Positions 1-64,000 of a DNA stretch of 64,000 bases are shown here, piece by piece. Under the pieces are notes generated by a model, which saw only the letters and a list, made by a program, of their open reading frames with translations, was not told the origin of the DNA and searched no databases. Within the stretch, counting starts at the first letter, position 1; the number at the start of each line of letters is the position of its first letter. The DNA is taken from NCBI GenBank assembly GCA_965140415.1, contig OZ223209.1, forward strand, positions 5,216,001 through 5,280,000, written 5' to 3'. A program made the position numbers and the translations under genes. This stretch comes from Myxococcota bacterium (lineage in GTDB: Bacteria > Myxococcota_A > SURF-8).

Positions 1-921
1 TGCCAGCCAGCGTTCGGCTTCCAGCGCGGCCATACAACCGCTACCGGCAGCGGTAATCGCCTGGCGATAGGTATGATCCTGGACGTCACCGGCGGCATAA
101 ACACCTTCCACGCTGGTTTTTGCTCGTCCCGGCTCGGTGAGAATATACCCGGCTTTATCCAAATCCAGTTTATCTTTGAAGATTTCGGTATTCGGAGTAT
201 GCCCGATCGCCAGGAAGAACCCCTCTGCCTTGACGTCAAATTCCTCACCGGTTTTCGTATTCTTCAATTTCGCACCGGTTACACCCATCTTGTCACCCAG
301 CACTTCAATCGGTACTGCATTCCAGATAACTTCGATTTTCGGATTTTCCAGCACACGCTTTTGCATGATTTTGCTGGCGCGGAATTCGTCGCGACGATGC
401 ACGATATACACTTTTTTCCCGAATTTTGCCAGGTGCATGGCTTCTTCCATCGCGGAATCGCCACCCCCGACCACGATGATATCGCGCTCGTTGTAAAATG
501 GACCGTCGCAGGTAGCGCAGGCACTGACGCCTAAGCCCATGAATTTCTGCTCACTTTCCAAACCTAAATAGCGGGCAGAGGCTCCGGTGGCAACGATGAC
601 AGCTTTGGCTTTAATTTCTTTGCTCATCGATTTGATAGCGAATGGACGATTGCTCAAGTCGATCTGGTCGACCGGTTCCGGCACGATTTCCGTTCCAAAA
701 CGCTGAGCCTGTTTCATCATGACATCCATCAATTCCGGCCCCTGAATGCCATTTTCAAAACCTGGGAAATTCTCGATTTCCGTAGTGGTCGTCAATTGTC
801 CACCCGGCTGCATGCCCTGAAATAAAATGGTCTTCAAATTCGCGCGCCCGGTGTAAATCGCCGCCGTGTAACCTGCCGGTCCAGCGCCGATCACCGCGAT
901 ATCATACATAGTTTCCGACAT
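1..921 (-). CDS. trxB: Thioredoxin-disulfide reductase (3' end runs off the window)
   Basis: Manual translation from ATG at 921: MSETMYDIAVIGAGPAGYTAAIY...GGQLTTT...SACATCDG...VVGGGDSA...HRRD...AAGDV..YRQAITAAGSG. Absent from the ORF track because its stop is outside the window. Confidence 0.96.
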   Translation of the reverse strand, partial: MSETMYDIAVIGAGPAGYTAAIYTGRANLKTILFQGMQPGGQLTTTTEIENFPGFENGIQGPELMDVMMKQAQRFGTEIVPEPVDQIDLSNRPFAIKSMSKEIKAKAVIVATGASARYLGLESEQKFMGLGVSACATCDGPFYNERDIIVVGGGDSAMEEAMHLAKFGKKVYIVHRRDEFRASKIMQKRVLENPKIEVIWNAVPIEVLGDKMGVTGAKLKNTKTGEEFDVKAEGFFLAIGHTPNTEIFKDKLDLDKAGYILTEPGRAKTSVEGVYAAGDVQDHTYRQAITAAGSGCMAALEAERWLA

Positions 922-1046
922 ATTCCGCTCCTTTTGAGAAAGGGTCATAACCAATCGTGCATTAATCATAACGACGCTTTTCTTCGATGCAACCCGAAAA
1001 GCGTTTCAAGCCCTTTTTTATGGAAGAACTTGTTTTTAAAACAGCA

Positions 1047-1070
1047 AAAACCGGGCCGAAACCCGGTTTT
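1047..1070 (-). terminator. Intrinsic terminator downstream of htpX
   Basis: AAAACCGGG-CCGAAA-CCCGGTTTT hairpin with A/T tails on both sides. Confidence 0.7.
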
Positions 1071-1092
1071 AGAAAAAGTTTCCGTCAATTAT

Positions 1093-1953
1093 TTAATGAC
1101 TCGCACTCAATTGCTGTGTGAGTTCCTGCAACTTGGCGATGCGATCTTCCATCGAAGGATGCGTGCTAAATAAATTCATCAAGCTGCGCCCGGATAGCGG
1201 CGAGGCGATAAACAGATGCGCCGTGGCCGGACCTGCTTCGCGCATCGGGATCTGCTCGGCGGCATGATGAATTTTGTACAACGCCTCGGCCAAAGCCATG
1301 GGATCGCCGGTGATTTCACCGGCAGCACGATCCGCGTGATATTCACGACTGCGCGAAATCGCCATCTGCACGATCAAGGCCACAATCGGAGCGACGATCG
1401 CCATCACCAGCAGCGCCAATCCACTGTCGCCATCCTCATCGCGACTGAAACCACCGAAAATCATTCCCCATTTTGCCATCCAGGCAAGCGAACTGATCGC
1501 TCCGGCCATCGTTCCGGCAACTGTACCGATTAAAATATCGCGATGCTTGACGTGCGCCAACTCATGCGCCAGCACACCTGCCAATTCGCGCTCGTTCAGC
1601 ATGCGATACAATCCCTGCGTAACGGCCACCGCCGCGTGCTCGGGATTTCGTCCCGTGGCGAAAGCGTTAGGCTGTTCACTTGGCAACACGTACACTTTCG
1701 GCATAGGTAAACCGGCTTTTTTGGCCAGCTTTTCTACCAATTCGTAAAGCTGCGGTGCATCCTGACGTCCAACCTCCTGGCCCCGATACATCTTGAGCAC
1801 GATCTTGTCGGAGTACCAATAGGAAAAGAAATTCGTAACGAGTGCAAAACCCACTGCGATCACGATTCCAGTTTGTCCGCCTAACGCACCACCAGCAAAA
1901 ATAAAGATGGCCGTCATAACTGCCATCAATAACCCGGTTTTCAATACGTTCAT
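1093..1953 (-). CDS. htpX: Zinc metalloprotease HtpX (M48)
   Basis: PNAFATG, HELAH, SRSREY.AD and FSTHP motifs; TM helices; GGAGG RBS. Confidence 0.95.
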   Translation of the reverse strand: MNVLKTGLLMAVMTAIFIFAGGALGGQTGIVIAVGFALVTNFFSYWYSDKIVLKMYRGQEVGRQDAPQLYELVEKLAKKAGLPMPKVYVLPSEQPNAFATGRNPEHAAVAVTQGLYRMLNERELAGVLAHELAHVKHRDILIGTVAGTMAGAISSLAWMAKWGMIFGGFSRDEDGDSGLALLVMAIVAPIVALIVQMAISRSREYHADRAAGEITGDPMALAEALYKIHHAAEQIPMREAGPATAHLFIASPLSGRSLMNLFSTHPSMEDRIAKLQELTQQLSASH

Positions 1954-2144
1954 CTAATACCTCCGTTACTGGTATAACCACCTGGGTCGACAAGTCATTC
2001 CCGACCCGATCGTTTTTCATCCCGAAATAAAACTCGGTTCTTGTATACAGTAAGATCGCTTTCATAAAAAGCAAGACGCCCGCCGAAGAACTTTCGGAGG
2101 GCGTTTTGTCTGCGCCTTGTTATCAGACGCATAAAAGTAAAATA

Positions 2145-2261
2145 GCTTGGCATCGACCTACTCTCCCACGGAAACAGACCGCAGTACCATCGGCGCTGAA
2201 GGGCTTTACCATCGAGTTCGGTATGGGATCGGGTGTACCTCCTTCGCTATTAACACCAAGC
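2145..2261 (-). rRNA. rrf: 5S rRNA
   Basis: Conserved 5S motifs (CCCATACCGAACTCG, GCCGATGGTACTGC, GGGAGAGTAGGT on the minus strand); terminal helix CTTGGTG/TGCCAAG; ends approximate. Confidence 0.95.
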
Positions 2262-2333
2262 TAAATTCTATGAATAGATCGTTAATTTTACATGTGACTT
2301 GTTCCCAGCCTTAACTTAGCTCAAATCAAAAAA

Positions 2334-5332
<2,999 letters not shown>

Positions 5333-5482
5333 AATGTTGGTCTAAGCCAAGTTAAGGCTCGGAACAAGTCCGATATCATCTCAACCTATTACTCAAATAG
5401 GTGTTCAATGCTCATGTATTATCAACGATCTATTCAATTTTCAAAGATCCATATATGCAGCCGTTACCGGCGTACAATCGAA

Positions 5483-5558
5483 TGGTGGAGGATGTCGGAA
5501 TCGAACCGGCGGCCTCCTGCGTGCAAAGCAGGCGCTCTACCAACTGAGCTAATCCCCC
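5483..5558 (-). tRNA. tRNA-Ala(TGC)
   Basis: GGGGGATTAGCTCAG...TTTGCAC...GGTTCGATTCC...CTCCACCA cloverleaf in the rRNA spacer. Confidence 0.96.
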
Positions 5559-5620
5559 GCCGACAGGGCCGATGGATTCTCGGTTAAAAACGCTTTCGAT
5601 CAGCTAACCCGATAAGATTG

Positions 5621-5697
<77 letters not shown>

Positions 5698-5861
5698 AAT
5701 CTTTGGCGGAAACCGATTCGGGCGTCAACCCGTTATCCGACCGGTTATCTTCCTACCTTCAGGATTCAAAGAGCTTCCTCGATGCCTGAAAACTGAATAG
5801 CAGATGTGAACTCCGATTAACGGTGCGATTGAGATCGACCAGGATGGTTTGCCAGAGCAAA

Positions 5862-7423
<1,562 letters not shown>

Positions 7424-7545
7424 AATTTAAAAGAGTAGATCCATCAGATACGCTATGCATATCTGAGTTTTCGCAAAAAAACTCAATCACTATGTTCTAT
7501 CTGCTATTCAGTTTTCAAGGATCGAGGTACAAGCACGAAATCAAG

Positions 7546-7944
7546 TTTCTAAAGTACTACGCTCCAATTGTCAAGAAAAATTTTTATCCCCGTTCGTTTT
7601 TTTTCAAAGCCCGGTTTTTCAACCGGCGTTGACCTCCAGGCGATCAACAAGGGATTTTCAATTTTCACCCGGTTTGTGTTTCACCCCGTTGGATGATCCG
7701 CTGTTCCGGAGAGCGTCAGAGCGAGCGAGGTTCTATCAAACCTCCGACTCTGCGTCAAGAAATTTTTTGTCCCTTTTTACTTTTTTTTCATCGCCACGTT
7801 CAGACGATGATTGCCGACCTTGATCGCATCGGCTGGGGATATTTGATTTTCAAATTCGGTTCTGTCGTTCGCCCCGTTGGGCGGCTCAAGAACCGATTGC
7901 CTTGAAGCGAGCGAGGTTCTAACAAAACGATTGGGTTCCGTCAA
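7546..7944 (-). promoter_or_regulatory. Three tandem sigma70-type rRNA promoters
   Basis: TTGACG-N17-TAGAAC (7944-7916), TTGACG-N17-TAGAAC (7758-7730), TTGACA-N17-TAGAAA (7574-7546); each has an A/T tract upstream; the first two are followed by identical CTCGCTCGCT. Confidence 0.8.
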
Positions 7945-8424
7945 GAAAATATCTCAACTTTTTTTATTAATTTTCAAACATAAAAATTAATTCATGTTTT
8001 CAGTACGTTACAAATGCGAGGAATCGTGTCTGGAAACGCTATAGATGGGCTAGACGATTAATTTTGCTGGGATTTTGCCATTTAGCCCCATTTTTCCATT
8101 TCATTTTCGAGTTGGTTTCCCTAAAACCCCATCCCGCCCCCAACCTTGCTGTCATTCCACCGCCGAGGGATCGAACAAAACCCCCTCTATAATGGTAGGG
8201 GTCAGTTTTCAGCAAGTAACCCTTATGGCAACAGACAGACTGGCGACAAGGAGCAATCTGCACAATTCCTGTGTAATATCATCATGATACGCACTTCGAC
8301 ATCTTCTTCTGAATCCTTGGTACTTTTAAAGTGATTTTCTCTCCTTCGGATCGTCCTTGCCGGGATGTAGAACATATGCTAACAATCGGCAGGTCATTTC
8401 GTCCTAAAAAACCAGGAGATGCCA

Positions 8425-9426
8425 ATGAGTTCGACTTCGGATTGGGATCAGATCGACCGGGATATTATGGCTTTTCGAAAAAGCAGCACCATTTTAGCTG
8501 CGGTTGAACTTGGTCTGTTCGATCCACTCTACGAGCAAGCTCTCCCTCTGGATCGACTTGCAACTCTGTGCAAAGCTGCACCGAATCGCCTATCCGCACT
8601 GTTGAACTTACTATGCGGATACGGTCTGTTCCAACGCGAAAAGGACTTATATCGGCTCAGTAATGACTATCGACCTTTGTTCGATCCCGATGCAGAGGAC
8701 AACATTCAAACACGTTACGCCCATACCGCACACAATCGTAAAAGCTGGGCATTAATCGCGGATTCATTGCGCCAAGATCTACCCGTATCCGCACTGAATA
8801 CTTCATCACGACGTTCACCCGAACGCATTCGCGCATTTCATAAAAGCCTGGGTTCGCGTAGCTACAGGCTAATGAAACAACTCATTGAACATATTCCATT
8901 TACACCAGGAGCGCGCGTCCTGGACATCGGTGGCGGCTTTGGCGACATGTGCCGTCCATTTCTCGAAGGAGATGAAACCAGTTCCGCCACCCTGTTCGAA
9001 TCCCCGGCGACCATCGCCCAAGCCGATTCGTATCTACAACAATTGGGATTGCAAAAACGCTTTACGTTGCACGAGGGAGACTTCCTGATCGATCCCATTC
9101 CGCAAGGTCATGATGTGACTTTGCTCAGCAGCATTCTGCATATCTACGACGAGCAGACCGGCTGCGATTTACTGCAACGCCTGCATCGAGCATCTGCTCC
9201 TGGCGGTCTGATTCTTATTCGCGAAGTTACGGTCGAACCCGACTACAGTGGTCCATTATCCGGTCTTGAATTCGCCGTCAACATGGCGATCAATACGGAA
9301 TCCGGTAATGCATATGCACAATCGGCCATTCAGGACTGGCTACAGCGAAGCGGCTGGTCGAAGGTACGCACACTATCAGTTGGCGATTCCCCTTATTACG
9401 TTCTGATGGCGGAAAAAGCAGCATGA
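8425..9426 (+). CDS. SAM-dependent methyltransferase (Methyltransf_2 / O-methyltransferase with dimerisation domain)
   Basis: AAVELGLFD N-terminal domain, VLDIGGGFG, GDFL, ILH motifs; AGGAG RBS favours ATG 8425 over 8419. Confidence 0.88.
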   Translation: MSSTSDWDQIDRDIMAFRKSSTILAAVELGLFDPLYEQALPLDRLATLCKAAPNRLSALLNLLCGYGLFQREKDLYRLSNDYRPLFDPDAEDNIQTRYAHTAHNRKSWALIADSLRQDLPVSALNTSSRRSPERIRAFHKSLGSRSYRLMKQLIEHIPFTPGARVLDIGGGFGDMCRPFLEGDETSSATLFESPATIAQADSYLQQLGLQKRFTLHEGDFLIDPIPQGHDVTLLSSILHIYDEQTGCDLLQRLHRASAPGGLILIREVTVEPDYSGPLSGLEFAVNMAINTESGNAYAQSAIQDWLQRSGWSKVRTLSVGDSPYYVLMAEKAA

Positions 9427-10163
9427 ATCGACCACCCATTATAGGCATAACATGCTCGTTATGGGCGAGTGAAAATACAACTAACGAACCCTTCAAACAC
9501 GACTATCAACGGGTCGGCTCCTCACTGATCGAGGCTGTCGAGCAGGCCGGAGGCGTTCCCATTCTGCTTCCCAGTATGAGCGAATCAGAGTCCATGAAAA
9601 ACATGCTTTCAGCCATCGATGGCTTACTGCTTTCTGGTGGAGACGATCCCGATCCTGCTTACTGGAGCGAGGAAAACCTGTACCCACAGGCCGTGATTCA
9701 TCCGCTGCGAGACGCGGCAGAATTCGCTTTATTGCAGGCTGCACTAGACACTGAGCTGCCGATTTTCGGCATCTGTCGCGGCATGCAATTACTCAATATC
9801 GCACTTGGTGGCGGTCTTTACCAGGACAGTTCTCTGTTTCCACAAGCGAGCAAACACCGTAGCGCAGAAGGCGAAACGGAACTTTTCCATATTGTTCGTT
9901 TTGCCAAGCAATCTCGTCTACATAAACTTGCCGGACAAGCCGAATTATCGGTCAACAGCCGCCATCACCAGCTTTTAGGCAAAATCGGTGACGGTTTGCG
10001 AGTTACGGCTACCGCCCCGGATGGTTGCGCGGAAGCTATCGAAGCCACCGATCCAGCTCGCTATCGGCTAGGCGTACAATGGCACCCGGAATCTTCACTG
10101 TCAGATAAATTTTCATGCCGCCTGTTTTCCGATTTCGTTCAGGCTTGCCACCCCCTGTATTGA
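9423..10163 (+). CDS. Gamma-glutamyl-gamma-aminobutyrate hydrolase family protein (peptidase C26)
   Basis: GLLLSGG.D, GICRGMQ, VNS.HHQ, GVQWHPE motifs; ATGA overlap with the upstream gene. Confidence 0.92.
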   Translation: MNRPPIIGITCSLWASENTTNEPFKHDYQRVGSSLIEAVEQAGGVPILLPSMSESESMKNMLSAIDGLLLSGGDDPDPAYWSEENLYPQAVIHPLRDAAEFALLQAALDTELPIFGICRGMQLLNIALGGGLYQDSSLFPQASKHRSAEGETELFHIVRFAKQSRLHKLAGQAELSVNSRHHQLLGKIGDGLRVTATAPDGCAEAIEATDPARYRLGVQWHPESSLSDKFSCRLFSDFVQACHPLY

Positions 10164-10247
10164 CATAGCTCTCACTACGGATTTGTGATAGACTTCAAAC
10201 AGTAGTCGTGACAATCAAGCAGATCATCTATTTTAATAGAGGACACT

Positions 10248-11288
10248 ATGTTTAGAATCGGATCAAGCGTTATTGTTTTACTTCTCTTCTTGCTGACTGC
10301 CGTGGGTGGCTGCGATAAACGCCCGAATCCTCCCGGTCAAGCTGCACCTGTAACACGAGACGTTGTGGAGAAACACGCCAAGACTTCACACACCGCCGTG
10401 CTCAAAGATCCGGTCTCGCAGGCACATAACTATATCGAAGAGGGAAACTACCCCCTGGCACTTAAAAGCAGCGAGGCGGCCTTTAAGGAAGCTTATGCCA
10501 CCTCTCCGGAATCACCCTCAACCTGGATCATCTTCTTAAAGAAATGCCAGGCGCAGGCACTGATGAATTCCCTCGATACCATTGCTTGTTACGACAAGTT
10601 TTTCGACAATACCAAAAACATTGCTATTGACGACTTCACGATGGCGACGGCGCTGCGCTGGCGGGTCATATTTGCACTGGAAGATGCAAACCGCACCGAG
10701 GCCAACTACTACTTCAACATGCTAAAGCCGCTGGACACCAAGCTTGAAATTACAGGCATGTTGCCAACTGAAATGCGGGCCTATTCCCATAGCATCCGCG
10801 CCGGGGTGGCTGCATTGAATCAACAGTTTGAACAAGCTGCGGATGAAATGGCACAAGCAGTTTCCCTTTTCGATCAAAGTGGAGAAGACAATCCACCGCA
10901 ATTGTTCAGCTACCTGGAAAAACTGGCGGACTACCAGATGATACTGGATCGTAAGCTTGATGTAATTGACACGCTGGAACGATTCGAGAAGGAGTTGCGC
11001 AAGACTTACGGAGACTATCACCCTGCCCTGTCTCTTCCATTGATGAAAACCATTCATGTTCTGGCCAAGGTCGGCGAAAAAGATCTGGCACGTAAAAAGT
11101 GGGAGTATGTACGACGCATCTACGCATCCACCGATCCCAAAGACAACCCACCGGAATTGGAAGAACTGTACAAAGATACCTTCTGGCTGATCGAGGCGCT
11201 GGACGAACCACTCTTCCCGGAAGATGAAATCAAAGCGCGTGAAGAGAGGGACAGGGCTAAAGCCAATCAGGATGCACCGAATCCGTAA
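10248..11288 (+). CDS. TPR-like helical-repeat lipoprotein
   Basis: Lipobox-like VGGC, helical repeats, YGDYHP motif resembling kinesin-light-chain-type TPRs; GAGGA RBS. Confidence 0.65.
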   Translation: MFRIGSSVIVLLLFLLTAVGGCDKRPNPPGQAAPVTRDVVEKHAKTSHTAVLKDPVSQAHNYIEEGNYPLALKSSEAAFKEAYATSPESPSTWIIFLKKCQAQALMNSLDTIACYDKFFDNTKNIAIDDFTMATALRWRVIFALEDANRTEANYYFNMLKPLDTKLEITGMLPTEMRAYSHSIRAGVAALNQQFEQAADEMAQAVSLFDQSGEDNPPQLFSYLEKLADYQMILDRKLDVIDTLERFEKELRKTYGDYHPALSLPLMKTIHVLAKVGEKDLARKKWEYVRRIYASTDPKDNPPELEELYKDTFWLIEALDEPLFPEDEIKAREERDRAKANQDAPNP

Positions 11289-11313
11289 AAACATTCTAAA
11301 GAGAAGTAGGTAT

Positions 11314-11336
11314 ATCGGGGTAGGCATTACCCCGAC
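11314..11336. terminator. Hairpin between convergent genes
   Basis: TCGGGGTA-GGCAT-TACCCCGA. Confidence 0.6.
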
Positions 11337-11345
11337 ATCGTTTTA

Positions 11346-13574
11346 CTACTGCTCGATCTTGACAGAATCATAGTAGGTGTTAAATACAACGGTGTTTCCG
11401 GCACTGCTTGTCGCCAATTTCAATGTGGTAATGGCCCCCGTGTAATTGACGACCGTGCTTTCCGAATAATTTGTTTTCAGACCACTGACTTCCGAAACCA
11501 CGGAGTCATTGATCACGATCAAGCGTGACGGAGTCACGCAGCCGGAACCGTAATTGTCATCGAAAGTAGTATGATTGCAGGAAGTGTAGGTATGCCCGTC
11601 CGCACCGGTTCTCCACGTAACCGTAATGGTATACTCTCCGACTGGAAGATTAAGGGTCGCGGTCAATTCGGCTTCGTCATAGCAGCCAAGCGAAACCTGC
11701 TCTTCGGTTCCATTATTCGCGAACTGAACCAGATTGGGATTGCCACACACCAGCGGATCGCCAAAGGGGTAGCTTATCGTAGTGAATTGACCAGAAGAAC
11801 CATTGAATTCTTCCAGAAAAACTACAGGATTATTGTCTAGTCTCCGCCAGTCCGACCCGTTATATCCCATAAAGTTTCCGATTGTGGTATCGAAAATCAT
11901 CATTCCGGCAACCGGCGAGGCGATCGCATCGCGCTGGGTCGAGGTCATGCGGGGCAGCAGAAATGCCTGCGTAGTAGATGAAAGATCGAGAATGGCGGAG
12001 GCTTCCGGGGTTGCCGTGCCGATGCCCACTGACGTTCCGTTGTCGAAAACCAATGAATCACCCAGCTCGGTTGAGGCGGTGAATTTCGAAATATAGTTGA
12101 TCGTTCCGCTTCCGACGACGCCTTGGTCATCCTCTTCGCATTGGATCTGGCCGGTTGAATTGAAACCGCTGGCCACCATTCCATCCGGGCAGGACTGGCT
12201 ACTCAAGGCAAAGTCTTCCCCGCTGTAGGTGGAATTATCATCGGCTTCACATTGGATCAGGCCGCTTGAGGTAAAACCATTGGCCACCATTCCATCCGGG
12301 CAGGACTGATTACTCAAGGCGAAGTCTTCCCCGCTGTAGGTGGAATTGTCATCGGCTTCACATTGGATCAGGCCGCTTGAAGTAAAACCATTGGCCACCA
12401 TTCCATCCGGGCAGGATTGATTACTCAAGGCGAAGTCTTCCCCGCTGTAGGTGGAATTGTCATCGGCTTCGCATTGGATCTGGCCGGTTGAATTAAAGCC
12501 ATTGGCCACCATTCCATCCGGGCAGGATTGATTACTCAAGGCGAAGTCTTCCCCGCTGTAGGTGGAATTGTCATCGGCTTCGCATTGGATCTGGCCGGTT
12601 GAATTAAAGCCATTGGCCACCATTCCATCCGGGCAAGATTGGTTGCTCAAGGCGAAGTCTTCCCCACTGTAGGTGTTTTGCGTATCCATATCTTCAGAAC
12701 AGGCCCAGGCTTCGCCATCCCATTTGGCAACCTGCCCTTCCTCGCATTCAAGCGCGTCCAGCGTATCCGTATCCACATCCTCCGAACATTCCCACTCGGC
12801 ACCGTTCCAACGTGCCACAGCACCATTCTCGCAGTCCAGAATCGCGGTAGCCAAGGCATTCACAGTCGGATCGATTTCCGTGTAGCCTGTCAGGTAACCC
12901 GCTTCAGAATGATCTCCCCAGCCATAGCAGGCATTCCAGTTCGCAATATCGGTATCACCGATACCGAAAGCCGGAGCTTCGGAAAAGACCGGATCGCTTT
13001 CCGCTTCGAGACCGCTCATATCCACCGCACAGATCCAAGCCGCCCCATCCCATTTGGCCACTTCATTCGTCTGGCAGTTCAGTACAGCCTTAGCCAGGGC
13101 ATTCACGGTCGGGTCGGTTTCGTCGTAGCCGGTCAGGTAGCCACCGCCATCGATGATATCCTGCACCTGTGCTTCGGTCATGGCATTATCCGCCACCGAA
13201 GCCCGCACCGCATACGGAATACTGCTGATTGGTGTGCGCGGTGACAATTCCTCTCCGTCATCGACGCGAATTCCAAGCCACAATGCATCGCTTCCGAAGA
13301 TATTGGCGTCCAGCGGATTACTCTCTCCGAGAATCGCCGTAAAGGCACCACGTTCGATAATCGCGCCGACCACTTCCGTCCATACGGCATTGCCATCCTC
13401 TTCGGCATCGTACAGCGTGAACGAAATGGTGTAACCGCCATCAAGCGCTTCGCCATCCGCGTCCGTCAGGTAGCCCTGAAACTGCATTGTCGCGGGAACG
13501 GCTGCCCAAGTGATGGAACCGAGTAGAAGCGCTAAAACTCCGACAAACCAGGGAAGTAACTGTCTGGTATTCAT
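11346..13574 (-). CDS. Secreted fibre/adhesin-like repeat protein
   Basis: Signal peptide; FQGYLTD...PYA N-terminal domain; three C..G.VAKWDG..W.C..D units; five 37-aa Cys repeats; VGIGT..P...LDL.ST...L.PRMT segment typical of tail-fibre-like proteins. Confidence 0.7.
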   Translation of the reverse strand: MNTRQLLPWFVGVLALLLGSITWAAVPATMQFQGYLTDADGEALDGGYTISFTLYDAEEDGNAVWTEVVGAIIERGAFTAILGESNPLDANIFGSDALWLGIRVDDGEELSPRTPISSIPYAVRASVADNAMTEAQVQDIIDGGGYLTGYDETDPTVNALAKAVLNCQTNEVAKWDGAAWICAVDMSGLEAESDPVFSEAPAFGIGDTDIANWNACYGWGDHSEAGYLTGYTEIDPTVNALATAILDCENGAVARWNGAEWECSEDVDTDTLDALECEEGQVAKWDGEAWACSEDMDTQNTYSGEDFALSNQSCPDGMVANGFNSTGQIQCEADDNSTYSGEDFALSNQSCPDGMVANGFNSTGQIQCEADDNSTYSGEDFALSNQSCPDGMVANGFTSSGLIQCEADDNSTYSGEDFALSNQSCPDGMVANGFTSSGLIQCEADDNSTYSGEDFALSSQSCPDGMVASGFNSTGQIQCEEDDQGVVGSGTINYISKFTASTELGDSLVFDNGTSVGIGTATPEASAILDLSSTTQAFLLPRMTSTQRDAIASPVAGMMIFDTTIGNFMGYNGSDWRRLDNNPVVFLEEFNGSSGQFTTISYPFGDPLVCGNPNLVQFANNGTEEQVSLGCYDEAELTATLNLPVGEYTITVTWRTGADGHTYTSCNHTTFDDNYGSGCVTPSRLIVINDSVVSEVSGLKTNYSESTVVNYTGAITTLKLATSSAGNTVVFNTYYDSVKIEQ
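12120..12674 (-). repeat. Five tandem 111-bp coding repeats (TYSGEDFALSNQSCPDGMVANGFNSTGQIQCEADDNS)
   Basis: Near-identical units visible in both DNA and protein. Confidence 0.95.
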
Positions 13575-13588
13575 GGGGCTATCCTTTC

Positions 13589-14041
13589 TTATCGAATCGG
13601 GCTAAGCGTGACGCTTGCATTCAAGCGATATTCATTATTTTCGGATTGGATGCTAAGAACCGCCGGAGCCAGCCGGAACGTCATCTTATACGCATCGGAA
13701 GCCGCCGTTCCTGCCGACGCGGCAAACCCACTGAAAGCGGGAGCGAATGCAGGCTCGGAATGCTCCTGTTCGATGTCGAGATCACCATCAGCGGTCTCAC
13801 CATCACCATCCGTAGCATCACCGTCGCTATTGTCTCCATCCGTGGCATCACCGTCGGAACTGTCGCCATCAACGGGAAGTTCGCCCGATCCATCACCGTC
13901 GGAGCTTGGAATGTCACTGTCGCCTTGAGCGTCGATTTCATCAAAGTCTCCCGGATTCTGGTTTTGAACGCCGTCATCCGAACAACCGGGAAATGAGGCA
14001 AGGAAAACAAGGAAAATCAGATAGATTCCTACATGGCGCAT
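13589..14041 (-). CDS. Lipoprotein with DGD acidic repeats
   Basis: FPGC lipobox; DGDxx repeats; short C-terminal beta domain; 14 bp upstream of the fibre gene. Confidence 0.75.
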   Translation of the reverse strand: MRHVGIYLIFLVFLASFPGCSDDGVQNQNPGDFDEIDAQGDSDIPSSDGDGSGELPVDGDSSDGDATDGDNSDGDATDGDGETADGDLDIEQEHSEPAFAPAFSGFAASAGTAASDAYKMTFRLAPAVLSIQSENNEYRLNASVTLSPIR

Positions 14042-14345
14042 ATATACTCTCCAATTATCTTGAAGGATGTTTGCATAAATGCCTTCCGCTGATCCGCATG
14101 CTTACAAATCAACTCTGCTTTGTTTGGCTGTATCTCCGTGAATTCAGGATAGTGGTCTTCCCCATCACTGTCAAGCACCTAACAAAAAGAGGCATGATTT
14201 AAGATACATAGAATGGATTGTAGGATGTATTGAATTGCTTTTGGGGGAAACCAGGCAGGGGAGTGGGTCGGGAAAGTTTTAGCCTGACATAAACTGCGAA
14301 GTGCAGGGGCAAAGCCTACCCCTGCACCTTGACTTTCACACGCCG

Positions 14346-15410
14346 TCAGGTGGTTTTCTTCAAGCGTTTTACCCAAATGTTCATATCTTCGAATTGGCCG
14401 AAGATATCGCAGTTATTGACCAGCCTTCCCGAAAACTCGTAACCCAGTTTGAAAAAGGACCGGTTCATACCCACGCTCATACCGCGCGCCAGGGTATAAG
14501 CGGTTAAAATTCCTTCGTCGATCAGATCCTGTTCCAGGTGCAGCAGCAGATGTTGCATCAGACCTTTTCCCTGCGCTTCCGGAACGGTGGCGCAATCGGT
14601 CATTTCGGCGTTCAGATGCTTGCGATCCATGTCCGCACTGGCAGCGGCCAGGGCCGTGTCACCGCGCATGGCAAGCCGATAAATCAGGTTCCGATCCATC
14701 GTCGATTTGATATAGTCGGGATTGGTCAGCGGAGAAGGATAGGTTTCGAAAACGCTTCGGTAAATAGCCGCCAAGAGCGGAATCTGGTCCTCGTTGGCAC
14801 GTACGATTTCTATTTCCGGATCGAGTTGATGAATGTGACCCGGTTCCGAACTGTAAATCAAGTCTTCGATCAATTGAGCTTCTTCCAGCAGATCGGAACT
14901 GCGCACCCGCTTATCGGAAGAAAAACGCGACAGGACATAGGCATCCTTGCCTCGGAAATAATAACGCAAGATGCCTTCCATCATGTAACCGTGCGAAAGA
15001 AACTTCTGAAAGTCTTCCTTATCGGCCTTCACGAAAATCTTGTCGAAATCGTTGGCTTCCGCCAACCAGGCCAGACGCCGGATCATGGCGGTGTAATCGG
15101 TCGCATCATAATCCACGACTTTCAGGCGCTTGTTGTAATAGTCGAAAAAGACTTTGATTTTATGGCCTTCACCTTCGATTTCGAAATCCAGTCCGTATAC
15201 CGTACCTACCACGGTGGTCTTCACTCCTTTATCCAGGGTAAACTGAACCAGCCCCATCTCCTTGTCCGTCGGCTCCAGACCGCTCCATTCATCCTGCATC
15301 TGATCCAGATCCTCAACTGAAGGCAGCATTTCCGGCGATTCTTCGACGGACTGCAACACAACCGGTTCGGGGGTATCTTTCTTAATATTACTCGACTTTT
15401 GTTCACTCAC
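14346..15410 (-). CDS. ablB: Putative beta-lysine N-acetyltransferase (double GNAT)
   Basis: D..NKRLKV.DY, GY..EG....YF.G.DAY, VFETYP.P...P.YI, AEMTDCAT.P...GKG, FSGRLVNNC.I...FEDMNIWVK motifs; GTG start overlaps the upstream stop. Confidence 0.85.
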   Translation of the reverse strand: MSEQKSSNIKKDTPEPVVLQSVEESPEMLPSVEDLDQMQDEWSGLEPTDKEMGLVQFTLDKGVKTTVVGTVYGLDFEIEGEGHKIKVFFDYYNKRLKVVDYDATDYTAMIRRLAWLAEANDFDKIFVKADKEDFQKFLSHGYMMEGILRYYFRGKDAYVLSRFSSDKRVRSSDLLEEAQLIEDLIYSSEPGHIHQLDPEIEIVRANEDQIPLLAAIYRSVFETYPSPLTNPDYIKSTMDRNLIYRLAMRGDTALAAASADMDRKHLNAEMTDCATVPEAQGKGLMQHLLLHLEQDLIDEGILTAYTLARGMSVGMNRSFFKLGYEFSGRLVNNCDIFGQFEDMNIWVKRLKKTT

Positions 15411-16824
15411 GACTCGTCTCCATGTTGGTAATAGTGGATGCCGAAGAAGGCCACAGCAAGGTTGCCACAACCAGCACCAGGGCTGAAAGCGGCAAGGCGA
15501 CCAGGATCGCTTCGTCCACCGGATTCAAAGAAGGTACGATATTCAACAGCAGCGCGCAGCCCCCGCCGCTGAGCATGCTTAAAAATGCGGCCCGTGCGCT
15601 GACGCGCTTCCATAACAACCCACCTAGCGTCGGCACGAACAAGCCGGAAACCATGAACGAATAAGCCAGCAAAATGCTATCAAGCACCTTGGGAACCGCC
15701 ATGGCGATCCATACCGAAGCCACTCCCACCAAAATCGTCATGATGCGGCTTACCCGCAACACGTGTTGCTCGTCGGCCTGGGGGCGGATATATTTCTGAT
15801 AAATGTCGTTCACGAGATTGCCGACGGAGGCCATCAGACAACTATCCGCCGTGCTCATGATCGCGGAGAAATAGGCCGCGCTGACCAAACCCACCAAGCC
15901 GATCGGCAGAATGGTCTTGATCAACATCGGCAGAGCCATTTCCGATTCCACCTCGGGAAACAGCACCCGTCCAAACATACCCAGCAATACGCCAAGGAAA
16001 GCCATGAGCGGCCATTCCAGCAATCCGGCCAGAAACCAGGCGCGCTGGGCGGTCTTGACATCGCGCGTGGCATAGATGCGCTGATAGAGCGTCATTCCTA
16101 CAAACCAGATTGGAACGATGGTAAACATCCAGGTCACAAACTGTCCGAACCCGATGTTCGTCAAGCTGAAATGCGAGGCAGGCAATGTCTGACGAATCGT
16201 CTCCCATCCCCCGATTTCGACATAGGAAAAAGGCAGCGCGAAAAAGAGCAGGCCGCTAAGCAATACCACCCACTGGATGGAGTCGGTATAGATCACGGCT
16301 TGGATGCCGCCAAAGGAGGTGTAGAGCACAGCCACTCCGGCCATTACCAGCACGGCGGTCAGGATGCTGACGTCGAACACGGCGCTGCCCAGTTTGGCTC
16401 CGGCCAACACCTGCGCACCTACAAATCCGGCGTAGCCGATACCGGACACGATCGCCGCGACCAGACGTGTTTTGCCATCGAAGCGTTTTTCCAGGAAATC
16501 CGGGTAGGTCAACATGCCATAGCGGTCGCCGATGCGTTTTACTTTGGGAATTAAAATCACCGCCGCCAGCCATGCACCCAATAAGCCTGTGAAAAGCAAC
16601 CATGAACCGGATAAACCCATCGCAAAACCCAGGCCGCCCAGGCCGATGGAAAACCCACCACCGACATCGGTCGCCACCACGGAAAACCCGATGTGGCCTG
16701 CACCCATTTTGCGATCTCCAACAAAATACTGGTCGATGCTGGTCTGTTTGCGCAGAAAAAACACACCCACACCCAGCATGGCCGTCATGTACAGGGCGAT
16801 AATTCCGATGTCTATCCAATGCAT
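15403..16824 (-). CDS. Sodium:solute symporter family protein
   Basis: ~13 TM helices; YFVGDR, GG..AV.YTD..Q, SAIMSTADS motifs. Confidence 0.93.
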   Translation of the reverse strand: MHWIDIGIIALYMTAMLGVGVFFLRKQTSIDQYFVGDRKMGAGHIGFSVVATDVGGGFSIGLGGLGFAMGLSGSWLLFTGLLGAWLAAVILIPKVKRIGDRYGMLTYPDFLEKRFDGKTRLVAAIVSGIGYAGFVGAQVLAGAKLGSAVFDVSILTAVLVMAGVAVLYTSFGGIQAVIYTDSIQWVVLLSGLLFFALPFSYVEIGGWETIRQTLPASHFSLTNIGFGQFVTWMFTIVPIWFVGMTLYQRIYATRDVKTAQRAWFLAGLLEWPLMAFLGVLLGMFGRVLFPEVESEMALPMLIKTILPIGLVGLVSAAYFSAIMSTADSCLMASVGNLVNDIYQKYIRPQADEQHVLRVSRIMTILVGVASVWIAMAVPKVLDSILLAYSFMVSGLFVPTLGGLLWKRVSARAAFLSMLSGGGCALLLNIVPSLNPVDEAILVALPLSALVLVVATLLWPSSASTITNMETSRE

Positions 16825-16845
16825 GGCGCTTGTAGCCGGTCCTTT

Positions 16846-17292
16846 CTATGAATCGTCGTTTTCCAACGGTTCCAGTTCGTTTGAAATCAGCGAATCGATC
16901 TTGGGCACCTGTAACAGGGGATTGTCCTCCATTTGCGGCGTCTGCTCCTCGAATGCAGCCCGTTCCGGCTTGGACAGGCGATCGATCCTGGCTTCTACGG
17001 AGAGAACCAATTCCCGGCGCTGCTCCTTCGAAAATTTGCGTAACAGGCCTAGGATGACTTTCACCCCGGCCAGATTGACCTTCTCTACCGAAACCAAATA
17101 ATGAATAAAGGTCAACTGCTCGACATCCTTCTGGGAAAACAAACGACGGTTTCCGTCCGAGCGGGCAGGTTTGATAATTCCTTTGGATTCATACACCCGC
17201 AGTTGCTTCTGGGACGCACCGATCATATCCGCCACTACACCGATGGGAAACATGCCTTTCTCCGGGTCAGCGATTCGCATGGCCTTTTTCAC
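16846..17292 (-). CDS. MerR-family (HspR-like) transcriptional regulator
   Basis: IGVVA.......QLRVYE.KG.I.PARS.GNRRLFS..D, VNLAGVK.IL; start may be ATG 17280. Confidence 0.88.
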   Translation of the reverse strand: MKKAMRIADPEKGMFPIGVVADMIGASQKQLRVYESKGIIKPARSDGNRRLFSQKDVEQLTFIHYLVSVEKVNLAGVKVILGLLRKFSKEQRRELVLSVEARIDRLSKPERAAFEEQTPQMEDNPLLQVPKIDSLISNELEPLENDDS

Positions 17293-17545
17293 CCCACTTC
17301 AACATATACTTGACGCTTCACTTTTACCAATTCGTACCCTAAACCGTACAGATTATATAGCCTGCATGGAGTAGCTTTGTCAACCGCAGGGGGGGATGAA
17401 CGTACCTGCCGCTTCTCTCCATGCATTCAACTTGTTGTTGGTTCAAGGCTCCCATCCCTAACATGAAACCAAGAGAGAGGAGCAGGACGGGAATTGCTGC
17501 TCCAACATCAACAATCACACGATGCACAAGGAAAAAGACCGTTTC

Positions 17546-18202
17546 TTAGCGCCGCCGTCGACTTTTTCTGCGTTTTCGCTTGGAGCGGCTACTGCGCTTG
17601 GTGGGCTCCTGGGGTTGGATGATCGTCCAGCGCGATTGCCAGACCAACCGAAAGAGATAGCGGTCTTCCGGATCGATGGTGAGATAGGCCAGTTCGTCGT
17701 CGTAATCCAGTAGCACCAGGTTGCGGTTCATCCACAATACCGGCGCGCTGGAAAAAAGCGACGCATCCCGAGAAACTTCGTAAACGCCGCATTCGCAGTC
17801 GTATTCCTCGGCAACCTCTTCCGAGACTTCGATCAGGGCGTGAAATTCGCCGTGCTCGTCTTTCTCTATGCCGATCAGATCCAAACCCTGGGCGTGTCCG
17901 TGGGCATAGCTGCGCCAATGCTCACCATGATGCATCACGGTGATAATCCCGTTGGATTCCCGCACCCGCACCAATATTGCTTTTCTTCTGGCTTCGTTTC
18001 TGGCCTCTATCTCTTCCGAGCCGAACAAGGCGGAACAGTCGTCCTCGTCGATGGGTTCATCAACTGCTTCCTGCGCTTCGGCTTTTACCCGATCCGGCGA
18101 GAAATCCGAATCGGATCCATCCTGTTCTTCCGCACTTGCAAGGCCGGAATACAGAATAATTCCAAGTAGTAAGCAAACGATTAACCATCCCTTTCGAAAC
18201 AC
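17546..18202 (-). CDS. Hypothetical secreted protein with a very basic C-terminus
   Basis: Signal peptide (ASA), AGGAGAGG RBS, acidic body, RSKRKRRKSRRRR tail. Confidence 0.65.
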   Translation of the reverse strand: MFRKGWLIVCLLLGIILYSGLASAEEQDGSDSDFSPDRVKAEAQEAVDEPIDEDDCSALFGSEEIEARNEARRKAILVRVRESNGIITVMHHGEHWRSYAHGHAQGLDLIGIEKDEHGEFHALIEVSEEVAEEYDCECGVYEVSRDASLFSSAPVLWMNRNLVLLDYDDELAYLTIDPEDRYLFRLVWQSRWTIIQPQEPTKRSSRSKRKRRKSRRRR

Positions 18203-18483
18203 GATATCCAGCCTCTCCTTTCCCTTCTCATGGTTCGACCATCAGTTCGACAGCCAATTAAATTTTTCGTTTCTACCCTTTCATGGGCATATTTCTTGCC
18301 CTATAATAGACACATTACAGCCCATTGTCAAGGGTAGGTTATTGGGATGGACTAGCTCACGGACGATAACAACAGACGGGGAGGATGCCGGGAAAACTCC
18401 AACCATCCCGAATGTCGTACGCAAATCGGTGGCACCCATATACCAGGTGCACTCACCGACAACGATAACTGATTTGCAGATTA

Positions 18484-19638
18484 TTATGCGGTCTTGTCCG
18501 GGACCAGCAGCCAGAAGGTGGTTCCGTGACCGCTGCCGGAATAGAAGCCGACTTCCCCACCTAAAACGGTTTCCCCCAATAATTTCATGGAGTACGTTCC
18601 ATATCCGTGCCCGATACCCTGCTTGGTGGTGAAGTGGCGTTGGAAGATACGAAGTTGGTGATCTCTTGGAATGATCTGAGGATTGTGCACCGAAAACTTG
18701 ACCTGACCAGCCATGGGATCGACTGAAAAGGTGATAACATCACCGTCAGTTGCAGCATCTAATGCGTTATTCAGCATGTTCATCAGTACCCGCACGACGA
18801 TACTGGCATCGGTTTGAATGCGTTGGTTTTCAATCTCCGGGTCCAGGTCCACTGCAATCCTGGTCTGCGATCCATTCAATCTGGAGCCTATACGCCCGAT
18901 TGCTTCCGCCACCAGCTTTTGCAAAGTGGTTTCTTTTACCCTCAACGGATAGTTGTGGTCCCTGGAGTAAGCGATAGTTTTGTGCAGATCAACCTCGGCA
19001 CATAAACGTCTGACATATTCCTGAATCGTCGAGTATATTTCTTCGCCTTCCGACTGGCATTCCTCTACGGCGAATTCCGCATAACCCATCAGCACTTGCA
19101 GCATATTGGTCATATCGTGAAAAAACACGCGTTCCATGGTGACACGGCGGTTCTCTTCGGTCTGATCGCGTAGGAAAAACAGTAAGAACTTTTCATTTCC
19201 AATCAGGATTGGTTGTGAGCGGACCTGGAAGAACAGCTCCACTTCCTGCCCATTTGCCTGAACGGTAGCTGCGCAATCTTTTTCCACGGGTCTGTCATGT
19301 TCGAGGGCGGCCAGCATGGAGAGCACCGCGCCGCAACTGCGACAATGCTTGCCGGTGCCGCAACCCCCTGGACCTTTGTTTGCGTGAATACAGCCGATGG
19401 CTTCACCCACGCGAAGACCGAATACCTGGCTCAGGTCCGGTTCTCCGAGAAACTGGCATAGATCTTCGTTCACCGTGAGAATTTGCCGCTGCTGGTTCAA
19501 TACGGCCAAAAAGCCGGAAATGCTGGCTAGAACACTACAGATAACCGCATTATTCGTGATCAAATCGAGGTGGCGCTCCAATCGATGACCTGCCAGACGT
19601 TCGGGTGATGCAAAGTAGGTGCTAAGATGATCCGTCAT
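18484..19638 (-). CDS. Orphan cytoplasmic sensor histidine kinase with a Cys-rich PAS-like domain
   Basis: FFHDMTN H-box, NMLNNALDA, FTTK..GHGYG boxes; GCIHA...GGCGT..HC.SCG cluster. Confidence 0.88.
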   Translation of the reverse strand: MTDHLSTYFASPERLAGHRLERHLDLITNNAVICSVLASISGFLAVLNQQRQILTVNEDLCQFLGEPDLSQVFGLRVGEAIGCIHANKGPGGCGTGKHCRSCGAVLSMLAALEHDRPVEKDCAATVQANGQEVELFFQVRSQPILIGNEKFLLFFLRDQTEENRRVTMERVFFHDMTNMLQVLMGYAEFAVEECQSEGEEIYSTIQEYVRRLCAEVDLHKTIAYSRDHNYPLRVKETTLQKLVAEAIGRIGSRLNGSQTRIAVDLDPEIENQRIQTDASIVVRVLMNMLNNALDAATDGDVITFSVDPMAGQVKFSVHNPQIIPRDHQLRIFQRHFTTKQGIGHGYGTYSMKLLGETVLGGEVGFYSGSGHGTTFWLLVPDKTA

Positions 19639-19774
19639 GGCGTACTTCCTCCCAAATATGCAAACACCTCTATTTTATTCGGGTACAAGGGGACTGTCAA
19701 ACAAGTATTTGATTTTGTATGCGTTTTTACAGGTGTGAAAAAAATGCTGTAGAAAAAAGAGGTTAGCATGAAGC

Positions 19775-19800
19775 AAACCGGCCACCCGAAGGTGGCCGGT
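19775..19800 (-). terminator. Terminator downstream of etfA
   Basis: ACCGGCCACC-CGAA-GGTGGCCGGT hairpin followed by TT on the minus strand. Confidence 0.75.
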
Positions 19801-19831
19801 GATGCGTACAAACGAAACGCTTTAGGACGAT

Positions 19832-20797
19832 TTACAGGCCCTTGGCGTTTTTGATCTTGGCGACCAGTTCCGGCACCGCGTTGAACAGGTCCGCTACCAG
19901 GCCGTAGTCGGCCACGGTGAAGATCGGAGCCTCTTCGTCTTTGTTGATGGCGACGATGGTCTTGGAGTCTTTCATACCCGCCAGATGCTGGATCGCACCG
20001 GAAATACCGATGGCGAAATACAGATCCGGGGCGACGACCTTACCGGTCTGGCCGACCTGATAGTCGTTGTGGATCCAGCCCGCATCGACGGCGGCACGGG
20101 TCGCACCGACGGCGCCGTTGAGCAGATCCGCCAGTTCCTCGACCACCGGGAAGTTGTCGCCGCTCTTCAAGCCGCGACCACCGGAAACGACCACGCCGGC
20201 TTCGGTAAGCGGCGGACGGGAGGAAACGGTTTCTTCCATGCCGACGAACTTCTTGTTGTAGCTGGCCGGATCGGCGCTGATGGTGACGGCCTCGACAGCC
20301 GCTTCCGCGCCTTCAGCGATCGGATCAAAGGCGGTACCGCGAACGGTGAGCACCTTTTTGTCCGTCAGAATTTCGACTTCGGCGTTCAGGTTACCGGCGT
20401 ACATCGGACGGATGAAGTTGGTGCCTTCGCCCAGGCCGATCACGTCGGAGGCCATACCGGCTTCCAGTTTGGCGGCGACGCGCGGCATAACCGCTTTGCC
20501 CTGCGTGGTGGCCAGACCCAAAATGCAGGTAGCGCCGATCTGATTGGCGACATCGATCACGATGTCCGCGTACAGTTCGTCCATGTACTGATCCAGTTTG
20601 GCGTCTTCGGCCACGTACAATTTGCCCGCACCGGTTTTGGCGGCGGCGGGGGCGGCGTCGTTTGCACCAGGACCGACCAACAGGATGTCATAACCGGAAC
20701 CCAGTTTCGCGGCGATCTGGGAGCCCAGATTGATGGCGCCCAACGAAGCCTTGACCAGGTTTCCCTTTTTCTGTTCTGCAAAAATCAATACCGACAT
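19832..20797 (-). CDS. etfA: Electron transfer flavoprotein subunit alpha
   Basis: [36 protein letters not shown] motifs. Confidence 0.97.
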
Positions 20798-20828
20798 ATC
20801 TTGCTCCTTTTCCTAGTCAGGGTTGCCG

Positions 20829-21584
20829 TTACAGGACTTTGGCTTCGTTGAGAAGCTTGTCAACCAAGGTGTCCACACTGTCCACGATCATACCGGCTTT
20901 GCGTTCCGGCGGGGTGGTCAGCTTGACAACCTTCACCTTGGGAGCGGGAGCCACACCCAGACTATCGAAGGTGAATTCGTCGATCTTCTTGCGCTTGGCC
21001 TTCATGATGTTCGGCAGCGAAGCATAGCGCGGTTCGTTCAGACGCAGATCGCAGGTAACGATCGCCGGGAAGCTGACTTCCACGGTCTCCAGGCCGCCGT
21101 CCACTTCGCGGATGACGGTCGCGGCGTCTTTGGCGTCGTTCAATTCGACTTTGGAAGCATAGCAGGCTTGCGGATAGCCGGTCAGCGCGGAGACGATCTG
21201 TCCCGCCTGGGTGGCGTCATCGTCGGTGGCTTGCTTGCCCATCAGGATCAGGTCCGGCTTTTCGTTCTCGATCACCTTGGCCACGATGTGCGCCACGGCG
21301 TCGGAATCCAGCGTTTCGTCCGTCACGACGTGGATGCCGCGCAGCGAACCCATCGCCAGACAGCTGCGGATCTGGGTGGTGATGTCTTTGGAGCCGATAC
21401 CCAGCACGACCACTTCGGTGTCGCCATGTTTTTCGCTCAGGCGCAGGGCCTCTTCGTTGGCGATTTCATCGAAATAGTTAACGACGTATTTGATACCGTC
21501 GGTGCTGATGCCGGTTCCGTCGGCATTCAACTTGACCTTGATATCCGGATCGGGCACTTGCTTGCAGGTTACTAAAATTTTCAT
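20829..21584 (-). CDS. etfB: Electron transfer flavoprotein subunit beta
   Basis: KQVPD, GKQA.DDD, REVDGG, NEPRYASLP motifs. Confidence 0.97.
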   Translation of the reverse strand: MKILVTCKQVPDPDIKVKLNADGTGISTDGIKYVVNYFDEIANEEALRLSEKHGDTEVVVLGIGSKDITTQIRSCLAMGSLRGIHVVTDETLDSDAVAHIVAKVIENEKPDLILMGKQATDDDATQAGQIVSALTGYPQACYASKVELNDAKDAATVIREVDGGLETVEVSFPAIVTCDLRLNEPRYASLPNIMKAKRKKIDEFTFDSLGVAPAPKVKVVKLTTPPERKAGMIVDSVDTLVDKLLNEAKVL

Positions 21585-21694
21585 TCGACAGCCTCCTTCC
21601 TCAGGTTTTCGAACCGGAACGGTTCCGGTAATACAGGACTCTCGTCTTGATCGAAGACTCTTTATTAGGTCTTCCGTAAAAAACAGTTGATCAT

Positions 21695-22303
21695 CTACCC
21701 TATATCGCCCGCCGTCAACCCCCTAATGAAGAATTCACACATTTCTTCGGCGATACGGTCGATATCGTATTTCGGATGCGTCTGTGTCAGCACGATATAC
21801 AGTGAAATTTCATCGAGCATACCGAACAACGCACGTTTCATGATGCCGGGGGAAACGTCCTTGCGAATAGCTCCGGCGTCTTTGCCCTCGCGAATCATAT
21901 CCGACAGAATCCGCAGGTACAAGGTGAATTTCTGGTTGTCGTATTCTTTCATGAAGCGGGTGGACTGGCGCAGTTCCAGGGTGATGACCTGGGCCAGATC
22001 CGGCATCTGCCGCGCCATGTCGATATGGGAGCGGATGTAGATGCGGATTTTCTCCAGCGGATCGGTCACGCCTTCCAAGCGATTGTGCAGCGCTTCGATG
22101 ATCTGGGACATCTTGTCTTCGAACAACGAAATCAGGATGTCGTCCTTGTTTTTGAAATACAGGTAGATCGTACCGTCGGCGACGTTCGCTTCCTTCGCGA
22201 TTTCATTGACTTTCGAGTTGTAGAAACCGTTCTGAGCGAACACTTTCATCGCGGCGTTCAGAATACGCTGGTGTTTATCGTTCTGTTTGGAACCATTTGC
22301 CAT
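21695..22303 (-). CDS. TetR-family regulator, FadR(YsiA)-like
   Basis: IL.AA..VFA..GF, IA..A.VADGTIYLYFKNKDDILISLF HTH; ELRQS motif; upstream of etfBA. Confidence 0.9.
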   Translation of the reverse strand: MANGSKQNDKHQRILNAAMKVFAQNGFYNSKVNEIAKEANVADGTIYLYFKNKDDILISLFEDKMSQIIEALHNRLEGVTDPLEKIRIYIRSHIDMARQMPDLAQVITLELRQSTRFMKEYDNQKFTLYLRILSDMIREGKDAGAIRKDVSPGIMKRALFGMLDEISLYIVLTQTHPKYDIDRIAEEMCEFFIRGLTAGDIG

Positions 22304-22334
22304 ATGCGCCTCACAGCGAGTACGGATTTGAGAT

Positions 22335-22349
22335 ATGAATAGTCATTCA
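22335..22349. promoter_or_regulatory. FadR-box-like operator
   Basis: ATGAATAGTCATTCA, palindromic core TGAAT-N4-ATTCA, between a TTGACA (22387-22382) and the TetR start. Confidence 0.65.
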
Positions 22350-22717
22350 GTTTAGCGGGTGTAACACAGCTATATAAGGAGTGTCAAGATTAATGTCGGT
22401 TTTGCCTGGGGGAAAAAGTACCGGTTGGGTGAATCACTGGTTGAAACACTCGTATAGGTCAATCTCAGCCCCGATATTTGTCTCCATGGTGTTGGAGCAG
22501 GGCTGCCGTCCTGTTTGTTTTACAGATTGTGTATGTTGAATTTCTTGTCCGATATTTTCTCATCTGCTTGTCGTCATTCGTCATCGAATCTCCCCTCATG
22601 CCGAGCGCTTCAATTGTGAGAACTCGTCGAATAGATGGCTAACCGAAGGAACAGCGGAAACACGGAATCCCGTAAAAAAACTTACCACCTTTCTTGACAG
22701 TTACTGCCATGTTTGAC

Positions 22718-22746
22718 TTGACAGGCATTCCCGCGAATGATATCTT
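22718..22746 (+). promoter_or_regulatory. Sigma70-type promoter
   Basis: TTGACA-N17-TATCTT with extended -10 TG. Confidence 0.55.
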
Positions 22747-22793
22747 CACTGCAAATATTCAACAACATATTCTATTAACGTGGAGGAATCGCT

Positions 22794-24485
22794 ATGCTCC
22801 AGAAGCATCGAGTCGCCTTTATGCTTACGCTCTTATTCCTCGTCGTGCTTTCCGCTTGCAGTTCAAGTGATGAAAACAACGATCTTGAAAATCCATGGGA
22901 AAACACTGCTACAGCGACAACCAATGAAAGCGGTGAAGTTTCCTTTTCGTCAACATTCCACGAAAAAGAATTTACTGTTGAAGCCGTCGATCAAAATGGA
23001 GATCCTGTTCAGGGCATTGATGTGACCTTCGGTGAGAATGAAGACATCATTTCAGTAGTTATTCTTGATCCGGATGAACGTTACCTTCCCTCATTGTACA
23101 TCGGTCCCCCGGAAGGACCGGAAGGAAGTATGGAGAGTTCAAGCGAAAGGAAGTTTACTGCAACCAATTCAAACCTGAAATTTAGACTTCCAAGCAAGGG
23201 AGAAGTTGTCATACGTTATGGTGCAATTGCAGTTATCAAGGCTGGTGAATATGTCGCCTCTCCCTTTATTGAGCTAGGAGAAGGAATTTACGATAGCGTA
23301 ATGTTTGATTTGAGTCATATGGATAATTCGAAACCATGGTTATACTACGTCACACCTGAGGAAATATTTGAAGATATACAACGACAGGGAAAAATCAAGT
23401 TTGCTGTTTTGGGAATTGCTAATACAATTATTTCTGGCTTTGATCTTAAAAGCGGTGCCATAAAGACTGCAAAAGGATTCCTAGCATTCATTTTAAAGGA
23501 AGGTGCGAAAGAGTGGACAAGAACCACAACACTAAAAGGCTATGAGATACTTACTGATCTAATAGGTCAGCAGGTAGCCAAAGACAAGCCCTGCTTGAAA
23601 GCAGTAATAATAATGCTGCCAACTTTATCCCGGCTTTTCCTCCCCCTCGAAATTGTCGATGATTCCTATTGCGAAGAAGAGCAAGCGGCTGATGATAATG
23701 ATGGAAGTGAAGAACTGGACTACAGGCATATTTGTGAATTCTCTATTTCGTGTGGAGAGGGAACTGATGAGGATATGCAGGATTGCCTCTCCCATTTTCC
23801 AAGAGCACTACAATATGGGATTTATACTACGGAATGTTTAAACTGCTATGCTTCCATAGATGAATGCGAAGACTTTCATACCTGCGATCAGATTATCGGG
23901 TGCAGGGCGGTTTTATGGAGCCATTCCCCTGGTTGGCCAACCGATTTCTCAAATTGTCCTGAAGATTTCTATATTTATTCCGGCCTAAATGATGATGGCA
24001 CTATCAATAATCAATCCGACTGTCAGAATTTCTGCCAATTGACCGGTCATAATATGTGTGCATATGGGGGAGACTGCGCTTGCAGCATTGATGGCTCCGG
24101 CAACTACACCCCCAATACAGATGGAGATTCAAGCAATACATGTTCAGGCGCCTGGGATTGTGACAGCGACGAAAAGTGCATCGATGGGAAGTGCGTTTAC
24201 CAGGAATGTTCGAGTTCTTTCGACTGCTCAGGAGCAGGTGAGGTTTGTGTTGAAGGATCTTGCGTTCTTCCTGTTTGCGACTTGGTGAGTCCGAGCGGGT
24301 GCTGTTCCCAGAACCCGGCTTGTTCCGACTATTGCTCGGATCATGAAGAATTACCTACAGATAAAAGTGCTGCATGTAGAGAAGGATTGGTGGAGGTAGG
24401 GTTTGCCTGTCGGTCCAACGACTACGTATACGCCTGTCACGATGACGGACGAATGTCTCAAAGCGGAAAATGTACGTGTCCGTAG
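22794..24485 (+). CDS. Cys-rich lipoprotein of unknown function
   Basis: LSAC lipobox, GGAGG RBS, C-terminal small disulfide modules (C....DC...E.C..G.C). Confidence 0.75.
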   Translation: MLQKHRVAFMLTLLFLVVLSACSSSDENNDLENPWENTATATTNESGEVSFSSTFHEKEFTVEAVDQNGDPVQGIDVTFGENEDIISVVILDPDERYLPSLYIGPPEGPEGSMESSSERKFTATNSNLKFRLPSKGEVVIRYGAIAVIKAGEYVASPFIELGEGIYDSVMFDLSHMDNSKPWLYYVTPEEIFEDIQRQGKIKFAVLGIANTIISGFDLKSGAIKTAKGFLAFILKEGAKEWTRTTTLKGYEILTDLIGQQVAKDKPCLKAVIIMLPTLSRLFLPLEIVDDSYCEEEQAADDNDGSEELDYRHICEFSISCGEGTDEDMQDCLSHFPRALQYGIYTTECLNCYASIDECEDFHTCDQIIGCRAVLWSHSPGWPTDFSNCPEDFYIYSGLNDDGTINNQSDCQNFCQLTGHNMCAYGGDCACSIDGSGNYTPNTDGDSSNTCSGAWDCDSDEKCIDGKCVYQECSSSFDCSGAGEVCVEGSCVLPVCDLVSPSGCCSQNPACSDYCSDHEELPTDKSAACREGLVEVGFACRSNDYVYACHDDGRMSQSGKCTCP

Positions 24486-24524
24486 TGAAAAGAAGACTAA
24501 TAAAGCTCTGACAGTATTGTAACT

Positions 24525-26231
24525 ATGGAGAAAAACATGAGATTTACTATTTCACTATGCTTGGTTGTCATTTCCGGATTCATCATCACTTTCTCCGGCT
24601 GTAGCGAAGGAGACTCCTCTACGGATGATGATTCTCCTTTCAGCGATGGCGACAATGCAACCACAGACGGTGATTCGTCCTCCAATCAATGTTTTCCCGG
24701 TTTTACCTGGGACCAATCAAGCGGAATGTGTTTGCCGGATACAGATGGCGACACTTCGGATGGAGATGTCGCGGATGGCGATAATCAGGTCGATGGGGAT
24801 GCGCAACCGGACGGAGATGCGACGGATGGTGATCTTCCTGTTGATGGCGATGATATGGATTGCCCGGGTTGTGAGGGATTTGCAGGCGATTATTGCATTG
24901 AATCGCAAAGCGGTCCCTATTGCTACCTGCTTTCCATCGAAAGCGCCATTATCGAAAGGACACCCGATACCGACTGTGATTACACTGTGACCGTGACGGC
25001 GAATGGTGAACCACCTGAGTCCGAGCAGGTTACCGGGTGTGATTTTGTAGATAGAGATATCATGGGTATGTGTGGCCTAACGGTCAATTCTGATGGTTCT
25101 ATTACGGTAGAATGTCCTGAGGACTGTACGCTCATTTTCACGCAGCAGGCGTGTGGCTGCGGAGATATGAGCGGTGTTCAGGAAGGGGCCGCGTGGCCGA
25201 TGGAGAGCTATTGCCAGAACCGACATGGCTTAAGTCCACAAAAAGGGCCAGACAATCCCACGTTATTATGGTCGAAGCATATCAGCAACGGAAAGTTTTC
25301 CGGTGCCGCCGTTGATAGCGAAGGGAATGTGTTTTTCAGCAGCAGCGATGGTTTCTATTCTCTGTCATCGAGTGGTGCTGAAAGATGGCAAGCAGGTGCA
25401 GGAGCCGCAAGTGATCCTCCTGCCATTGGCTCAGATGGGACGATCTATTTTTCCTCGAATAACGGTGTTTACGCTTTCTCGCATTCTGGTGAGAGAAAAT
25501 GGAAATATGATGATGGAAAATCCAATGGTTCTGCATTGATCGATAGCAACCATATCGTTTATCTCTCTACAGGAACAGGATTGAAAGGCTTCAACTCGAC
25601 AGGAGAGGTTGTTTGGGAGAGCGAAGAAACAGGTACGGTTTTAGGATCGCCCGCGATGGGTTCGGATGGAAAAATATATTACACAACAGTAGACCCACAT
25701 CAGTTCGTTGCGGTAGATACGGACGGGTCGGTTCTTTGGAAAAAATCTGTAGATGATTACCCATGGTCTGGTCCAACAATCACTCATGCCGGAAATATCC
25801 TATTTGGTGCGGCGGATGGAGTTTTGCGATGCTACTCACCTTTTGGTAATCTGAAGTGGAGCAAACAAATCGACGCTACCATGCAATCTTACCCGGCGAT
25901 TGGAGCCGATGGTACGATTTATACCGGTGGTGCCGATTTAACAGCGCTAGAGCCTTCAACTGGTTCTGAATACTGGAGTTATTCCACTAACGGTTTGATC
26001 AATGGACCAATACTCGTCGATAAGGATGGTACGATCATTTTCGCAGGATCGAATGCCAAGATAAATGCTGTCAACGCAAACGGAACAAAGAAATGGGAGT
26101 TTGATGTTGACTGCCAGGTGAGCTCTATCTCACTGGGTTTTGACCATACGATATATGCCTCGGCAACCTGTGTCGACTGGAACAATGGTGGGCAAATGTC
26201 TGGCTACTTCTATGCGATTGGGGACAGATAA
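24525..26231 (+). CDS. Lipoprotein with DGD linker and PQQ/BamB-like beta-propeller
   Basis: FSGC lipobox; repeated PAIG.DGTIY...G..KW blades. Confidence 0.85.
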   Translation: MEKNMRFTISLCLVVISGFIITFSGCSEGDSSTDDDSPFSDGDNATTDGDSSSNQCFPGFTWDQSSGMCLPDTDGDTSDGDVADGDNQVDGDAQPDGDATDGDLPVDGDDMDCPGCEGFAGDYCIESQSGPYCYLLSIESAIIERTPDTDCDYTVTVTANGEPPESEQVTGCDFVDRDIMGMCGLTVNSDGSITVECPEDCTLIFTQQACGCGDMSGVQEGAAWPMESYCQNRHGLSPQKGPDNPTLLWSKHISNGKFSGAAVDSEGNVFFSSSDGFYSLSSSGAERWQAGAGAASDPPAIGSDGTIYFSSNNGVYAFSHSGERKWKYDDGKSNGSALIDSNHIVYLSTGTGLKGFNSTGEVVWESEETGTVLGSPAMGSDGKIYYTTVDPHQFVAVDTDGSVLWKKSVDDYPWSGPTITHAGNILFGAADGVLRCYSPFGNLKWSKQIDATMQSYPAIGADGTIYTGGADLTALEPSTGSEYWSYSTNGLINGPILVDKDGTIIFAGSNAKINAVNANGTKKWEFDVDCQVSSISLGFDHTIYASATCVDWNNGGQMSGYFYAIGDR

Positions 26232-26344
26232 CCCTGAGATATGTTCCCGAAGACACGAACAATCGTCTGAACGTGGAAAAATGTATTCTACATTCTAGTC
26301 TAGTCTGATTTTTACCTGGAATGTCGGGCACAATGCAGCCGCCG

Positions 26345-28009
26345 CTATTCCTCCGCCAGAACGTCGCAGTCGATGAACTGCACGCCCTGCTTGTCGCGGA
26401 TGGGAGAGGCGCAGTATTCGTAGAGATACGGCAGTTCCATCATGCGGCTGACTCCGACTTCGTGCTGGCTGCCGTCCGCTTCCGTAACCGTCTCCCGGCT
26501 CGACGCTTTGTCCGAATTCAGCGATTCACCGTCCTGCATGCTGTTCCAGGGGTCCCAGTGCGGCCATGCGCGATAATGATCGGCGGCTTTGCCGTACCAG
26601 GTCTGGATATGACGCGCCTCATCGGCGGTCAAGGGATAACCGTGGGTGGCCGCCACCAGCAGCCAGCCAGCCATGGCGGAGTCGAAGTCTACGTCGTCGC
26701 GGTGCGCAACATCCGGGTTGTGCATCAGTTCGTCGAAACGTTCCGCCAGACCGTCCATCAGCGCCTCGGCGATCTCGTCCTGCCGCCACAGAATCGCAGC
26801 GGCCATGGCACCGATATGGAAGTGGACGTAAATCTCGTAGTTGAAGAAATGAGTGGCAAAGGCCAGTTTCTCGAAATCCATTCCCGCCAGTCCGCGCTGG
26901 CAATCGCCTTTTCCATGCGGGTCACCGTCCGCCGTCAATGCCGCACCCAACTGCGCATTGCATTCGGCATCCTCACCGAAAATCAGCTCCCAATGCACGA
27001 ACGACCCCAAATCCGCCTCCGGGTTCCCTTCGCGGTCGATGTCGTACATGTGCCGGGCGACGCCGTCGTCGTATTTGGTCAGGATGTACCAGTCGTTCTC
27101 CACGATACTCTGGGTAAAGCCGCGTAAATACTTGATATACAGCCGCGCCGCCTCGCGCAGTTCGGGATCGTCGGCTTCGTAGTAGGCGCGTGTGGCCATC
27201 AGCATCGACTGGTACACATAGGGAATATCGTCTTTGCTGCGCATGTTCGACACCCAGATGTCGCCGTATTCGGGATTGTCCGGAATCTCGAAAATGTGCA
27301 CGTTCCACTTGGCGCTGGCGACGCAGGAGGGCGAATAGTCGATTTCCAACTTGCGGTCATCGACCGTGTAGCCGTGGTTGTGGTTGAAAATCGCACGTGA
27401 TTGCAAGTACTTGACGATCGGGTCTTCGCGCTCGAATTCGAATCCCAGTGACAGCGCTACCATGCCCTTCATGTACTGCCTGGCCACGTCGGCCATGCGT
27501 TGATTGCCGGTGAGCAGGTAGCCGCCGATGGCGTTGGGCAGCAGCTTCATGGTGCGTTCCGCGATGTTTTCCGCGCGGCCATGATGGAACAGCACGAGCG
27601 TGTCGCCTTCTTTTCTCATGCCGACATCCTGCCACCAGAGCTTGTAGTCCATCATGTTTTCATCGTAGCTTTTATCCAGACCGTGGCTGATACGCCAGAC
27701 CCAGTCGAAATATCCGACATCCTTGTAGAAATCCGCCATTTTTTGGCTGAAATCCGCGATTTCTTCCTGGCTGACAGGCTCGCCGGAAGGCTCGCGTGCG
27801 GGACGCTCAAAGCCCAAGGTATCCAAGGGTTTAGGTGGAATCAAGGGGTCCGGTGTTTCGCCTTCGATGTCGGTGGTATCCGAGTCGCCATCGGTAGCGG
27901 CGGCATCCTGGTCGCCGTCTATAGGAGCGACGTCCGAGGAATCTTCGTTGCAGCCTAAAAGCAACAGGGCCAGCAACAACACATAAACGGGTAGAGTTAG
28001 GGTGCGTAT
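26345..28009 (-). CDS. Hypothetical lipoprotein with DGD linker (start uncertain: ATA 28009 or GTG 27982)
   Basis: Long ORF with strong GC3 bias; LLGC lipobox. Confidence 0.75.
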   Translation of the reverse strand: MRTLTLPVYVLLLALLLLGCNEDSSDVAPIDGDQDAAATDGDSDTTDIEGETPDPLIPPKPLDTLGFERPAREPSGEPVSQEEIADFSQKMADFYKDVGYFDWVWRISHGLDKSYDENMMDYKLWWQDVGMRKEGDTLVLFHHGRAENIAERTMKLLPNAIGGYLLTGNQRMADVARQYMKGMVALSLGFEFEREDPIVKYLQSRAIFNHNHGYTVDDRKLEIDYSPSCVASAKWNVHIFEIPDNPEYGDIWVSNMRSKDDIPYVYQSMLMATRAYYEADDPELREAARLYIKYLRGFTQSIVENDWYILTKYDDGVARHMYDIDREGNPEADLGSFVHWELIFGEDAECNAQLGAALTADGDPHGKGDCQRGLAGMDFEKLAFATHFFNYEIYVHFHIGAMAAAILWRQDEIAEALMDGLAERFDELMHNPDVAHRDDVDFDSAMAGWLLVAATHGYPLTADEARHIQTWYGKAADHYRAWPHWDPWNSMQDGESLNSDKASSRETVTEADGSQHEVGVSRMMELPYLYEYCASPIRDKQGVQFIDCDVLAEE

Positions 28010-28243
28010 GGCTCGACTCGCTTTCGATAAAAGTTGAAATCAGGAAAATACTTGCGGAAACGATACCGTTATCGAAGAGGGCTTGTCAAGCCTTTGGGTG
28101 AGGCTTTCAGGATGGAAAATAAACGATGAAAATCTAGCCCGTTGGAGCAACGGCTCCTGTCCTGCTCCAACCGTATGTCTTGACCTCATAAAAAATCCGG
28201 GAGGCCAATCGCTCCCGGAAATGTCAGCACACAAATCTGCCGA

Positions 28244-29563
28244 TCAACCGCAACCGCCGGTAACTTTGGCTTTCGCCCGGATCTTCACCTTGGCGTCGTA
28301 GGTATATTTCGGCCATACGGGACGATGCCCCTTGCCTTCGATGTTCGGATTCTGCTTGTCGCATTCGTAAGGAATGACTTCCTTGCAGCCACATTCGGGA
28401 TGCGCATTGTAGGCGCGTCCACCGACCGCGCGCAGAAAACGGAAACCCAGTTCTTCATCCGCTTTGCGTAGTTCCGGCGCCGCATTAGCGAGACAGGGAG
28501 TTGATTGATACTTGCTCAGCCAATTGTTGTAACCGCCTTCAACCACATAGATATTGGGCACCCCCGCCGCATACAACTCCCGATAGGCTTCTGTCGCCCA
28601 CTGTTCACCGTTGGAGATGATAAACGTAGCAGTGTTGGTCGGTTGCTTTTTCAAACGCTTGATTAACGCCGGATCGCCCGCCGTTCCTGGCTCAAGGCGC
28701 ACGGCCCCCTGCAAGTGGAAAAGGTTGAAATAGGCTTCAGGACGCACATCCAGCGTGGTTACGTAAACTCCCGGATTTCCACGGAAAGCAACCACTTCCG
28801 CCGGATGCACGTACACCGCGCGAGACTCCAGCGTTTCTCCGGCTTTCGGCTGCAACTGCTCCCAACGCTTCTCCAAACTCGGCTGACCGATCAGCAACAC
28901 AACCAATCCCACCAGCACCAGCGCGCCAGCCGCCGTCACATGTCGGCGATTGCTGAAACGCCACAATGAGCCACTCGGGCGGGGCTTATCGCCAAACACG
29001 CTTTCCGAGATTTCACCCAGGAAAAAGGCGAACAGCGCCATCAGGATCAATCCGACCAGCACCACGCCTGCATCGACGCCCAACCAGTCCATCATCGTAA
29101 AACGACCGTAATAGCTGCTGTGCCAGAAGGCATCGATCGAACCGACCCATTCACCGAACACGAAGGTGCCCAGCGTCACGCCCAGGGCGAACACCATGCC
29201 GTCGATTTTCATCGTGCTGGCCGCCACCAGGGAGGTTCCCGGACAGAAGCCGCCGATAATGAAGCCGACTCCCATAATCAGGCCGCCCACAATTCCCGGC
29301 CACAAATAGGTGGGATTGACGAACACGCGGGAAAAATCCAATAATCCCAGGGAAGTGGACAAGAAGATCAAGGTCGCCGCCACGACGATACCGGTGAACA
29401 TCACCTTTAAAACCGTCATTTCCTTCAAGTAGAACTGCGCCGCCAGCTTGCGGCTGTCACCGAATCCGGCCATTTCCAAGGTCGCACCGAATCCCGCTCC
29501 GATCAGGAAGAAAACGAGGAAATAGGTGACGTCGCTCCAGGTGCTTAAATCATAGGGTGCCAT
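28244..29563 (-). CDS. YeeE/YedE sulfur-transporter family protein fused to a rhodanese-like domain, ending in GGCG
   Basis: GFG....L...FY..., GG.I.G.G....GFCPGT motif; DVR...F...HL.GA and V.EGG...W rhodanese motifs; GGGAGGA RBS before ATG 29563. Confidence 0.88.
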   Translation of the reverse strand: MAPYDLSTWSDVTYFLVFFLIGAGFGATLEMAGFGDSRKLAAQFYLKEMTVLKVMFTGIVVAATLIFLSTSLGLLDFSRVFVNPTYLWPGIVGGLIMGVGFIIGGFCPGTSLVAASTMKIDGMVFALGVTLGTFVFGEWVGSIDAFWHSSYYGRFTMMDWLGVDAGVVLVGLILMALFAFFLGEISESVFGDKPRPSGSLWRFSNRRHVTAAGALVLVGLVVLLIGQPSLEKRWEQLQPKAGETLESRAVYVHPAEVVAFRGNPGVYVTTLDVRPEAYFNLFHLQGAVRLEPGTAGDPALIKRLKKQPTNTATFIISNGEQWATEAYRELYAAGVPNIYVVEGGYNNWLSKYQSTPCLANAAPELRKADEELGFRFLRAVGGRAYNAHPECGCKEVIPYECDKQNPNIEGKGHRPVWPKYTYDAKVKIRAKAKVTGGCG

Positions 29564-29577
29564 CTCGTGATCCTCCC

Positions 29578-30111
29578 TTAATTCCAATGCCGACGGAAGA
29601 AGTAGGCCAGCGCATAGCCGCCGCCGAAAACGGCGAACATGAAAGCGAAGCTGCCCACACTAAGCACTGCGCCGCCGCTTAATGCCTGCCCGGAGGTGCA
29701 GCCGCGCGCCATGCGCGCTCCCACTCCCATAATCAGCCCGCCAAGCAGCGCAAACACAATGCGCGTTCCCGTTTTGGCGTTCGGTCCCTTGCGCAGTTCG
29801 AATTTGAAGCGCCGGTTGAACAGACCGGAAAGCGCCCCACCGAAAAAGGTGCCAAGCAACATGTAAATGCTGGAATGATGCAAGGGGTTTTTGTCGCCTC
29901 CCGCCGTTTGCGCGAAGTAAGCAACCTGGTTGACGTGCTCCGATGCGACCAGATCCAGTACGGAGATCTGGATACGGTTGATCGCGCCGCTGGCGCCCAG
30001 TCCACCTCCCGTAATATAGAAGGAAAGGAAGAGCACTACTCCCAGTATCGTACCCGCAAGATACGGGTTCATGTAGGGACGCGCGGTTTTCTGTTTACTA
30101 TTCGCAGACAT
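29578..30111 (-). CDS. YeeE/YedE sulfur-transporter family protein
   Basis: NPYLAG, GLGASG, GG..MG.GARMARGCTSG.ALSG motifs. Confidence 0.9.
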   Translation of the reverse strand: MSANSKQKTARPYMNPYLAGTILGVVLFLSFYITGGGLGASGAINRIQISVLDLVASEHVNQVAYFAQTAGGDKNPLHHSSIYMLLGTFFGGALSGLFNRRFKFELRKGPNAKTGTRIVFALLGGLIMGVGARMARGCTSGQALSGGAVLSVGSFAFMFAVFGGGYALAYFFRRHWN

Positions 30112-30114
30112 GGC

Positions 30115-32451
30115 TTACCTCGCTGTGTTCGATTCGGAATCGGAGGCGACTTCGATATCTTCATACCCGGTGACCATCGCTTTCAGGTTGGAAGTCAGCG
30201 TATGGCCGGTGGTGATCAGGTACAGATGGGCTGCAATAAAGCTGAGCAGCAACCAGCTTCCAAGATTGTGTAACGGCGCAACCAGGCTTAACCCCTGAAT
30301 ATTCGCGGCGGTTTCCGGCCACTGCGACACGGCCCAGATCAATAAACCGGTAACGACCTGGAAGGGGAACAGCACGTTCATCAATCCCATATAGGTGATC
30401 TGCTGCAAGGGATTCAGCTTGCGTTCCGGTGTCTTTTCGATGGGATGCGGTGCACCGACGAAAATGCCGTTCAGGTAATATTGGGCCTGCACCAGCACAT
30501 CCTGAATGAACGATTCCCGCCTGGGAATGAACTGCCGGATGTTGGCAGTCGCCAGATGGTAGAAAAGAGAAAGCAGCGCATTGACGATCATAATCACCGC
30601 CAGCACATTGTGCATGTCCACGGCGAGGCGGAAGCCGAATAGGTGCAGGCTACCCATGTAGTGGATTTCCAATCCCGTCAACGCCAGCAGTATGATACTT
30701 GCAGCCATCAACCAGTGCCAGATGCGCTCGTATAGCTGGTACATATACACGCGCTTCATCTTGGCGTGCGACTGTTGCCGATGTTTGCGGGTGAAGATGC
30801 GGTAGGAAGCGTGCGCGCCCAGTCCCAGCGCGGTCATGATGAAGAAGGCCAATCCGAGCAGATCGCTCCAGGGCTGACGGTCATGCCCGAGGATATAAAC
30901 ATCCCCGCTGCGTTGCGGTGCGAAGGTCACGCTCGCTCTGTCCTGTACGATTGAGCCGCCAACGGCCAATCCGTCCGTGGACGGTCCCTGTGGGGCCATA
31001 CCTCCAACAAGAGAAGCCGTCAGCATCACCGGGCGGTCGATCGCGGTCTGCTCGCCGTGACAGCGCGTACAATCCAAGGTAACGGCGTTATGATCTTTCA
31101 CGCCGTGCGAGACAGCAAGCACATCCAGGCGCGAAACGATTTTCGGGTCGTTCACGCCAACCGCAACAAGCCGCGCCCTGGCCGCTGCGATTTCCGAGTC
31201 GTCACCAAGCTTCCATTCGCCGTCTTCCACCTTGCCGTCGTGGTCGTCGTCCAAAGCGGCAGCCAGATTGGGATGCAGCTCGCCATCGACGAAAAAGGCT
31301 TTCATCAGCAGTTCGCGAGAAAGCGGCTCATCGATTTCTTTTCCGCGCCAATACCAGCTTGTCAGCATATTGGCCGCATGAACGCGGGACTGACCGTCAT
31401 CATCCAGAGCAGTCAACAAAAACGGTTGATAACGACGAACGTAGCGAACATTGGCGACTTTTCCACGGTCCGCATCCGCGTTCCAGTATTCCACCTGCGA
31501 TCCGCCATCGGCAAGCGGCAGAGTCGCATCAATCGTGCGTGCAACGGGGGCCGTCCATTCAGGGACGTGACAGCTCTGGCAGGAAACGCGCTCCATATGG
31601 CGCTGCTTGTAAGGCAGATCCTCATGGATCACCATCGGATCGTGACAATCGGTGCACTTCGAGCTTAACAGGCGATGATCGGGTTTCTTCAGAAAGTCAC
31701 CAAGGTCCATGCGGCGCGGGTCGTTGCGCAGATGCGCCAGCGGCTCGGCTTCCTTTTTGCTGTGCTTAGGTGAATTGGCCGGGTAATGACAATCGGCGCA
31801 GGAAAGCAGCCGTTCGGCATGTACGTCCCAGGCATACGGTTTGTCGTCCTTGCCTTCAATATTCAGATAGGAATCGCGGATCGGGTGACGCGAAAAAATA
31901 ACGCCGCTTCTCCGCGTCTGACTGAACGGATCTTCATCCGTCAGCAAACTGGCTTTGCTGTCGAAATCGTTGGGGAGACGCATGGGAAAACGGTCATCGT
32001 GCGCCATACCGTGGCACATACCGCAATTTTCCGGCTGCGGCGCTCCAATTCGAATCGCCTGCTGGGGCAGCATCCCGTTTTCATCCACATCCTGCGCGGT
32101 AATCGTCCACTCGCCGCCATCGCCGTGACAGGCCAGGCAATCGACCTTGACGCGCCCCTGGTGGTGGCTGTTGTGCGAGTTGATGAACTCGACATCATGA
32201 CAGGCCGCACAGGTACGGCTTTCGTCCATGGTGGCCTTGGACACGGAAATCGGCTGGCCGTCTTTATCCAACACCATAAAAGAAGGATGAAAGCTCGTTC
32301 TGGGCATGGCCACATCGGAAATACCCGCCAACGTGTCCATTGGATCTACATGCCCGGTATGTTCTTCCGCTTCATCCTGTGCCCAAACGGCTGAAGCCAG
32401 CATAAACAATCCCATAGCGATCAAAACCATTTCCCGCATGACTCGTCTCAT
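30115..32451 (-). CDS. Heptaheme cytochrome c fused to a di-heme cytochrome b (Ni/Fe-hydrogenase b-type) domain
   Basis: Signal peptide; 7 CxxCH motifs; C-terminal ERIWHW, HN, KLNPLQQ, HN...HLY TM domain; TGATG coupling with the upstream gene. Confidence 0.9.
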   Translation of the reverse strand: MRRVMREMVLIAMGLFMLASAVWAQDEAEEHTGHVDPMDTLAGISDVAMPRTSFHPSFMVLDKDGQPISVSKATMDESRTCAACHDVEFINSHNSHHQGRVKVDCLACHGDGGEWTITAQDVDENGMLPQQAIRIGAPQPENCGMCHGMAHDDRFPMRLPNDFDSKASLLTDEDPFSQTRRSGVIFSRHPIRDSYLNIEGKDDKPYAWDVHAERLLSCADCHYPANSPKHSKKEAEPLAHLRNDPRRMDLGDFLKKPDHRLLSSKCTDCHDPMVIHEDLPYKQRHMERVSCQSCHVPEWTAPVARTIDATLPLADGGSQVEYWNADADRGKVANVRYVRRYQPFLLTALDDDGQSRVHAANMLTSWYWRGKEIDEPLSRELLMKAFFVDGELHPNLAAALDDDHDGKVEDGEWKLGDDSEIAAARARLVAVGVNDPKIVSRLDVLAVSHGVKDHNAVTLDCTRCHGEQTAIDRPVMLTASLVGGMAPQGPSTDGLAVGGSIVQDRASVTFAPQRSGDVYILGHDRQPWSDLLGLAFFIMTALGLGAHASYRIFTRKHRQQSHAKMKRVYMYQLYERIWHWLMAASIILLALTGLEIHYMGSLHLFGFRLAVDMHNVLAVIMIVNALLSLFYHLATANIRQFIPRRESFIQDVLVQAQYYLNGIFVGAPHPIEKTPERKLNPLQQITYMGLMNVLFPFQVVTGLLIWAVSQWPETAANIQGLSLVAPLHNLGSWLLLSFIAAHLYLITTGHTLTSNLKAMVTGYEDIEVASDSESNTAR

Positions 32452-33869
32452 CAGCGCCCTCCCGCCAGAATCGGATCTTGATCGTAGCCTAACGCTTTCC
32501 AGTCCATCCGCGATGCTTTCTGCCCGTGGCAGTCCGCACAATCCAGCGCTTCCTCTTTGGGTCGCACCGTGTGATTCAACGGCCAATACATCTCCGTTTT
32601 TGCAAAAGCATAGTTACCGCTGTATTCCAAGCCTACGCTTTTTGCACCCAACCGCATGGCCTGGTCCCAGTCGAAGACATGCCAGTAGCCGCCCTCTCCC
32701 GCAGTAACAGGAGGTATCAAGTAGCGATTTCCTGCATCATAGGGTTGCTTGCCACGATGCACCTTGAAGGGATGAATCTGGGCGTGTGCATCTTTGCGGC
32801 TGCCGCGTGGGTTGTTCAGGATCGTCGTACCTTCGGGATCGATTTTGTCGCCCACCAGGTAACGATCGGCGGTGTGATTGAACCAGCGATATTCCGGCAC
32901 GACTGACTGCCCGTAAATGAATTCACCTTTGATTTTAAGGTATTCGTGGGGATCTTCCTTGCGCGATGGGTCGCCCGCCTTGCTCCAGTCCCAATCCATT
33001 TTGGTGGGAGCGCGCACGGCGTGGGTGGGAATATGGCAGGTCTGACAGGCCACCCGCTTCAGATGACTCTGGATGCGTTTGTCGGTATGGATTTCTCCTT
33101 TGTGACAGGTTGTACAGTCGATACCGTTTCGGCTATCCACGCTTACGGCGATGGAACGCCCGCTGATGGCATGCTTGGGTGCTTTATGGCAATCGACGCA
33201 GAGCATGTCGTTGCCACCCATGTGAATATCCGCTTCCATATCCGGTGTATTTAACGCCACATGCAAATCGCCATGCTTGACACCCATGCCGCCACCACCG
33301 AAAAAGTGACAGCTTCCGCAATTGTCGCGCTTGGGATAACCGACGCTTTGGGCCGATGCCTGCAAATCGACAGATTTGTCCGGCATACCCGCCTTGCCCT
33401 TTATATAACCACCTGACCAGTCATGACAGACCAGACAATCGACATTGGTTTCTTTATTAAAATCAAAGCTTTCGTCTTCCCAACCATAGCCAGCATGGCA
33501 TTTGGTACAGGAAGGCCAGTTGCCGGTAATACCGATGCAGTAGTTGTTCAGAAGATTCTTTTTACCGATTTGCCGCTTGCCCGGATGATTGGGCACTTCA
33601 ACCGGTTCACCAACCCAGTTCCAATGCGCAGTAGCCATCACATCTTTGGCCGACTGCTTGTGACATTGAAGACAGGCTTTCGTCACATCCTGAGGGGAAA
33701 CGATCGGTTTGGTGAAAAAGCTGGAGTGATCCAGGTGAGCCCGATACTCAGAATGCTCCGGCTTTTCCGAAGCGAACAGAGTGGGGGCTACAAATAGACC
33801 TGCCACTACCAGACCCACCGCAAGGACTGCGCCGTACAAAGTCAGTGTTTTTCCTTTTGGCAATACCAC
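32451..33869 (-). CDS. otr: Octaheme c-type cytochrome, tetrathionate reductase (OTR) family
   Basis: 8 CxxCH motifs; HWNW, GKKN..NNYC, CTKCHAGYGW, FFGGGG.GVKHGD, WDWSKAG motifs; GTG start after AAGGAAAGGA. Confidence 0.92.
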   Translation of the reverse strand: MVLPKGKTLTLYGAVLAVGLVVAGLFVAPTLFASEKPEHSEYRAHLDHSSFFTKPIVSPQDVTKACLQCHKQSAKDVMATAHWNWVGEPVEVPNHPGKRQIGKKNLLNNYCIGITGNWPSCTKCHAGYGWEDESFDFNKETNVDCLVCHDWSGGYIKGKAGMPDKSVDLQASAQSVGYPKRDNCGSCHFFGGGGMGVKHGDLHVALNTPDMEADIHMGGNDMLCVDCHKAPKHAISGRSIAVSVDSRNGIDCTTCHKGEIHTDKRIQSHLKRVACQTCHIPTHAVRAPTKMDWDWSKAGDPSRKEDPHEYLKIKGEFIYGQSVVPEYRWFNHTADRYLVGDKIDPEGTTILNNPRGSRKDAHAQIHPFKVHRGKQPYDAGNRYLIPPVTAGEGGYWHVFDWDQAMRLGAKSVGLEYSGNYAFAKTEMYWPLNHTVRPKEEALDCADCHGQKASRMDWKALGYDQDPILAGGR

Positions 33870-33889
33870 GGTATCATTCCTTTCCTTGA

Positions 33890-34366
33890 TTAGGACAGGT
33901 TCGCTCCCAGAGGAAATTCCGTCAGCCTCGCTTCCAAAGACTGATGACAATTGGAAGCGATATCGGATAAGCGCGTTTCGTTGAAATACGAAATGATGCG
34001 CCGGTTGATATCTTTCATGCGCTCGCCGAAAATACACATCTGCGAGCCGCTATCCAAGCGGCAAGCCGGGGTTTCGAACAAGCAATGATTGCTGTTCAAG
34101 TTGCCGTCGAACACCTGATAAATTTCACTCAAGCGAATCTCAGCAGGATCTCTCGTCAGTACAAATCCACCTTTGGGACCGCGCCGCGCCTGAAGAAATC
34201 CGGCTTTCACCATTCGCTGGCAAACCTTGATCATATGGTTTTCGGAAGCAAAGCATACCCGAGCCAAGTCCCCTGCATTCACTCGTTTTCCTTCACTCAT
34301 CGCTAAATACGCCATGGCATGCATCGCCAGGGCGGTCGCATCGGATATTCTAATCAGCATCGGCAT
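33890..34366 (-). CDS. Rrf2-family transcriptional regulator
   Basis: ALHAM.YLA, SENH..KV, RGPKGGF.L, I.L.EIY; three C-terminal Cys (C-x6-C-x8-C) as likely Fe-S ligands. Confidence 0.9.
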   Translation of the reverse strand: MPMLIRISDATALAMHAMAYLAMSEGKRVNAGDLARVCFASENHMIKVCQRMVKAGFLQARRGPKGGFVLTRDPAEIRLSEIYQVFDGNLNSNHCLFETPACRLDSGSQMCIFGERMKDINRRIISYFNETRLSDIASNCHQSLEARLTEFPLGANLS

Positions 34367-34631
34367 TCGCGTACTCCCAACACACATAATACAGCATTGT
34401 GGTATCACAATACCTGAATAGGGTCAAGGAAATGTTCCCTTTTTATGCTGTTCGTTCAAATATTCAATATTTCATGGCAAAGCGGTGTTGAAAATTTCGT
34501 TCACCACATCGGCTTTCCCGGAAAAAATCCCAGCTTTCCAGCTTTACAGGTCTCTTTTCATATAATAGAATAGCAAATTGACTTCGTATTTTTTCGAAAT
34601 AGTAGATGTATGACGTTCGAGGAGTAAAGCA

Positions 34632-37600
34632 ATGAAACTCTCACACGCGGTATGGGTGATGGTTGCGTTTGTGGCTTTTGTCGCCGGTTGTGAAGGGCTG
34701 CCTTCCATTGAAGTAAAAGGCGAATGCCTTTCCGACGAGCATTGCCAGCAAGGGTATTACTGTAATGACGATCTGATCTGCGTTCCCAATCCATTCTGGG
34801 GCGATTCCGATCTGACGCCGGGTGACACTCCCGATGGCGATGTAGACGGCGATAGCGAACAAACCGACGGTGACGGAGTCGATGGTGATGCCACCGATGG
34901 CGACTGGACCGACGGTGACTGGACCGACGGCGATGGAGAAATCGACCAATCCGATGGTGACTGGATCGATGGCGATGGCGAAATCGACCAAGAGTTCGAT
35001 GTAACCTGGCCCTATGCCACCTTGACGAGTTTCACTGTCACGCCGAATAACCCGACGGATCAGGGTGAAACCCTGTATCTTAAAGCCACGGCAGATACTC
35101 AAAGTGGGCAGGCGGCGCGCTTCCAGTTCGATTACCGTTACGGCGGTGATCCCTGGCAACAATTGACAGCCATGACTCCCACCTCCAATGCGTTTTTAGA
35201 ACCAGGCCGAGCGGGACTGTATCATTTCCGTGTACGTGCCCTCGACCCACTAAGCCAGAATCCTTTTGGATTCGACGACGAATCGGAACTGACGCACATC
35301 GTGTTACCTACTTCCGATGGCGATATCGAACAAGACGGTAACGAGTACCGGGCACAGATCCGCTCCTTTAACGTGGAGCCTCGCCGCGTATACTCCGGTC
35401 AGAGAGTGGGAATCGCCACCATAGCCACCGCTCCCAACCAAGTGCAATACGCCTATGCGTATCGGCTGGGAACCGCTTCCTGGCAAACATTCAAAGCATA
35501 TCCGGGACAAGCCAACACTTCCTGGGTCGCCCCCAACCAGGCCGGAACCTATCGCTTGCGCGTACAAGTGCGCGACAGTCTCAGCAATAACCAGGTAGAT
35601 GACAGCGCCTCCGTTTTAGTGCTCGTCGAATCTCAGGTGCAGTACGACTGCGAAACCGCCTGCACGCACATGCGCGAATGCGGCTTTATCTCCTCCGAAG
35701 ATGACTTCTATGAGTGCATGCAGATGTGCGACGATTATGGCTTTACGCAGGCTCAGATCAGATGTCTAAGCACTGCCGACTGTAGTGATTTAATGGACTG
35801 CTTGGATGTCGACGGCGATGTGGTGGACGGCGACGTTCCCTACTGCGACGACAACAACGAATGTACGGATGATTTCGTCACTCCTAACGGCTGTGAATTC
35901 TATCCGGTCGATGATGGCAATGCCTGCGTTGCCGACAATGGGTATCCCGGTTTCTGCGAAGCGGGAGAATGCAGATCCATCGTAGACGGCGACGAACCCA
36001 TCTGCGACGACAACAACGAATGTACCTTTGACTACTACGATCCGCGTCGCGGCTGCCGCTACGACAACATGCCCAACGGCACTCCCTGCAATGGCTCCGA
36101 TCCCAGTCGCGATTATGTCTGTCGCTATGGAAGCTGCGAACCTCAAGATATTACCTACGACTGCACCACCGCCTGCAATCACGCGGCGGAATGCGGCTAT
36201 ATCGGTCCCGGCTCTCCCATTGCAAGCAGCATCGACGAATGTATCGTCATGTGCGAAAACTACGGTCTGACACAGGCGCAGATCGTGTGCGTCAGCACCA
36301 GTTCCTGCGATGACATGTATGACTGTATCGACGTTGACGGCGACATCATCGACGGCGACGAGCCGAACTGCGACGACGGCAACCAGTGCACGCAGGATTA
36401 TTACGACCCCTATTACGGCTGCCGCTACAGCAACCTTCCCAACGGGACACGCTGCTATGGTTCCGACCCGGATCTGAGTTATAGCTGCTACTATGGTCGC
36501 TGCATCCCGAACCAAACCGAATACACTTGTGAAAGCGCCTGCGATCACATTTACGAATGCGGCTCCGCAGGAATCGACTATGACCAGTGTCTCCAGGTTT
36601 GTTACGACGCCTTTACCCAGGAGCAGATCGACTGCCTAAGCACCGCAGCTTGCGATGATCTCTACAACTGTATCTATGCAGATGGCGATGTCGTCGACGG
36701 CGACATCATTGACGGCGACCAGACAGACTGGACTCCGGCGCGCATCACCTTCTTTGGACGCGAACCCGGCGGTCTCTTATACGTCAATGAAGATATCCTT
36801 TTCAGTATTGTAGCTGAAACCGAGTATCCACCCGTTATCGAATACCGCATGGATGTCAGCACGGATTTCACCACCGGCTGGATCGAAGTCATGGATTATC
36901 CGGGTCAGGACACACTTATGGCCCAGGTCACCATGGAGGGCAATTACATCGTGCGCGCCCGCGTGCGCAATGCCGCCTCCACCGATCCGCGTGGCTACGA
37001 CGACGAAGCCTTCGTGGTCTTCGATGTCGTTGAGCATGCCGATGGCGACGAAATCATTTGCGACGACGGTAACCCCTGCACCAGAGACCTGATCAGCCCC
37101 TATGACGAATGTGTCTTCATCCTGGAACCCGACGGCACGGAATGTTCCGTCGGATCGCTCAGCGGCGTCTGCATCTCCGGTGAATGCCAGTTCGACGTCG
37201 ACGGCGACGAGCCAATTTGTGATGACGATAACGATTGTACGCGGGACACCGTTTCCTCCACCGGACAATGTCTGTTCACTCCGGTACAAGACGGTCTTCC
37301 CTGCTACGAAGGAAACGAAGCCGGTGAATGCATCCAGGGCGAATGCGAGCTCTTTGCAGACGGCGATCAGACGGTTTGTGATGACGACAACGAATGCACC
37401 GATGATTACGAAGATGCCAATGGCCGTTGTCAGTACATCCCGGTACCCGATGGTCTGATGTGCTACGACGGTCCCAACATGGGGCTGTGTATCGGTGGAG
37501 AATGCTCACCCTTTACCGACGGCGATCAGCCCTTCTGTGATGATAATAACGACTGTACAGAGGATTACGCATCTCCTAACGGTACCTGCGATTATATACC

Positions 37601-38837
37601 GGTCGATGATGGCAATGCCTGCGTTGCCGACAATGGATATCCCGGTTTCTGCGAAGCAGGCGAATGCCGTGCTTTCGTAGATGGCGATGTAATCGACGGC
37701 GATGAAATCATCTGCGACGACGGCGATCCCTGCACCCAGGACTTCTACGATCCCGATCTGGGCTGCGCGAGCATCCCCTACCCCGACGGTACTGTCTGCG
37801 GAACCGCCCCGAACGGGCAGGCTCTGATCTGCATCAGTGGTGTATGTGAATGGATCGTAGACGGCGATGTCACCGACGGTGACACGGCGGACGGTGATGA
37901 TGTGGATGGCGACACAACCAACGACCGCGACGGCGACGGCATCCCGGACGACGAAGACAACTGCCCGGACAAGCCGAACATGGCGCAGGGCAACAACGAC
38001 GGTGACGATCACGGCGACGCCTGCGATAACTGCCCCTACGCCTACAACAACGACCAGACGGATTCGGATCACGACTGGCTGGGCGATGCCTGCGATCCTA
38101 CGCCTTACAATGCCAACGTCTGCCTGGATATCGCCTGTACGGCGGACAGCGAATGCCAGCGCTTCGGCCTGATCTGCGGCGATGAAGGCTATTGCAGCAA
38201 GAGCTGCGCCAATGCAGCCTGCCCTCGTCCCTGGAGTTGCCAGGAAGGCGATGTCTGCGGTTGCCCGCCCGAGCCGCCCGATTGCCCCATTTCCTGTAGT
38301 ACTTCGAGTCAGTGCCCGGATGAGGTGCCTGTTTGCGCGGATGTCTACAATCGTGACGGCAACAAGGAATGCTCCCGCTCTTGCAGCGACGACAACCCCT
38401 GTCCGGAGGATTACCGCTGCTACCAGGGCAACTGCATTTGCGAGTATCTGCCCGACGACACCTGCACGCAGGAACTCTGCCGCGAGGACAGCGAATGCTC
38501 CGACCAGACCTGGAATGAATGTCTGATCACTCCCTTCATTCCGGAACCGATCTGCTCGCGTAGCTGCACCAGCCCCACCGACTGCGGTGGACAGTCCTAT
38601 TGCGAAGCAGGCTTCTGCCTGTGCGATCCGACTCCCGAACCGATCTGCAATTACGGAAGCTGCCTGCTCGACGATAACTGCACCAGCCAGTACGGCTCAA
38701 GTTCCTACTGCACCGGCTCCTGGCTGGACCCCCTGAATCGCTACTGCACCAAGAACTGTAGTACGAATATCGACTGTATCGCCACATTCGGTGCGGACTT
38801 CATCTGCTCCGGCGGCGAATGTCAGTGCGACGATTGA
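34632..38837 (+). CDS. Giant Cys-rich modular lipoprotein (DGD linkers, Ig-like domains, CDDxNxCT repeats, thrombospondin type-3 repeats)
   Basis: VAGC lipobox; about nine CDD.N.CT.D modules; DRDGDGIPD..DNCP...N..Q TSP3 repeats; GAGGAG RBS. Confidence 0.88.
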   Translation: MKLSHAVWVMVAFVAFVAGCEGLPSIEVKGECLSDEHCQQGYYCNDDLICVPNPFWGDSDLTPGDTPDGDVDGDSEQTDGDGVDGDATDGDWTDGDWTDGDGEIDQSDGDWIDGDGEIDQEFDVTWPYATLTSFTVTPNNPTDQGETLYLKATADTQSGQAARFQFDYRYGGDPWQQLTAMTPTSNAFLEPGRAGLYHFRVRALDPLSQNPFGFDDESELTHIVLPTSDGDIEQDGNEYRAQIRSFNVEPRRVYSGQRVGIATIATAPNQVQYAYAYRLGTASWQTFKAYPGQANTSWVAPNQAGTYRLRVQVRDSLSNNQVDDSASVLVLVESQVQYDCETACTHMRECGFISSEDDFYECMQMCDDYGFTQAQIRCLSTADCSDLMDCLDVDGDVVDGDVPYCDDNNECTDDFVTPNGCEFYPVDDGNACVADNGYPGFCEAGECRSIVDGDEPICDDNNECTFDYYDPRRGCRYDNMPNGTPCNGSDPSRDYVCRYGSCEPQDITYDCTTACNHAAECGYIGPGSPIASSIDECIVMCENYGLTQAQIVCVSTSSCDDMYDCIDVDGDIIDGDEPNCDDGNQCTQDYYDPYYGCRYSNLPNGTRCYGSDPDLSYSCYYGRCIPNQTEYTCESACDHIYECGSAGIDYDQCLQVCYDAFTQEQIDCLSTAACDDLYNCIYADGDVVDGDIIDGDQTDWTPARITFFGREPGGLLYVNEDILFSIVAETEYPPVIEYRMDVSTDFTTGWIEVMDYPGQDTLMAQVTMEGNYIVRARVRNAASTDPRGYDDEAFVVFDVVEHADGDEIICDDGNPCTRDLISPYDECVFILEPDGTECSVGSLSGVCISGECQFDVDGDEPICDDDNDCTRDTVSSTGQCLFTPVQDGLPCYEGNEAGECIQGECELFADGDQTVCDDDNECTDDYEDANGRCQYIPVPDGLMCYDGPNMGLCIGGECSPFTDGDQPFCDDNNDCTEDYASPNGTCDYIPVDDGNACVADNGYPGFCEAGECRAFVDGDVIDGDEIICDDGDPCTQDFYDPDLGCASIPYPDGTVCGTAPNGQALICISGVCEWIVDGDVTDGDTADGDDVDGDTTNDRDGDGIPDDEDNCPDKPNMAQGNNDGDDHGDACDNCPYAYNNDQTDSDHDWLGDACDPTPYNANVCLDIACTADSECQRFGLICGDEGYCSKSCANAACPRPWSCQEGDVCGCPPEPPDCPISCSTSSQCPDEVPVCADVYNRDGNKECSRSCSDDNPCPEDYRCYQGNCICEYLPDDTCTQELCREDSECSDQTWNECLITPFIPEPICSRSCTSPTDCGGQSYCEAGFCLCDPTPEPICNYGSCLLDDNCTSQYGSSSYCTGSWLDPLNRYCTKNCSTNIDCIATFGADFICSGGECQCDD

Positions 38838-38870
38838 TCTTAGGGACCAAACTTGTTGTTTGAAACAACC

Positions 38871-38908
38871 GGGCATCCCCAGCACGGGGATGCCCTTGCT
38901 TTTTTTAC
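38871..38908 (+). terminator. Intrinsic terminator
   Basis: GGGCATCCCC-AGCAC-GGGGATGCCC followed by TTGCTTTTTT. Confidence 0.8.
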
Positions 38909-38921
38909 CTTGAGGTAGCGC

Positions 38922-40184
38922 GTGTTCAACACCGGTAAACCCCGCATCGATCCCAACCGCGTGGTGCTGACACCCAATCAGGTTCGCGCCATGGAGGAAA
39001 CGCGCGTTTTCTACGAACGTCTCCAGCGCCGCCCCTACGCCACCTATGCCTTACTGGCGGTCATCGTATGCTTCTGGGGTCTTTCCATGATCTGCGGTGC
39101 GCAGAGCGACCCCAAGACACTGATACGCATGGGCGCGAAGATCAACCTCTTTATCGATCTCGGACAGAGCTGGCGCTTCGTTTCGCCCATTTTTCTGCAC
39201 TTCGGCATTCTGCACATTCTCTTTAACGGCTACGCGCTCTATCTGCTGGGCCGCATGATCGAAAATCTCTATGGCATTCAACGCTTTCTGTTGATTTTCT
39301 TCTTTGCTGGAGTCGCCAGTATCGTGGCCAGTTATCTGGGTTCGGACATGATGTCCGTGGGCGCCAGCGGCGCGATTTTCGGCCTGCTGGGTGCCGGCAC
39401 GGTGGTCGGCTACCGCTTCCGCAGTGACATTCCACCCATTTTCCGCCGCTTTTTCGGACGTGGCCTGCTGCCCTGGATCGTATTGAACCTGGCACTGGGT
39501 TTCGTAATCGAAGGCATCGACAACTACGCCCATATCGGGGGACTGATCGTCGGCTCGCTGGTTGCATTCCCCATGCGCCCGATCTTCGTTCCACGCAATG
39601 GAAAAATTGGTATGCAACCGATCGTTACACTGGCAGCGCTTTGTGCTACGGTGGTCATGCTGGCCGTAATCGGCATCATGCTGCACAACATGTTTATCGA
39701 TGACTCGCTGCCCGCTCCCAAGCAGTGGGCCTCCTTCCAAGACCCGGCATCCATGGTCAGTGCACGCATTCCCAAAGATCTGGTTGCCACTCCCAATTCG
39801 GAAATTCGTTTCGGACGGCAGTATGTCGAACCGAATCTGGGATTCTGGGTAGCGGTGGAACGTGAGCCAGACAGGCAAGCGGAGTTGGACCGTGTGGTGG
39901 AAGATCTGGTAGAAGAAGTCAACCGAACCAGCGAAATCAATGCCAACAGCCTGAAATTTGAAGCCGAAGAAGAAACACAGATAGATGGGCGCCCGGCACA
40001 ACGGGTACGCTTTTCTTTTTCACTAAAAGAACAGACCATGCGATACGATGTGGAAGTATGGGTGATTCCGACCGGAATGGGAAGCATCAGCGCTACCTGC
40101 TCGGCACCCGATATCTTTTACGATTTATTTCGGAATTGGTGCGACGGCTTTATCGATTCGATTCGCATAATGGAAGCGGGTTAG
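38922..40184 (+). CDS. Rhomboid intramembrane serine protease with C-terminal soluble domain
   Basis: WR...PIFLH.G..H..FN, VGASGAIFG, AHIGGL motifs. Confidence 0.92.
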   Translation: MFNTGKPRIDPNRVVLTPNQVRAMEETRVFYERLQRRPYATYALLAVIVCFWGLSMICGAQSDPKTLIRMGAKINLFIDLGQSWRFVSPIFLHFGILHILFNGYALYLLGRMIENLYGIQRFLLIFFFAGVASIVASYLGSDMMSVGASGAIFGLLGAGTVVGYRFRSDIPPIFRRFFGRGLLPWIVLNLALGFVIEGIDNYAHIGGLIVGSLVAFPMRPIFVPRNGKIGMQPIVTLAALCATVVMLAVIGIMLHNMFIDDSLPAPKQWASFQDPASMVSARIPKDLVATPNSEIRFGRQYVEPNLGFWVAVEREPDRQAELDRVVEDLVEEVNRTSEINANSLKFEAEEETQIDGRPAQRVRFSFSLKEQTMRYDVEVWVIPTGMGSISATCSAPDIFYDLFRNWCDGFIDSIRIMEAG

Positions 40185-40240
40185 CCGACACCCAACACCA
40201 TCATTGAAAAACGAGGGCTAATCGAAAGGAAGGGAACATC

Positions 40241-40705
40241 ATGAAATTGATTTCATCGACTTGCCTGTTGTTGCTGGCGCTGCTGATATGCAGTTCCGGT
40301 TTATGCGAAGAGGCTCATTACCTCTATCTGATCGGGTTGACGGACAATGGCGTCACGGTGGACGGTGTTCGAAAAGTGGGGCAGGCGCTACCCAAGCAAC
40401 GCGGTGAACTGCCACAGCGCGCCTTTCGTATCCAGTTACTCGACCCGAGCGGAAAAACCATCTTCACCACCAGCAAGCGCGATCCACGTCGATTGACGGT
40501 CCCGTTACCGCTGAACGGCCAGCCGGATCATTCCGCCGTACAGCGCGAGAAGGGCTCTATGCTGCTGCATCTTCCGCTTCATGCCGACGGTGCGAAACTG
40601 GTATTTGAAAAGCGTGATATCCAACCCGGTAGCACTCCGCTAAAAGCGGAGTATGTTCCCTTCGCCAGTGTCATTCTCTCCGTACCGAAGGAGGATGTGC
40701 AATGA
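40241..40705 (+). CDS. Hypothetical secreted protein, coupled to the M64 peptidase gene
   Basis: Signal peptide, AGGAAGGG RBS, ATGA overlap with the next gene. Confidence 0.7.
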   Translation: MKLISSTCLLLLALLICSSGLCEEAHYLYLIGLTDNGVTVDGVRKVGQALPKQRGELPQRAFRIQLLDPSGKTIFTTSKRDPRRLTVPLPLNGQPDHSAVQREKGSMLLHLPLHADGAKLVFEKRDIQPGSTPLKAEYVPFASVILSVPKEDVQ

Positions 40706-42285
40706 AACGCCTCATCGGGAACTCTTTCATTATTGCCGTGTTGCTGCTGATCGCCCTGCCCGCCTTCGCCTGGGATACCGAAGTGTTGGAAGAAAACGGT
40801 CCGGCAGCCAACCGCATCAATATCGCGATTCTGGGCGACGGCTACACCGCCGAGCAGCAAAGCAATTTTCGCACTCATGCCGACTGGCTGGTCAGTTACG
40901 TTTACAATCAGGCTCCTTTCGCAGAATACCGCAGTCATTTCAACTTCTACCTGGTTTACGTCATCAGTAACGAATCGGGCGCAGACCATCCCAGCCAGAA
41001 CGACTATCGCGACACGGCGCTGGATGCCACCTACGAAGTCAACGGCATCGACCGTCTTCTGGCAGTTGACTACGGCAAAGCCTTTTCCGCCGCAAGCGAA
41101 ATCGACAGCGTGGACTATGTATTCGTGATCGTCAACGACACGGAATACGGCGGCTCGGGTGGTTCGGTTGCGGTCAGTTCCATCCACACCTATGGCCCGG
41201 AAATCCTGACGCACGAAATCGGCCATATGTTCGGCGATCTGGCGGATGAATACGAGTCCGCCTATCCCGGCTATCCGCCCGGCGACTACGAACCGAACGT
41301 GACGTATCAGACACAGCGCGACTTGATTCCCTGGAACGTCTGGATCGAAGCCAGCACTCCGGTGCCGACGCCGGAAACCAATGATTACGCGGCGGCTGTC
41401 GGTCTGTTCGAAGGCGCACGCTATCTGACCGCCGATATTTATCGGCCCAAACTGACCTGCCGCATGCGGGAGTTGAATCGTCCATTCTGCGAAGTCTGCG
41501 GCGAAGCGTTGATTGTCGCCGACTATCGCCGGGTGTCTCCTTCCGATGCCGCTGGTGGAGCCGTACGCATTGCCAGTGATGGAGAAATCACGCTGGAAGC
41601 ACTGCCCGTACAACCTATTTCCGACAGCATCAGCGTTCAGTGGAAATTGGACGGCGCTCCGGCAGGCACGGATGACACCTTACTTGTTTCCGGCGAGGGG
41701 CTCTGGTTGGGTGCACACTATGTTGAAGCCGTCCTACAAGACGAAAGCTCTTCGTTGCGTACGGACTCCGCGCGTAATGCCGCCAAAGAGACTATCAGCT
41801 GGAACCTGACAGTCGGCGATGCTCCCGATGGTGATTTGGACAGCACGGAAGGTGAGCAACCCGCCGATGGCGACGCAATCGATGGCGATCAAATCACCGA
41901 TGGTGATGTGGTAGTCGATGGAGATCAAATCACGGATGGTGATGCAATAACCGACGGCGATCAAGTCACTGATGGCGATACAATAACCGATGGTGATCAA
42001 ATTACTGATGGAGACAATCAAGCCGATGGCGACGATACCGACGGTGATACGATCGATGGAGATGACATTTCGGATGGCGATGAAATCGACGGCGACAACA
42101 CAACTCCTGCCGATCAGGACAACGCCACGGATGGTGATCTGGAACTGGAGCAGGAAACAACAATCATCGATGATGGCAGTGGCGGCAGTTGCCGGATGAC
42201 GTCGCCCGGCGACCTTTCCGCACTGTTCGTTGGATTGCTACTGTTCGCGCTGTCGTGGAAAAGACGACGGAACAGCCTGAACTAG
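40702..42285 (+). CDS. M64-family (IgA peptidase-like) metallopeptidase with DGD stalk and MYXO-CTERM-like tail
   Basis: I.ILGDGYT, YGGSG, HEIGH...LADEY, GLFEGA, C.M.....FC.VC motifs; GSGGSC-TM-KRRR C-terminus. Confidence 0.9.
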   Translation: MKRLIGNSFIIAVLLLIALPAFAWDTEVLEENGPAANRINIAILGDGYTAEQQSNFRTHADWLVSYVYNQAPFAEYRSHFNFYLVYVISNESGADHPSQNDYRDTALDATYEVNGIDRLLAVDYGKAFSAASEIDSVDYVFVIVNDTEYGGSGGSVAVSSIHTYGPEILTHEIGHMFGDLADEYESAYPGYPPGDYEPNVTYQTQRDLIPWNVWIEASTPVPTPETNDYAAAVGLFEGARYLTADIYRPKLTCRMRELNRPFCEVCGEALIVADYRRVSPSDAAGGAVRIASDGEITLEALPVQPISDSISVQWKLDGAPAGTDDTLLVSGEGLWLGAHYVEAVLQDESSSLRTDSARNAAKETISWNLTVGDAPDGDLDSTEGEQPADGDAIDGDQITDGDVVVDGDQITDGDAITDGDQVTDGDTITDGDQITDGDNQADGDDTDGDTIDGDDISDGDEIDGDNTTPADQDNATDGDLELEQETTIIDDGSGGSCRMTSPGDLSALFVGLLLFALSWKRRRNSLN

Positions 42286-42300
42286 AAAAAGGAGAGAGAC

Positions 42301-42954
42301 ATGCAGGTGCGGATTTTGTTGGTACTGTTTGCAATTCTCTTGCTGTGCGGGTTGATGACCGCCTGCGGATCGGATGATGACGACAACACAGATGGCGACA
42401 GCCCGGATGGAGATGTCACCGACGGCGACAATACCGATGGCGACGGCACGATCTACGGCGATGACGATGTGACCATCGATGGTGATGAAGCCGAGCAGGA
42501 CGATCCTTATGCGGGTATGACCACGCAGCGCGGGGACGCCCAAATGGCCAAATTGACCGTGGTGTCATTGACACCATCAAGCGTAAAAGAAGACAGTGAG
42601 CCAGGTGATGGCAACTGGGCCGTGCAGAGCGTAACCGACTTTTCGGATCAGAGTCCGGCCAGCAACTTCGGTTATTCCGCCGCCGGTTACGAACTGGGTT
42701 ATAACGAGTTGTCCAAACAGGTGGAAATCGCACCGAATATCACTACGCAAATGTACGCCAGCAACCAATCGATTCCCTGGCAGGGACCATTCACCGAGCG
42801 CGAGCAGATCGCCATCGAGGAAGAAAGCTACACCTATTTCCGTCTGCACGACGGCGACACGGTGTACTACCTGCGCCTGTGGTGCGACACCACCGGTGGT
42901 GCTGGCTTAGACGGCTCCTACGAGCTTTCAGAATCGCCGAAGTTTCCGGAGTAA
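42301..42954 (+). CDS. Lipoprotein with DGD repeats
   Basis: MTAC lipobox, AGGAG RBS, acidic linker. Confidence 0.78.
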   Translation: MQVRILLVLFAILLLCGLMTACGSDDDDNTDGDSPDGDVTDGDNTDGDGTIYGDDDVTIDGDEAEQDDPYAGMTTQRGDAQMAKLTVVSLTPSSVKEDSEPGDGNWAVQSVTDFSDQSPASNFGYSAAGYELGYNELSKQVEIAPNITTQMYASNQSIPWQGPFTEREQIAIEEESYTYFRLHDGDTVYYLRLWCDTTGGAGLDGSYELSESPKFPE

Positions 42955-43064
42955 ACCCGGAACGCATTCTTGCCATAAAAGTCTCCCGGCCCCGCAGGTG
43001 TAACCTTCACGGGGTCGGGGTAGTGCAAGGACCGATGCTTGACTCGATGTCTATCCGCCTTGCA

Positions 43065-43442
43065 TTACGAGATGAGTTCTCCGTCGAAAGTGCTGGTATG
43101 GTACACAGCCCGCATACGGTTCTGCTCCCATTGTTGCTTTTTCGCGGCCTGTATGACTCCGAACAGCGTTTTACGTAACTCACTCCCCTGTTGCTTTCCC
43201 AGCCGGTCGTGTATCGTTGCTAAAAGGTGTCGGTCGAACGCTTCCCGGTTTTCTCCATACCGGTTCTCGGCATCGCCTAGCGCGCCAAGCAGTTCCCGAC
43301 GTAGGGTCAGACTGGTGTTGTCGTCTAAAATGCCTTTCACGACATTCAAGAACAATCGATTGAAATCCTCCAAGGGTAGATCACGCATACGCAACTCTCC
43401 GGCTTCGAAGTCGCGTTCAATGTTGTTGTTATGATGACTCAT
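43065..43442 (-). CDS. Hypothetical protein
   Basis: 125-aa helical ORF with AAGGA RBS. Confidence 0.55.
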   Translation of the reverse strand: MSHHNNNIERDFEAGELRMRDLPLEDFNRLFLNVVKGILDDNTSLTLRRELLGALGDAENRYGENREAFDRHLLATIHDRLGKQQGSELRKTLFGVIQAAKKQQWEQNRMRAVYHTSTFDGELIS

Positions 43443-43638
43443 GTCCTTAACCTCTCTGTTTCAGCAAGTAAGACCAACGGCGGCCACTGCTGCCTTCCTA
43501 TTGGTTAGAGAACAACTTTCACCGGTTTATTCCAGGCATCGTTTGAAATTGTTCAAAATTACCTTCTGAGCCACCATTCACAAAAATCCCCCGCGCTGTC
43601 AAGGCAGGCGGGGGAAGAAGAGTCCGGCTCGCTTATGT

Positions 43639-44025
43639 CTAGCCGGTAGTGATGGAAATCTCACGCGGTTTCAGTTCGGGAGACTTGGGCAGGTGCAGCG
43701 AAAGCACCCCTTCCTTCAACTCGGCCTGGATCTTTTCCTTGTCGATGCCTTTGGGTACAGAGAACGCCCGATAATACTCGACCGAACCCAACTCTCGTTC
43801 ACGCTCTGCGCCGAAGCGTTCAATCTCCCGGAAGCCTTCGACAGTCAAGGTGTTGTTGTCCAGGTTGATGCTCAGATCTTTTTTGTCTACGCCGGGCAGA
43901 TCGGCCATCAACAGCACTTCCTCTTTATTTTCGTAGATATCCACCAGGGGAGAGATCCGATATCGATTGCGATAGTTCTCGACGTCCTGGTTTTCTTTCT
44001 GAATCAGATCTTTGTTCTCACTCAT
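43639..44025 (-). CDS. Hsp20/alpha-crystallin family protein
   Basis: PLVDIYE, ADLPGV, A.LK.GVL.LHLPK; AGGAGG RBS. Confidence 0.93.
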   Translation of the reverse strand: MSENKDLIQKENQDVENYRNRYRISPLVDIYENKEEVLLMADLPGVDKKDLSINLDNNTLTVEGFREIERFGAERERELGSVEYYRAFSVPKGIDKEKIQAELKEGVLSLHLPKSPELKPREISITTG

Positions 44026-44056
44026 GACGTCCTCCTTTCTTGTCAATCCCGCAAGT

Positions 44057-44497
44057 TCAGTCGACCTTGATGCTGATCTGTTTGGGTAGCGCCGCCGGTT
44101 GCTTGGGCAGCGTGACCGTAAGCAGACCGTTTTTCAGACCGGCATGAACTTTTTCCGCATCCACTTCGGCAGTCAAACTGAAACTGCGGCTGAACTTCAC
44201 CGGACGGCGTTCTTTGCGATGCACCGAGTAGCCTTCCGGGGTATCATCCGCGCGTTCGCCGCTAAGCGTCAACACGTTCTGGTGCACGCTCAGTTTCAAA
44301 TCGTTTTCCTTCAAACCGGGTACTTCGGCGGTTACCACGAAGCTTTCTCCCGTGTCTACCAGATTCGCGCCGGGGAGCGTGGTCGTTGCTGCATAGCCGT
44401 AATGGTCGTCCATGTCGTGGAAGACCCGGTCCATGCGACGGCGAAACTCGTTCATCATTGCGATGTCACGTTCAAGTGTACGCCAATTACCAAACAT
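44057..44497 (-). CDS. Hsp20/alpha-crystallin family protein
   Basis: AEVPG, LTLSGER, RKER...FSRS, LKNGLLTVTLPK; AGGAGG RBS. Confidence 0.93.
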   Translation of the reverse strand: MFGNWRTLERDIAMMNEFRRRMDRVFHDMDDHYGYAATTTLPGANLVDTGESFVVTAEVPGLKENDLKLSVHQNVLTLSGERADDTPEGYSVHRKERRPVKFSRSFSLTAEVDAEKVHAGLKNGLLTVTLPKQPAALPKQISIKVD

Positions 44498-44730
44498 GGT
44501 TGTCCTCCTTTCCATAGCGATACCGAACCGTCGGTATCCATTTCGGTCAATAACTGTCGGGGCCATATCAATTCGAGGCTCCGTTTTCTTACCTTCTATG
44601 GAAAAAGTAATTTCACCTTTTTCATTGTCAAGTGCACAAGGGATATTTTTTACGCAGAATCGTTATCATCCATTATTGGCGGTGTTTTGTAGTGGGAATC
44701 AACGGGCCGAATCGCTAGAAATATCCGAAA

Positions 44731-44781
44731 CCGCTGTACGCAAAACAGCCCGACGCCAAAAGCGTCGGGCCGCGTAAGCCT
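44731..44781. repeat. 51-bp direct repeat, copy 1 (contains a terminator hairpin)
   Basis: CCGCTGTACGCAAAACAGCCCGACGCCAAAAGCGTCGGGCCGCGTAAGCCT; 49/51 identical to 46997-47047. Confidence 0.92.
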
Positions 44782-44852
44782 TCAAAAGCAATAGTTTTAT
44801 GTATCAAATCACCAAATAACCGAATAACCAAGTTCACGGTCTCCAGACGCCA

Positions 44853-46829
44853 CTACCTCACACAGCGGACAGAGCCGCCGTCGTTGTTGACGATGCTAGC
44901 GCTCACATGGCCGTTGCCGAAGTTGACGGTCCACGCGCTGTCATCATAGTCCTCGACGGGCGACGACGACCTATACCAGCCACATGACCCTTCCATCTCA
45001 TCCGGCCAGTAACAGCCATCGGCAGGGCCATCGCCACCGGAACAACTCCAGCAATCACTTTCACTCCAGCAGGAACTATCCAGACAGCTATCCGTTACGC
45101 CACAAGCCCCTCCCGTCACCGTGCCCGGGCAGCCTCGAATCAAGGAACGAAACTCCAATATCGTCGGCAATCGCCAGTCGCTGTGACCATCAAGACTCAG
45201 GTTGGCGCAGTAATCCTTGGCATCATCCCAATCCATTGTGCTGTCGGCAGGCGGGTTCTGCCAGACCAAAGTTGAATAGTCGAATATGCAATTCGGATAA
45301 CCCGTATAGCCATACTCACAAGCACCGCAATCAGCCGTCATATGATCATTGTCGCATGAACAGGAACCATCGCTAGGGCTGCACGTTCCATGTTCATTGC
45401 ATGGATCCGGATCGCAGGGGTTGTCTACACAGGCTCCATCCAGATTGCAGATCTTGCCCCCGGGACATGTGCCGCAGTTATAACCTTCGTTCGGAGAGTC
45501 GCCGCATACGCGACCATCGCAATCGTCCACGCACTGACCCGATCCATCGCAATAATCCGTTGCCCCCGGACACGTGCCGCAGTTATAACCTTCGTTCGGA
45601 GAGTCGCCGCATACGCGACCATCGCAGTCGTCCACGCACTGACCCGATCCATCACAGTAATCCGTCGCCCCCGGACACGTCCCGCAGTTCACTCCCGACA
45701 CACCACTGGGACCGCATTGACGAGTTTCACAGGGATTCGCTATGGATGACGATTCGCAACCCGCTAGAACAAAACCTGTCGCGTCATATGGGATATCAAC
45801 CTCTCCTGTCATCCCTTTGTAGGTGATACGCATGGTAAGCGTGCTATTCGCTCCCTCGCGGGGACTGCAAACGCCGATCACATAATTGCTATTGGCCAGA
45901 TCGTTGATCCGGTTGGCAACATCCACAAATGCCGAACGGATCTGGTCTATGTCCTGGGGCTGGATAAACGATTCCTCTCCACAAGACAGATTCTGCAGAG
46001 CTTCTTCATTGTAATCACCCTGCAGACCGATCACATAGGTCATGATATCGTCGCAACTTCCACGTGCAGACAGGGCTTGTGATTCCGTTGAAATCCTCGT
46101 TTCATCTTCACCGTCCGTAAACAACACCAGGAACCGCGCGGTCAATTCTTCGCTACCTGCATCTTTCAGTTTATTTGATCCCTCTACAAACGCTCCGTAC
46201 AGATTGGTTGATCCACGATTCTCATTTTCGTCTTTTAGCGAGGGAATGAGTTCGCTGGCGAGAAAATCATAATCCGATGTAAACGGGGCGACTTCCTCCG
46301 ACAATGCCGTGCTGCCAAACATGTAGATTCCGATCTGCTGCCCGACCTCGGCTGCCACATCGATAAAATCACTGGCGGCGTCCATCATCGTCGGGAAGGC
46401 CGGTGTTTTACCCGGCGGATCGACGATGCTCTGACTGCCGTCGAGCAGCAGATAGGTGTACAGGCCGATGCTTTTTTCCTCGCCCAGTTCAAAATCCGCG
46501 CCACCTTCCGACTGAATATCCTCGCCGTCAAACAAGAAGAGAATGTCATCTTCCTTAAGATCAGGGACCGGGTCGCCAGAGCAAGTCGTCACATTGAAGC
46601 TTACCCGGACACCGGCGGGAGGTACGATCTGGCTATCGTACAGCCTAATGCTCAGGCAACCACCGGATGGATCCTGATCGCCGTCGGTATCTGATCCATC
46701 TCCATCGGGATAGGAGCTGTCATCGTCGCCGTCCACCGTCCCGTCGCCGGAATCGTCTGAATTGCAAGTAGCGAAAAATACAACTGAGAAAGCCAACAAC
46801 ATCAGAACAATCAAATGCTTGACCTTCAT
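44853..46829 (-). CDS. Lipoprotein with VWA domain, Cys-rich repeats and C-terminal DUF1566 (Lcl, C-type-lectin fold) domain
   Basis: FATC lipobox; MIDAS DGSQS...TNLY...FTDGED; LVWQ...W..A..YC..L.LDG.SDWRLPT..E...AW.V.F..G...VRCVR. Confidence 0.9.
   Translation of the reverse strand: MKVKHLIVLMLLAFSVVFFATCNSDDSGDGTVDGDDDSSYPDGDGSDTDGDQDPSGGCLSIRLYDSQIVPPAGVRVSFNVTTCSGDPVPDLKEDDILFLFDGEDIQSEGGADFELGEEKSIGLYTYLLLDGSQSIVDPPGKTPAFPTMMDAASDFIDVAAEVGQQIGIYMFGSTALSEEVAPFTSDYDFLASELIPSLKDENENRGSTNLYGAFVEGSNKLKDAGSEELTARFLVLFTDGEDETRISTESQALSARGSCDDIMTYVIGLQGDYNEEALQNLSCGEESFIQPQDIDQIRSAFVDVANRINDLANSNYVIGVCSPREGANSTLTMRITYKGMTGEVDIPYDATGFVLAGCESSSIANPCETRQCGPSGVSGVNCGTCPGATDYCDGSGQCVDDCDGRVCGDSPNEGYNCGTCPGATDYCDGSGQCVDDCDGRVCGDSPNEGYNCGTCPGGKICNLDGACVDNPCDPDPCNEHGTCSPSDGSCSCDNDHMTADCGACEYGYTGYPNCIFDYSTLVWQNPPADSTMDWDDAKDYCANLSLDGHSDWRLPTILEFRSLIRGCPGTVTGGACGVTDSCLDSSCWSESDCWSCSGGDGPADGCYWPDEMEGSCGWYRSSSPVEDYDDSAWTVNFGNGHVSASIVNNDGGSVRCVR
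45456..45689 (-). repeat. About 2.2 tandem 105-bp coding repeats (CGTCPGATDYCDGSGQCVDDCDGRVCGDSPNEGYN)
   Basis: Visible in both DNA and protein. Confidence 0.9.
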
Positions 46830-46996
46830 ATCTTCAACCTCTCGCATTTTGGGTCTGAAAAACTCGGTTTTTACGATGCGGCAACTATACCACAATTCGG
46901 AGATTTCTCAAGCTCCGTAATTGCCACAAATAACAACCCCAAGATCAAGCGGAGTTGCGTCTTGTACCAGATTGCTGACAAAACAAGTGTACTTCT

Positions 46997-47047
46997 CCGC
47001 TGTACGCAAAACGGCCCGACGCCAAAAGCATCGGGCCGCGTAAGCCT
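46997..47047. repeat. 51-bp direct repeat, copy 2 (likely htpG terminator)
   Basis: CCGCTGTACGCAAAACGGCCCGACGCCAAAAGCATCGGGCCGCGTAAGCCT. Confidence 0.92.
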
Positions 47048-47074
47048 ATAAAATCGTGGATGAAACCGGATCGA

Positions 47075-48970
47075 TTATCCGTGCAGTTTGACGATCAACT
47101 CGTTGATACGCCGTGCCAATGCGGAGGGATCTTTGATCTTGCTGCCTTCAGCCAATACCGCTTGATCCAGCAGCAGTTGGGCGTAATCCAACACCCGTTC
47201 GTCGTCTTTGTTCTCGGCGTACAATTTCTGCATGGTCGTAACGACGGCGTGCTTTGGATTCAACTCCAGGTAGCGCTGCGTCTTGGTTTGCTGGTTTTCC
47301 GGGTCGATCTTGTTCAGCAGGTTTTGAACATAAGCCCCCATCTCACCCTCTTCGACGACCAGGCAGGAAGCGCTCTCCGTCAAGCGGCGGGACAGCCGCA
47401 CCTCTTTGATATCTTCCAGCTTGTCACCGAGCATAGCCAGCAGATCCTTGTACTCATTCTGCTGCTTTTCGCGGTTCTCCTCCGGTTCATCTTCCGCGCT
47501 CAGTTGCTCGTCCAACTCACCCTTGTCCACCGCCTTGAGTTTCTTTTCTTTGTATTCCATCAAGCCCTGAATCACCCACTCGTCCATCGGATCGGTCATC
47601 AACAACACGTCCCATTTGCGGGTGCGGAAAGCTTCCAGGTAAGGCGAACGCTCCAAGGCGCTGCGAGTTTCACCGATGAGATAATAAATCTCTTTCTGAT
47701 CTTCGGGCATGGCTTCGACGTACTTCGCCAGCGAAATCGTTTCGCCCTCTTTGGTAGAGGTGGCTTCGTACTGCAACAGATCGGCCAGCTTTTCTCGATT
47801 GCTCCAGTCGGTATGCACGCCTTCTTTTAGCACCGTGCCGAAGGTCTTGAAAAACTGTGCGTATTTCTCCGCTTCCTTTTTCTGCATGGTGGCCAGCACG
47901 CCCAGCACCTTGTCGATCAGGTTGTTGCGGATCTTGGTCAAAACCGGGTTCTGCTGCAACATTTCACGGGAGACATTCAATGGCAGATCGGCAGCATCCA
48001 CCACGCCACGCACGAAGCGCAGGTACGGCGGCAACAGGTCTTCGCTGTCATCGGTGATGAATACCCGCTTGATGTACAGATGCAACCCGCGCTTACGGTC
48101 GGGCAACAGGAAGTCGAAGGGTTTATTCTTGGGGATAAACAATAGCGCCTTGAATTCGAGCGTACCCTCTGCCACAAAGTGAATGACTTCCGCCGGATCT
48201 TCCGTATCACGCGAGATGTGCTTGTAAAAAGCGTTGTACTCCTCCGGCTTGATTTCGCTTTTGGAGCGCAGCCAGATCGCCTGACGCTGGTTCAGGGTCT
48301 CGTCTTTTCCGACGGTTTCCTCGCCTTCCTTGCGCTCCACCCGCATTACGACCGGGTGCTCGATAAAATCGCTGAACTTGGACACGATCGAACGCAGTGT
48401 CCATTCGTTCAGGAAGTCTTTTGCGTCTTCGCGCAGATGCAACACGATCTCGGTGCCGCGCGTTTCCTTTTCCACTTCTTCCACCGAGTACGCCCCCTGC
48501 CCGTCGGAGATCCACCGCACGCCTGCCGTTTTCTCTCCCGCCATGCGCGAGGTGACTTCCACCTTTTCGGCGACCATGAAAGCACTGTAAAAACCCACGC
48601 CGAATTGGCCGATCATATCCGGCTTGTCCTGATTTTCCGCCTGAGCCAGTTTTTTCAAAAACTCGCCCGTGCCGCTACGAGCGATGGTACCCAGATCTTC
48701 GATGATGCTTTCGCGCGACATGCCGATACCGTTATCGCTGACGGTCAGGGTACCCGCTTCCGCATTCGGAATCAGTCGGATCTGCCACTCGCTGTTACCT
48801 TCGAGCAGGTCCGGCTCGGTAATGGCGGTGAAGCGGGCTTTATCGATGGCGTCGCTGGCATTGCTGATCAACTCACGCAGAAAGATTTCGCGGTTGGAGT
48901 AAAGCGAATGGATGATAATGTCCATTAGCTGTTTCATCTCGGTTTTGAATTCGCGTGTTTCGACCGTCAT
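47075..48970 (-). CDS. htpG: Molecular chaperone HtpG (Hsp90)
   Basis: YSNREIFLRELISNASDA, DNGIGM, IGQFGVGFYS, LPLNVSRE motifs. Confidence 0.98.
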   Translation of the reverse strand: MTVETREFKTEMKQLMDIIIHSLYSNREIFLRELISNASDAIDKARFTAITEPDLLEGNSEWQIRLIPNAEAGTLTVSDNGIGMSRESIIEDLGTIARSGTGEFLKKLAQAENQDKPDMIGQFGVGFYSAFMVAEKVEVTSRMAGEKTAGVRWISDGQGAYSVEEVEKETRGTEIVLHLREDAKDFLNEWTLRSIVSKFSDFIEHPVVMRVERKEGEETVGKDETLNQRQAIWLRSKSEIKPEEYNAFYKHISRDTEDPAEVIHFVAEGTLEFKALLFIPKNKPFDFLLPDRKRGLHLYIKRVFITDDSEDLLPPYLRFVRGVVDAADLPLNVSREMLQQNPVLTKIRNNLIDKVLGVLATMQKKEAEKYAQFFKTFGTVLKEGVHTDWSNREKLADLLQYEATSTKEGETISLAKYVEAMPEDQKEIYYLIGETRSALERSPYLEAFRTRKWDVLLMTDPMDEWVIQGLMEYKEKKLKAVDKGELDEQLSAEDEPEENREKQQNEYKDLLAMLGDKLEDIKEVRLSRRLTESASCLVVEEGEMGAYVQNLLNKIDPENQQTKTQRYLELNPKHAVVTTMQKLYAENKDDERVLDYAQLLLDQAVLAEGSKIKDPSALARRINELIVKLHG

Positions 48971-49064
48971 GACTTCCCTTTCAAGAGTTTCCAATGTGAT
49001 AACAATAGCTTAACTTTTTAATCCGGTAAACATCCCGGTTAACCAACAATTGCGTTCGCTGCAA

Positions 49065-49093
49065 ATATTGGGTCGACGGGAGTGTTTGTCAAG
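49065..49093 (-). promoter_or_regulatory. Sigma32-like heat-shock promoter of htpG
   Basis: CTTGAC-N15-CCCAATAT, close to the CTTGAA-N13-17-CCCCATNT consensus. Confidence 0.55.
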
Positions 49094-49249
49094 GGGTGGA
49101 AAGTAACTTTTCCGGATTAATTCCGGTGGGTTCGGAAGTTACCCTCAATAAACTAAACCATTTCGTTTACTTTTTTACGATTTCTCTTGGCGAACCCGGT
49201 CATATTCTGATAACTTGGCTAAAAGTATGAAGTTTGTGGGAGGGACAAG

Positions 49250-49957
49250 ATGTACATTCTCCAATCGTGGCTCCGAATTTCGATTGTGTCGCTGTTTTTA
49301 TCATTCGCCATTCCAGCCTGGGCTAACGATTCTGGTTCACAACCAATCACAGCAAATACCGAGGAAAATCAACCAACACCTCAAACGGAACCAATCGAAG
49401 AAAGCCCATCAACAGAAATTGCCGGCAAACATACAATTCACGTGGAATGGTTCGGCATGGCGACCGGCATCATGTTGCACTTTCGTACCTACTATGAAAA
49501 CGACCGCTGTTGCAAAGAGGAAACGCGCGTGCGCCCGATGATGCGCTTGGACCTGCGCCTGTTTACCCTTGAAGTTCCCTATTTCGCGGTGACGCTACTG
49601 GAACTTCATCCCACCGCCTTCATCGGTCCGGTAGGCGGTGGCATGCGCTTCAGCGCTCGCATTCCACTTACAGCGGATAAATTGCACGAGTTGCGCCTGG
49701 GAAGCTACGTCGGCATGGACTACATCTTTTATTTTCCCAACTACGATTGGTACTACGCCCATCTGACGGTCGAACCACAATTGGAATATCGCTACAACAC
49801 CAAATGGGGCGCTTTAGGGGCGGGTCTAGCCGTTCCAATCCTGCGCCATTTCGACAGCGAGCGGCAATCTCACGAGATCGAGGAATATATCCTACCCAAA
49901 ACGAGCGCCGGTTTGATGCTTTACTTCACGTTTTCGGTAGGGCGTTTGGGGTTTTAA
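49250..49957 (+). CDS. Hypothetical secreted / outer-membrane beta protein (paralogue 1)
   Basis: Signal peptide (AWA), amphipathic beta strands, C-terminal Phe; paralogue immediately downstream. Confidence 0.72.
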   Translation: MYILQSWLRISIVSLFLSFAIPAWANDSGSQPITANTEENQPTPQTEPIEESPSTEIAGKHTIHVEWFGMATGIMLHFRTYYENDRCCKEETRVRPMMRLDLRLFTLEVPYFAVTLLELHPTAFIGPVGGGMRFSARIPLTADKLHELRLGSYVGMDYIFYFPNYDWYYAHLTVEPQLEYRYNTKWGALGAGLAVPILRHFDSERQSHEIEEYILPKTSAGLMLYFTFSVGRLGF

Positions 49958-49978
49958 CATCCCGTAAAGGGCAAAACA

Positions 49979-50647
49979 ATGGGCGATTTCCGAGTCCGGT
50001 TTTCCTGTCTGCTTGCAATTGGAATCCTACTGCTGGCCACATCCTCGCAAGCGCAGCAACAAACAGAACCAATAGCCGCCCAAAGCCCCCCGGTTGAAAA
50101 AGTCGATCAAGCCCGGAACTTCGAACGAAACGTGGAATGGTTCGGCATGGCAACCGGTGTGCTATTGCACTTTCGCGGCTCCTATGTCAATGACCGCTGC
50201 TGCGAAAAGGAAATGCGCGTACATCCGATGATGCGCTTTGATCTGCGCCTGTTCACTATTGAAGTTCCCTATTTCGCGGTGACGCTCTTGGAACTTCATC
50301 CCACCGCCTACATCGGTCCGGCTGGTGGCGGCATGCGCTTCAACGCCCGTATTCCGCTTACGGCGGACAAACTGCACGAGTTGCGCCTGGGAAGCTATAT
50401 CGGTGCGGACTATATCGTCTATTTCCCCACCTACGAATGGAACTACGTTCACTTGGTAGTCGAACCCCAACTGGAATATCGCTACAACACCAAATGGGGC
50501 GCTTTAGGAGCGGGTCTGGCCGTTCCAATCCTGCAACATTTCGATAGAGAGCAGCAATCTCACGAGATCGAGGACTACTACCTGCCCCGAACTACAGCAG
50601 GTTTACTGCTTTACTTCACATTTTCTGTAGGGCGCTTGGGGTTTTAG
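49979..50647 (+). CDS. Hypothetical secreted / outer-membrane beta protein (paralogue 2)
   Basis: Signal peptide (SQA); highly similar to the preceding gene from VEWFGMATG onward. Confidence 0.72.
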   Translation: MGDFRVRFSCLLAIGILLLATSSQAQQQTEPIAAQSPPVEKVDQARNFERNVEWFGMATGVLLHFRGSYVNDRCCEKEMRVHPMMRFDLRLFTIEVPYFAVTLLELHPTAYIGPAGGGMRFNARIPLTADKLHELRLGSYIGADYIVYFPTYEWNYVHLVVEPQLEYRYNTKWGALGAGLAVPILQHFDREQQSHEIEDYYLPRTTAGLLLYFTFSVGRLGF

Positions 50648-50690
50648 CACAAATTCTGTGATGGGGCAGGCATAGCAATCAGATTTACGC

Positions 50691-50793
50691 GTGGAGCATG
50701 ACGGGAGCCATGCTCCAACCTATTGAAAGTCTGAGATCAAGCGGGATTGCATCCCGCTCGTAACATTTAGGAGCAGGAAATAATCCTGCTCCA
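50691..50793. repeat. Cluster of three REP-like palindromes between convergent genes
   Basis: GGAGCATG..CATGCTCC, AGCGGGAT..ATCCCGCT and GGAGCAGGA..TCCTGCTCC hairpins. Confidence 0.7.
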
Positions 50794-50884
50794 TCCCACA
50801 GAAAGCACCAATACACACGGCCTCCCGGAATATCCATTCCGTGAGACCCTGTCACATACTCCAGATAAACCTAAAATACCTTCG

Positions 50885-52654
50885 CTATTTTGCAAGGGGA
50901 GACAGCCGCTTTCGGCGCAGCACGCCAACCAGCAGCAGAAGAAGCAATAAGCCAGACATTCCATAGACTTGATGACAACCACCGCCGCTGCCGTCATCAG
51001 TGGACTGATCGCCATCAGTCGCAGGTCCGCTGGAATCCGCATCGCCATCAATACTGGAAGCATCCGAGTCGCTATCTCCATCGGAACCACTATCGCCGTC
51101 GGAACCACTATCGCCGTCGGAGGTCGTATCTCCATCACTTGTGGACTCGTCTCCATCGGAAGCAGTGTCCCCGTCGGTAGCAGCACTGTCCCCATCGGCA
51201 GGCTCATCACCATCTATTACAACGGTATCTCCATCTGAGACATCACCATCCGGCGTTTCATCGCCATCCACCACGACCGCATCGCCATCGGTGACATCTC
51301 CATCGGGCTCGATGTCGCCATCAGTCGACGTATCTCCATCGACAACCACAGCATCACCATCGGAATCATCGCCATCGGGAGTGATGTCTCCATCGACCTG
51401 AATCGAACAGTCCAGACCGGTGTGCTTGCTGTAATCCAGATGTACTTGCGGTCCACTCAGGGAACCCCCAAATCGCCCGCCTTCATCCCAATATTCCATC
51501 CGCAGGCTTTCGCCATCAATGGCAATTTTTACAAAATGCGCGCGTGCTGCACCCTGCACGCGGCCATCACAGGTCAAACTCAGTTCATTGAGCATCGCCA
51601 GCGCTTCGCCCTTGGAAGCTCCGCCGGTCGTTACGTGAATGGTTCCGTTGGCAGGGTCGCTGACAAAGCCCTGGCCGTTATGAGGCTGGAACAATTCGTA
51701 ATAGTGATTGTGACCGGTGAAAACCATATCCACATGATGTTGCTTGAAAATCGGCTGGTAAAGATGCCCCACCCCGCTTTCGTCGGGATCGTGACCCAGA
51801 CCGAAAATCGGACAAGTGAAAAACGGTTCGTGAATGAAAACGAATTTCCAAATGGCATCGGTCTGTTCGAGTTGCTCGTTCAGCCAGGCCGCCTGAATCT
51901 CCGGGCTTTCATCGTGATTATTGACCACCGCGAAAAAGGCGTTGCCATAGCGGAAAGAATAATAACTGCGATTGCCGCTGTCGTTGTTCTTCGGAGTTCG
52001 GAAAATACGAGTGATATTCTGCCCGTTGCCCTCGCCGGGACCATCGTCGTGATTGCCGATAATCGGCATGACGGGCACAAAACGACCCGCCGCCGTCAAC
52101 TCGTTAAGATAGCTGGCCCATTGATCGGTTTCAGCTCCATCCTTGACCAGATCCCCCGTATTGACCATTAAATTCACGCCCAATCCCATCGCATCGAGCA
52201 GCAGTTCTCCATACTGACCGGCAGAACCGGCTAGTTGGGAGCGATTATCCCCCATCGCAACAAAGGAAAACGGCTTGCAAGGATCGCCAGGACCGGTGGA
52301 AAAGATCAGATCATCACCGGTGAAACCACCGGCCACGATTCGATAATGATAGGTGGTTGCCGGATCAAGATTGGTCAAACGCACATGGTGAACGATACCC
52401 ACTTCGCCACCAAGCTCTTCAATCGCTTCGATAGGGGCGTTCTGTCCGTAGGATGGCGTTTTGCCGTAATCCACCCTGGCGTTAGGCTGGGAAAGATTGT
52501 CCGTCCAGGAAACGATCATTTCCGAATCGCCATGTTCGGTTAAAGTCAGCCAGGTCTGCATGGGAGCCGCAACTGCCATCGCTTGTAAGCCAATGAATGT
52601 CAGCATGCAAACCAAGACTCCCCAAAACGCTTTTTTCCGGCTGGAATACTTCAT
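50885..52654 (-). CDS. Purple-acid-phosphatase-like metallophosphoesterase with FN3 domain, DGD stalk and MYXO-CTERM-like tail
   Basis: GD, GDLV, GNHD, H.P, GHNH motifs; HHV.LT.L.P.TTY.Y FN3; GSGGGC-TM-RRKR C-terminus. Confidence 0.9.
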   Translation of the reverse strand: MKYSSRKKAFWGVLVCMLTFIGLQAMAVAAPMQTWLTLTEHGDSEMIVSWTDNLSQPNARVDYGKTPSYGQNAPIEAIEELGGEVGIVHHVRLTNLDPATTYHYRIVAGGFTGDDLIFSTGPGDPCKPFSFVAMGDNRSQLAGSAGQYGELLLDAMGLGVNLMVNTGDLVKDGAETDQWASYLNELTAAGRFVPVMPIIGNHDDGPGEGNGQNITRIFRTPKNNDSGNRSYYSFRYGNAFFAVVNNHDESPEIQAAWLNEQLEQTDAIWKFVFIHEPFFTCPIFGLGHDPDESGVGHLYQPIFKQHHVDMVFTGHNHYYELFQPHNGQGFVSDPANGTIHVTTGGASKGEALAMLNELSLTCDGRVQGAARAHFVKIAIDGESLRMEYWDEGGRFGGSLSGPQVHLDYSKHTGLDCSIQVDGDITPDGDDSDGDAVVVDGDTSTDGDIEPDGDVTDGDAVVVDGDETPDGDVSDGDTVVIDGDEPADGDSAATDGDTASDGDESTSDGDTTSDGDSGSDGDSGSDGDSDSDASSIDGDADSSGPATDGDQSTDDGSGGGCHQVYGMSGLLLLLLLVGVLRRKRLSPLAK

Positions 52655-53317
52655 CCTGACCACCCTTTCATACTTCACTGTCCGTATTTCGGTGTGAATC
52701 AACATGCTGAATACTCATAATTATCATATATAGATCGTATAGCCTTAGCAAAGAGAGTCAATGATTATTTGTTTTTTGTTATGTTTTTGTTAACAACATC
52801 TCCACTTTTCGGGACATTCGTCAGCACAGTATCCTAACACAAAGCAGCTATCCCTTTTAATGGCTCAATCGCAAAGCTCTCTTGAACCACATGAGAAAGA
52901 CAGTGGCAAACGTTCCCACAATAAGCCGGGAAACAATACTTGCGGGTACTGTCGTCTTGGTTTTTCTGGTGCTATTCGTTGGATCCACCTTCCACGCGGG
53001 ACACCGATAAAAGAATCCAGAGAACGCAAGCAAGATGGGGACGATCCTCTACAGCGTTTTGTGCTTATTTCAGTATTCCACCTTGATCCACACTCGTGGC
53101 TTTCACCATGAATGGCAAGCCGGGGACACATCCACAAACATCCGTTCGAGCGCTAACCCTGCCAATTTTCACGTTATTTAAAACCAGTACAGGAAAATTT
53201 TGGTTGCATCGATGCACGGCTTTCGTATACTGGTAAAAAGATGGAAAGTCTCCCGGAAATTTCAAAGATCCGAGTCAACTGGTAAACGAACCGAACATTT
53301 GCCGGAATGGGGAAGCC

Positions 53318-53644
53318 ATGAGCGACGAATACAAAGATCGGAAATATCCCAGGGTACGAGTCAAAGGCACGGTGGACGTTTCATCGTCGGACTTGCTGCT
53401 TTTCAATGAAATCGAGAACATCAGCCTGGGAGGGCTGTGCATCCGCACCGCAACACCGGAAAGAATCGGCCAGAAAGTCGAGTTGGTGTTCAATTTCCCG
53501 GAAACGGGTCAGGAATTGGAATTACATGGGGAAGTCGCCTGGATCTCCGACGCTCCCGACCCGGTAATGGGCGTCCGCTTTTTAGACATGGACGACGAAA
53601 GAAAAAAAGAGCTGGAGCAGTATCTCTATTCCGACGAGGCGTAA
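53318..53644 (+). CDS. Single-domain PilZ protein
   Basis: RKYPR and NISLGG c-di-GMP-binding motifs. Confidence 0.88.
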   Translation: MSDEYKDRKYPRVRVKGTVDVSSSDLLLFNEIENISLGGLCIRTATPERIGQKVELVFNFPETGQELELHGEVAWISDAPDPVMGVRFLDMDDERKKELEQYLYSDEA

Positions 53645-53699
53645 TCGCCCTGTTGTAAACCCAAAAAGAAGAACATATCCATGCGGGAGCACCGAACGG

Positions 53700-54122
53700 A
53701 TGAACATCTCAAAGGAAACTGTGCGCACACTGCTTGCGACGGCCAAGACCATGAGCGAGCGCGCCTACGCACCTTATTCAAGCTTTCACGTCGGAGCGGC
53801 GCTTCTGGACGAGGACGGTGGTATTTACGGCGGCTGCAACGTCGAATGCTCCTCCTTCGGCGGCACCATCTGTGCGGAACGCTCGGCGCTGTGCCAGGCG
53901 ATTGCGGCGGGAAAACGCCGTTTCACAGCCATTCTGATCTACACACCGACGGCCACCCCGACGCCGCCTTGCGGCATCTGCCGCCAGATGCTGATGGACT
54001 TCAATCCGGAAATGACGGTAATCCTGGTGGATCAGCAGGAAACAATGGTGCGCCGCAAGCTGAAAACCCTGCTGCCGCTAGCCTTTACCGACTTCCAGGT
54101 TCCAGCAAAGAAACGCCGCTGA
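53700..54122 (+). CDS. cdd: Cytidine deaminase (homotetrameric type)
   Basis: AYAPYS.F.VGAA, GCNVE, CAER.A, PCGICRQ, LLP.AF motifs. Confidence 0.94.
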   Translation: MNISKETVRTLLATAKTMSERAYAPYSSFHVGAALLDEDGGIYGGCNVECSSFGGTICAERSALCQAIAAGKRRFTAILIYTPTATPTPPCGICRQMLMDFNPEMTVILVDQQETMVRRKLKTLLPLAFTDFQVPAKKRR

Positions 54123-55441
54123 TCCTTACCGGCGCGCGCATTCTGAATCCTCCCGATTTCATCGCCGGTCCGCCGAGCGACATCCTGATCGAAAAGGGAG
54201 AGATCGTCCGCGTGGGCGTCATTTACAAAGAAGACGCCCCTCACGCGCAGCAGATCGACTGCACGGACCTGGTGATCCTGCCCGGCTTCATTCAAACGCA
54301 TATCCACATGGCGCAGGTGCTTTTCCGGGGACTGGGTGAAGGCATGAACCTGCTGCACTGGCTTTCCCAGCGCGTACTGCCGCTGGAAGCCTCCCACGAC
54401 CCGGATACCCTGTACGCTTCCGCCAGGCTGGGCATTGCCGAGTTGTTGCTTGGCGGTAATACCACCATGCTGGATTTCGGCTCGGTGCATCACGCCGAAG
54501 CCATTTTCGAAGCCGCCAAGGATATGGGCATCCGGTTGACCGGCGGCAAAATCATGATGGATCGCGGCAAGGCAGTGCCGGCGAAACTGAAGCAGTCCAC
54601 CGATGAAGCTCTACAAGGCAGCGTAGAACTTTACGAGCGCTATCACGACACTGCAAACGGTCTCCTGCGCTACGCCTTTACACCGCGCTTCCTGCTTTCC
54701 TGCACACCGGAAGTCATGCGCGAATCCATAGCCCTGGCTGCCAAACACGACACCATCTGGCATACGCATATTGCCGAGCAAGTGCCGGAAATCCAGGCCG
54801 TAATGGATGAAACAGGGAAGTTCTCCCTGGTTTACCTCGACGAACTGGGCGCATCGCAGGCGCGCTTATGCCTGGCGCACATGATTCACCTGTCTTCCAA
54901 GGAACGCAAACTGATGCGCAACTGGCGAGTGGGTGTGCTGCACTGCCCGCGCGCCAACACGAAACTGGGCTCGGGCGTCTGCAAAGTACCGGAATTCCTG
55001 AAGGCGGATGTGCCGGTCGGCTTGGGCAGCGACGGCAGCGCCTGCAACAATCGCCTGGATATGTTCGAGGAAATGCGCGCCTCAGGCGCGTTACAGGATC
55101 TCAATGTCGGGCCGGGAACCTTGTCGGCAGCGACGCTGCTACAGATGGCTACCGCCAATGGCGCACGAGTGCTGGGACTGGAAGATCAAATCGGCTCGGT
55201 CAAAGAAGGTATGCGAGCGGACTTGACGGTTTTGGATTTGAGCGGTATTCCCATTGTCAGCGGCGCACCGGAAGCGGAAGCCATCGTTCACACCGGCGAC
55301 GCGCGCGCGGTGCGTTACGTGCTGGTGGATGGTGAAGTATTGGTTGCAGATGGCAAATTGTTACGAGCAGACGAACAGGAAATCACGACACAGGCCGCAC
55401 AGGCCGTTGCCACGTTGAAGAAGCGAGCTTTTGAGGAGTAA
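54119..55441 (+). CDS. Amidohydrolase-family nucleoside deaminase (5'-deoxyadenosine / MTA-SAH deaminase-like); start non-canonical
   Basis: PGFIQTHIH, HTHIAE, AH..H, HCP..N.KLGSG, LGSDG..CNN.LD, G..AD motifs; amidohydrolase-like sequence begins at LILTGARI. Confidence 0.88.
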   Translation: MILTGARILNPPDFIAGPPSDILIEKGEIVRVGVIYKEDAPHAQQIDCTDLVILPGFIQTHIHMAQVLFRGLGEGMNLLHWLSQRVLPLEASHDPDTLYASARLGIAELLLGGNTTMLDFGSVHHAEAIFEAAKDMGIRLTGGKIMMDRGKAVPAKLKQSTDEALQGSVELYERYHDTANGLLRYAFTPRFLLSCTPEVMRESIALAAKHDTIWHTHIAEQVPEIQAVMDETGKFSLVYLDELGASQARLCLAHMIHLSSKERKLMRNWRVGVLHCPRANTKLGSGVCKVPEFLKADVPVGLGSDGSACNNRLDMFEEMRASGALQDLNVGPGTLSAATLLQMATANGARVLGLEDQIGSVKEGMRADLTVLDLSGIPIVSGAPEAEAIVHTGDARAVRYVLVDGEVLVADGKLLRADEQEITTQAAQAVATLKKRAFEE

Positions 55442-55442
55442 A

Positions 55443-55970
55443 ATGGAACAAGAAATCAAAGTACTACTGAGCGAAGAACAGATTCAAACCCGCATCGCGG
55501 AATTGGGCAAACAGATTTCGGACGATTATCGCGGGCGCGACCTGCACGTGCTGGGTGTATTGAAAGGCGCCTTTATCTTCATGTCGGATCTGGTGCGTCA
55601 AATCGATGTGACCATGACCATGGATTTTCTGACGATCAGCAGTTACGGCGACCTGACGCATTCCACCGGTGTCGTTAAAATGCTGACCGATGTCACCGTT
55701 CCCATTGCCGGGCGTGACATTCTGATCGTGGAAGACATTGTCGATACCGGCTTGACGCTGCATTATCTGCTGGAGAATCTGAAAACGCGCAACCCGGCCA
55801 GCGTACGGATCTGTACGTTTTTGGACAAGCCGGAAGGCAGTAAAATACAGGTACCGGTGGATTACACCGGGTTCGTGATCCCAAACAAGTATGTTGTAGG
55901 TTACGGCCTGGATATCGCCCAGAAATATCGCAATCTGCCGTTTCTGGGATATGTCGAGACGGAGGAATAA
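55443..55970 (+). CDS. hpt: Hypoxanthine phosphoribosyltransferase
   Basis: VLKGA..FM.DL, SSY, LIVEDIVDTGLTL, VVGYGLD..YRNL motifs; GAGGAG RBS. Confidence 0.96.
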   Translation: MEQEIKVLLSEEQIQTRIAELGKQISDDYRGRDLHVLGVLKGAFIFMSDLVRQIDVTMTMDFLTISSYGDLTHSTGVVKMLTDVTVPIAGRDILIVEDIVDTGLTLHYLLENLKTRNPASVRICTFLDKPEGSKIQVPVDYTGFVIPNKYVVGYGLDIAQKYRNLPFLGYVETEE

Positions 55971-56365
55971 TGAAAGATCCCAACCAGTCGTCTGAAACCA
56001 AAACGGGAAAAATCGGCGACCGTCCCGATTGGGTGCGTACCGGTTCGGTATTTATTCGCGCCCTGCATCTGCTGGGAGCGTCGGTGGTTACAGGCGCCTA
56101 CCTGCTCGATTCTTCGCTGGCGAACATTCACCCCTACCTGATCATCGCGGCGGTTACGGGGCTGTTGCTGGTCATCACAGAAACGGTGCGGCACGTTCAG
56201 TTGTATCGCGAAGCGGCTGGCTGGGCAACGATTGTAAAAATCCTCCTACTCGCCTGGGTGCCGGTTTTTCCTGAAGCCAGCGTCTGCTTATTCACCTCGG
56301 CCTTTTTGCTGGCGGCGGTTTTCGCTCACTTGCCCCGCCGCTACCGACATCGATTGCTGTTTTAA
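55970..56365 (+). CDS. Small 4-TM membrane protein
   Basis: TAATG coupling, GGAGG RBS, hydrophobic helices, H.P...RH C-terminus. Confidence 0.72.
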   Translation: MKDPNQSSETKTGKIGDRPDWVRTGSVFIRALHLLGASVVTGAYLLDSSLANIHPYLIIAAVTGLLLVITETVRHVQLYREAAGWATIVKILLLAWVPVFPEASVCLFTSAFLLAAVFAHLPRRYRHRLLF

Positions 56366-56479
56366 ACTCGGTACGCCATCGTCCTGAAATAGTCGTTTTC
56401 TCGAAAATTAGTTTGATTTCCTGCTCAATTGCAGGACACTCATCCGGTACCGAGCACGAGCGCAATCCTTCAGCAATAG

Positions 56480-56508
56480 TTGACACCGTCGAGCGCCCGA
56501 AGTATAAG
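56480..56508 (+). promoter_or_regulatory. Sigma70-type promoter
   Basis: TTGACA-N17-TATAAG. Confidence 0.65.
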
Positions 56509-56576
56509 GGAGGCGGGAGCGAATCTACATCGAAATAATGCTGGATAGTCTGGATGGTAAGGAAAGAGAGGGCAAG

Positions 56577-57671
56577 ATGAGGGGTTCTGCCATTAATGTT
56601 CTGTCCGTTGTATTGCCACTTTTGATACTGGGTCTCTTTGCAGGCTGTGCGTATACACCGAAAGTGGAGTTTGCCAAGGCGAACGCCGAAAAAACCGTTG
56701 TCGGTGTCGGCTATGGCTGGGGAGAAAAGGCCGAAGAAAAAGCGCGCACGGCGGCAATCAACGAAACCACCGTACTGGCCGTGCCACGTTCGATCGAATT
56801 TACGTATTTAAGAGTCGGTCCCTACACGATGTTCAAGACCGACAAGGTCGATGAAGCCGATCTGACATTGGGAGATCCCGAAAAGTTGCCGGATGGCGGT
56901 ATCAAGATCACCGCGACGGCTCCCCGCAGCACCGAGTCGCTACGAGCGATGCAATTCATGACAGTCGCTCACTTCGAGGTCGCCTGTGAAGGCGATACAT
57001 TCAAAGCCCGGCTGAAGAAATGCAATGGATTGATGTACGAACGGGCCATGTCCGCATCCGCCACCCGCAAATTCGGCACCGTCCCGGAAAAAATTCGTGG
57101 AAACTTCACCTTCTTCGACATCGACCGGCAGGACAACGGCAAAAGCAAGATGACCGTAAAAGCCAAGGCTTTCGTCGGTTTCCTGGGTACGGGAAAACTG
57201 GATGCTTCGGAAAAGAGCATGGTGCTGATGAATGCCTGGCGGCGGACCTGTGCTTCCGGCAATGGCGATAAAGCCTCCCCCATTTTCCGTCAAGCCTACA
57301 AAGCCAATCCCAACGCCCGGCAAGCAATGGAATACGCGTTATTCGAAATGAAGGAAAATCGCTTGAAAAACGCAATCTGGGCCACCAAGGCCGCCATCAA
57401 GATCAACCCGCACGAGTTGGACTACGTCAAAGTTCTGTATCAATTGTACAAACAGACCGGCGACACGGCCAGCATGAACAAAATCCAGGACAAACTGGTT
57501 GAACTGGAAGCCTGGGAGGAGAATCCGGGTGCGGATATCACTACCGGTTTGAGCTACAAGCAGACCATTCGCTGGACCAGCGGCGAGGAGGAATCCAACT
57601 CCAGCGGAATGATCAATTTCCGCGAAGTGGATGAAACCGAACTGGAAGCCATGAGCAAAGAGGAAAAGTAA
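56577..57671 (+). CDS. Lipoprotein with C-terminal TPR repeats
   Basis: FAGC lipobox; A..ANP and AI.INP TPR-like motifs. Confidence 0.72.
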   Translation: MRGSAINVLSVVLPLLILGLFAGCAYTPKVEFAKANAEKTVVGVGYGWGEKAEEKARTAAINETTVLAVPRSIEFTYLRVGPYTMFKTDKVDEADLTLGDPEKLPDGGIKITATAPRSTESLRAMQFMTVAHFEVACEGDTFKARLKKCNGLMYERAMSASATRKFGTVPEKIRGNFTFFDIDRQDNGKSKMTVKAKAFVGFLGTGKLDASEKSMVLMNAWRRTCASGNGDKASPIFRQAYKANPNARQAMEYALFEMKENRLKNAIWATKAAIKINPHELDYVKVLYQLYKQTGDTASMNKIQDKLVELEAWEENPGADITTGLSYKQTIRWTSGEEESNSSGMINFREVDETELEAMSKEEK

Positions 57672-57728
57672 ACCAGAAATTCCTTGACTTTCGGCTGAAA
57701 GTGACGTAATCAAAACCACCTGTGAGGA

Positions 57729-57804
57729 GCCCAGGTAGCTCAGTAGGTAGAGCAGGGGACTGAAAATCCTCGTGTGGGCGGTTCGATTCCGTCCCTGGGC
57801 ACCA
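57729..57804 (+). tRNA. tRNA-Phe(GAA)
   Basis: GCCCAGGTAGCTCAG...CTGAAAA...GGTTCGATTCC...CCTGGGCACCA; hairpin terminator at ~57814-57846. Confidence 0.97.
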
Positions 57805-57977
57805 AAAGAATTCGCCCCATTTTCCATCTCGGAGAATGGGGTTTTCTTATTTGCCTATTTCGTTGTAGAGTAAACTCTGAAGTCTCCCCAACGGCTTCAT
57901 GAGTTGCTTGCTTTCCTTTCGGTTTTATGCAAGTGTGGTGCGGTCTATAAGCATCGAACCGCTTCGGAGTAGTCAGG

Positions 57978-59417
57978 TTGATCCAGAATAGTAAACCACC
58001 ATCCAAATCGAATCCCGATTCCGATCATGTATTATATACGTTGCTACCGGACATCGTATTTCACGTCCAGTACGACGGCTTTATCCTGCATTGTAAACTG
58101 AATTGCTCCCAAGCCGTATTCACTTCTAAAGGCCCCATGACCTTCGAAGGCCGTTACCTGCACGATATCCGTGATATCGGAGATGCAGACACGGAAATGG
58201 CGGTCGTTCGTAAAGCAATCGATCAGAAGCAGATTCTGGAACGCAATTATACGGTTAGCGTTCTCGGAGAAATCAAGCACTACTACATTCGCGTAGCACC
58301 GGATGACCAGCACAATGCCTGGGTCTTTATTCGCGACGATACCAGCCGGGTACACGCTCTGGATACGCTGACGCGCAGCGAAAACCGCTATCGGGCGCTG
58401 GTCAACGCCATGAACGAGGGTTGCGCCTTTTTTGACATTGAATTCGATGATTATGGCCAGGTGTGCGACGCCTCGATTGTCGATGCCAATACCAGCTTCG
58501 AACGTCTGACCGGACTGGTGCGTAAAAGCATTGTGGGGCGCAGCCTGAAATGGCTGTTCAAAGATTTCGCCGACACATGGATCCACTACTTCCAGAAATG
58601 CCTGAACGACGAGCGGGAGGTGCATATCACCCGTTATTCGGAGTTGTTCAAGCGCCATTTCGAATACCGGCTGCATTCACCCAAGCCAAAACGAGTCGTA
58701 ATGACTTTGACCGATGTCACAGACCGGGTTCATGCCACCGAAATGGCGGAAGCTTCCCAGCAACAGTTGCGCGATCTGCACACGCACATTCAAAGTGTGC
58801 GGGAAGACGAGCGCCGTTGCATCGCCCATGAAATCCACGACGAACTTGGACAAACCCTTACCGCCATCCGCATCGGGTTAAAGCGCTTGCAGCAACGCGC
58901 AGCGAGCAATCCGGAGGAAATCGAGAACACGACGGAGCAACTTCTTGATTTTACGGATCGCATGCTGGTTACCGTCAAGCGCATCTCCAGTGAACTGCGT
59001 CCCAGCGTGCTCGATCATCTTGGCCTGGCAGCGGCGATTGAGTGGCAGATCGAGGAATACAAGCGCAGCATCGGTGCGGATTGGACGATGGTTCAGGAAC
59101 TGGAAGAGGTGGATGTTCCTGCGGAAGTTGGAATTACGCTGTTTCGGGTACTTCAGGAAACCTGCACCAACATCGCGCGCCATGCCCTTGCCCAGCGCGT
59201 GAAAATCGTGTTGAAATCGGAAAAAGAGCACCTTGTACTGAGCATCAATGATAATGGCGTAGGTTTGAACTGCTACGATCCTGATCACCCGAGCACCTTC
59301 GGAATCCTTGGTATGCGCGAGCGCACCCAGGCGTTGGGAGGTACATTCGAAATCATCAGTAAGCCTTCTGTCGGTACGACCGTCACCGTTCGCTTGCCAC
59401 AACATGTTGTAGAATAG
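57978..59417 (+). CDS. PAS-domain sensor histidine kinase (HisKA_3, NarX/UhpB type)
   Basis: ERR.IAHEIHDELGQ, ELRP.VLD.LGL, QE..TNI.RHA, DNG.G, GMRER motifs; start uncertain. Confidence 0.92.
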   Translation: MIQNSKPPSKSNPDSDHVLYTLLPDIVFHVQYDGFILHCKLNCSQAVFTSKGPMTFEGRYLHDIRDIGDADTEMAVVRKAIDQKQILERNYTVSVLGEIKHYYIRVAPDDQHNAWVFIRDDTSRVHALDTLTRSENRYRALVNAMNEGCAFFDIEFDDYGQVCDASIVDANTSFERLTGLVRKSIVGRSLKWLFKDFADTWIHYFQKCLNDEREVHITRYSELFKRHFEYRLHSPKPKRVVMTLTDVTDRVHATEMAEASQQQLRDLHTHIQSVREDERRCIAHEIHDELGQTLTAIRIGLKRLQQRAASNPEEIENTTEQLLDFTDRMLVTVKRISSELRPSVLDHLGLAAAIEWQIEEYKRSIGADWTMVQELEEVDVPAEVGITLFRVLQETCTNIARHALAQRVKIVLKSEKEHLVLSINDNGVGLNCYDPDHPSTFGILGMRERTQALGGTFEIISKPSVGTTVTVRLPQHVVE

Positions 59418-59428
59418 GCAGTGTCACC

Positions 59429-60061
59429 ATGATCCGTATTCTCATCGTAGACGACCACTCCATCGTTCGTGCGGGATTGAAACAGATACTGGAAGATGTA
59501 GACGACATGGAAGTCACCGGCGAAACGGAAAACGCCGAGCAGACGCTGGAACTCATTCACGAACAGGCGTTTGACATCATGGTGCTGGATATTTCTCTTC
59601 CTGGCCGTGACGGCATCGACCTGTTGAAGCAAATCGTCAAAATCAAGCCGGAGTTGCCTGTACTGGTTTTAACGGTACATTCCGAAAGCCAGTATGCCGT
59701 TCGCACGCTTAAAGCGGGAGCCTGGGGCTTTTTGAATAAGGAAAGCGCCCCGGACGAGTTGGTCAATGCCTTGCGCTGCATCGCCTCCGGGCGACGCTTT
59801 ATCAGCCATGCCGTGGCGCAGGTGCTGGCCCGGGAACTGGGACCGAGCGATTTTGAAAGTCCCCATCGCCGCCTAAGCGATCGGGAACACGAAGTGCTGC
59901 TGGCGCTGGCAGCGGGTCAGTCCATCACGGAAATCGGCGAACGGCTGGCCATCAGCATCAAAACGGTTAGCACCTATCGAACGCGCATCCTGCAAAAAAT
60001 GCATATGAAAACCAACGCCGAACTGATCCGCTACGCGATTGAAAACAAGCTGTTGGATTGA
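59429..60061 (+). CDS. NarL/FixJ-family response regulator
   Basis: VDDH..VR.GL, LDISLP, LS.RE..V, S.KTV.TY LuxR-type HTH. Confidence 0.95.
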   Translation: MIRILIVDDHSIVRAGLKQILEDVDDMEVTGETENAEQTLELIHEQAFDIMVLDISLPGRDGIDLLKQIVKIKPELPVLVLTVHSESQYAVRTLKAGAWGFLNKESAPDELVNALRCIASGRRFISHAVAQVLARELGPSDFESPHRRLSDREHEVLLALAAGQSITEIGERLAISIKTVSTYRTRILQKMHMKTNAELIRYAIENKLLD

Positions 60062-60134
60062 TGTCGAATATCGCTTGGGTGGGTGATGACCGTTGGAACT
60101 TGGCTACATCGACTGTTGGAGCAGGGCTCCTGTC

Positions 60135-61440
60135 CACAGCTGTCCCGCTAACTTCCAGGTTCAGCGCTACAACTACTTATTATTACAGATTGAATTTGTG
60201 ATTATCAGGTGTCCGCGATAGTTTTTCTGCATTTCGAATAGTCAAGAAATGCAGGAGATCAAAATGACACAGACTGTCTTTTCGCAAGTGCTCGACTATT
60301 TGCCGGATCGCCATTTCCGCCGTTGTGTCAATCGCTATCAGGGGAACAAGCGCATTCGTACCTTTTCCTGTATGGATCAATTCATTTGCATGGCATTTGC
60401 CCAGCTGGCCTACCGCGAAAGCCTGCGCGATATTGAAGCGACCTTGCGGGCTATTCAGCTGAAACTTTATCACATGGGTCTGCGTGGAAAAGTCTCTCGC
60501 AACACACTGGCCAGAGCGAATGAAAAACGCGACTGGCGCATTTACGCAGATCTCGCTCAGCCCCTGATACGGCGCGCCCGCGCGCTGTATGCGGACGAGA
60601 AGCTCGCCGTCGACCTAGACGCCACCACCTACGCGCTCGACACGACAGCGATTGATTTGAGTTTGTCGCTTTTTCCATGGGCCAAATTCACGCGATACAA
60701 TGGATCATTGCGTCTTCACACGCAAATGGACCTTCGCGGACGGATTCCCGCCTTTATTTCCATTACGGACGGCAAGAGCCATGACAAGCGTTTACTGGAT
60801 ATTCTGCCTTTGGAAGCGGGCGCATTTTATATCATGGATCGCGGTTATGTCGATTACGGACGCATGCATCGCATCCATCGGGCGGGAGCCTTCTTCATTC
60901 TTAGAGCCAGCAAGAACACCAGCACAAAGCGAATCTATTCACACCCCATCGACAAGAGCTTGGGATTGCGCGCCGATCAGACCGTGAGCTTCGTGGACCG
61001 TGCTTCCATTCGACGCTATCCGGATCATGTGCGGCGAATCAACTACATCGATCCAGAATCGAACACCCGATTTGTCTGGCTGACCAACAACTTTGATCTT
61101 TCTTCGGAAACGATTCCGGACTTGTACCGGCTGCGGTGGAGTATCGAAGTGTTTTTCAAATGGATCAAACAGAATCTGCGAATCAAGGCGTTTTACGGTC
61201 GCAGCGCCAATGCGGTAAAGACACAAGTGTGGATTTCGATTACGGTTTATCTGTTGGTTGCGATTCTGAAAAAGGATCTGAATCTCGAGCACAGTTTGAT
61301 GACGATTCTACAGATTTTAAGCGTCACGCTTTTCGAGGAAAGCCCCATTTTACAGGTGCTAAAGGCAAACGCCTCCCTGCCTACCAATATCCCTTTTGGT
61401 AAGCAGTTGGAATTATTCAATAGTTAACGGGACAGCTGTG
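60135..61440 (+). mobile_element. IS4-family insertion sequence
   Basis: 19-bp terminal inverted repeats CACAGCTGTCCCG(C/T)TAACT with one mismatch, enclosing a DDE transposase. Confidence 0.92.
60249..61427 (+). CDS. IS4-family transposase (DUF4372 + DDE_Tnp_1)
   Basis: RESLRDIE, SRNTLA.AN..R, DTT, MDRGY, Y..RW.IE.FFKWIKQ (YREK) motifs. Confidence 0.95.
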   Translation: MQEIKMTQTVFSQVLDYLPDRHFRRCVNRYQGNKRIRTFSCMDQFICMAFAQLAYRESLRDIEATLRAIQLKLYHMGLRGKVSRNTLARANEKRDWRIYADLAQPLIRRARALYADEKLAVDLDATTYALDTTAIDLSLSLFPWAKFTRYNGSLRLHTQMDLRGRIPAFISITDGKSHDKRLLDILPLEAGAFYIMDRGYVDYGRMHRIHRAGAFFILRASKNTSTKRIYSHPIDKSLGLRADQTVSFVDRASIRRYPDHVRRINYIDPESNTRFVWLTNNFDLSSETIPDLYRLRWSIEVFFKWIKQNLRIKAFYGRSANAVKTQVWISITVYLLVAILKKDLNLEHSLMTILQILSVTLFEESPILQVLKANASLPTNIPFGKQLELFNS

Positions 61441-61515
61441 GCTTGCCTATGTGCTCCTCGAACACGGGCAAACCTGCGGTTTAGCCCGTGCCACCCTGAA
61501 ATCAACTAGAACCGG

Positions 61516-61676
61516 GTAGGTCGGACAGATTTTCTGTCCGACAATTGGATCTTGAAATTCAATTGCTACAAATGATACTTAATTCATGTGATAAATTTGA
61601 AACGATTTACTCTTTGCTAATTTGGGATGAAGAATAAGCTATAGTTTTTGTCGGACAGAAAATCTGTCCGACCTAC
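61516..61676. repeat. REPIN/MITE-like element: two inverted GTAG-type REP palindromes around an AT-rich spacer
   Basis: GTAGGTCGGACAGATTTTCTGTCCGACAA (61516-61544) and its exact reverse complement (61648-61676). Confidence 0.85.
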
Positions 61677-61745
61677 TGTTTTTTCAGGCGTTTCTTCGGC
61701 GGGCTAATGCCTCGCCGCTACGGGAAATGCCCCCCTATCGTTAGC

Positions 61746-62531
61746 CTACTCATCCCGGCAACAGCGAATACCCATCGAGGCGGTCCAGTAGCTCGTGTTC
61801 TGCCATTCAATGGACGTGCATTTCAGATCCGCCGCTTCCGCATCCCAGCCACCGCCTGCCAGCTTGCAGCGCTCGGTTTCGCCTTCCGTTTCGCATTCGT
61901 GCAACCATTCCGACACGTTGCCACTCATGTCGAACAGATCCGAATAGCCGCCCTCGCAGCCGCTGAGCGTACCCACGACCACCGATTCGTCGTTTCCGGC
62001 ATCCGCACCGTTGCAGGTCGTTTCGCCATAGGCGGGACCATACGGAAAACCGTGATTATCCGGACCGCCGCAGGCTGCGCCCCATTCCTGTTCCGTGCAT
62101 AGACGAGCCTCGATATACTGGCAGGCCTGATAGGCCGCCCGCCATCCGGCGCAGGCCATGGGATGGCTTTGCTTCAACGCATTATCGAAGGTGCAGCGAT
62201 TGTTATCCGCCCGCTGACCGAATGCATCCGATTCGCACGCACCGTTTCGCACGCAGCGCACGAAAGCGGAGGTCGTCATTTCGCGGGCCATGATTTCCAC
62301 TCCCGTTTCGCCGATGGCGATCCAGTCGCGTCGCTGCGGCTCGGTATCCTGATCGGCTTCCGCTTCGGTCTGATCGACTTCCGGCAGATCCGCATCGCCG
62401 TCGATCGCTTCGACTTCGCTAGTGCCGTCACGATCCAAGTCGCCATCGGTGTCACCGTCGTCGGATTCCGAGCAAGCCAGCAGGCCAACGACAAAGAACA
62501 GACACAACCAAAGCCAGCTTATCCGTTTCAT
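61746..62531 (-). CDS. Lipoprotein with DGD linker and FGE-sulfatase (formylglycine-generating-enzyme-like) domain
   Basis: LLAC lipobox; HP....W..A...C....RLCTE.EW..AC, FPYG, DMSGNV.EW, G.RCC motifs. Confidence 0.88.
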   Translation of the reverse strand: MKRISWLWLCLFFVVGLLACSESDDGDTDGDLDRDGTSEVEAIDGDADLPEVDQTEAEADQDTEPQRRDWIAIGETGVEIMAREMTTSAFVRCVRNGACESDAFGQRADNNRCTFDNALKQSHPMACAGWRAAYQACQYIEARLCTEQEWGAACGGPDNHGFPYGPAYGETTCNGADAGNDESVVVGTLSGCEGGYSDLFDMSGNVSEWLHECETEGETERCKLAGGGWDAEAADLKCTSIEWQNTSYWTASMGIRCCRDE

Positions 62532-62604
62532 GTCACGTGCTCCTTGTCACTTTTTGTAAAACGACGCCAGATGCACCCCGGCACAACCGGCGTATTCCAT
62601 GCGT

Positions 62605-64000
62605 TTAGCGGTAAACGACCGGTCCGGTATTGGTACGCTGCGCCAACTGCAAGGCGTCCTGCTTGCTGCCTTTAAATACCTTAAATAACCACGAATCGCC
62701 ATTTTCAGGATCGGCGGTCTCGTCGATGAACTGGATGGTGTTGCGGGCTTCTTCTTCGGCGGTTTCGTTGGGCACGCGCCCCGCCAGATGCACCTGGCTG
62801 CAATCTTTGATGACCCACCAGTCATCGCCCAGACCGATCAGGCCATTTCCCAGCGGGAGGTACACTTCCGGCTTGAGAAAATCGAAGTCCGAGAAGGGAT
62901 ACTCCACCACCGTGTCTTCCATCAGCGCCGGGCTGTAGCGAATCACATCGTCATAACGTGGCAGGGTCAAGGTCACCACCGCTTTTTCGGCGATTTTTCC
63001 GGTGGGATCTTCAGACGCACCGAAGCTGACCGACAATTCGTAAATACCATTATCGTATTTCTTCCATTCGAGTGTTGCTTCTCGACCGGGAGCCGCGACC
63101 GTTGCCTCAAACGGCGCATCGGCTGCGCTTGGACCTTCCGGCAACGGAATATCGTCGATGGCTTCGGCGGTTTTGTTCCGCAGATCGATCTGCGCATGTT
63201 CCCAGCCCAACAGCGTCATCAGATCCGCTCCCAGATCCTGCGCGATTTGCAGAGCGGCTGCGTCGTTATCGTTGGCGTAATTGAATTCGCCCTGCCAGGG
63301 CGTGATGCCGGTGGTGTCGGTGACTTGCGCCTTTAATAAATGGCGATAGCCGGTATCCAAAGTCTCATCCATGCCGGTTACGTCCAAGCCTTCTTCTTTG
63401 GCGTGTTCGTACAGAATGGCCGTGGCTTCCATTTCGGTGCGCACGCGATAATTGCTGGTGCGAATGGGATTGTCCCGTTCGAGATTGTTGTACGGTGCCA
63501 AGGAGCGTCCACCCAGCCAGCGCTTGACGCTCTCCGTCGAAGGCGGCTGCCAGGTGCCGTCCAGTACCTTTGGCAGGGCTTTTTGTTCGATACCCTGCGC
63601 TTTGAGATGCGAAACGAAATCGGTGATGCTCGTGACCTTGTAGCCCTGCTCCACGAGATCGGCAAGCTCCTGTGCATACTCATCAAGCAGGGTATAGTCG
63701 GCGCTGACTACCGCCGCCAGATAAGGATCCGCCGGGACCATCAACAGTTCGCCGTCATCGAAAAAGGTCCAGTTCGATTCGATTCCACTGGCTGGATCGA
63801 TGCTGCCCGGACCGATAATCACATCCGTTCCGTGATCCTGATAGAGCGGCCAATAGGCAGCGGATTCTTCTTCCTGTACGTATTTGAAGAGGTTTTTCGG
63901 ATAAACGCTAATGGCGTATCCCTGATCCGCCATCAGGCGGTGTTTGCCTTCGCCCGCCTGACCTTCCTGGTTAAAGACCACCTGCGACAGCGTGACGTGG
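62605..64000 (-). CDS. Hypothetical protein, 5' end outside the window (possibly GH57/polysaccharide-deacetylase-like)
   Basis: Long open frame with coding-like bias; DGE, DGTW and LL.AQV.D..G..P motifs are only suggestive. Confidence 0.6.
   Translation of the reverse strand, partial: HVTLSQVVFNQEGQAGEGKHRLMADQGYAISVYPKNLFKYVQEEESAAYWPLYQDHGTDVIIGPGSIDPASGIESNWTFFDDGELLMVPADPYLAAVVSADYTLLDEYAQELADLVEQGYKVTSITDFVSHLKAQGIEQKALPKVLDGTWQPPSTESVKRWLGGRSLAPYNNLERDNPIRTSNYRVRTEMEATAILYEHAKEEGLDVTGMDETLDTGYRHLLKAQVTDTTGITPWQGEFNYANDNDAAALQIAQDLGADLMTLLGWEHAQIDLRNKTAEAIDDIPLPEGPSAADAPFEATVAAPGREATLEWKKYDNGIYELSVSFGASEDPTGKIAEKAVVTLTLPRYDDVIRYSPALMEDTVVEYPFSDFDFLKPEVYLPLGNGLIGLGDDWWVIKDCSQVHLAGRVPNETAEEEARNTIQFIDETADPENGDSWLFKVFKGSKQDALQLAQRTNTGPVVYR

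Follow-up and report, generated by a model that had tools for sequence, protein, structure and literature searches.

The gene under study is encoded on the minus strand at positions 28244-29563 of the window, by which we mean the whole 64,000-nucleotide stretch of Myxococcota DNA analyzed here, and is the last of a tightly coupled operon whose features are listed in Table 1. The anatomy of its product is directly apparent from the translation, where one half of a YeeE channel is followed by an extra membrane helix, a rhodanese domain and a tail that ends KVTGGCG. Pfam recognizes Sulf_transp at residues 50-232 (49.4 bits, cut-off 27) and Rhodanese at residues 278-358 (44.4 bits, cut-off 22.2), and no Pfam family matched the tail, residues 359-447. 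The ORF list gives the reading frame as 28244..29587 (minus strand), 447 amino acids with a TTG start. The ATG at 29563 is the likely start rather than this TTG, because a GGGAGG Shine-Dalgarno sequence lies 8 nt 5' of it, and the resulting protein of 439 amino acids is the form given by the gene caller (P0001). Note that the numbering of Cys446 and of the tail follows the 447-residue TTG form. The span 28244-28830 comprises residues 253-447 and the stop codon; the GGCG codons occupy 28247-28258, with the codon for Cys446 at 28250-28252 and the TGA stop at 28244-28246. A terminator-like hairpin about 25 nt past this stop codon marks the end of the operon. A rhomboid-family gene is also present in the window, at 38922-40184.

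Table 1. Features of the operon and of the arm-bearing protein, with positions in the window.
Feature	Position	Strand	Evidence
Rrf2-family regulator, first gene on the strand, C109-x6-C116-x8-C125	33890..34408	-	Pfam Rrf2, 87.9 bits
OTR-type octahaem cytochrome c	32451..34037	-	TIGR04315, 542.6 bits (cut-off 375), residues 103-518
Multihaem cytochrome c (7 CXXCH) fused to a cytochrome b561/PhsC-like membrane domain	30115..32451	-	Pfam Ni_hydr_CYTB, 91.6 bits, residues 616-807
YeeE-A, C-half-like/PmpA-like piece of the split YeeE	29578..30111	-	Pfam Sulf_transp, 77.4 bits, profile positions 169-309
YeeE-B membrane part, N-half-like/PmpB-like, H1-H7 equivalents	28994..29563	-	Pfam Sulf_transp, profile positions 12-192 of 310
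Basic loop, predicted cytoplasmic, contains DKPRPSGSLWRFSNRRH	28949..28993	-	Loop charges, 35 fused homologues
Extra predicted transmembrane helix, residues 214-233, ends L-I-G-Q-P-S	28889..28948	-	AF2 helix 214-233
Rhodanese-homology domain without catalytic Cys	28502..28825	-	Pfam 44.4 bits, AF2, VIA, Foldseek
Former active-site loop I-S-N-G-E-Q	28601..28618	-	Alignment to the catalytic Cys of 6mxv and 2wlr
Conserved tail segment Y-T-Y-D-A-K-V-K-I-R, (F/Y)-x-x-K-V-K	28286..28315	-	pLDDT, 42-sequence alignment
Arm A-K-A-K-V-T-G-G-C-G, predicted flexible	28247..28285	-	Low pLDDT, invariant GGCG
Terminator-like hairpin, then TTTTTTAT	28196..28219	-	8 pairs, 6 G-C

The octahaem cytochrome carries a hydrophobic signal or anchor ahead of its mature part; its ORF is listed from a GTG, and the true start is probably later. 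It contains eight CXXCH motifs, a number retained in all 74 of 74 locus homologues, and matches the OTR of known structure, 1SP3, with an E value of 1.6e-136 (phmmer). K70 and C78 of the mature segment, invariant in 37/37 sequences, align with Lys56 and Cys64 of 1SP3, the former being the ligand of haem 2 (PMC3769277). The fused multihaem-c/cytochrome-b protein scores 125.8 bits against NF011582, the model for thiosulfate reductase cytochrome b, which is under the cut-off of 204, and we consider it a putative quinol dehydrogenase. The ATG of its gene shares 1 nt with the OTR stop codon, and the YeeE-A start codon follows 3 nt past its own stop; the genes of the operon are translationally coupled. 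A homologue of the Rrf2 regulator is found upstream in only 4/20 same-phylum loci (L031, L032, L036 and L043), so that the regulator falls outside the core of the cassette.

The first-pass annotation had named OTR as one possible recipient of sulfur from the arm, and OTR indeed proved to be a constant neighbor. Together with the multihaem-c/cytochrome-b protein, YeeE-A and YeeE-B it is present in 20/20 same-phylum loci, and the four-gene cassette is found in 75/75 loci for which at least 5.5 kb of upstream DNA was available. Its hosts belong to uncultured Chloroflexota, Planctomycetota, Desulfobacterota, Myxococcota, Gemmatimonadota, Zixibacteria and others. In a sample of 401 genomes OTR is present in 30 of the 31 that bear the arm, and the arm is absent from 11 of the 41 that bear OTR; these arm-less genomes, and a second OTR paralogue elsewhere in the present genome, indicate that the OTR family does not need the arm. 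Co-occurrence in an operon is no proof of contact between the arm and OTR, and a complex prediction for OTR with the rhodanese-arm portion, for which scores of 0.01 and 0.00 were returned (the mark is 0.32), is evidence neither for nor against it. No YeeD/TusA gene is adjacent to the operon, the sole TusA match in the genome lying about 3 Mb away.

Each half of the split channel contributes a single membrane Cys. In YeeE-A this is C138 within RGCTSGQ, which aligns with C293 of Spirochaeta thermophila YeeE (8k1r, 6leo; phmmer), a residue on the periplasmic side that is in contact with thiosulfate (PMC7449682); C91 and C293 of YeeE are functionally essential (PMC7449682; PMC11582611). In YeeE-B it is C115 within GGFCPGTS, invariant in 35/35 sequences and located in the N-half of the profile. 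The membrane part of YeeE-B found no match among PDB sequences at E <= 1 (phmmer), which leaves C115 as a candidate counterpart of C91, and the topology argument accordingly rests on the Pfam half-assignment, on the published topology of YeeE, with its N-terminus outside and helix H7 reversing the topology (PMC7449682), and on loop charges. AF2 places helices in YeeE-B at residues 19-39, 45-52, 58-79, 95-112, 116-124, 128-155 and 173-198. In 35 fused homologues the cytoplasmic loop has a mean K+R of 5.03 and a net charge of +2.97, the three loops predicted to face outward are net negative, and the charges thus obey the positive-inside rule. The extra helix 214-233 is predicted to return the chain to the periplasm, which makes the rhodanese-arm module a periplasmic one. 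c-type haem proteins mature in the periplasm. The arm had been proposed to be tethered directly to the transporter and to serve its cysteines or OTR, and its placement on the membrane face where OTR and the periplasm-facing YeeE Cys also lie is supported by the loop charges, by the C293 alignment and by the topology in PMC7449682. In 85/100 loci the arm is fused to the YeeE-B half and in the others it is encoded directly after YeeE-B; 45/52 stand-alone forms start with a hydrophobic anchor bearing the same GQPT motif, the G(Q/E)P(T/S) following an N-terminal M-K/R-hydrophobic anchor.

The AF2 model of residues 255-447 has the alpha/beta fold of a rhodanese, with a mean pLDDT of 90.5. VIA aligns it with 2hhg (Z 11.0, rmsd 2.1, 106 residues aligned), and 41 chains reach at least Z 8. 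For the soluble model Foldseek matched single-domain rhodaneses only, and over the model residues 1-145 (of 193) covered by the matches neither Foldseek nor VIA returned anything but rhodaneses; a structure search with the full-length model likewise gave rhodanese matches only, at residues 243-396. The fold is retained without its catalytic residue, as had been proposed from the loop IISNGEQ. The catalytic Cys of solved rhodaneses (6mxv, YnjE 2wlr) aligns with the second Ile of F-I-I (phmmer), and the CX4R loop therefore reads I-S-N-G-E-Q here, with neither Cys nor Arg. Among 127 homologues the catalytic column holds V in 54, M in 40, I in 16, A in 6, L in 6 and T in 3 cases, with two gaps and not a single Cys (0/127), and the loop-closing Arg is absent from the same alignment. 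The consensus (V/M/I)-S-N-(D/G)-E is itself well kept (S in 89, N in 107, D in 73 or G in 33, and E in 112 of the 127), and as the catalytic Cys is lost while this loop is conserved, the fold appears to be retained for a role other than classical sulfur transfer. The S-N-D/G-E loop is acidic and hardly looks like a cradle that would bind a persulfide or thiosulfonate anion, and this counts against a carrier function.

The terminal motif is a different matter. The ending KAKVTGGCG noted in the first-pass annotation is present in the translation, and like the missing rhodanese Cys it is conserved across homologues, a favorable outcome of the check proposed there. GGCG is invariant in 42/42 aligned sequences with a mean column identity of 37%. 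All of the 100 loci fetched, many of them from related Anaerolineae MAGs and hence non-independent, have a Cys among the last three residues, and 96/100 end GGCG or GGCGG. Among 154 proteins 115 end in one of these two motifs and 12 more have a Cys in the last three residues; the remaining 27/154 are mostly fragment- or frameshift-like, two are unrelated rhodaneses, and there may be genuine tail-less members among them. Where the search pattern lay within the rhodanese domain, so that the tail sequence played no part in retrieval, 80/80 genome loci end in a terminal Cys motif. In distant members the ending is ...KKLKGC, with Cys as the final residue. The alignments thus point to a terminal Cys that is under strong selection although the surrounding tail varies.

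In the model this Cys sits at the end of a mobile extension. The tail is mostly non-regular, its secondary structure being limited to two 3-residue strands and a short helix. The pLDDT rises to 96 at soluble-domain residues 171-180, versus 63-78 before and 61-77 after, and conservation of K179 and V180 reaches 90% or more across the 42 sequences. Being modeled with confidence, the segment Y-T-Y-D-A-K-V-K-I-R probably lies against the domain as an anchor for the arm, which is predicted to be flexible beyond it, the last 13 residues having low pLDDT. The linker further carries the additional cysteines described earlier, as TPC (C365), ECGC (C399, C401) and YEC (C409), but their membership in a conserved device was not borne out, as 74/119 anchored homologues lack any. 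One such Cys is found in 11 tails, two in 23, three in 4 and four in 7, and this bias toward even numbers fits clade-specific periplasmic disulfides; as a part of the mechanism the linker cysteines were rejected for want of conservation. A MoaD/ThiS-like C-terminal thiocarboxylate was likewise rejected, with the wrong fold, the wrong compartment and a chain that does not end in GG.

A hint at the nature of the terminal residue comes from a 74%-identical metagenomic relative of P0069 that reads GGT GGT GGC TGA GGG TAA, with an in-frame TGA exactly at the Cys position. A 7-bp hairpin starts 12 nt past this TGA and has a loop G-U at +23/+24, while the folding z-score of the region is only -0.75; the hairpin could be a terminator instead. 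We take the TGA as a hint that Sec replaces the terminal Cys in this relative. Exchange of Cys for Sec is typical of redox-active or nucleophilic cysteines. In a second phylum no in-frame stop was found in the 6 of 301 genomes that matched at E <= 1e-20.

A catalytically dead rhodanese with a conserved GGCG tail on the outer face of the membrane and OTR as a neighbor raises the question of what the tail does, and we consider it probably a sulfur-carrier arm that has not been described before and that hints at the cellular substrate of OTR. With somewhat better than even chances, by analogy, it is a covalent carrier of the SoxY/DsrC type, built on a scaffold other than SoxY and linking the chemistry of OTR to the channel. 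Tethered at the mouth of the split YeeE channel, the arm would take up a sulfur species on its thiol as a persulfide or S-thiosulfonate, products to which thiols react spontaneously with tetrathionate or polysulfide. It would present the bound sulfur to the periplasmic octahaem cytochrome, OTR would draw quinol electrons via the multihaem-c/cytochrome-b protein, and the arm would then give up its product, or pass it on, at the Cys with which YeeE-A faces the periplasm (the counterpart of C293), so that it can be imported. The anatomy, the conservation, the periplasmic location and the constant gene neighborhood are observed, but in this scheme we infer that the arm is loaded covalently, which sulfur species it bears, which way the electrons flow and that the arm touches OTR or the channel cysteine. 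A bolder extension, which we hold to be possible yet doubtful, is that this OTR clade has as its physiological substrate, rather than a free ion, a sulfur species covalently bound to the Cys (or Sec) at the tip of the channel-tethered arm. On this view the cassette would mirror the Sox system in the reductive direction, driven by quinol, in that the arm is loaded spontaneously by tetrathionate or polysulfide, OTR reduces the bound S-thiosulfonate or persulfide, and the product passes straight into the YeeE pore. If true, sulfur-compound respiration would be coupled to sulfur import in many anaerobic phyla.

Several features of the cassette can also be read with the channel as the sole client of the arm, which would capture thiosulfate or zero-valent sulfur at the channel mouth and pass it by thiol exchange to Cys138 of YeeE-A and then to Cys115 of YeeE-B, while OTR merely makes the transported species nearby, for instance thiosulfate from tetrathionate, and never touches the arm. 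We regard this as unlikely, although the covalent attachment to YeeE-B in the 85 fused loci, and the gene order in the others, agree with it, as do the single cysteines of the two channel halves, the aligned and the presumed counterpart of the essential C293 and C91, respectively (PMC7449682; PMC11582611). Relatives in which YeeE-B is fused to an active rhodanese (L138) or stands beside Cys-tailed rhodaneses (L133-L136) show no OTR in the DNA stretch seen, and split YeeE proteins of the PmpAB type are reported to import zero-valent sulfur (PMC11582611; PMC10812762). Full-length YeeE, however, functions without an arm, its known YeeD/TusA-like partner is cytoplasmic (PMC11582611, PMC13047784), and the presence of OTR and the quinol dehydrogenase in all 75 loci is tighter than expected of a mere substrate supplier. 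The invariant non-haem Cys of OTR, C78 (C64 of 1SP3; 37/37), brings in a different role for the arm, that of a redox or regulatory thiol forming a reversible disulfide or persulfide bridge with this residue or with a channel Cys, in order to gate transport or to reset an oxidized Cys. The putative Sec-type replacement in the TGA-bearing relative, as seen in many thiol-disulfide redox proteins, and the catalytically dead, docking-type rhodanese module would suit such a thiol. The four conserved cassette genes nevertheless include no thioredoxin-like or DsbD-like reductant, and a GG-flanked Cys on a terminal arm is a hallmark of the cargo carriers SoxY and DsrC; this role thus seems quite improbable to us.

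The acidic loop that speaks against an anion cradle would suit a cation better (N in 107/127, E in 112/127), and the terminal Cys might accordingly ligate a metal together with the S-N-D-E loop, or a haem, for example by capping the open site of the Lys-ligated haem of OTR. Cys-ligated haems do carry out thiosulfate and tetrathionate chemistry in TsdA and SoxXA. Yet there is no further conserved His or Cys in the tail, with 74/119 tails lacking any other Cys, a lone thiolate on a floppy arm makes a poor metal site, and the analyses gave no direct support, which leaves only a slim chance for a ligand role. Least credible, to the point of being very nearly dismissed, is a GGCG that serves as a sorting or processing signal or arose by chance and has no sulfur chemistry. 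C-terminal signals of the GlyGly type exist, and the rhomboid-family gene in the window (38922-40184) could be seen in this light. A GlyGly-CTERM signal, however, needs a hydrophobic helix and a basic tail past the GG, while here the chain ends a single residue beyond the Cys, and the GlyGly-CTERM/rhombosortase assignment was rejected as there is no hydrophobic segment past the GG. The Cys motif is moreover present in 100/100 loci from several phyla, it is the Cys and not the Gly pair that is constant, as evidenced by the distant KGC ends, and the TGA variant argues in the same direction.

The crystal structure of OTR has been known since 2004. In vitro the enzyme reduces tetrathionate, nitrite and hydroxylamine (PMC11237559, PMC4911364), and a constant, physically plausible arm partner makes its cellular role testable. 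If the arm is indeed a covalent sulfur carrier, the Gly-Gly-Cys swinging arm known from SoxY would have evolved independently on a second scaffold, this would be the first such arm built onto a transporter, and it would give a function to catalytically dead periplasmic rhodanese domains. One scan for related loci, based on a narrow 8-row alignment, matched 359 genome stretches, and with so wide a distribution the cassette may matter for the cycling of sulfur intermediates in anoxic habitats. A literature search of openly accessible main texts found no prior description of the arm or of the four-gene cassette.

SoxY carries a C-terminal GGCGG swinging arm, borne by an immunoglobulin-like beta-sandwich, within SoxYZ, the periplasmic carrier of Sox thiosulfate oxidation. 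The likeness to SoxY claimed in the first-pass annotation goes no further than the terminal motif; the scaffold is a rhodanese fold, and there is no SoxY domain by HMM. Both proteins are periplasmic, have a Gly-flanked Cys as part of a flexible arm at the extreme C-terminus, with K-V-(T) ahead of it, and are encoded with redox enzymes that would act on the carrier. The Pfam scan of the arm protein (E <= 0.01), in contrast, gives only Sulf_transp and Rhodanese, and PF13501 has no match in the whole genome (93.7% complete; the control genome was positive), so that what supports the analogy is a 4-residue motif together with where it lies and how flexible it is. The arm here extends from the rhodanese fold by way of a mostly non-regular extension and is membrane-tethered to a transporter, while SoxY is soluble with SoxZ; its usual ending, GGCG, is one Gly shorter; and its partners are OTR and a quinol dehydrogenase rather than SoxXA, SoxB or SoxCD, with no Sox protein among the four conserved neighbors. 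The sulfur-trafficking proteins DsrC/TusE likewise have a penultimate or near-terminal reactive Cys, borne on a mobile C-terminal arm that reaches into the active site of the redox enzyme they partner. DsrC, however, is cytoplasmic, has another fold and two arm cysteines, and is partnered by DsrAB.

The polysulfide-sulfur transferase Sud of Wolinella succinogenes (1qxn) is among the VIA matches (Z 7.3, rmsd 4.0, 114 aligned); it is a single-domain rhodanese of the periplasm and feeds sulfur to a respiratory reductase linked to quinol. Sud, though, holds its sulfur on the canonical rhodanese Cys, which is absent here, where the sole conserved Cys is C-terminal, and it is soluble, with Psr rather than OTR as its partner. 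As in PmpA/PmpB, full-length YeeE (TsuA; 6leo, 8k1r) is represented by a pair of half-size genes, one for its N-half and one for its C-half, with one Cys each. The PmpAB proteins have about 130 amino acids and four helices (PMC11582611), whereas the N-half piece here has retained an H7-like helix and continues into a sixth helix and a periplasmic module of about 210 residues. With respect to Shewanella oneidensis OTR (1SP3; TIGR04315), the neighboring gene product is a clear family member in which the Lys56 equivalent is kept. Published accounts describe OTR as acting on tetrathionate, nitrite or hydroxylamine in free form and call its physiological role unclear (PMC11237559, PMC4911364), and these two papers make no mention of a constant companion channel with a Cys arm. 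In lucinid symbionts a divergent soxY lies directly downstream of otr, which links OTR to a GGCGG carrier (PMC11237559), and beside this soxY-otr pair the nearest precedent for the present cassette is the adjacency of OTR and a cytochrome b in Thermosulfurimonas (PMC4911364).

The YeeE-B gene had been described in the first-pass annotation as encoding a rhodanese domain without its cysteine and a protein end of SoxY type, and both elements are present, the loop I-S-N-G-E-Q at 28601-28618 and the ending K-A-K-V-T-G-G-C-G-stop with the codon of Cys446 at 28250-28252 (447-aa numbering). The cysteines that it noted in the linker are likewise found, at residues 365, 399, 401 and 409. Pfam assigns residues 50-232 to a YeeE half and 278-358 to a rhodanese domain, and the scan gave no family for residues 359-447. 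As evidenced by phmmer alignment with the solved rhodaneses 6mxv and YnjE, their catalytic cysteine falls on the second isoleucine of F-I-I, so that I-S-N-G-E-Q stands in place of the CX4R loop.

With residues 255-447 as query, a word-index search returned four proteins among 581 candidates, all four ending in GGCG and all four with S-N-(G/D)-E in the loop. Exhaustive phmmer searching yielded 242 proteins at E <= 1e-3 (112 at <= 1e-10), and endings were tallied over 154 proteins drawn from the best 150 of these 242 and from the word-index search. GGCG terminates 98 of the 154 and GGCGG 17, and 12 carry close variants with the cysteine within the last three residues (GGCS, GGCGA/S, GLCG/S, SGCG and others). 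The other 27 are mostly short fragments or frameshifted tails, together with two unrelated long rhodaneses (P0122, P0153); P0037 and P0069, also among the 27, end exactly at the GG before the cysteine position. When the 127 Cys-tailed sequences were aligned with MAFFT, the absence of the rhodanese cysteine was found throughout: the catalytic column holds V (54), M (40), I (16), A (6), L (6) and T (3), and cysteine in none, so that the Cys-less state is ancestral to the family. Judging by the columns that follow (S in 89 sequences, N in 107, D in 73 or G in 33, E in 112), the replacement loop S-N-(D/G)-E is itself conserved. The linker cysteines did not hold up as part of a conserved device, as 74 of 119 anchorable sequences have no extra tail cysteine, 11 have one, 23 two, 4 three and 7 four; this lack of conservation suggests that they form optional disulfides.

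One metagenomic locus, L137, whose protein is 74% identical to P0069, reads GGT GGT GGC TGA GGG TAA at the arm tip (L137:1582-1613), that is G-G-G-U-G-stop if TGA is decoded as selenocysteine. Selenocysteine at the tip of the arm would be expected to show just this pattern, a stop, a glycine codon and a second stop in exact register with GG-C-G-stop. A 7-bp hairpin starts 12 nt past the TGA and has a loop G-U at +23/+24 counted from the U of UGA, a spacing that we take to resemble the SECIS minihelix of E. coli fdhF. The folding z-score of the region overall does not reach significance (-0.75), and a terminator is an equally good reading of the hairpin; selenocysteine decoding is therefore only suggested by the sequence. 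Among six family members from a 301-genome sample of a second phylum the TGA variant was not found.

The model of the soluble domain (42 input sequences, mean pLDDT 90.5, pTM 0.88) predicts a rhodanese fold. Foldseek matched it to single-domain rhodaneses only, over about 100 aligned columns, and the top match in a VIA search of 48,161 chains was 2hhg (Z 11.0, rmsd 2.1, 106 aligned), covering model residues 1-145. The C-terminal extension has little regular secondary structure. Its pLDDT is 63-78 in model residues 141-170, which include a clade-specific Cys-rich insert, reaches 96 in residues 171-180 (Y-T-Y-D-A-K-V-K-I-R) and drops to 77 and then 61 over the last 13 residues; we take this prediction to mean a docked segment that anchors the tail, with the ten or so residues beyond it forming a free arm. 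The acidity of the S-N-D/G-E loop speaks against the former rhodanese pocket being an anion cradle; more speculatively, the pocket may dock a partner or the often basic arm.

In available excerpts of the published YeeE structure (PMC7449682) the N-terminus lies outside and the C-terminus inside, with H1-H6 and H8-H13 mutually inverted via H7, and PmpB-type and PmpA-type halves are equated with the N-half and C-half of YeeE, respectively, in excerpts of PMC11582611. The full-length AF2 model (35 input sequences, mean pLDDT 86.4) has helices at 19-39, 45-52, 58-79, 95-112, 116-124 and 128-155, matching the H1-H6 arrangement, in which a short helix sits between two long ones, twice over; an H7-like helix (173-198) and an additional helix (214-233) precede the soluble domain. 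Net charges averaged over 35 fused homologues fit an N-out topology, with -0.83 at the N-terminus, -0.97 in the TM2-TM3 loop, -1.63 in the TM4-TM5 loop and +2.97 (mean K+R 5.03) between H7 and the extra helix. Counting six crossings from an outside N-terminus places the rhodanese module in the periplasm. Independent support comes from stand-alone forms of about 200 aa, 45 of 52 of which begin with M-K/R and then a hydrophobic stretch that closes with G(Q/E)P(T/S), the motif that also ends the extra helix here (LLIGQPS); this stretch is a predicted N-in/C-out anchor. Note that c-type cytochromes such as the octahaem tetrathionate reductase (OTR) are periplasmic by their maturation pathway.

The gene is the last of a same-strand row in which the genes are tightly coupled. 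The OTR stop shares one base with the ATG of the next gene, and YeeE-A starts 3 nt past the preceding stop. For YeeE-B the most likely start is the ATG at 29563, with GGGAGG 8 nt and the YeeE-A stop 15 nt before it, giving the 439-aa protein P0001 of the gene caller. A terminator-like hairpin with a T-run lies 3' of the stop codon.

Gene row of the YeeE-B gene and flanking frames in the window
Feature	Coordinates	Strand	Remarks
Rrf2 regulator	33890-34408	-	first member of the row
OTR-type octahaem cytochrome	32451-34037	-	TIGR04315 542.6 bits, cut-off 375
Seven-CXXCH protein fused to cytochrome b561/PhsC-like membrane domain	30115-32451	-	
YeeE-A, 177 aa	29578-30111	-	matches C-half of Sulf_transp profile
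YeeE-B with arm	28244-29587 (as listed)	-	last gene of the row
Lipoprotein-like ORF, 545 aa	26345-27982	-	directly downstream of the operon terminator; LLGC lipobox-like N-terminus, acidic D-G-D stretch, no Pfam family; own promoter-like site at 28089-28060
Two adjacent predicted lipoproteins/secreted proteins, 563 and 568 aa	22794-26231	+	acidic D-G-D repeats, many cysteines; first without Pfam family, second a PQQ/BamB-like beta-propeller
ORF of 1401 aa	34632-38837	+	divergent from the operon; weak repeat matches only (Dicty_CTDC, Y_Y_Y)
Rhomboid-family gene	38922-40184		downstream of the 1401-aa ORF
M64-like peptidase	40702-42285		follows the rhomboid-family gene

In a 401-genome sample of the window's phylum, the module is strongly matched in 31 genomes (E <= 3e-36). 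About 19 kb were fetched around 20 of these, and all 20 show the gene order OTR, multihaem-c/cytochrome-b protein, YeeE-A, YeeE-B with the module, whereas the Rrf2 gene is found in only four. A one-genome-per-species scan with a pattern inside the rhodanese domain gave 359 related stretches, the best 80 of which come from MAGs of Anaerolineae and other Chloroflexota, Planctomycetota, Desulfobacterales, Myxococcota, Gemmatimonadota and Zixibacteria. In the resulting 100 loci, which are not phylogenetically independent, the anticipated conservation of the terminal motif is borne out, 96 ending in GGCG or GGCGG and all 100 with the cysteine in the last three residues. The module is fused to YeeE-B in 85 and is a separate ORF directly downstream in 15, two of which (L079, L119) resemble fused genes that were interrupted. 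Among these non-independent loci, 75 have at least 5.5 kb upstream, and every one of the 75 shows both YeeE halves, the multihaem protein and OTR; the other 25 are cut by contig ends, and OTR is still visible in eight. Eight CXXCH motifs are found in all 74 OTR homologues covering the query.

Within the 401-genome sample, 30 of the 31 module-bearing genomes carry OTR (in the exception, G273, the module lies on a contig of about 4 kb), and 11 of 41 OTR-bearing genomes have no module; the module thus implies OTR, while OTR does not imply the module. The window's own genome has a second OTR outside the window (G000:C1:1966612-1967853; 496.5 bits, profile positions 2-429) in a 1086-aa open frame, which is suggestive of a longer, fused paralogue. 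Genomes G018, G048, G024 and G030 have comparable frames of about 1070 aa, and these paralogues do not adjoin the arm gene. One Ardenticatenaceae MAG has, some 1 kb downstream of its arm gene, a second OTR-like ORF (L121:9683-12073; E 2e-122 against the window's OTR). The 244-aa database protein P0050 has an OTR-like N-terminus (..CLTCH..IGKKNLIDNFC) and the arm at its C-terminus (..KVKLQNKAAVKGGCG); a misassembly or a chimeric gene call is the probable cause, yet OTR is again placed beside the arm.

The single cysteine of YeeE-A, C138, aligns with C293 of Spirochaeta thermophila YeeE, which excerpts of PMC7449682 describe as periplasm-side, in contact with thiosulfate and essential in that protein. 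The membrane part of YeeE-B also has a single cysteine, C115, which lies within GGFCPGTS, is invariant across all 35 sequences and should be the equivalent of C91 by its N-half position rather than by residue-level alignment. In all 37 cassette OTRs the equivalents of Lys56 and Cys64 of the Shewanella oneidensis OTR structure 1SP3 are invariant, Lys56 being the haem-2 ligand according to the part of PMC3769277 available.

These data establish a flexible arm that faces outward and is tethered to the membrane, at the mouth of a sulfur channel with two cysteines. The one reactive group conserved in it is the terminal cysteine, possibly selenocysteine in some relatives, and it is always encoded together with a periplasmic, quinol-linked octahaem enzyme from the tetrathionate-reductase family. 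We consider this anatomy of arm and module very probable. As to what the arm does, it might serve a hand-off confined to the channel, act as a redox gate, or provide its cysteine as a metal or haem ligand. The most economical reading, drawn by analogy and in our judgement somewhat probable, is that of a covalent carrier, an arm that works in the manner of SoxY and DsrC. Its cycle would run from loading with sulfane sulfur or a thiosulfonate, through processing by OTR, to emptying into or at the channel. An electron flow from menaquinol to OTR, hence reduction, is suggested because the cytochrome b/multihaem partner resembles quinol-oxidising subunits of thiosulfate reductase, although its match to NF011582 (125.8 bits) is below the cut-off.

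Cysteine-tipped tails were also observed in other settings. In a different YeeE/rhodanese gene set (L138:125-4662), YeeE-B (667 aa) is fused to three rhodanese domains, one of which keeps an intact CRTGHQ loop; the set also has a YeeE-A-like gene, a 199-aa rhodanese whose C-terminus reads KKKSAGC, and a PDO-like protein of the MBL fold that carries rhodanese domains. The distant family members in L133-L136 (e.g. L134:1450-2112) measure about 216-221 aa, and each is encoded about 570 nt from the stop codon of a co-oriented YeeE-like ORF; their polybasic tail, KKKLKGC, has cysteine as the very last residue; Gly-Gly is lost and the terminal cysteine kept. These combinations make the Cys-tipped tail look like a more widespread theme among periplasmic rhodanese folds, of which the OTR cassette is the most uniform form.

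Our literature search, which saw its sources in part, found no description of the arm or the four-gene cassette; the portions available note an OTR adjoining a cytochrome b (PMC4911364) and a divergent soxY adjoining otr (PMC11237559). The proposed likeness to SoxY applies to the terminal motif, the compartment and the encoding with its own enzymes, but the module itself does not count as a SoxY, as neither the protein nor the window's genome matches PF13501. Compared with active rhodaneses, the module is a rhodanese-homology domain lacking the catalytic cysteine, and its nearest functional analogue among them, Sud of Wolinella, itself uses the canonical loop cysteine. Swinging-arm carriers as such are already known; what we rate as new is the scaffold of this putative sulfur carrier and its tether to a transporter.
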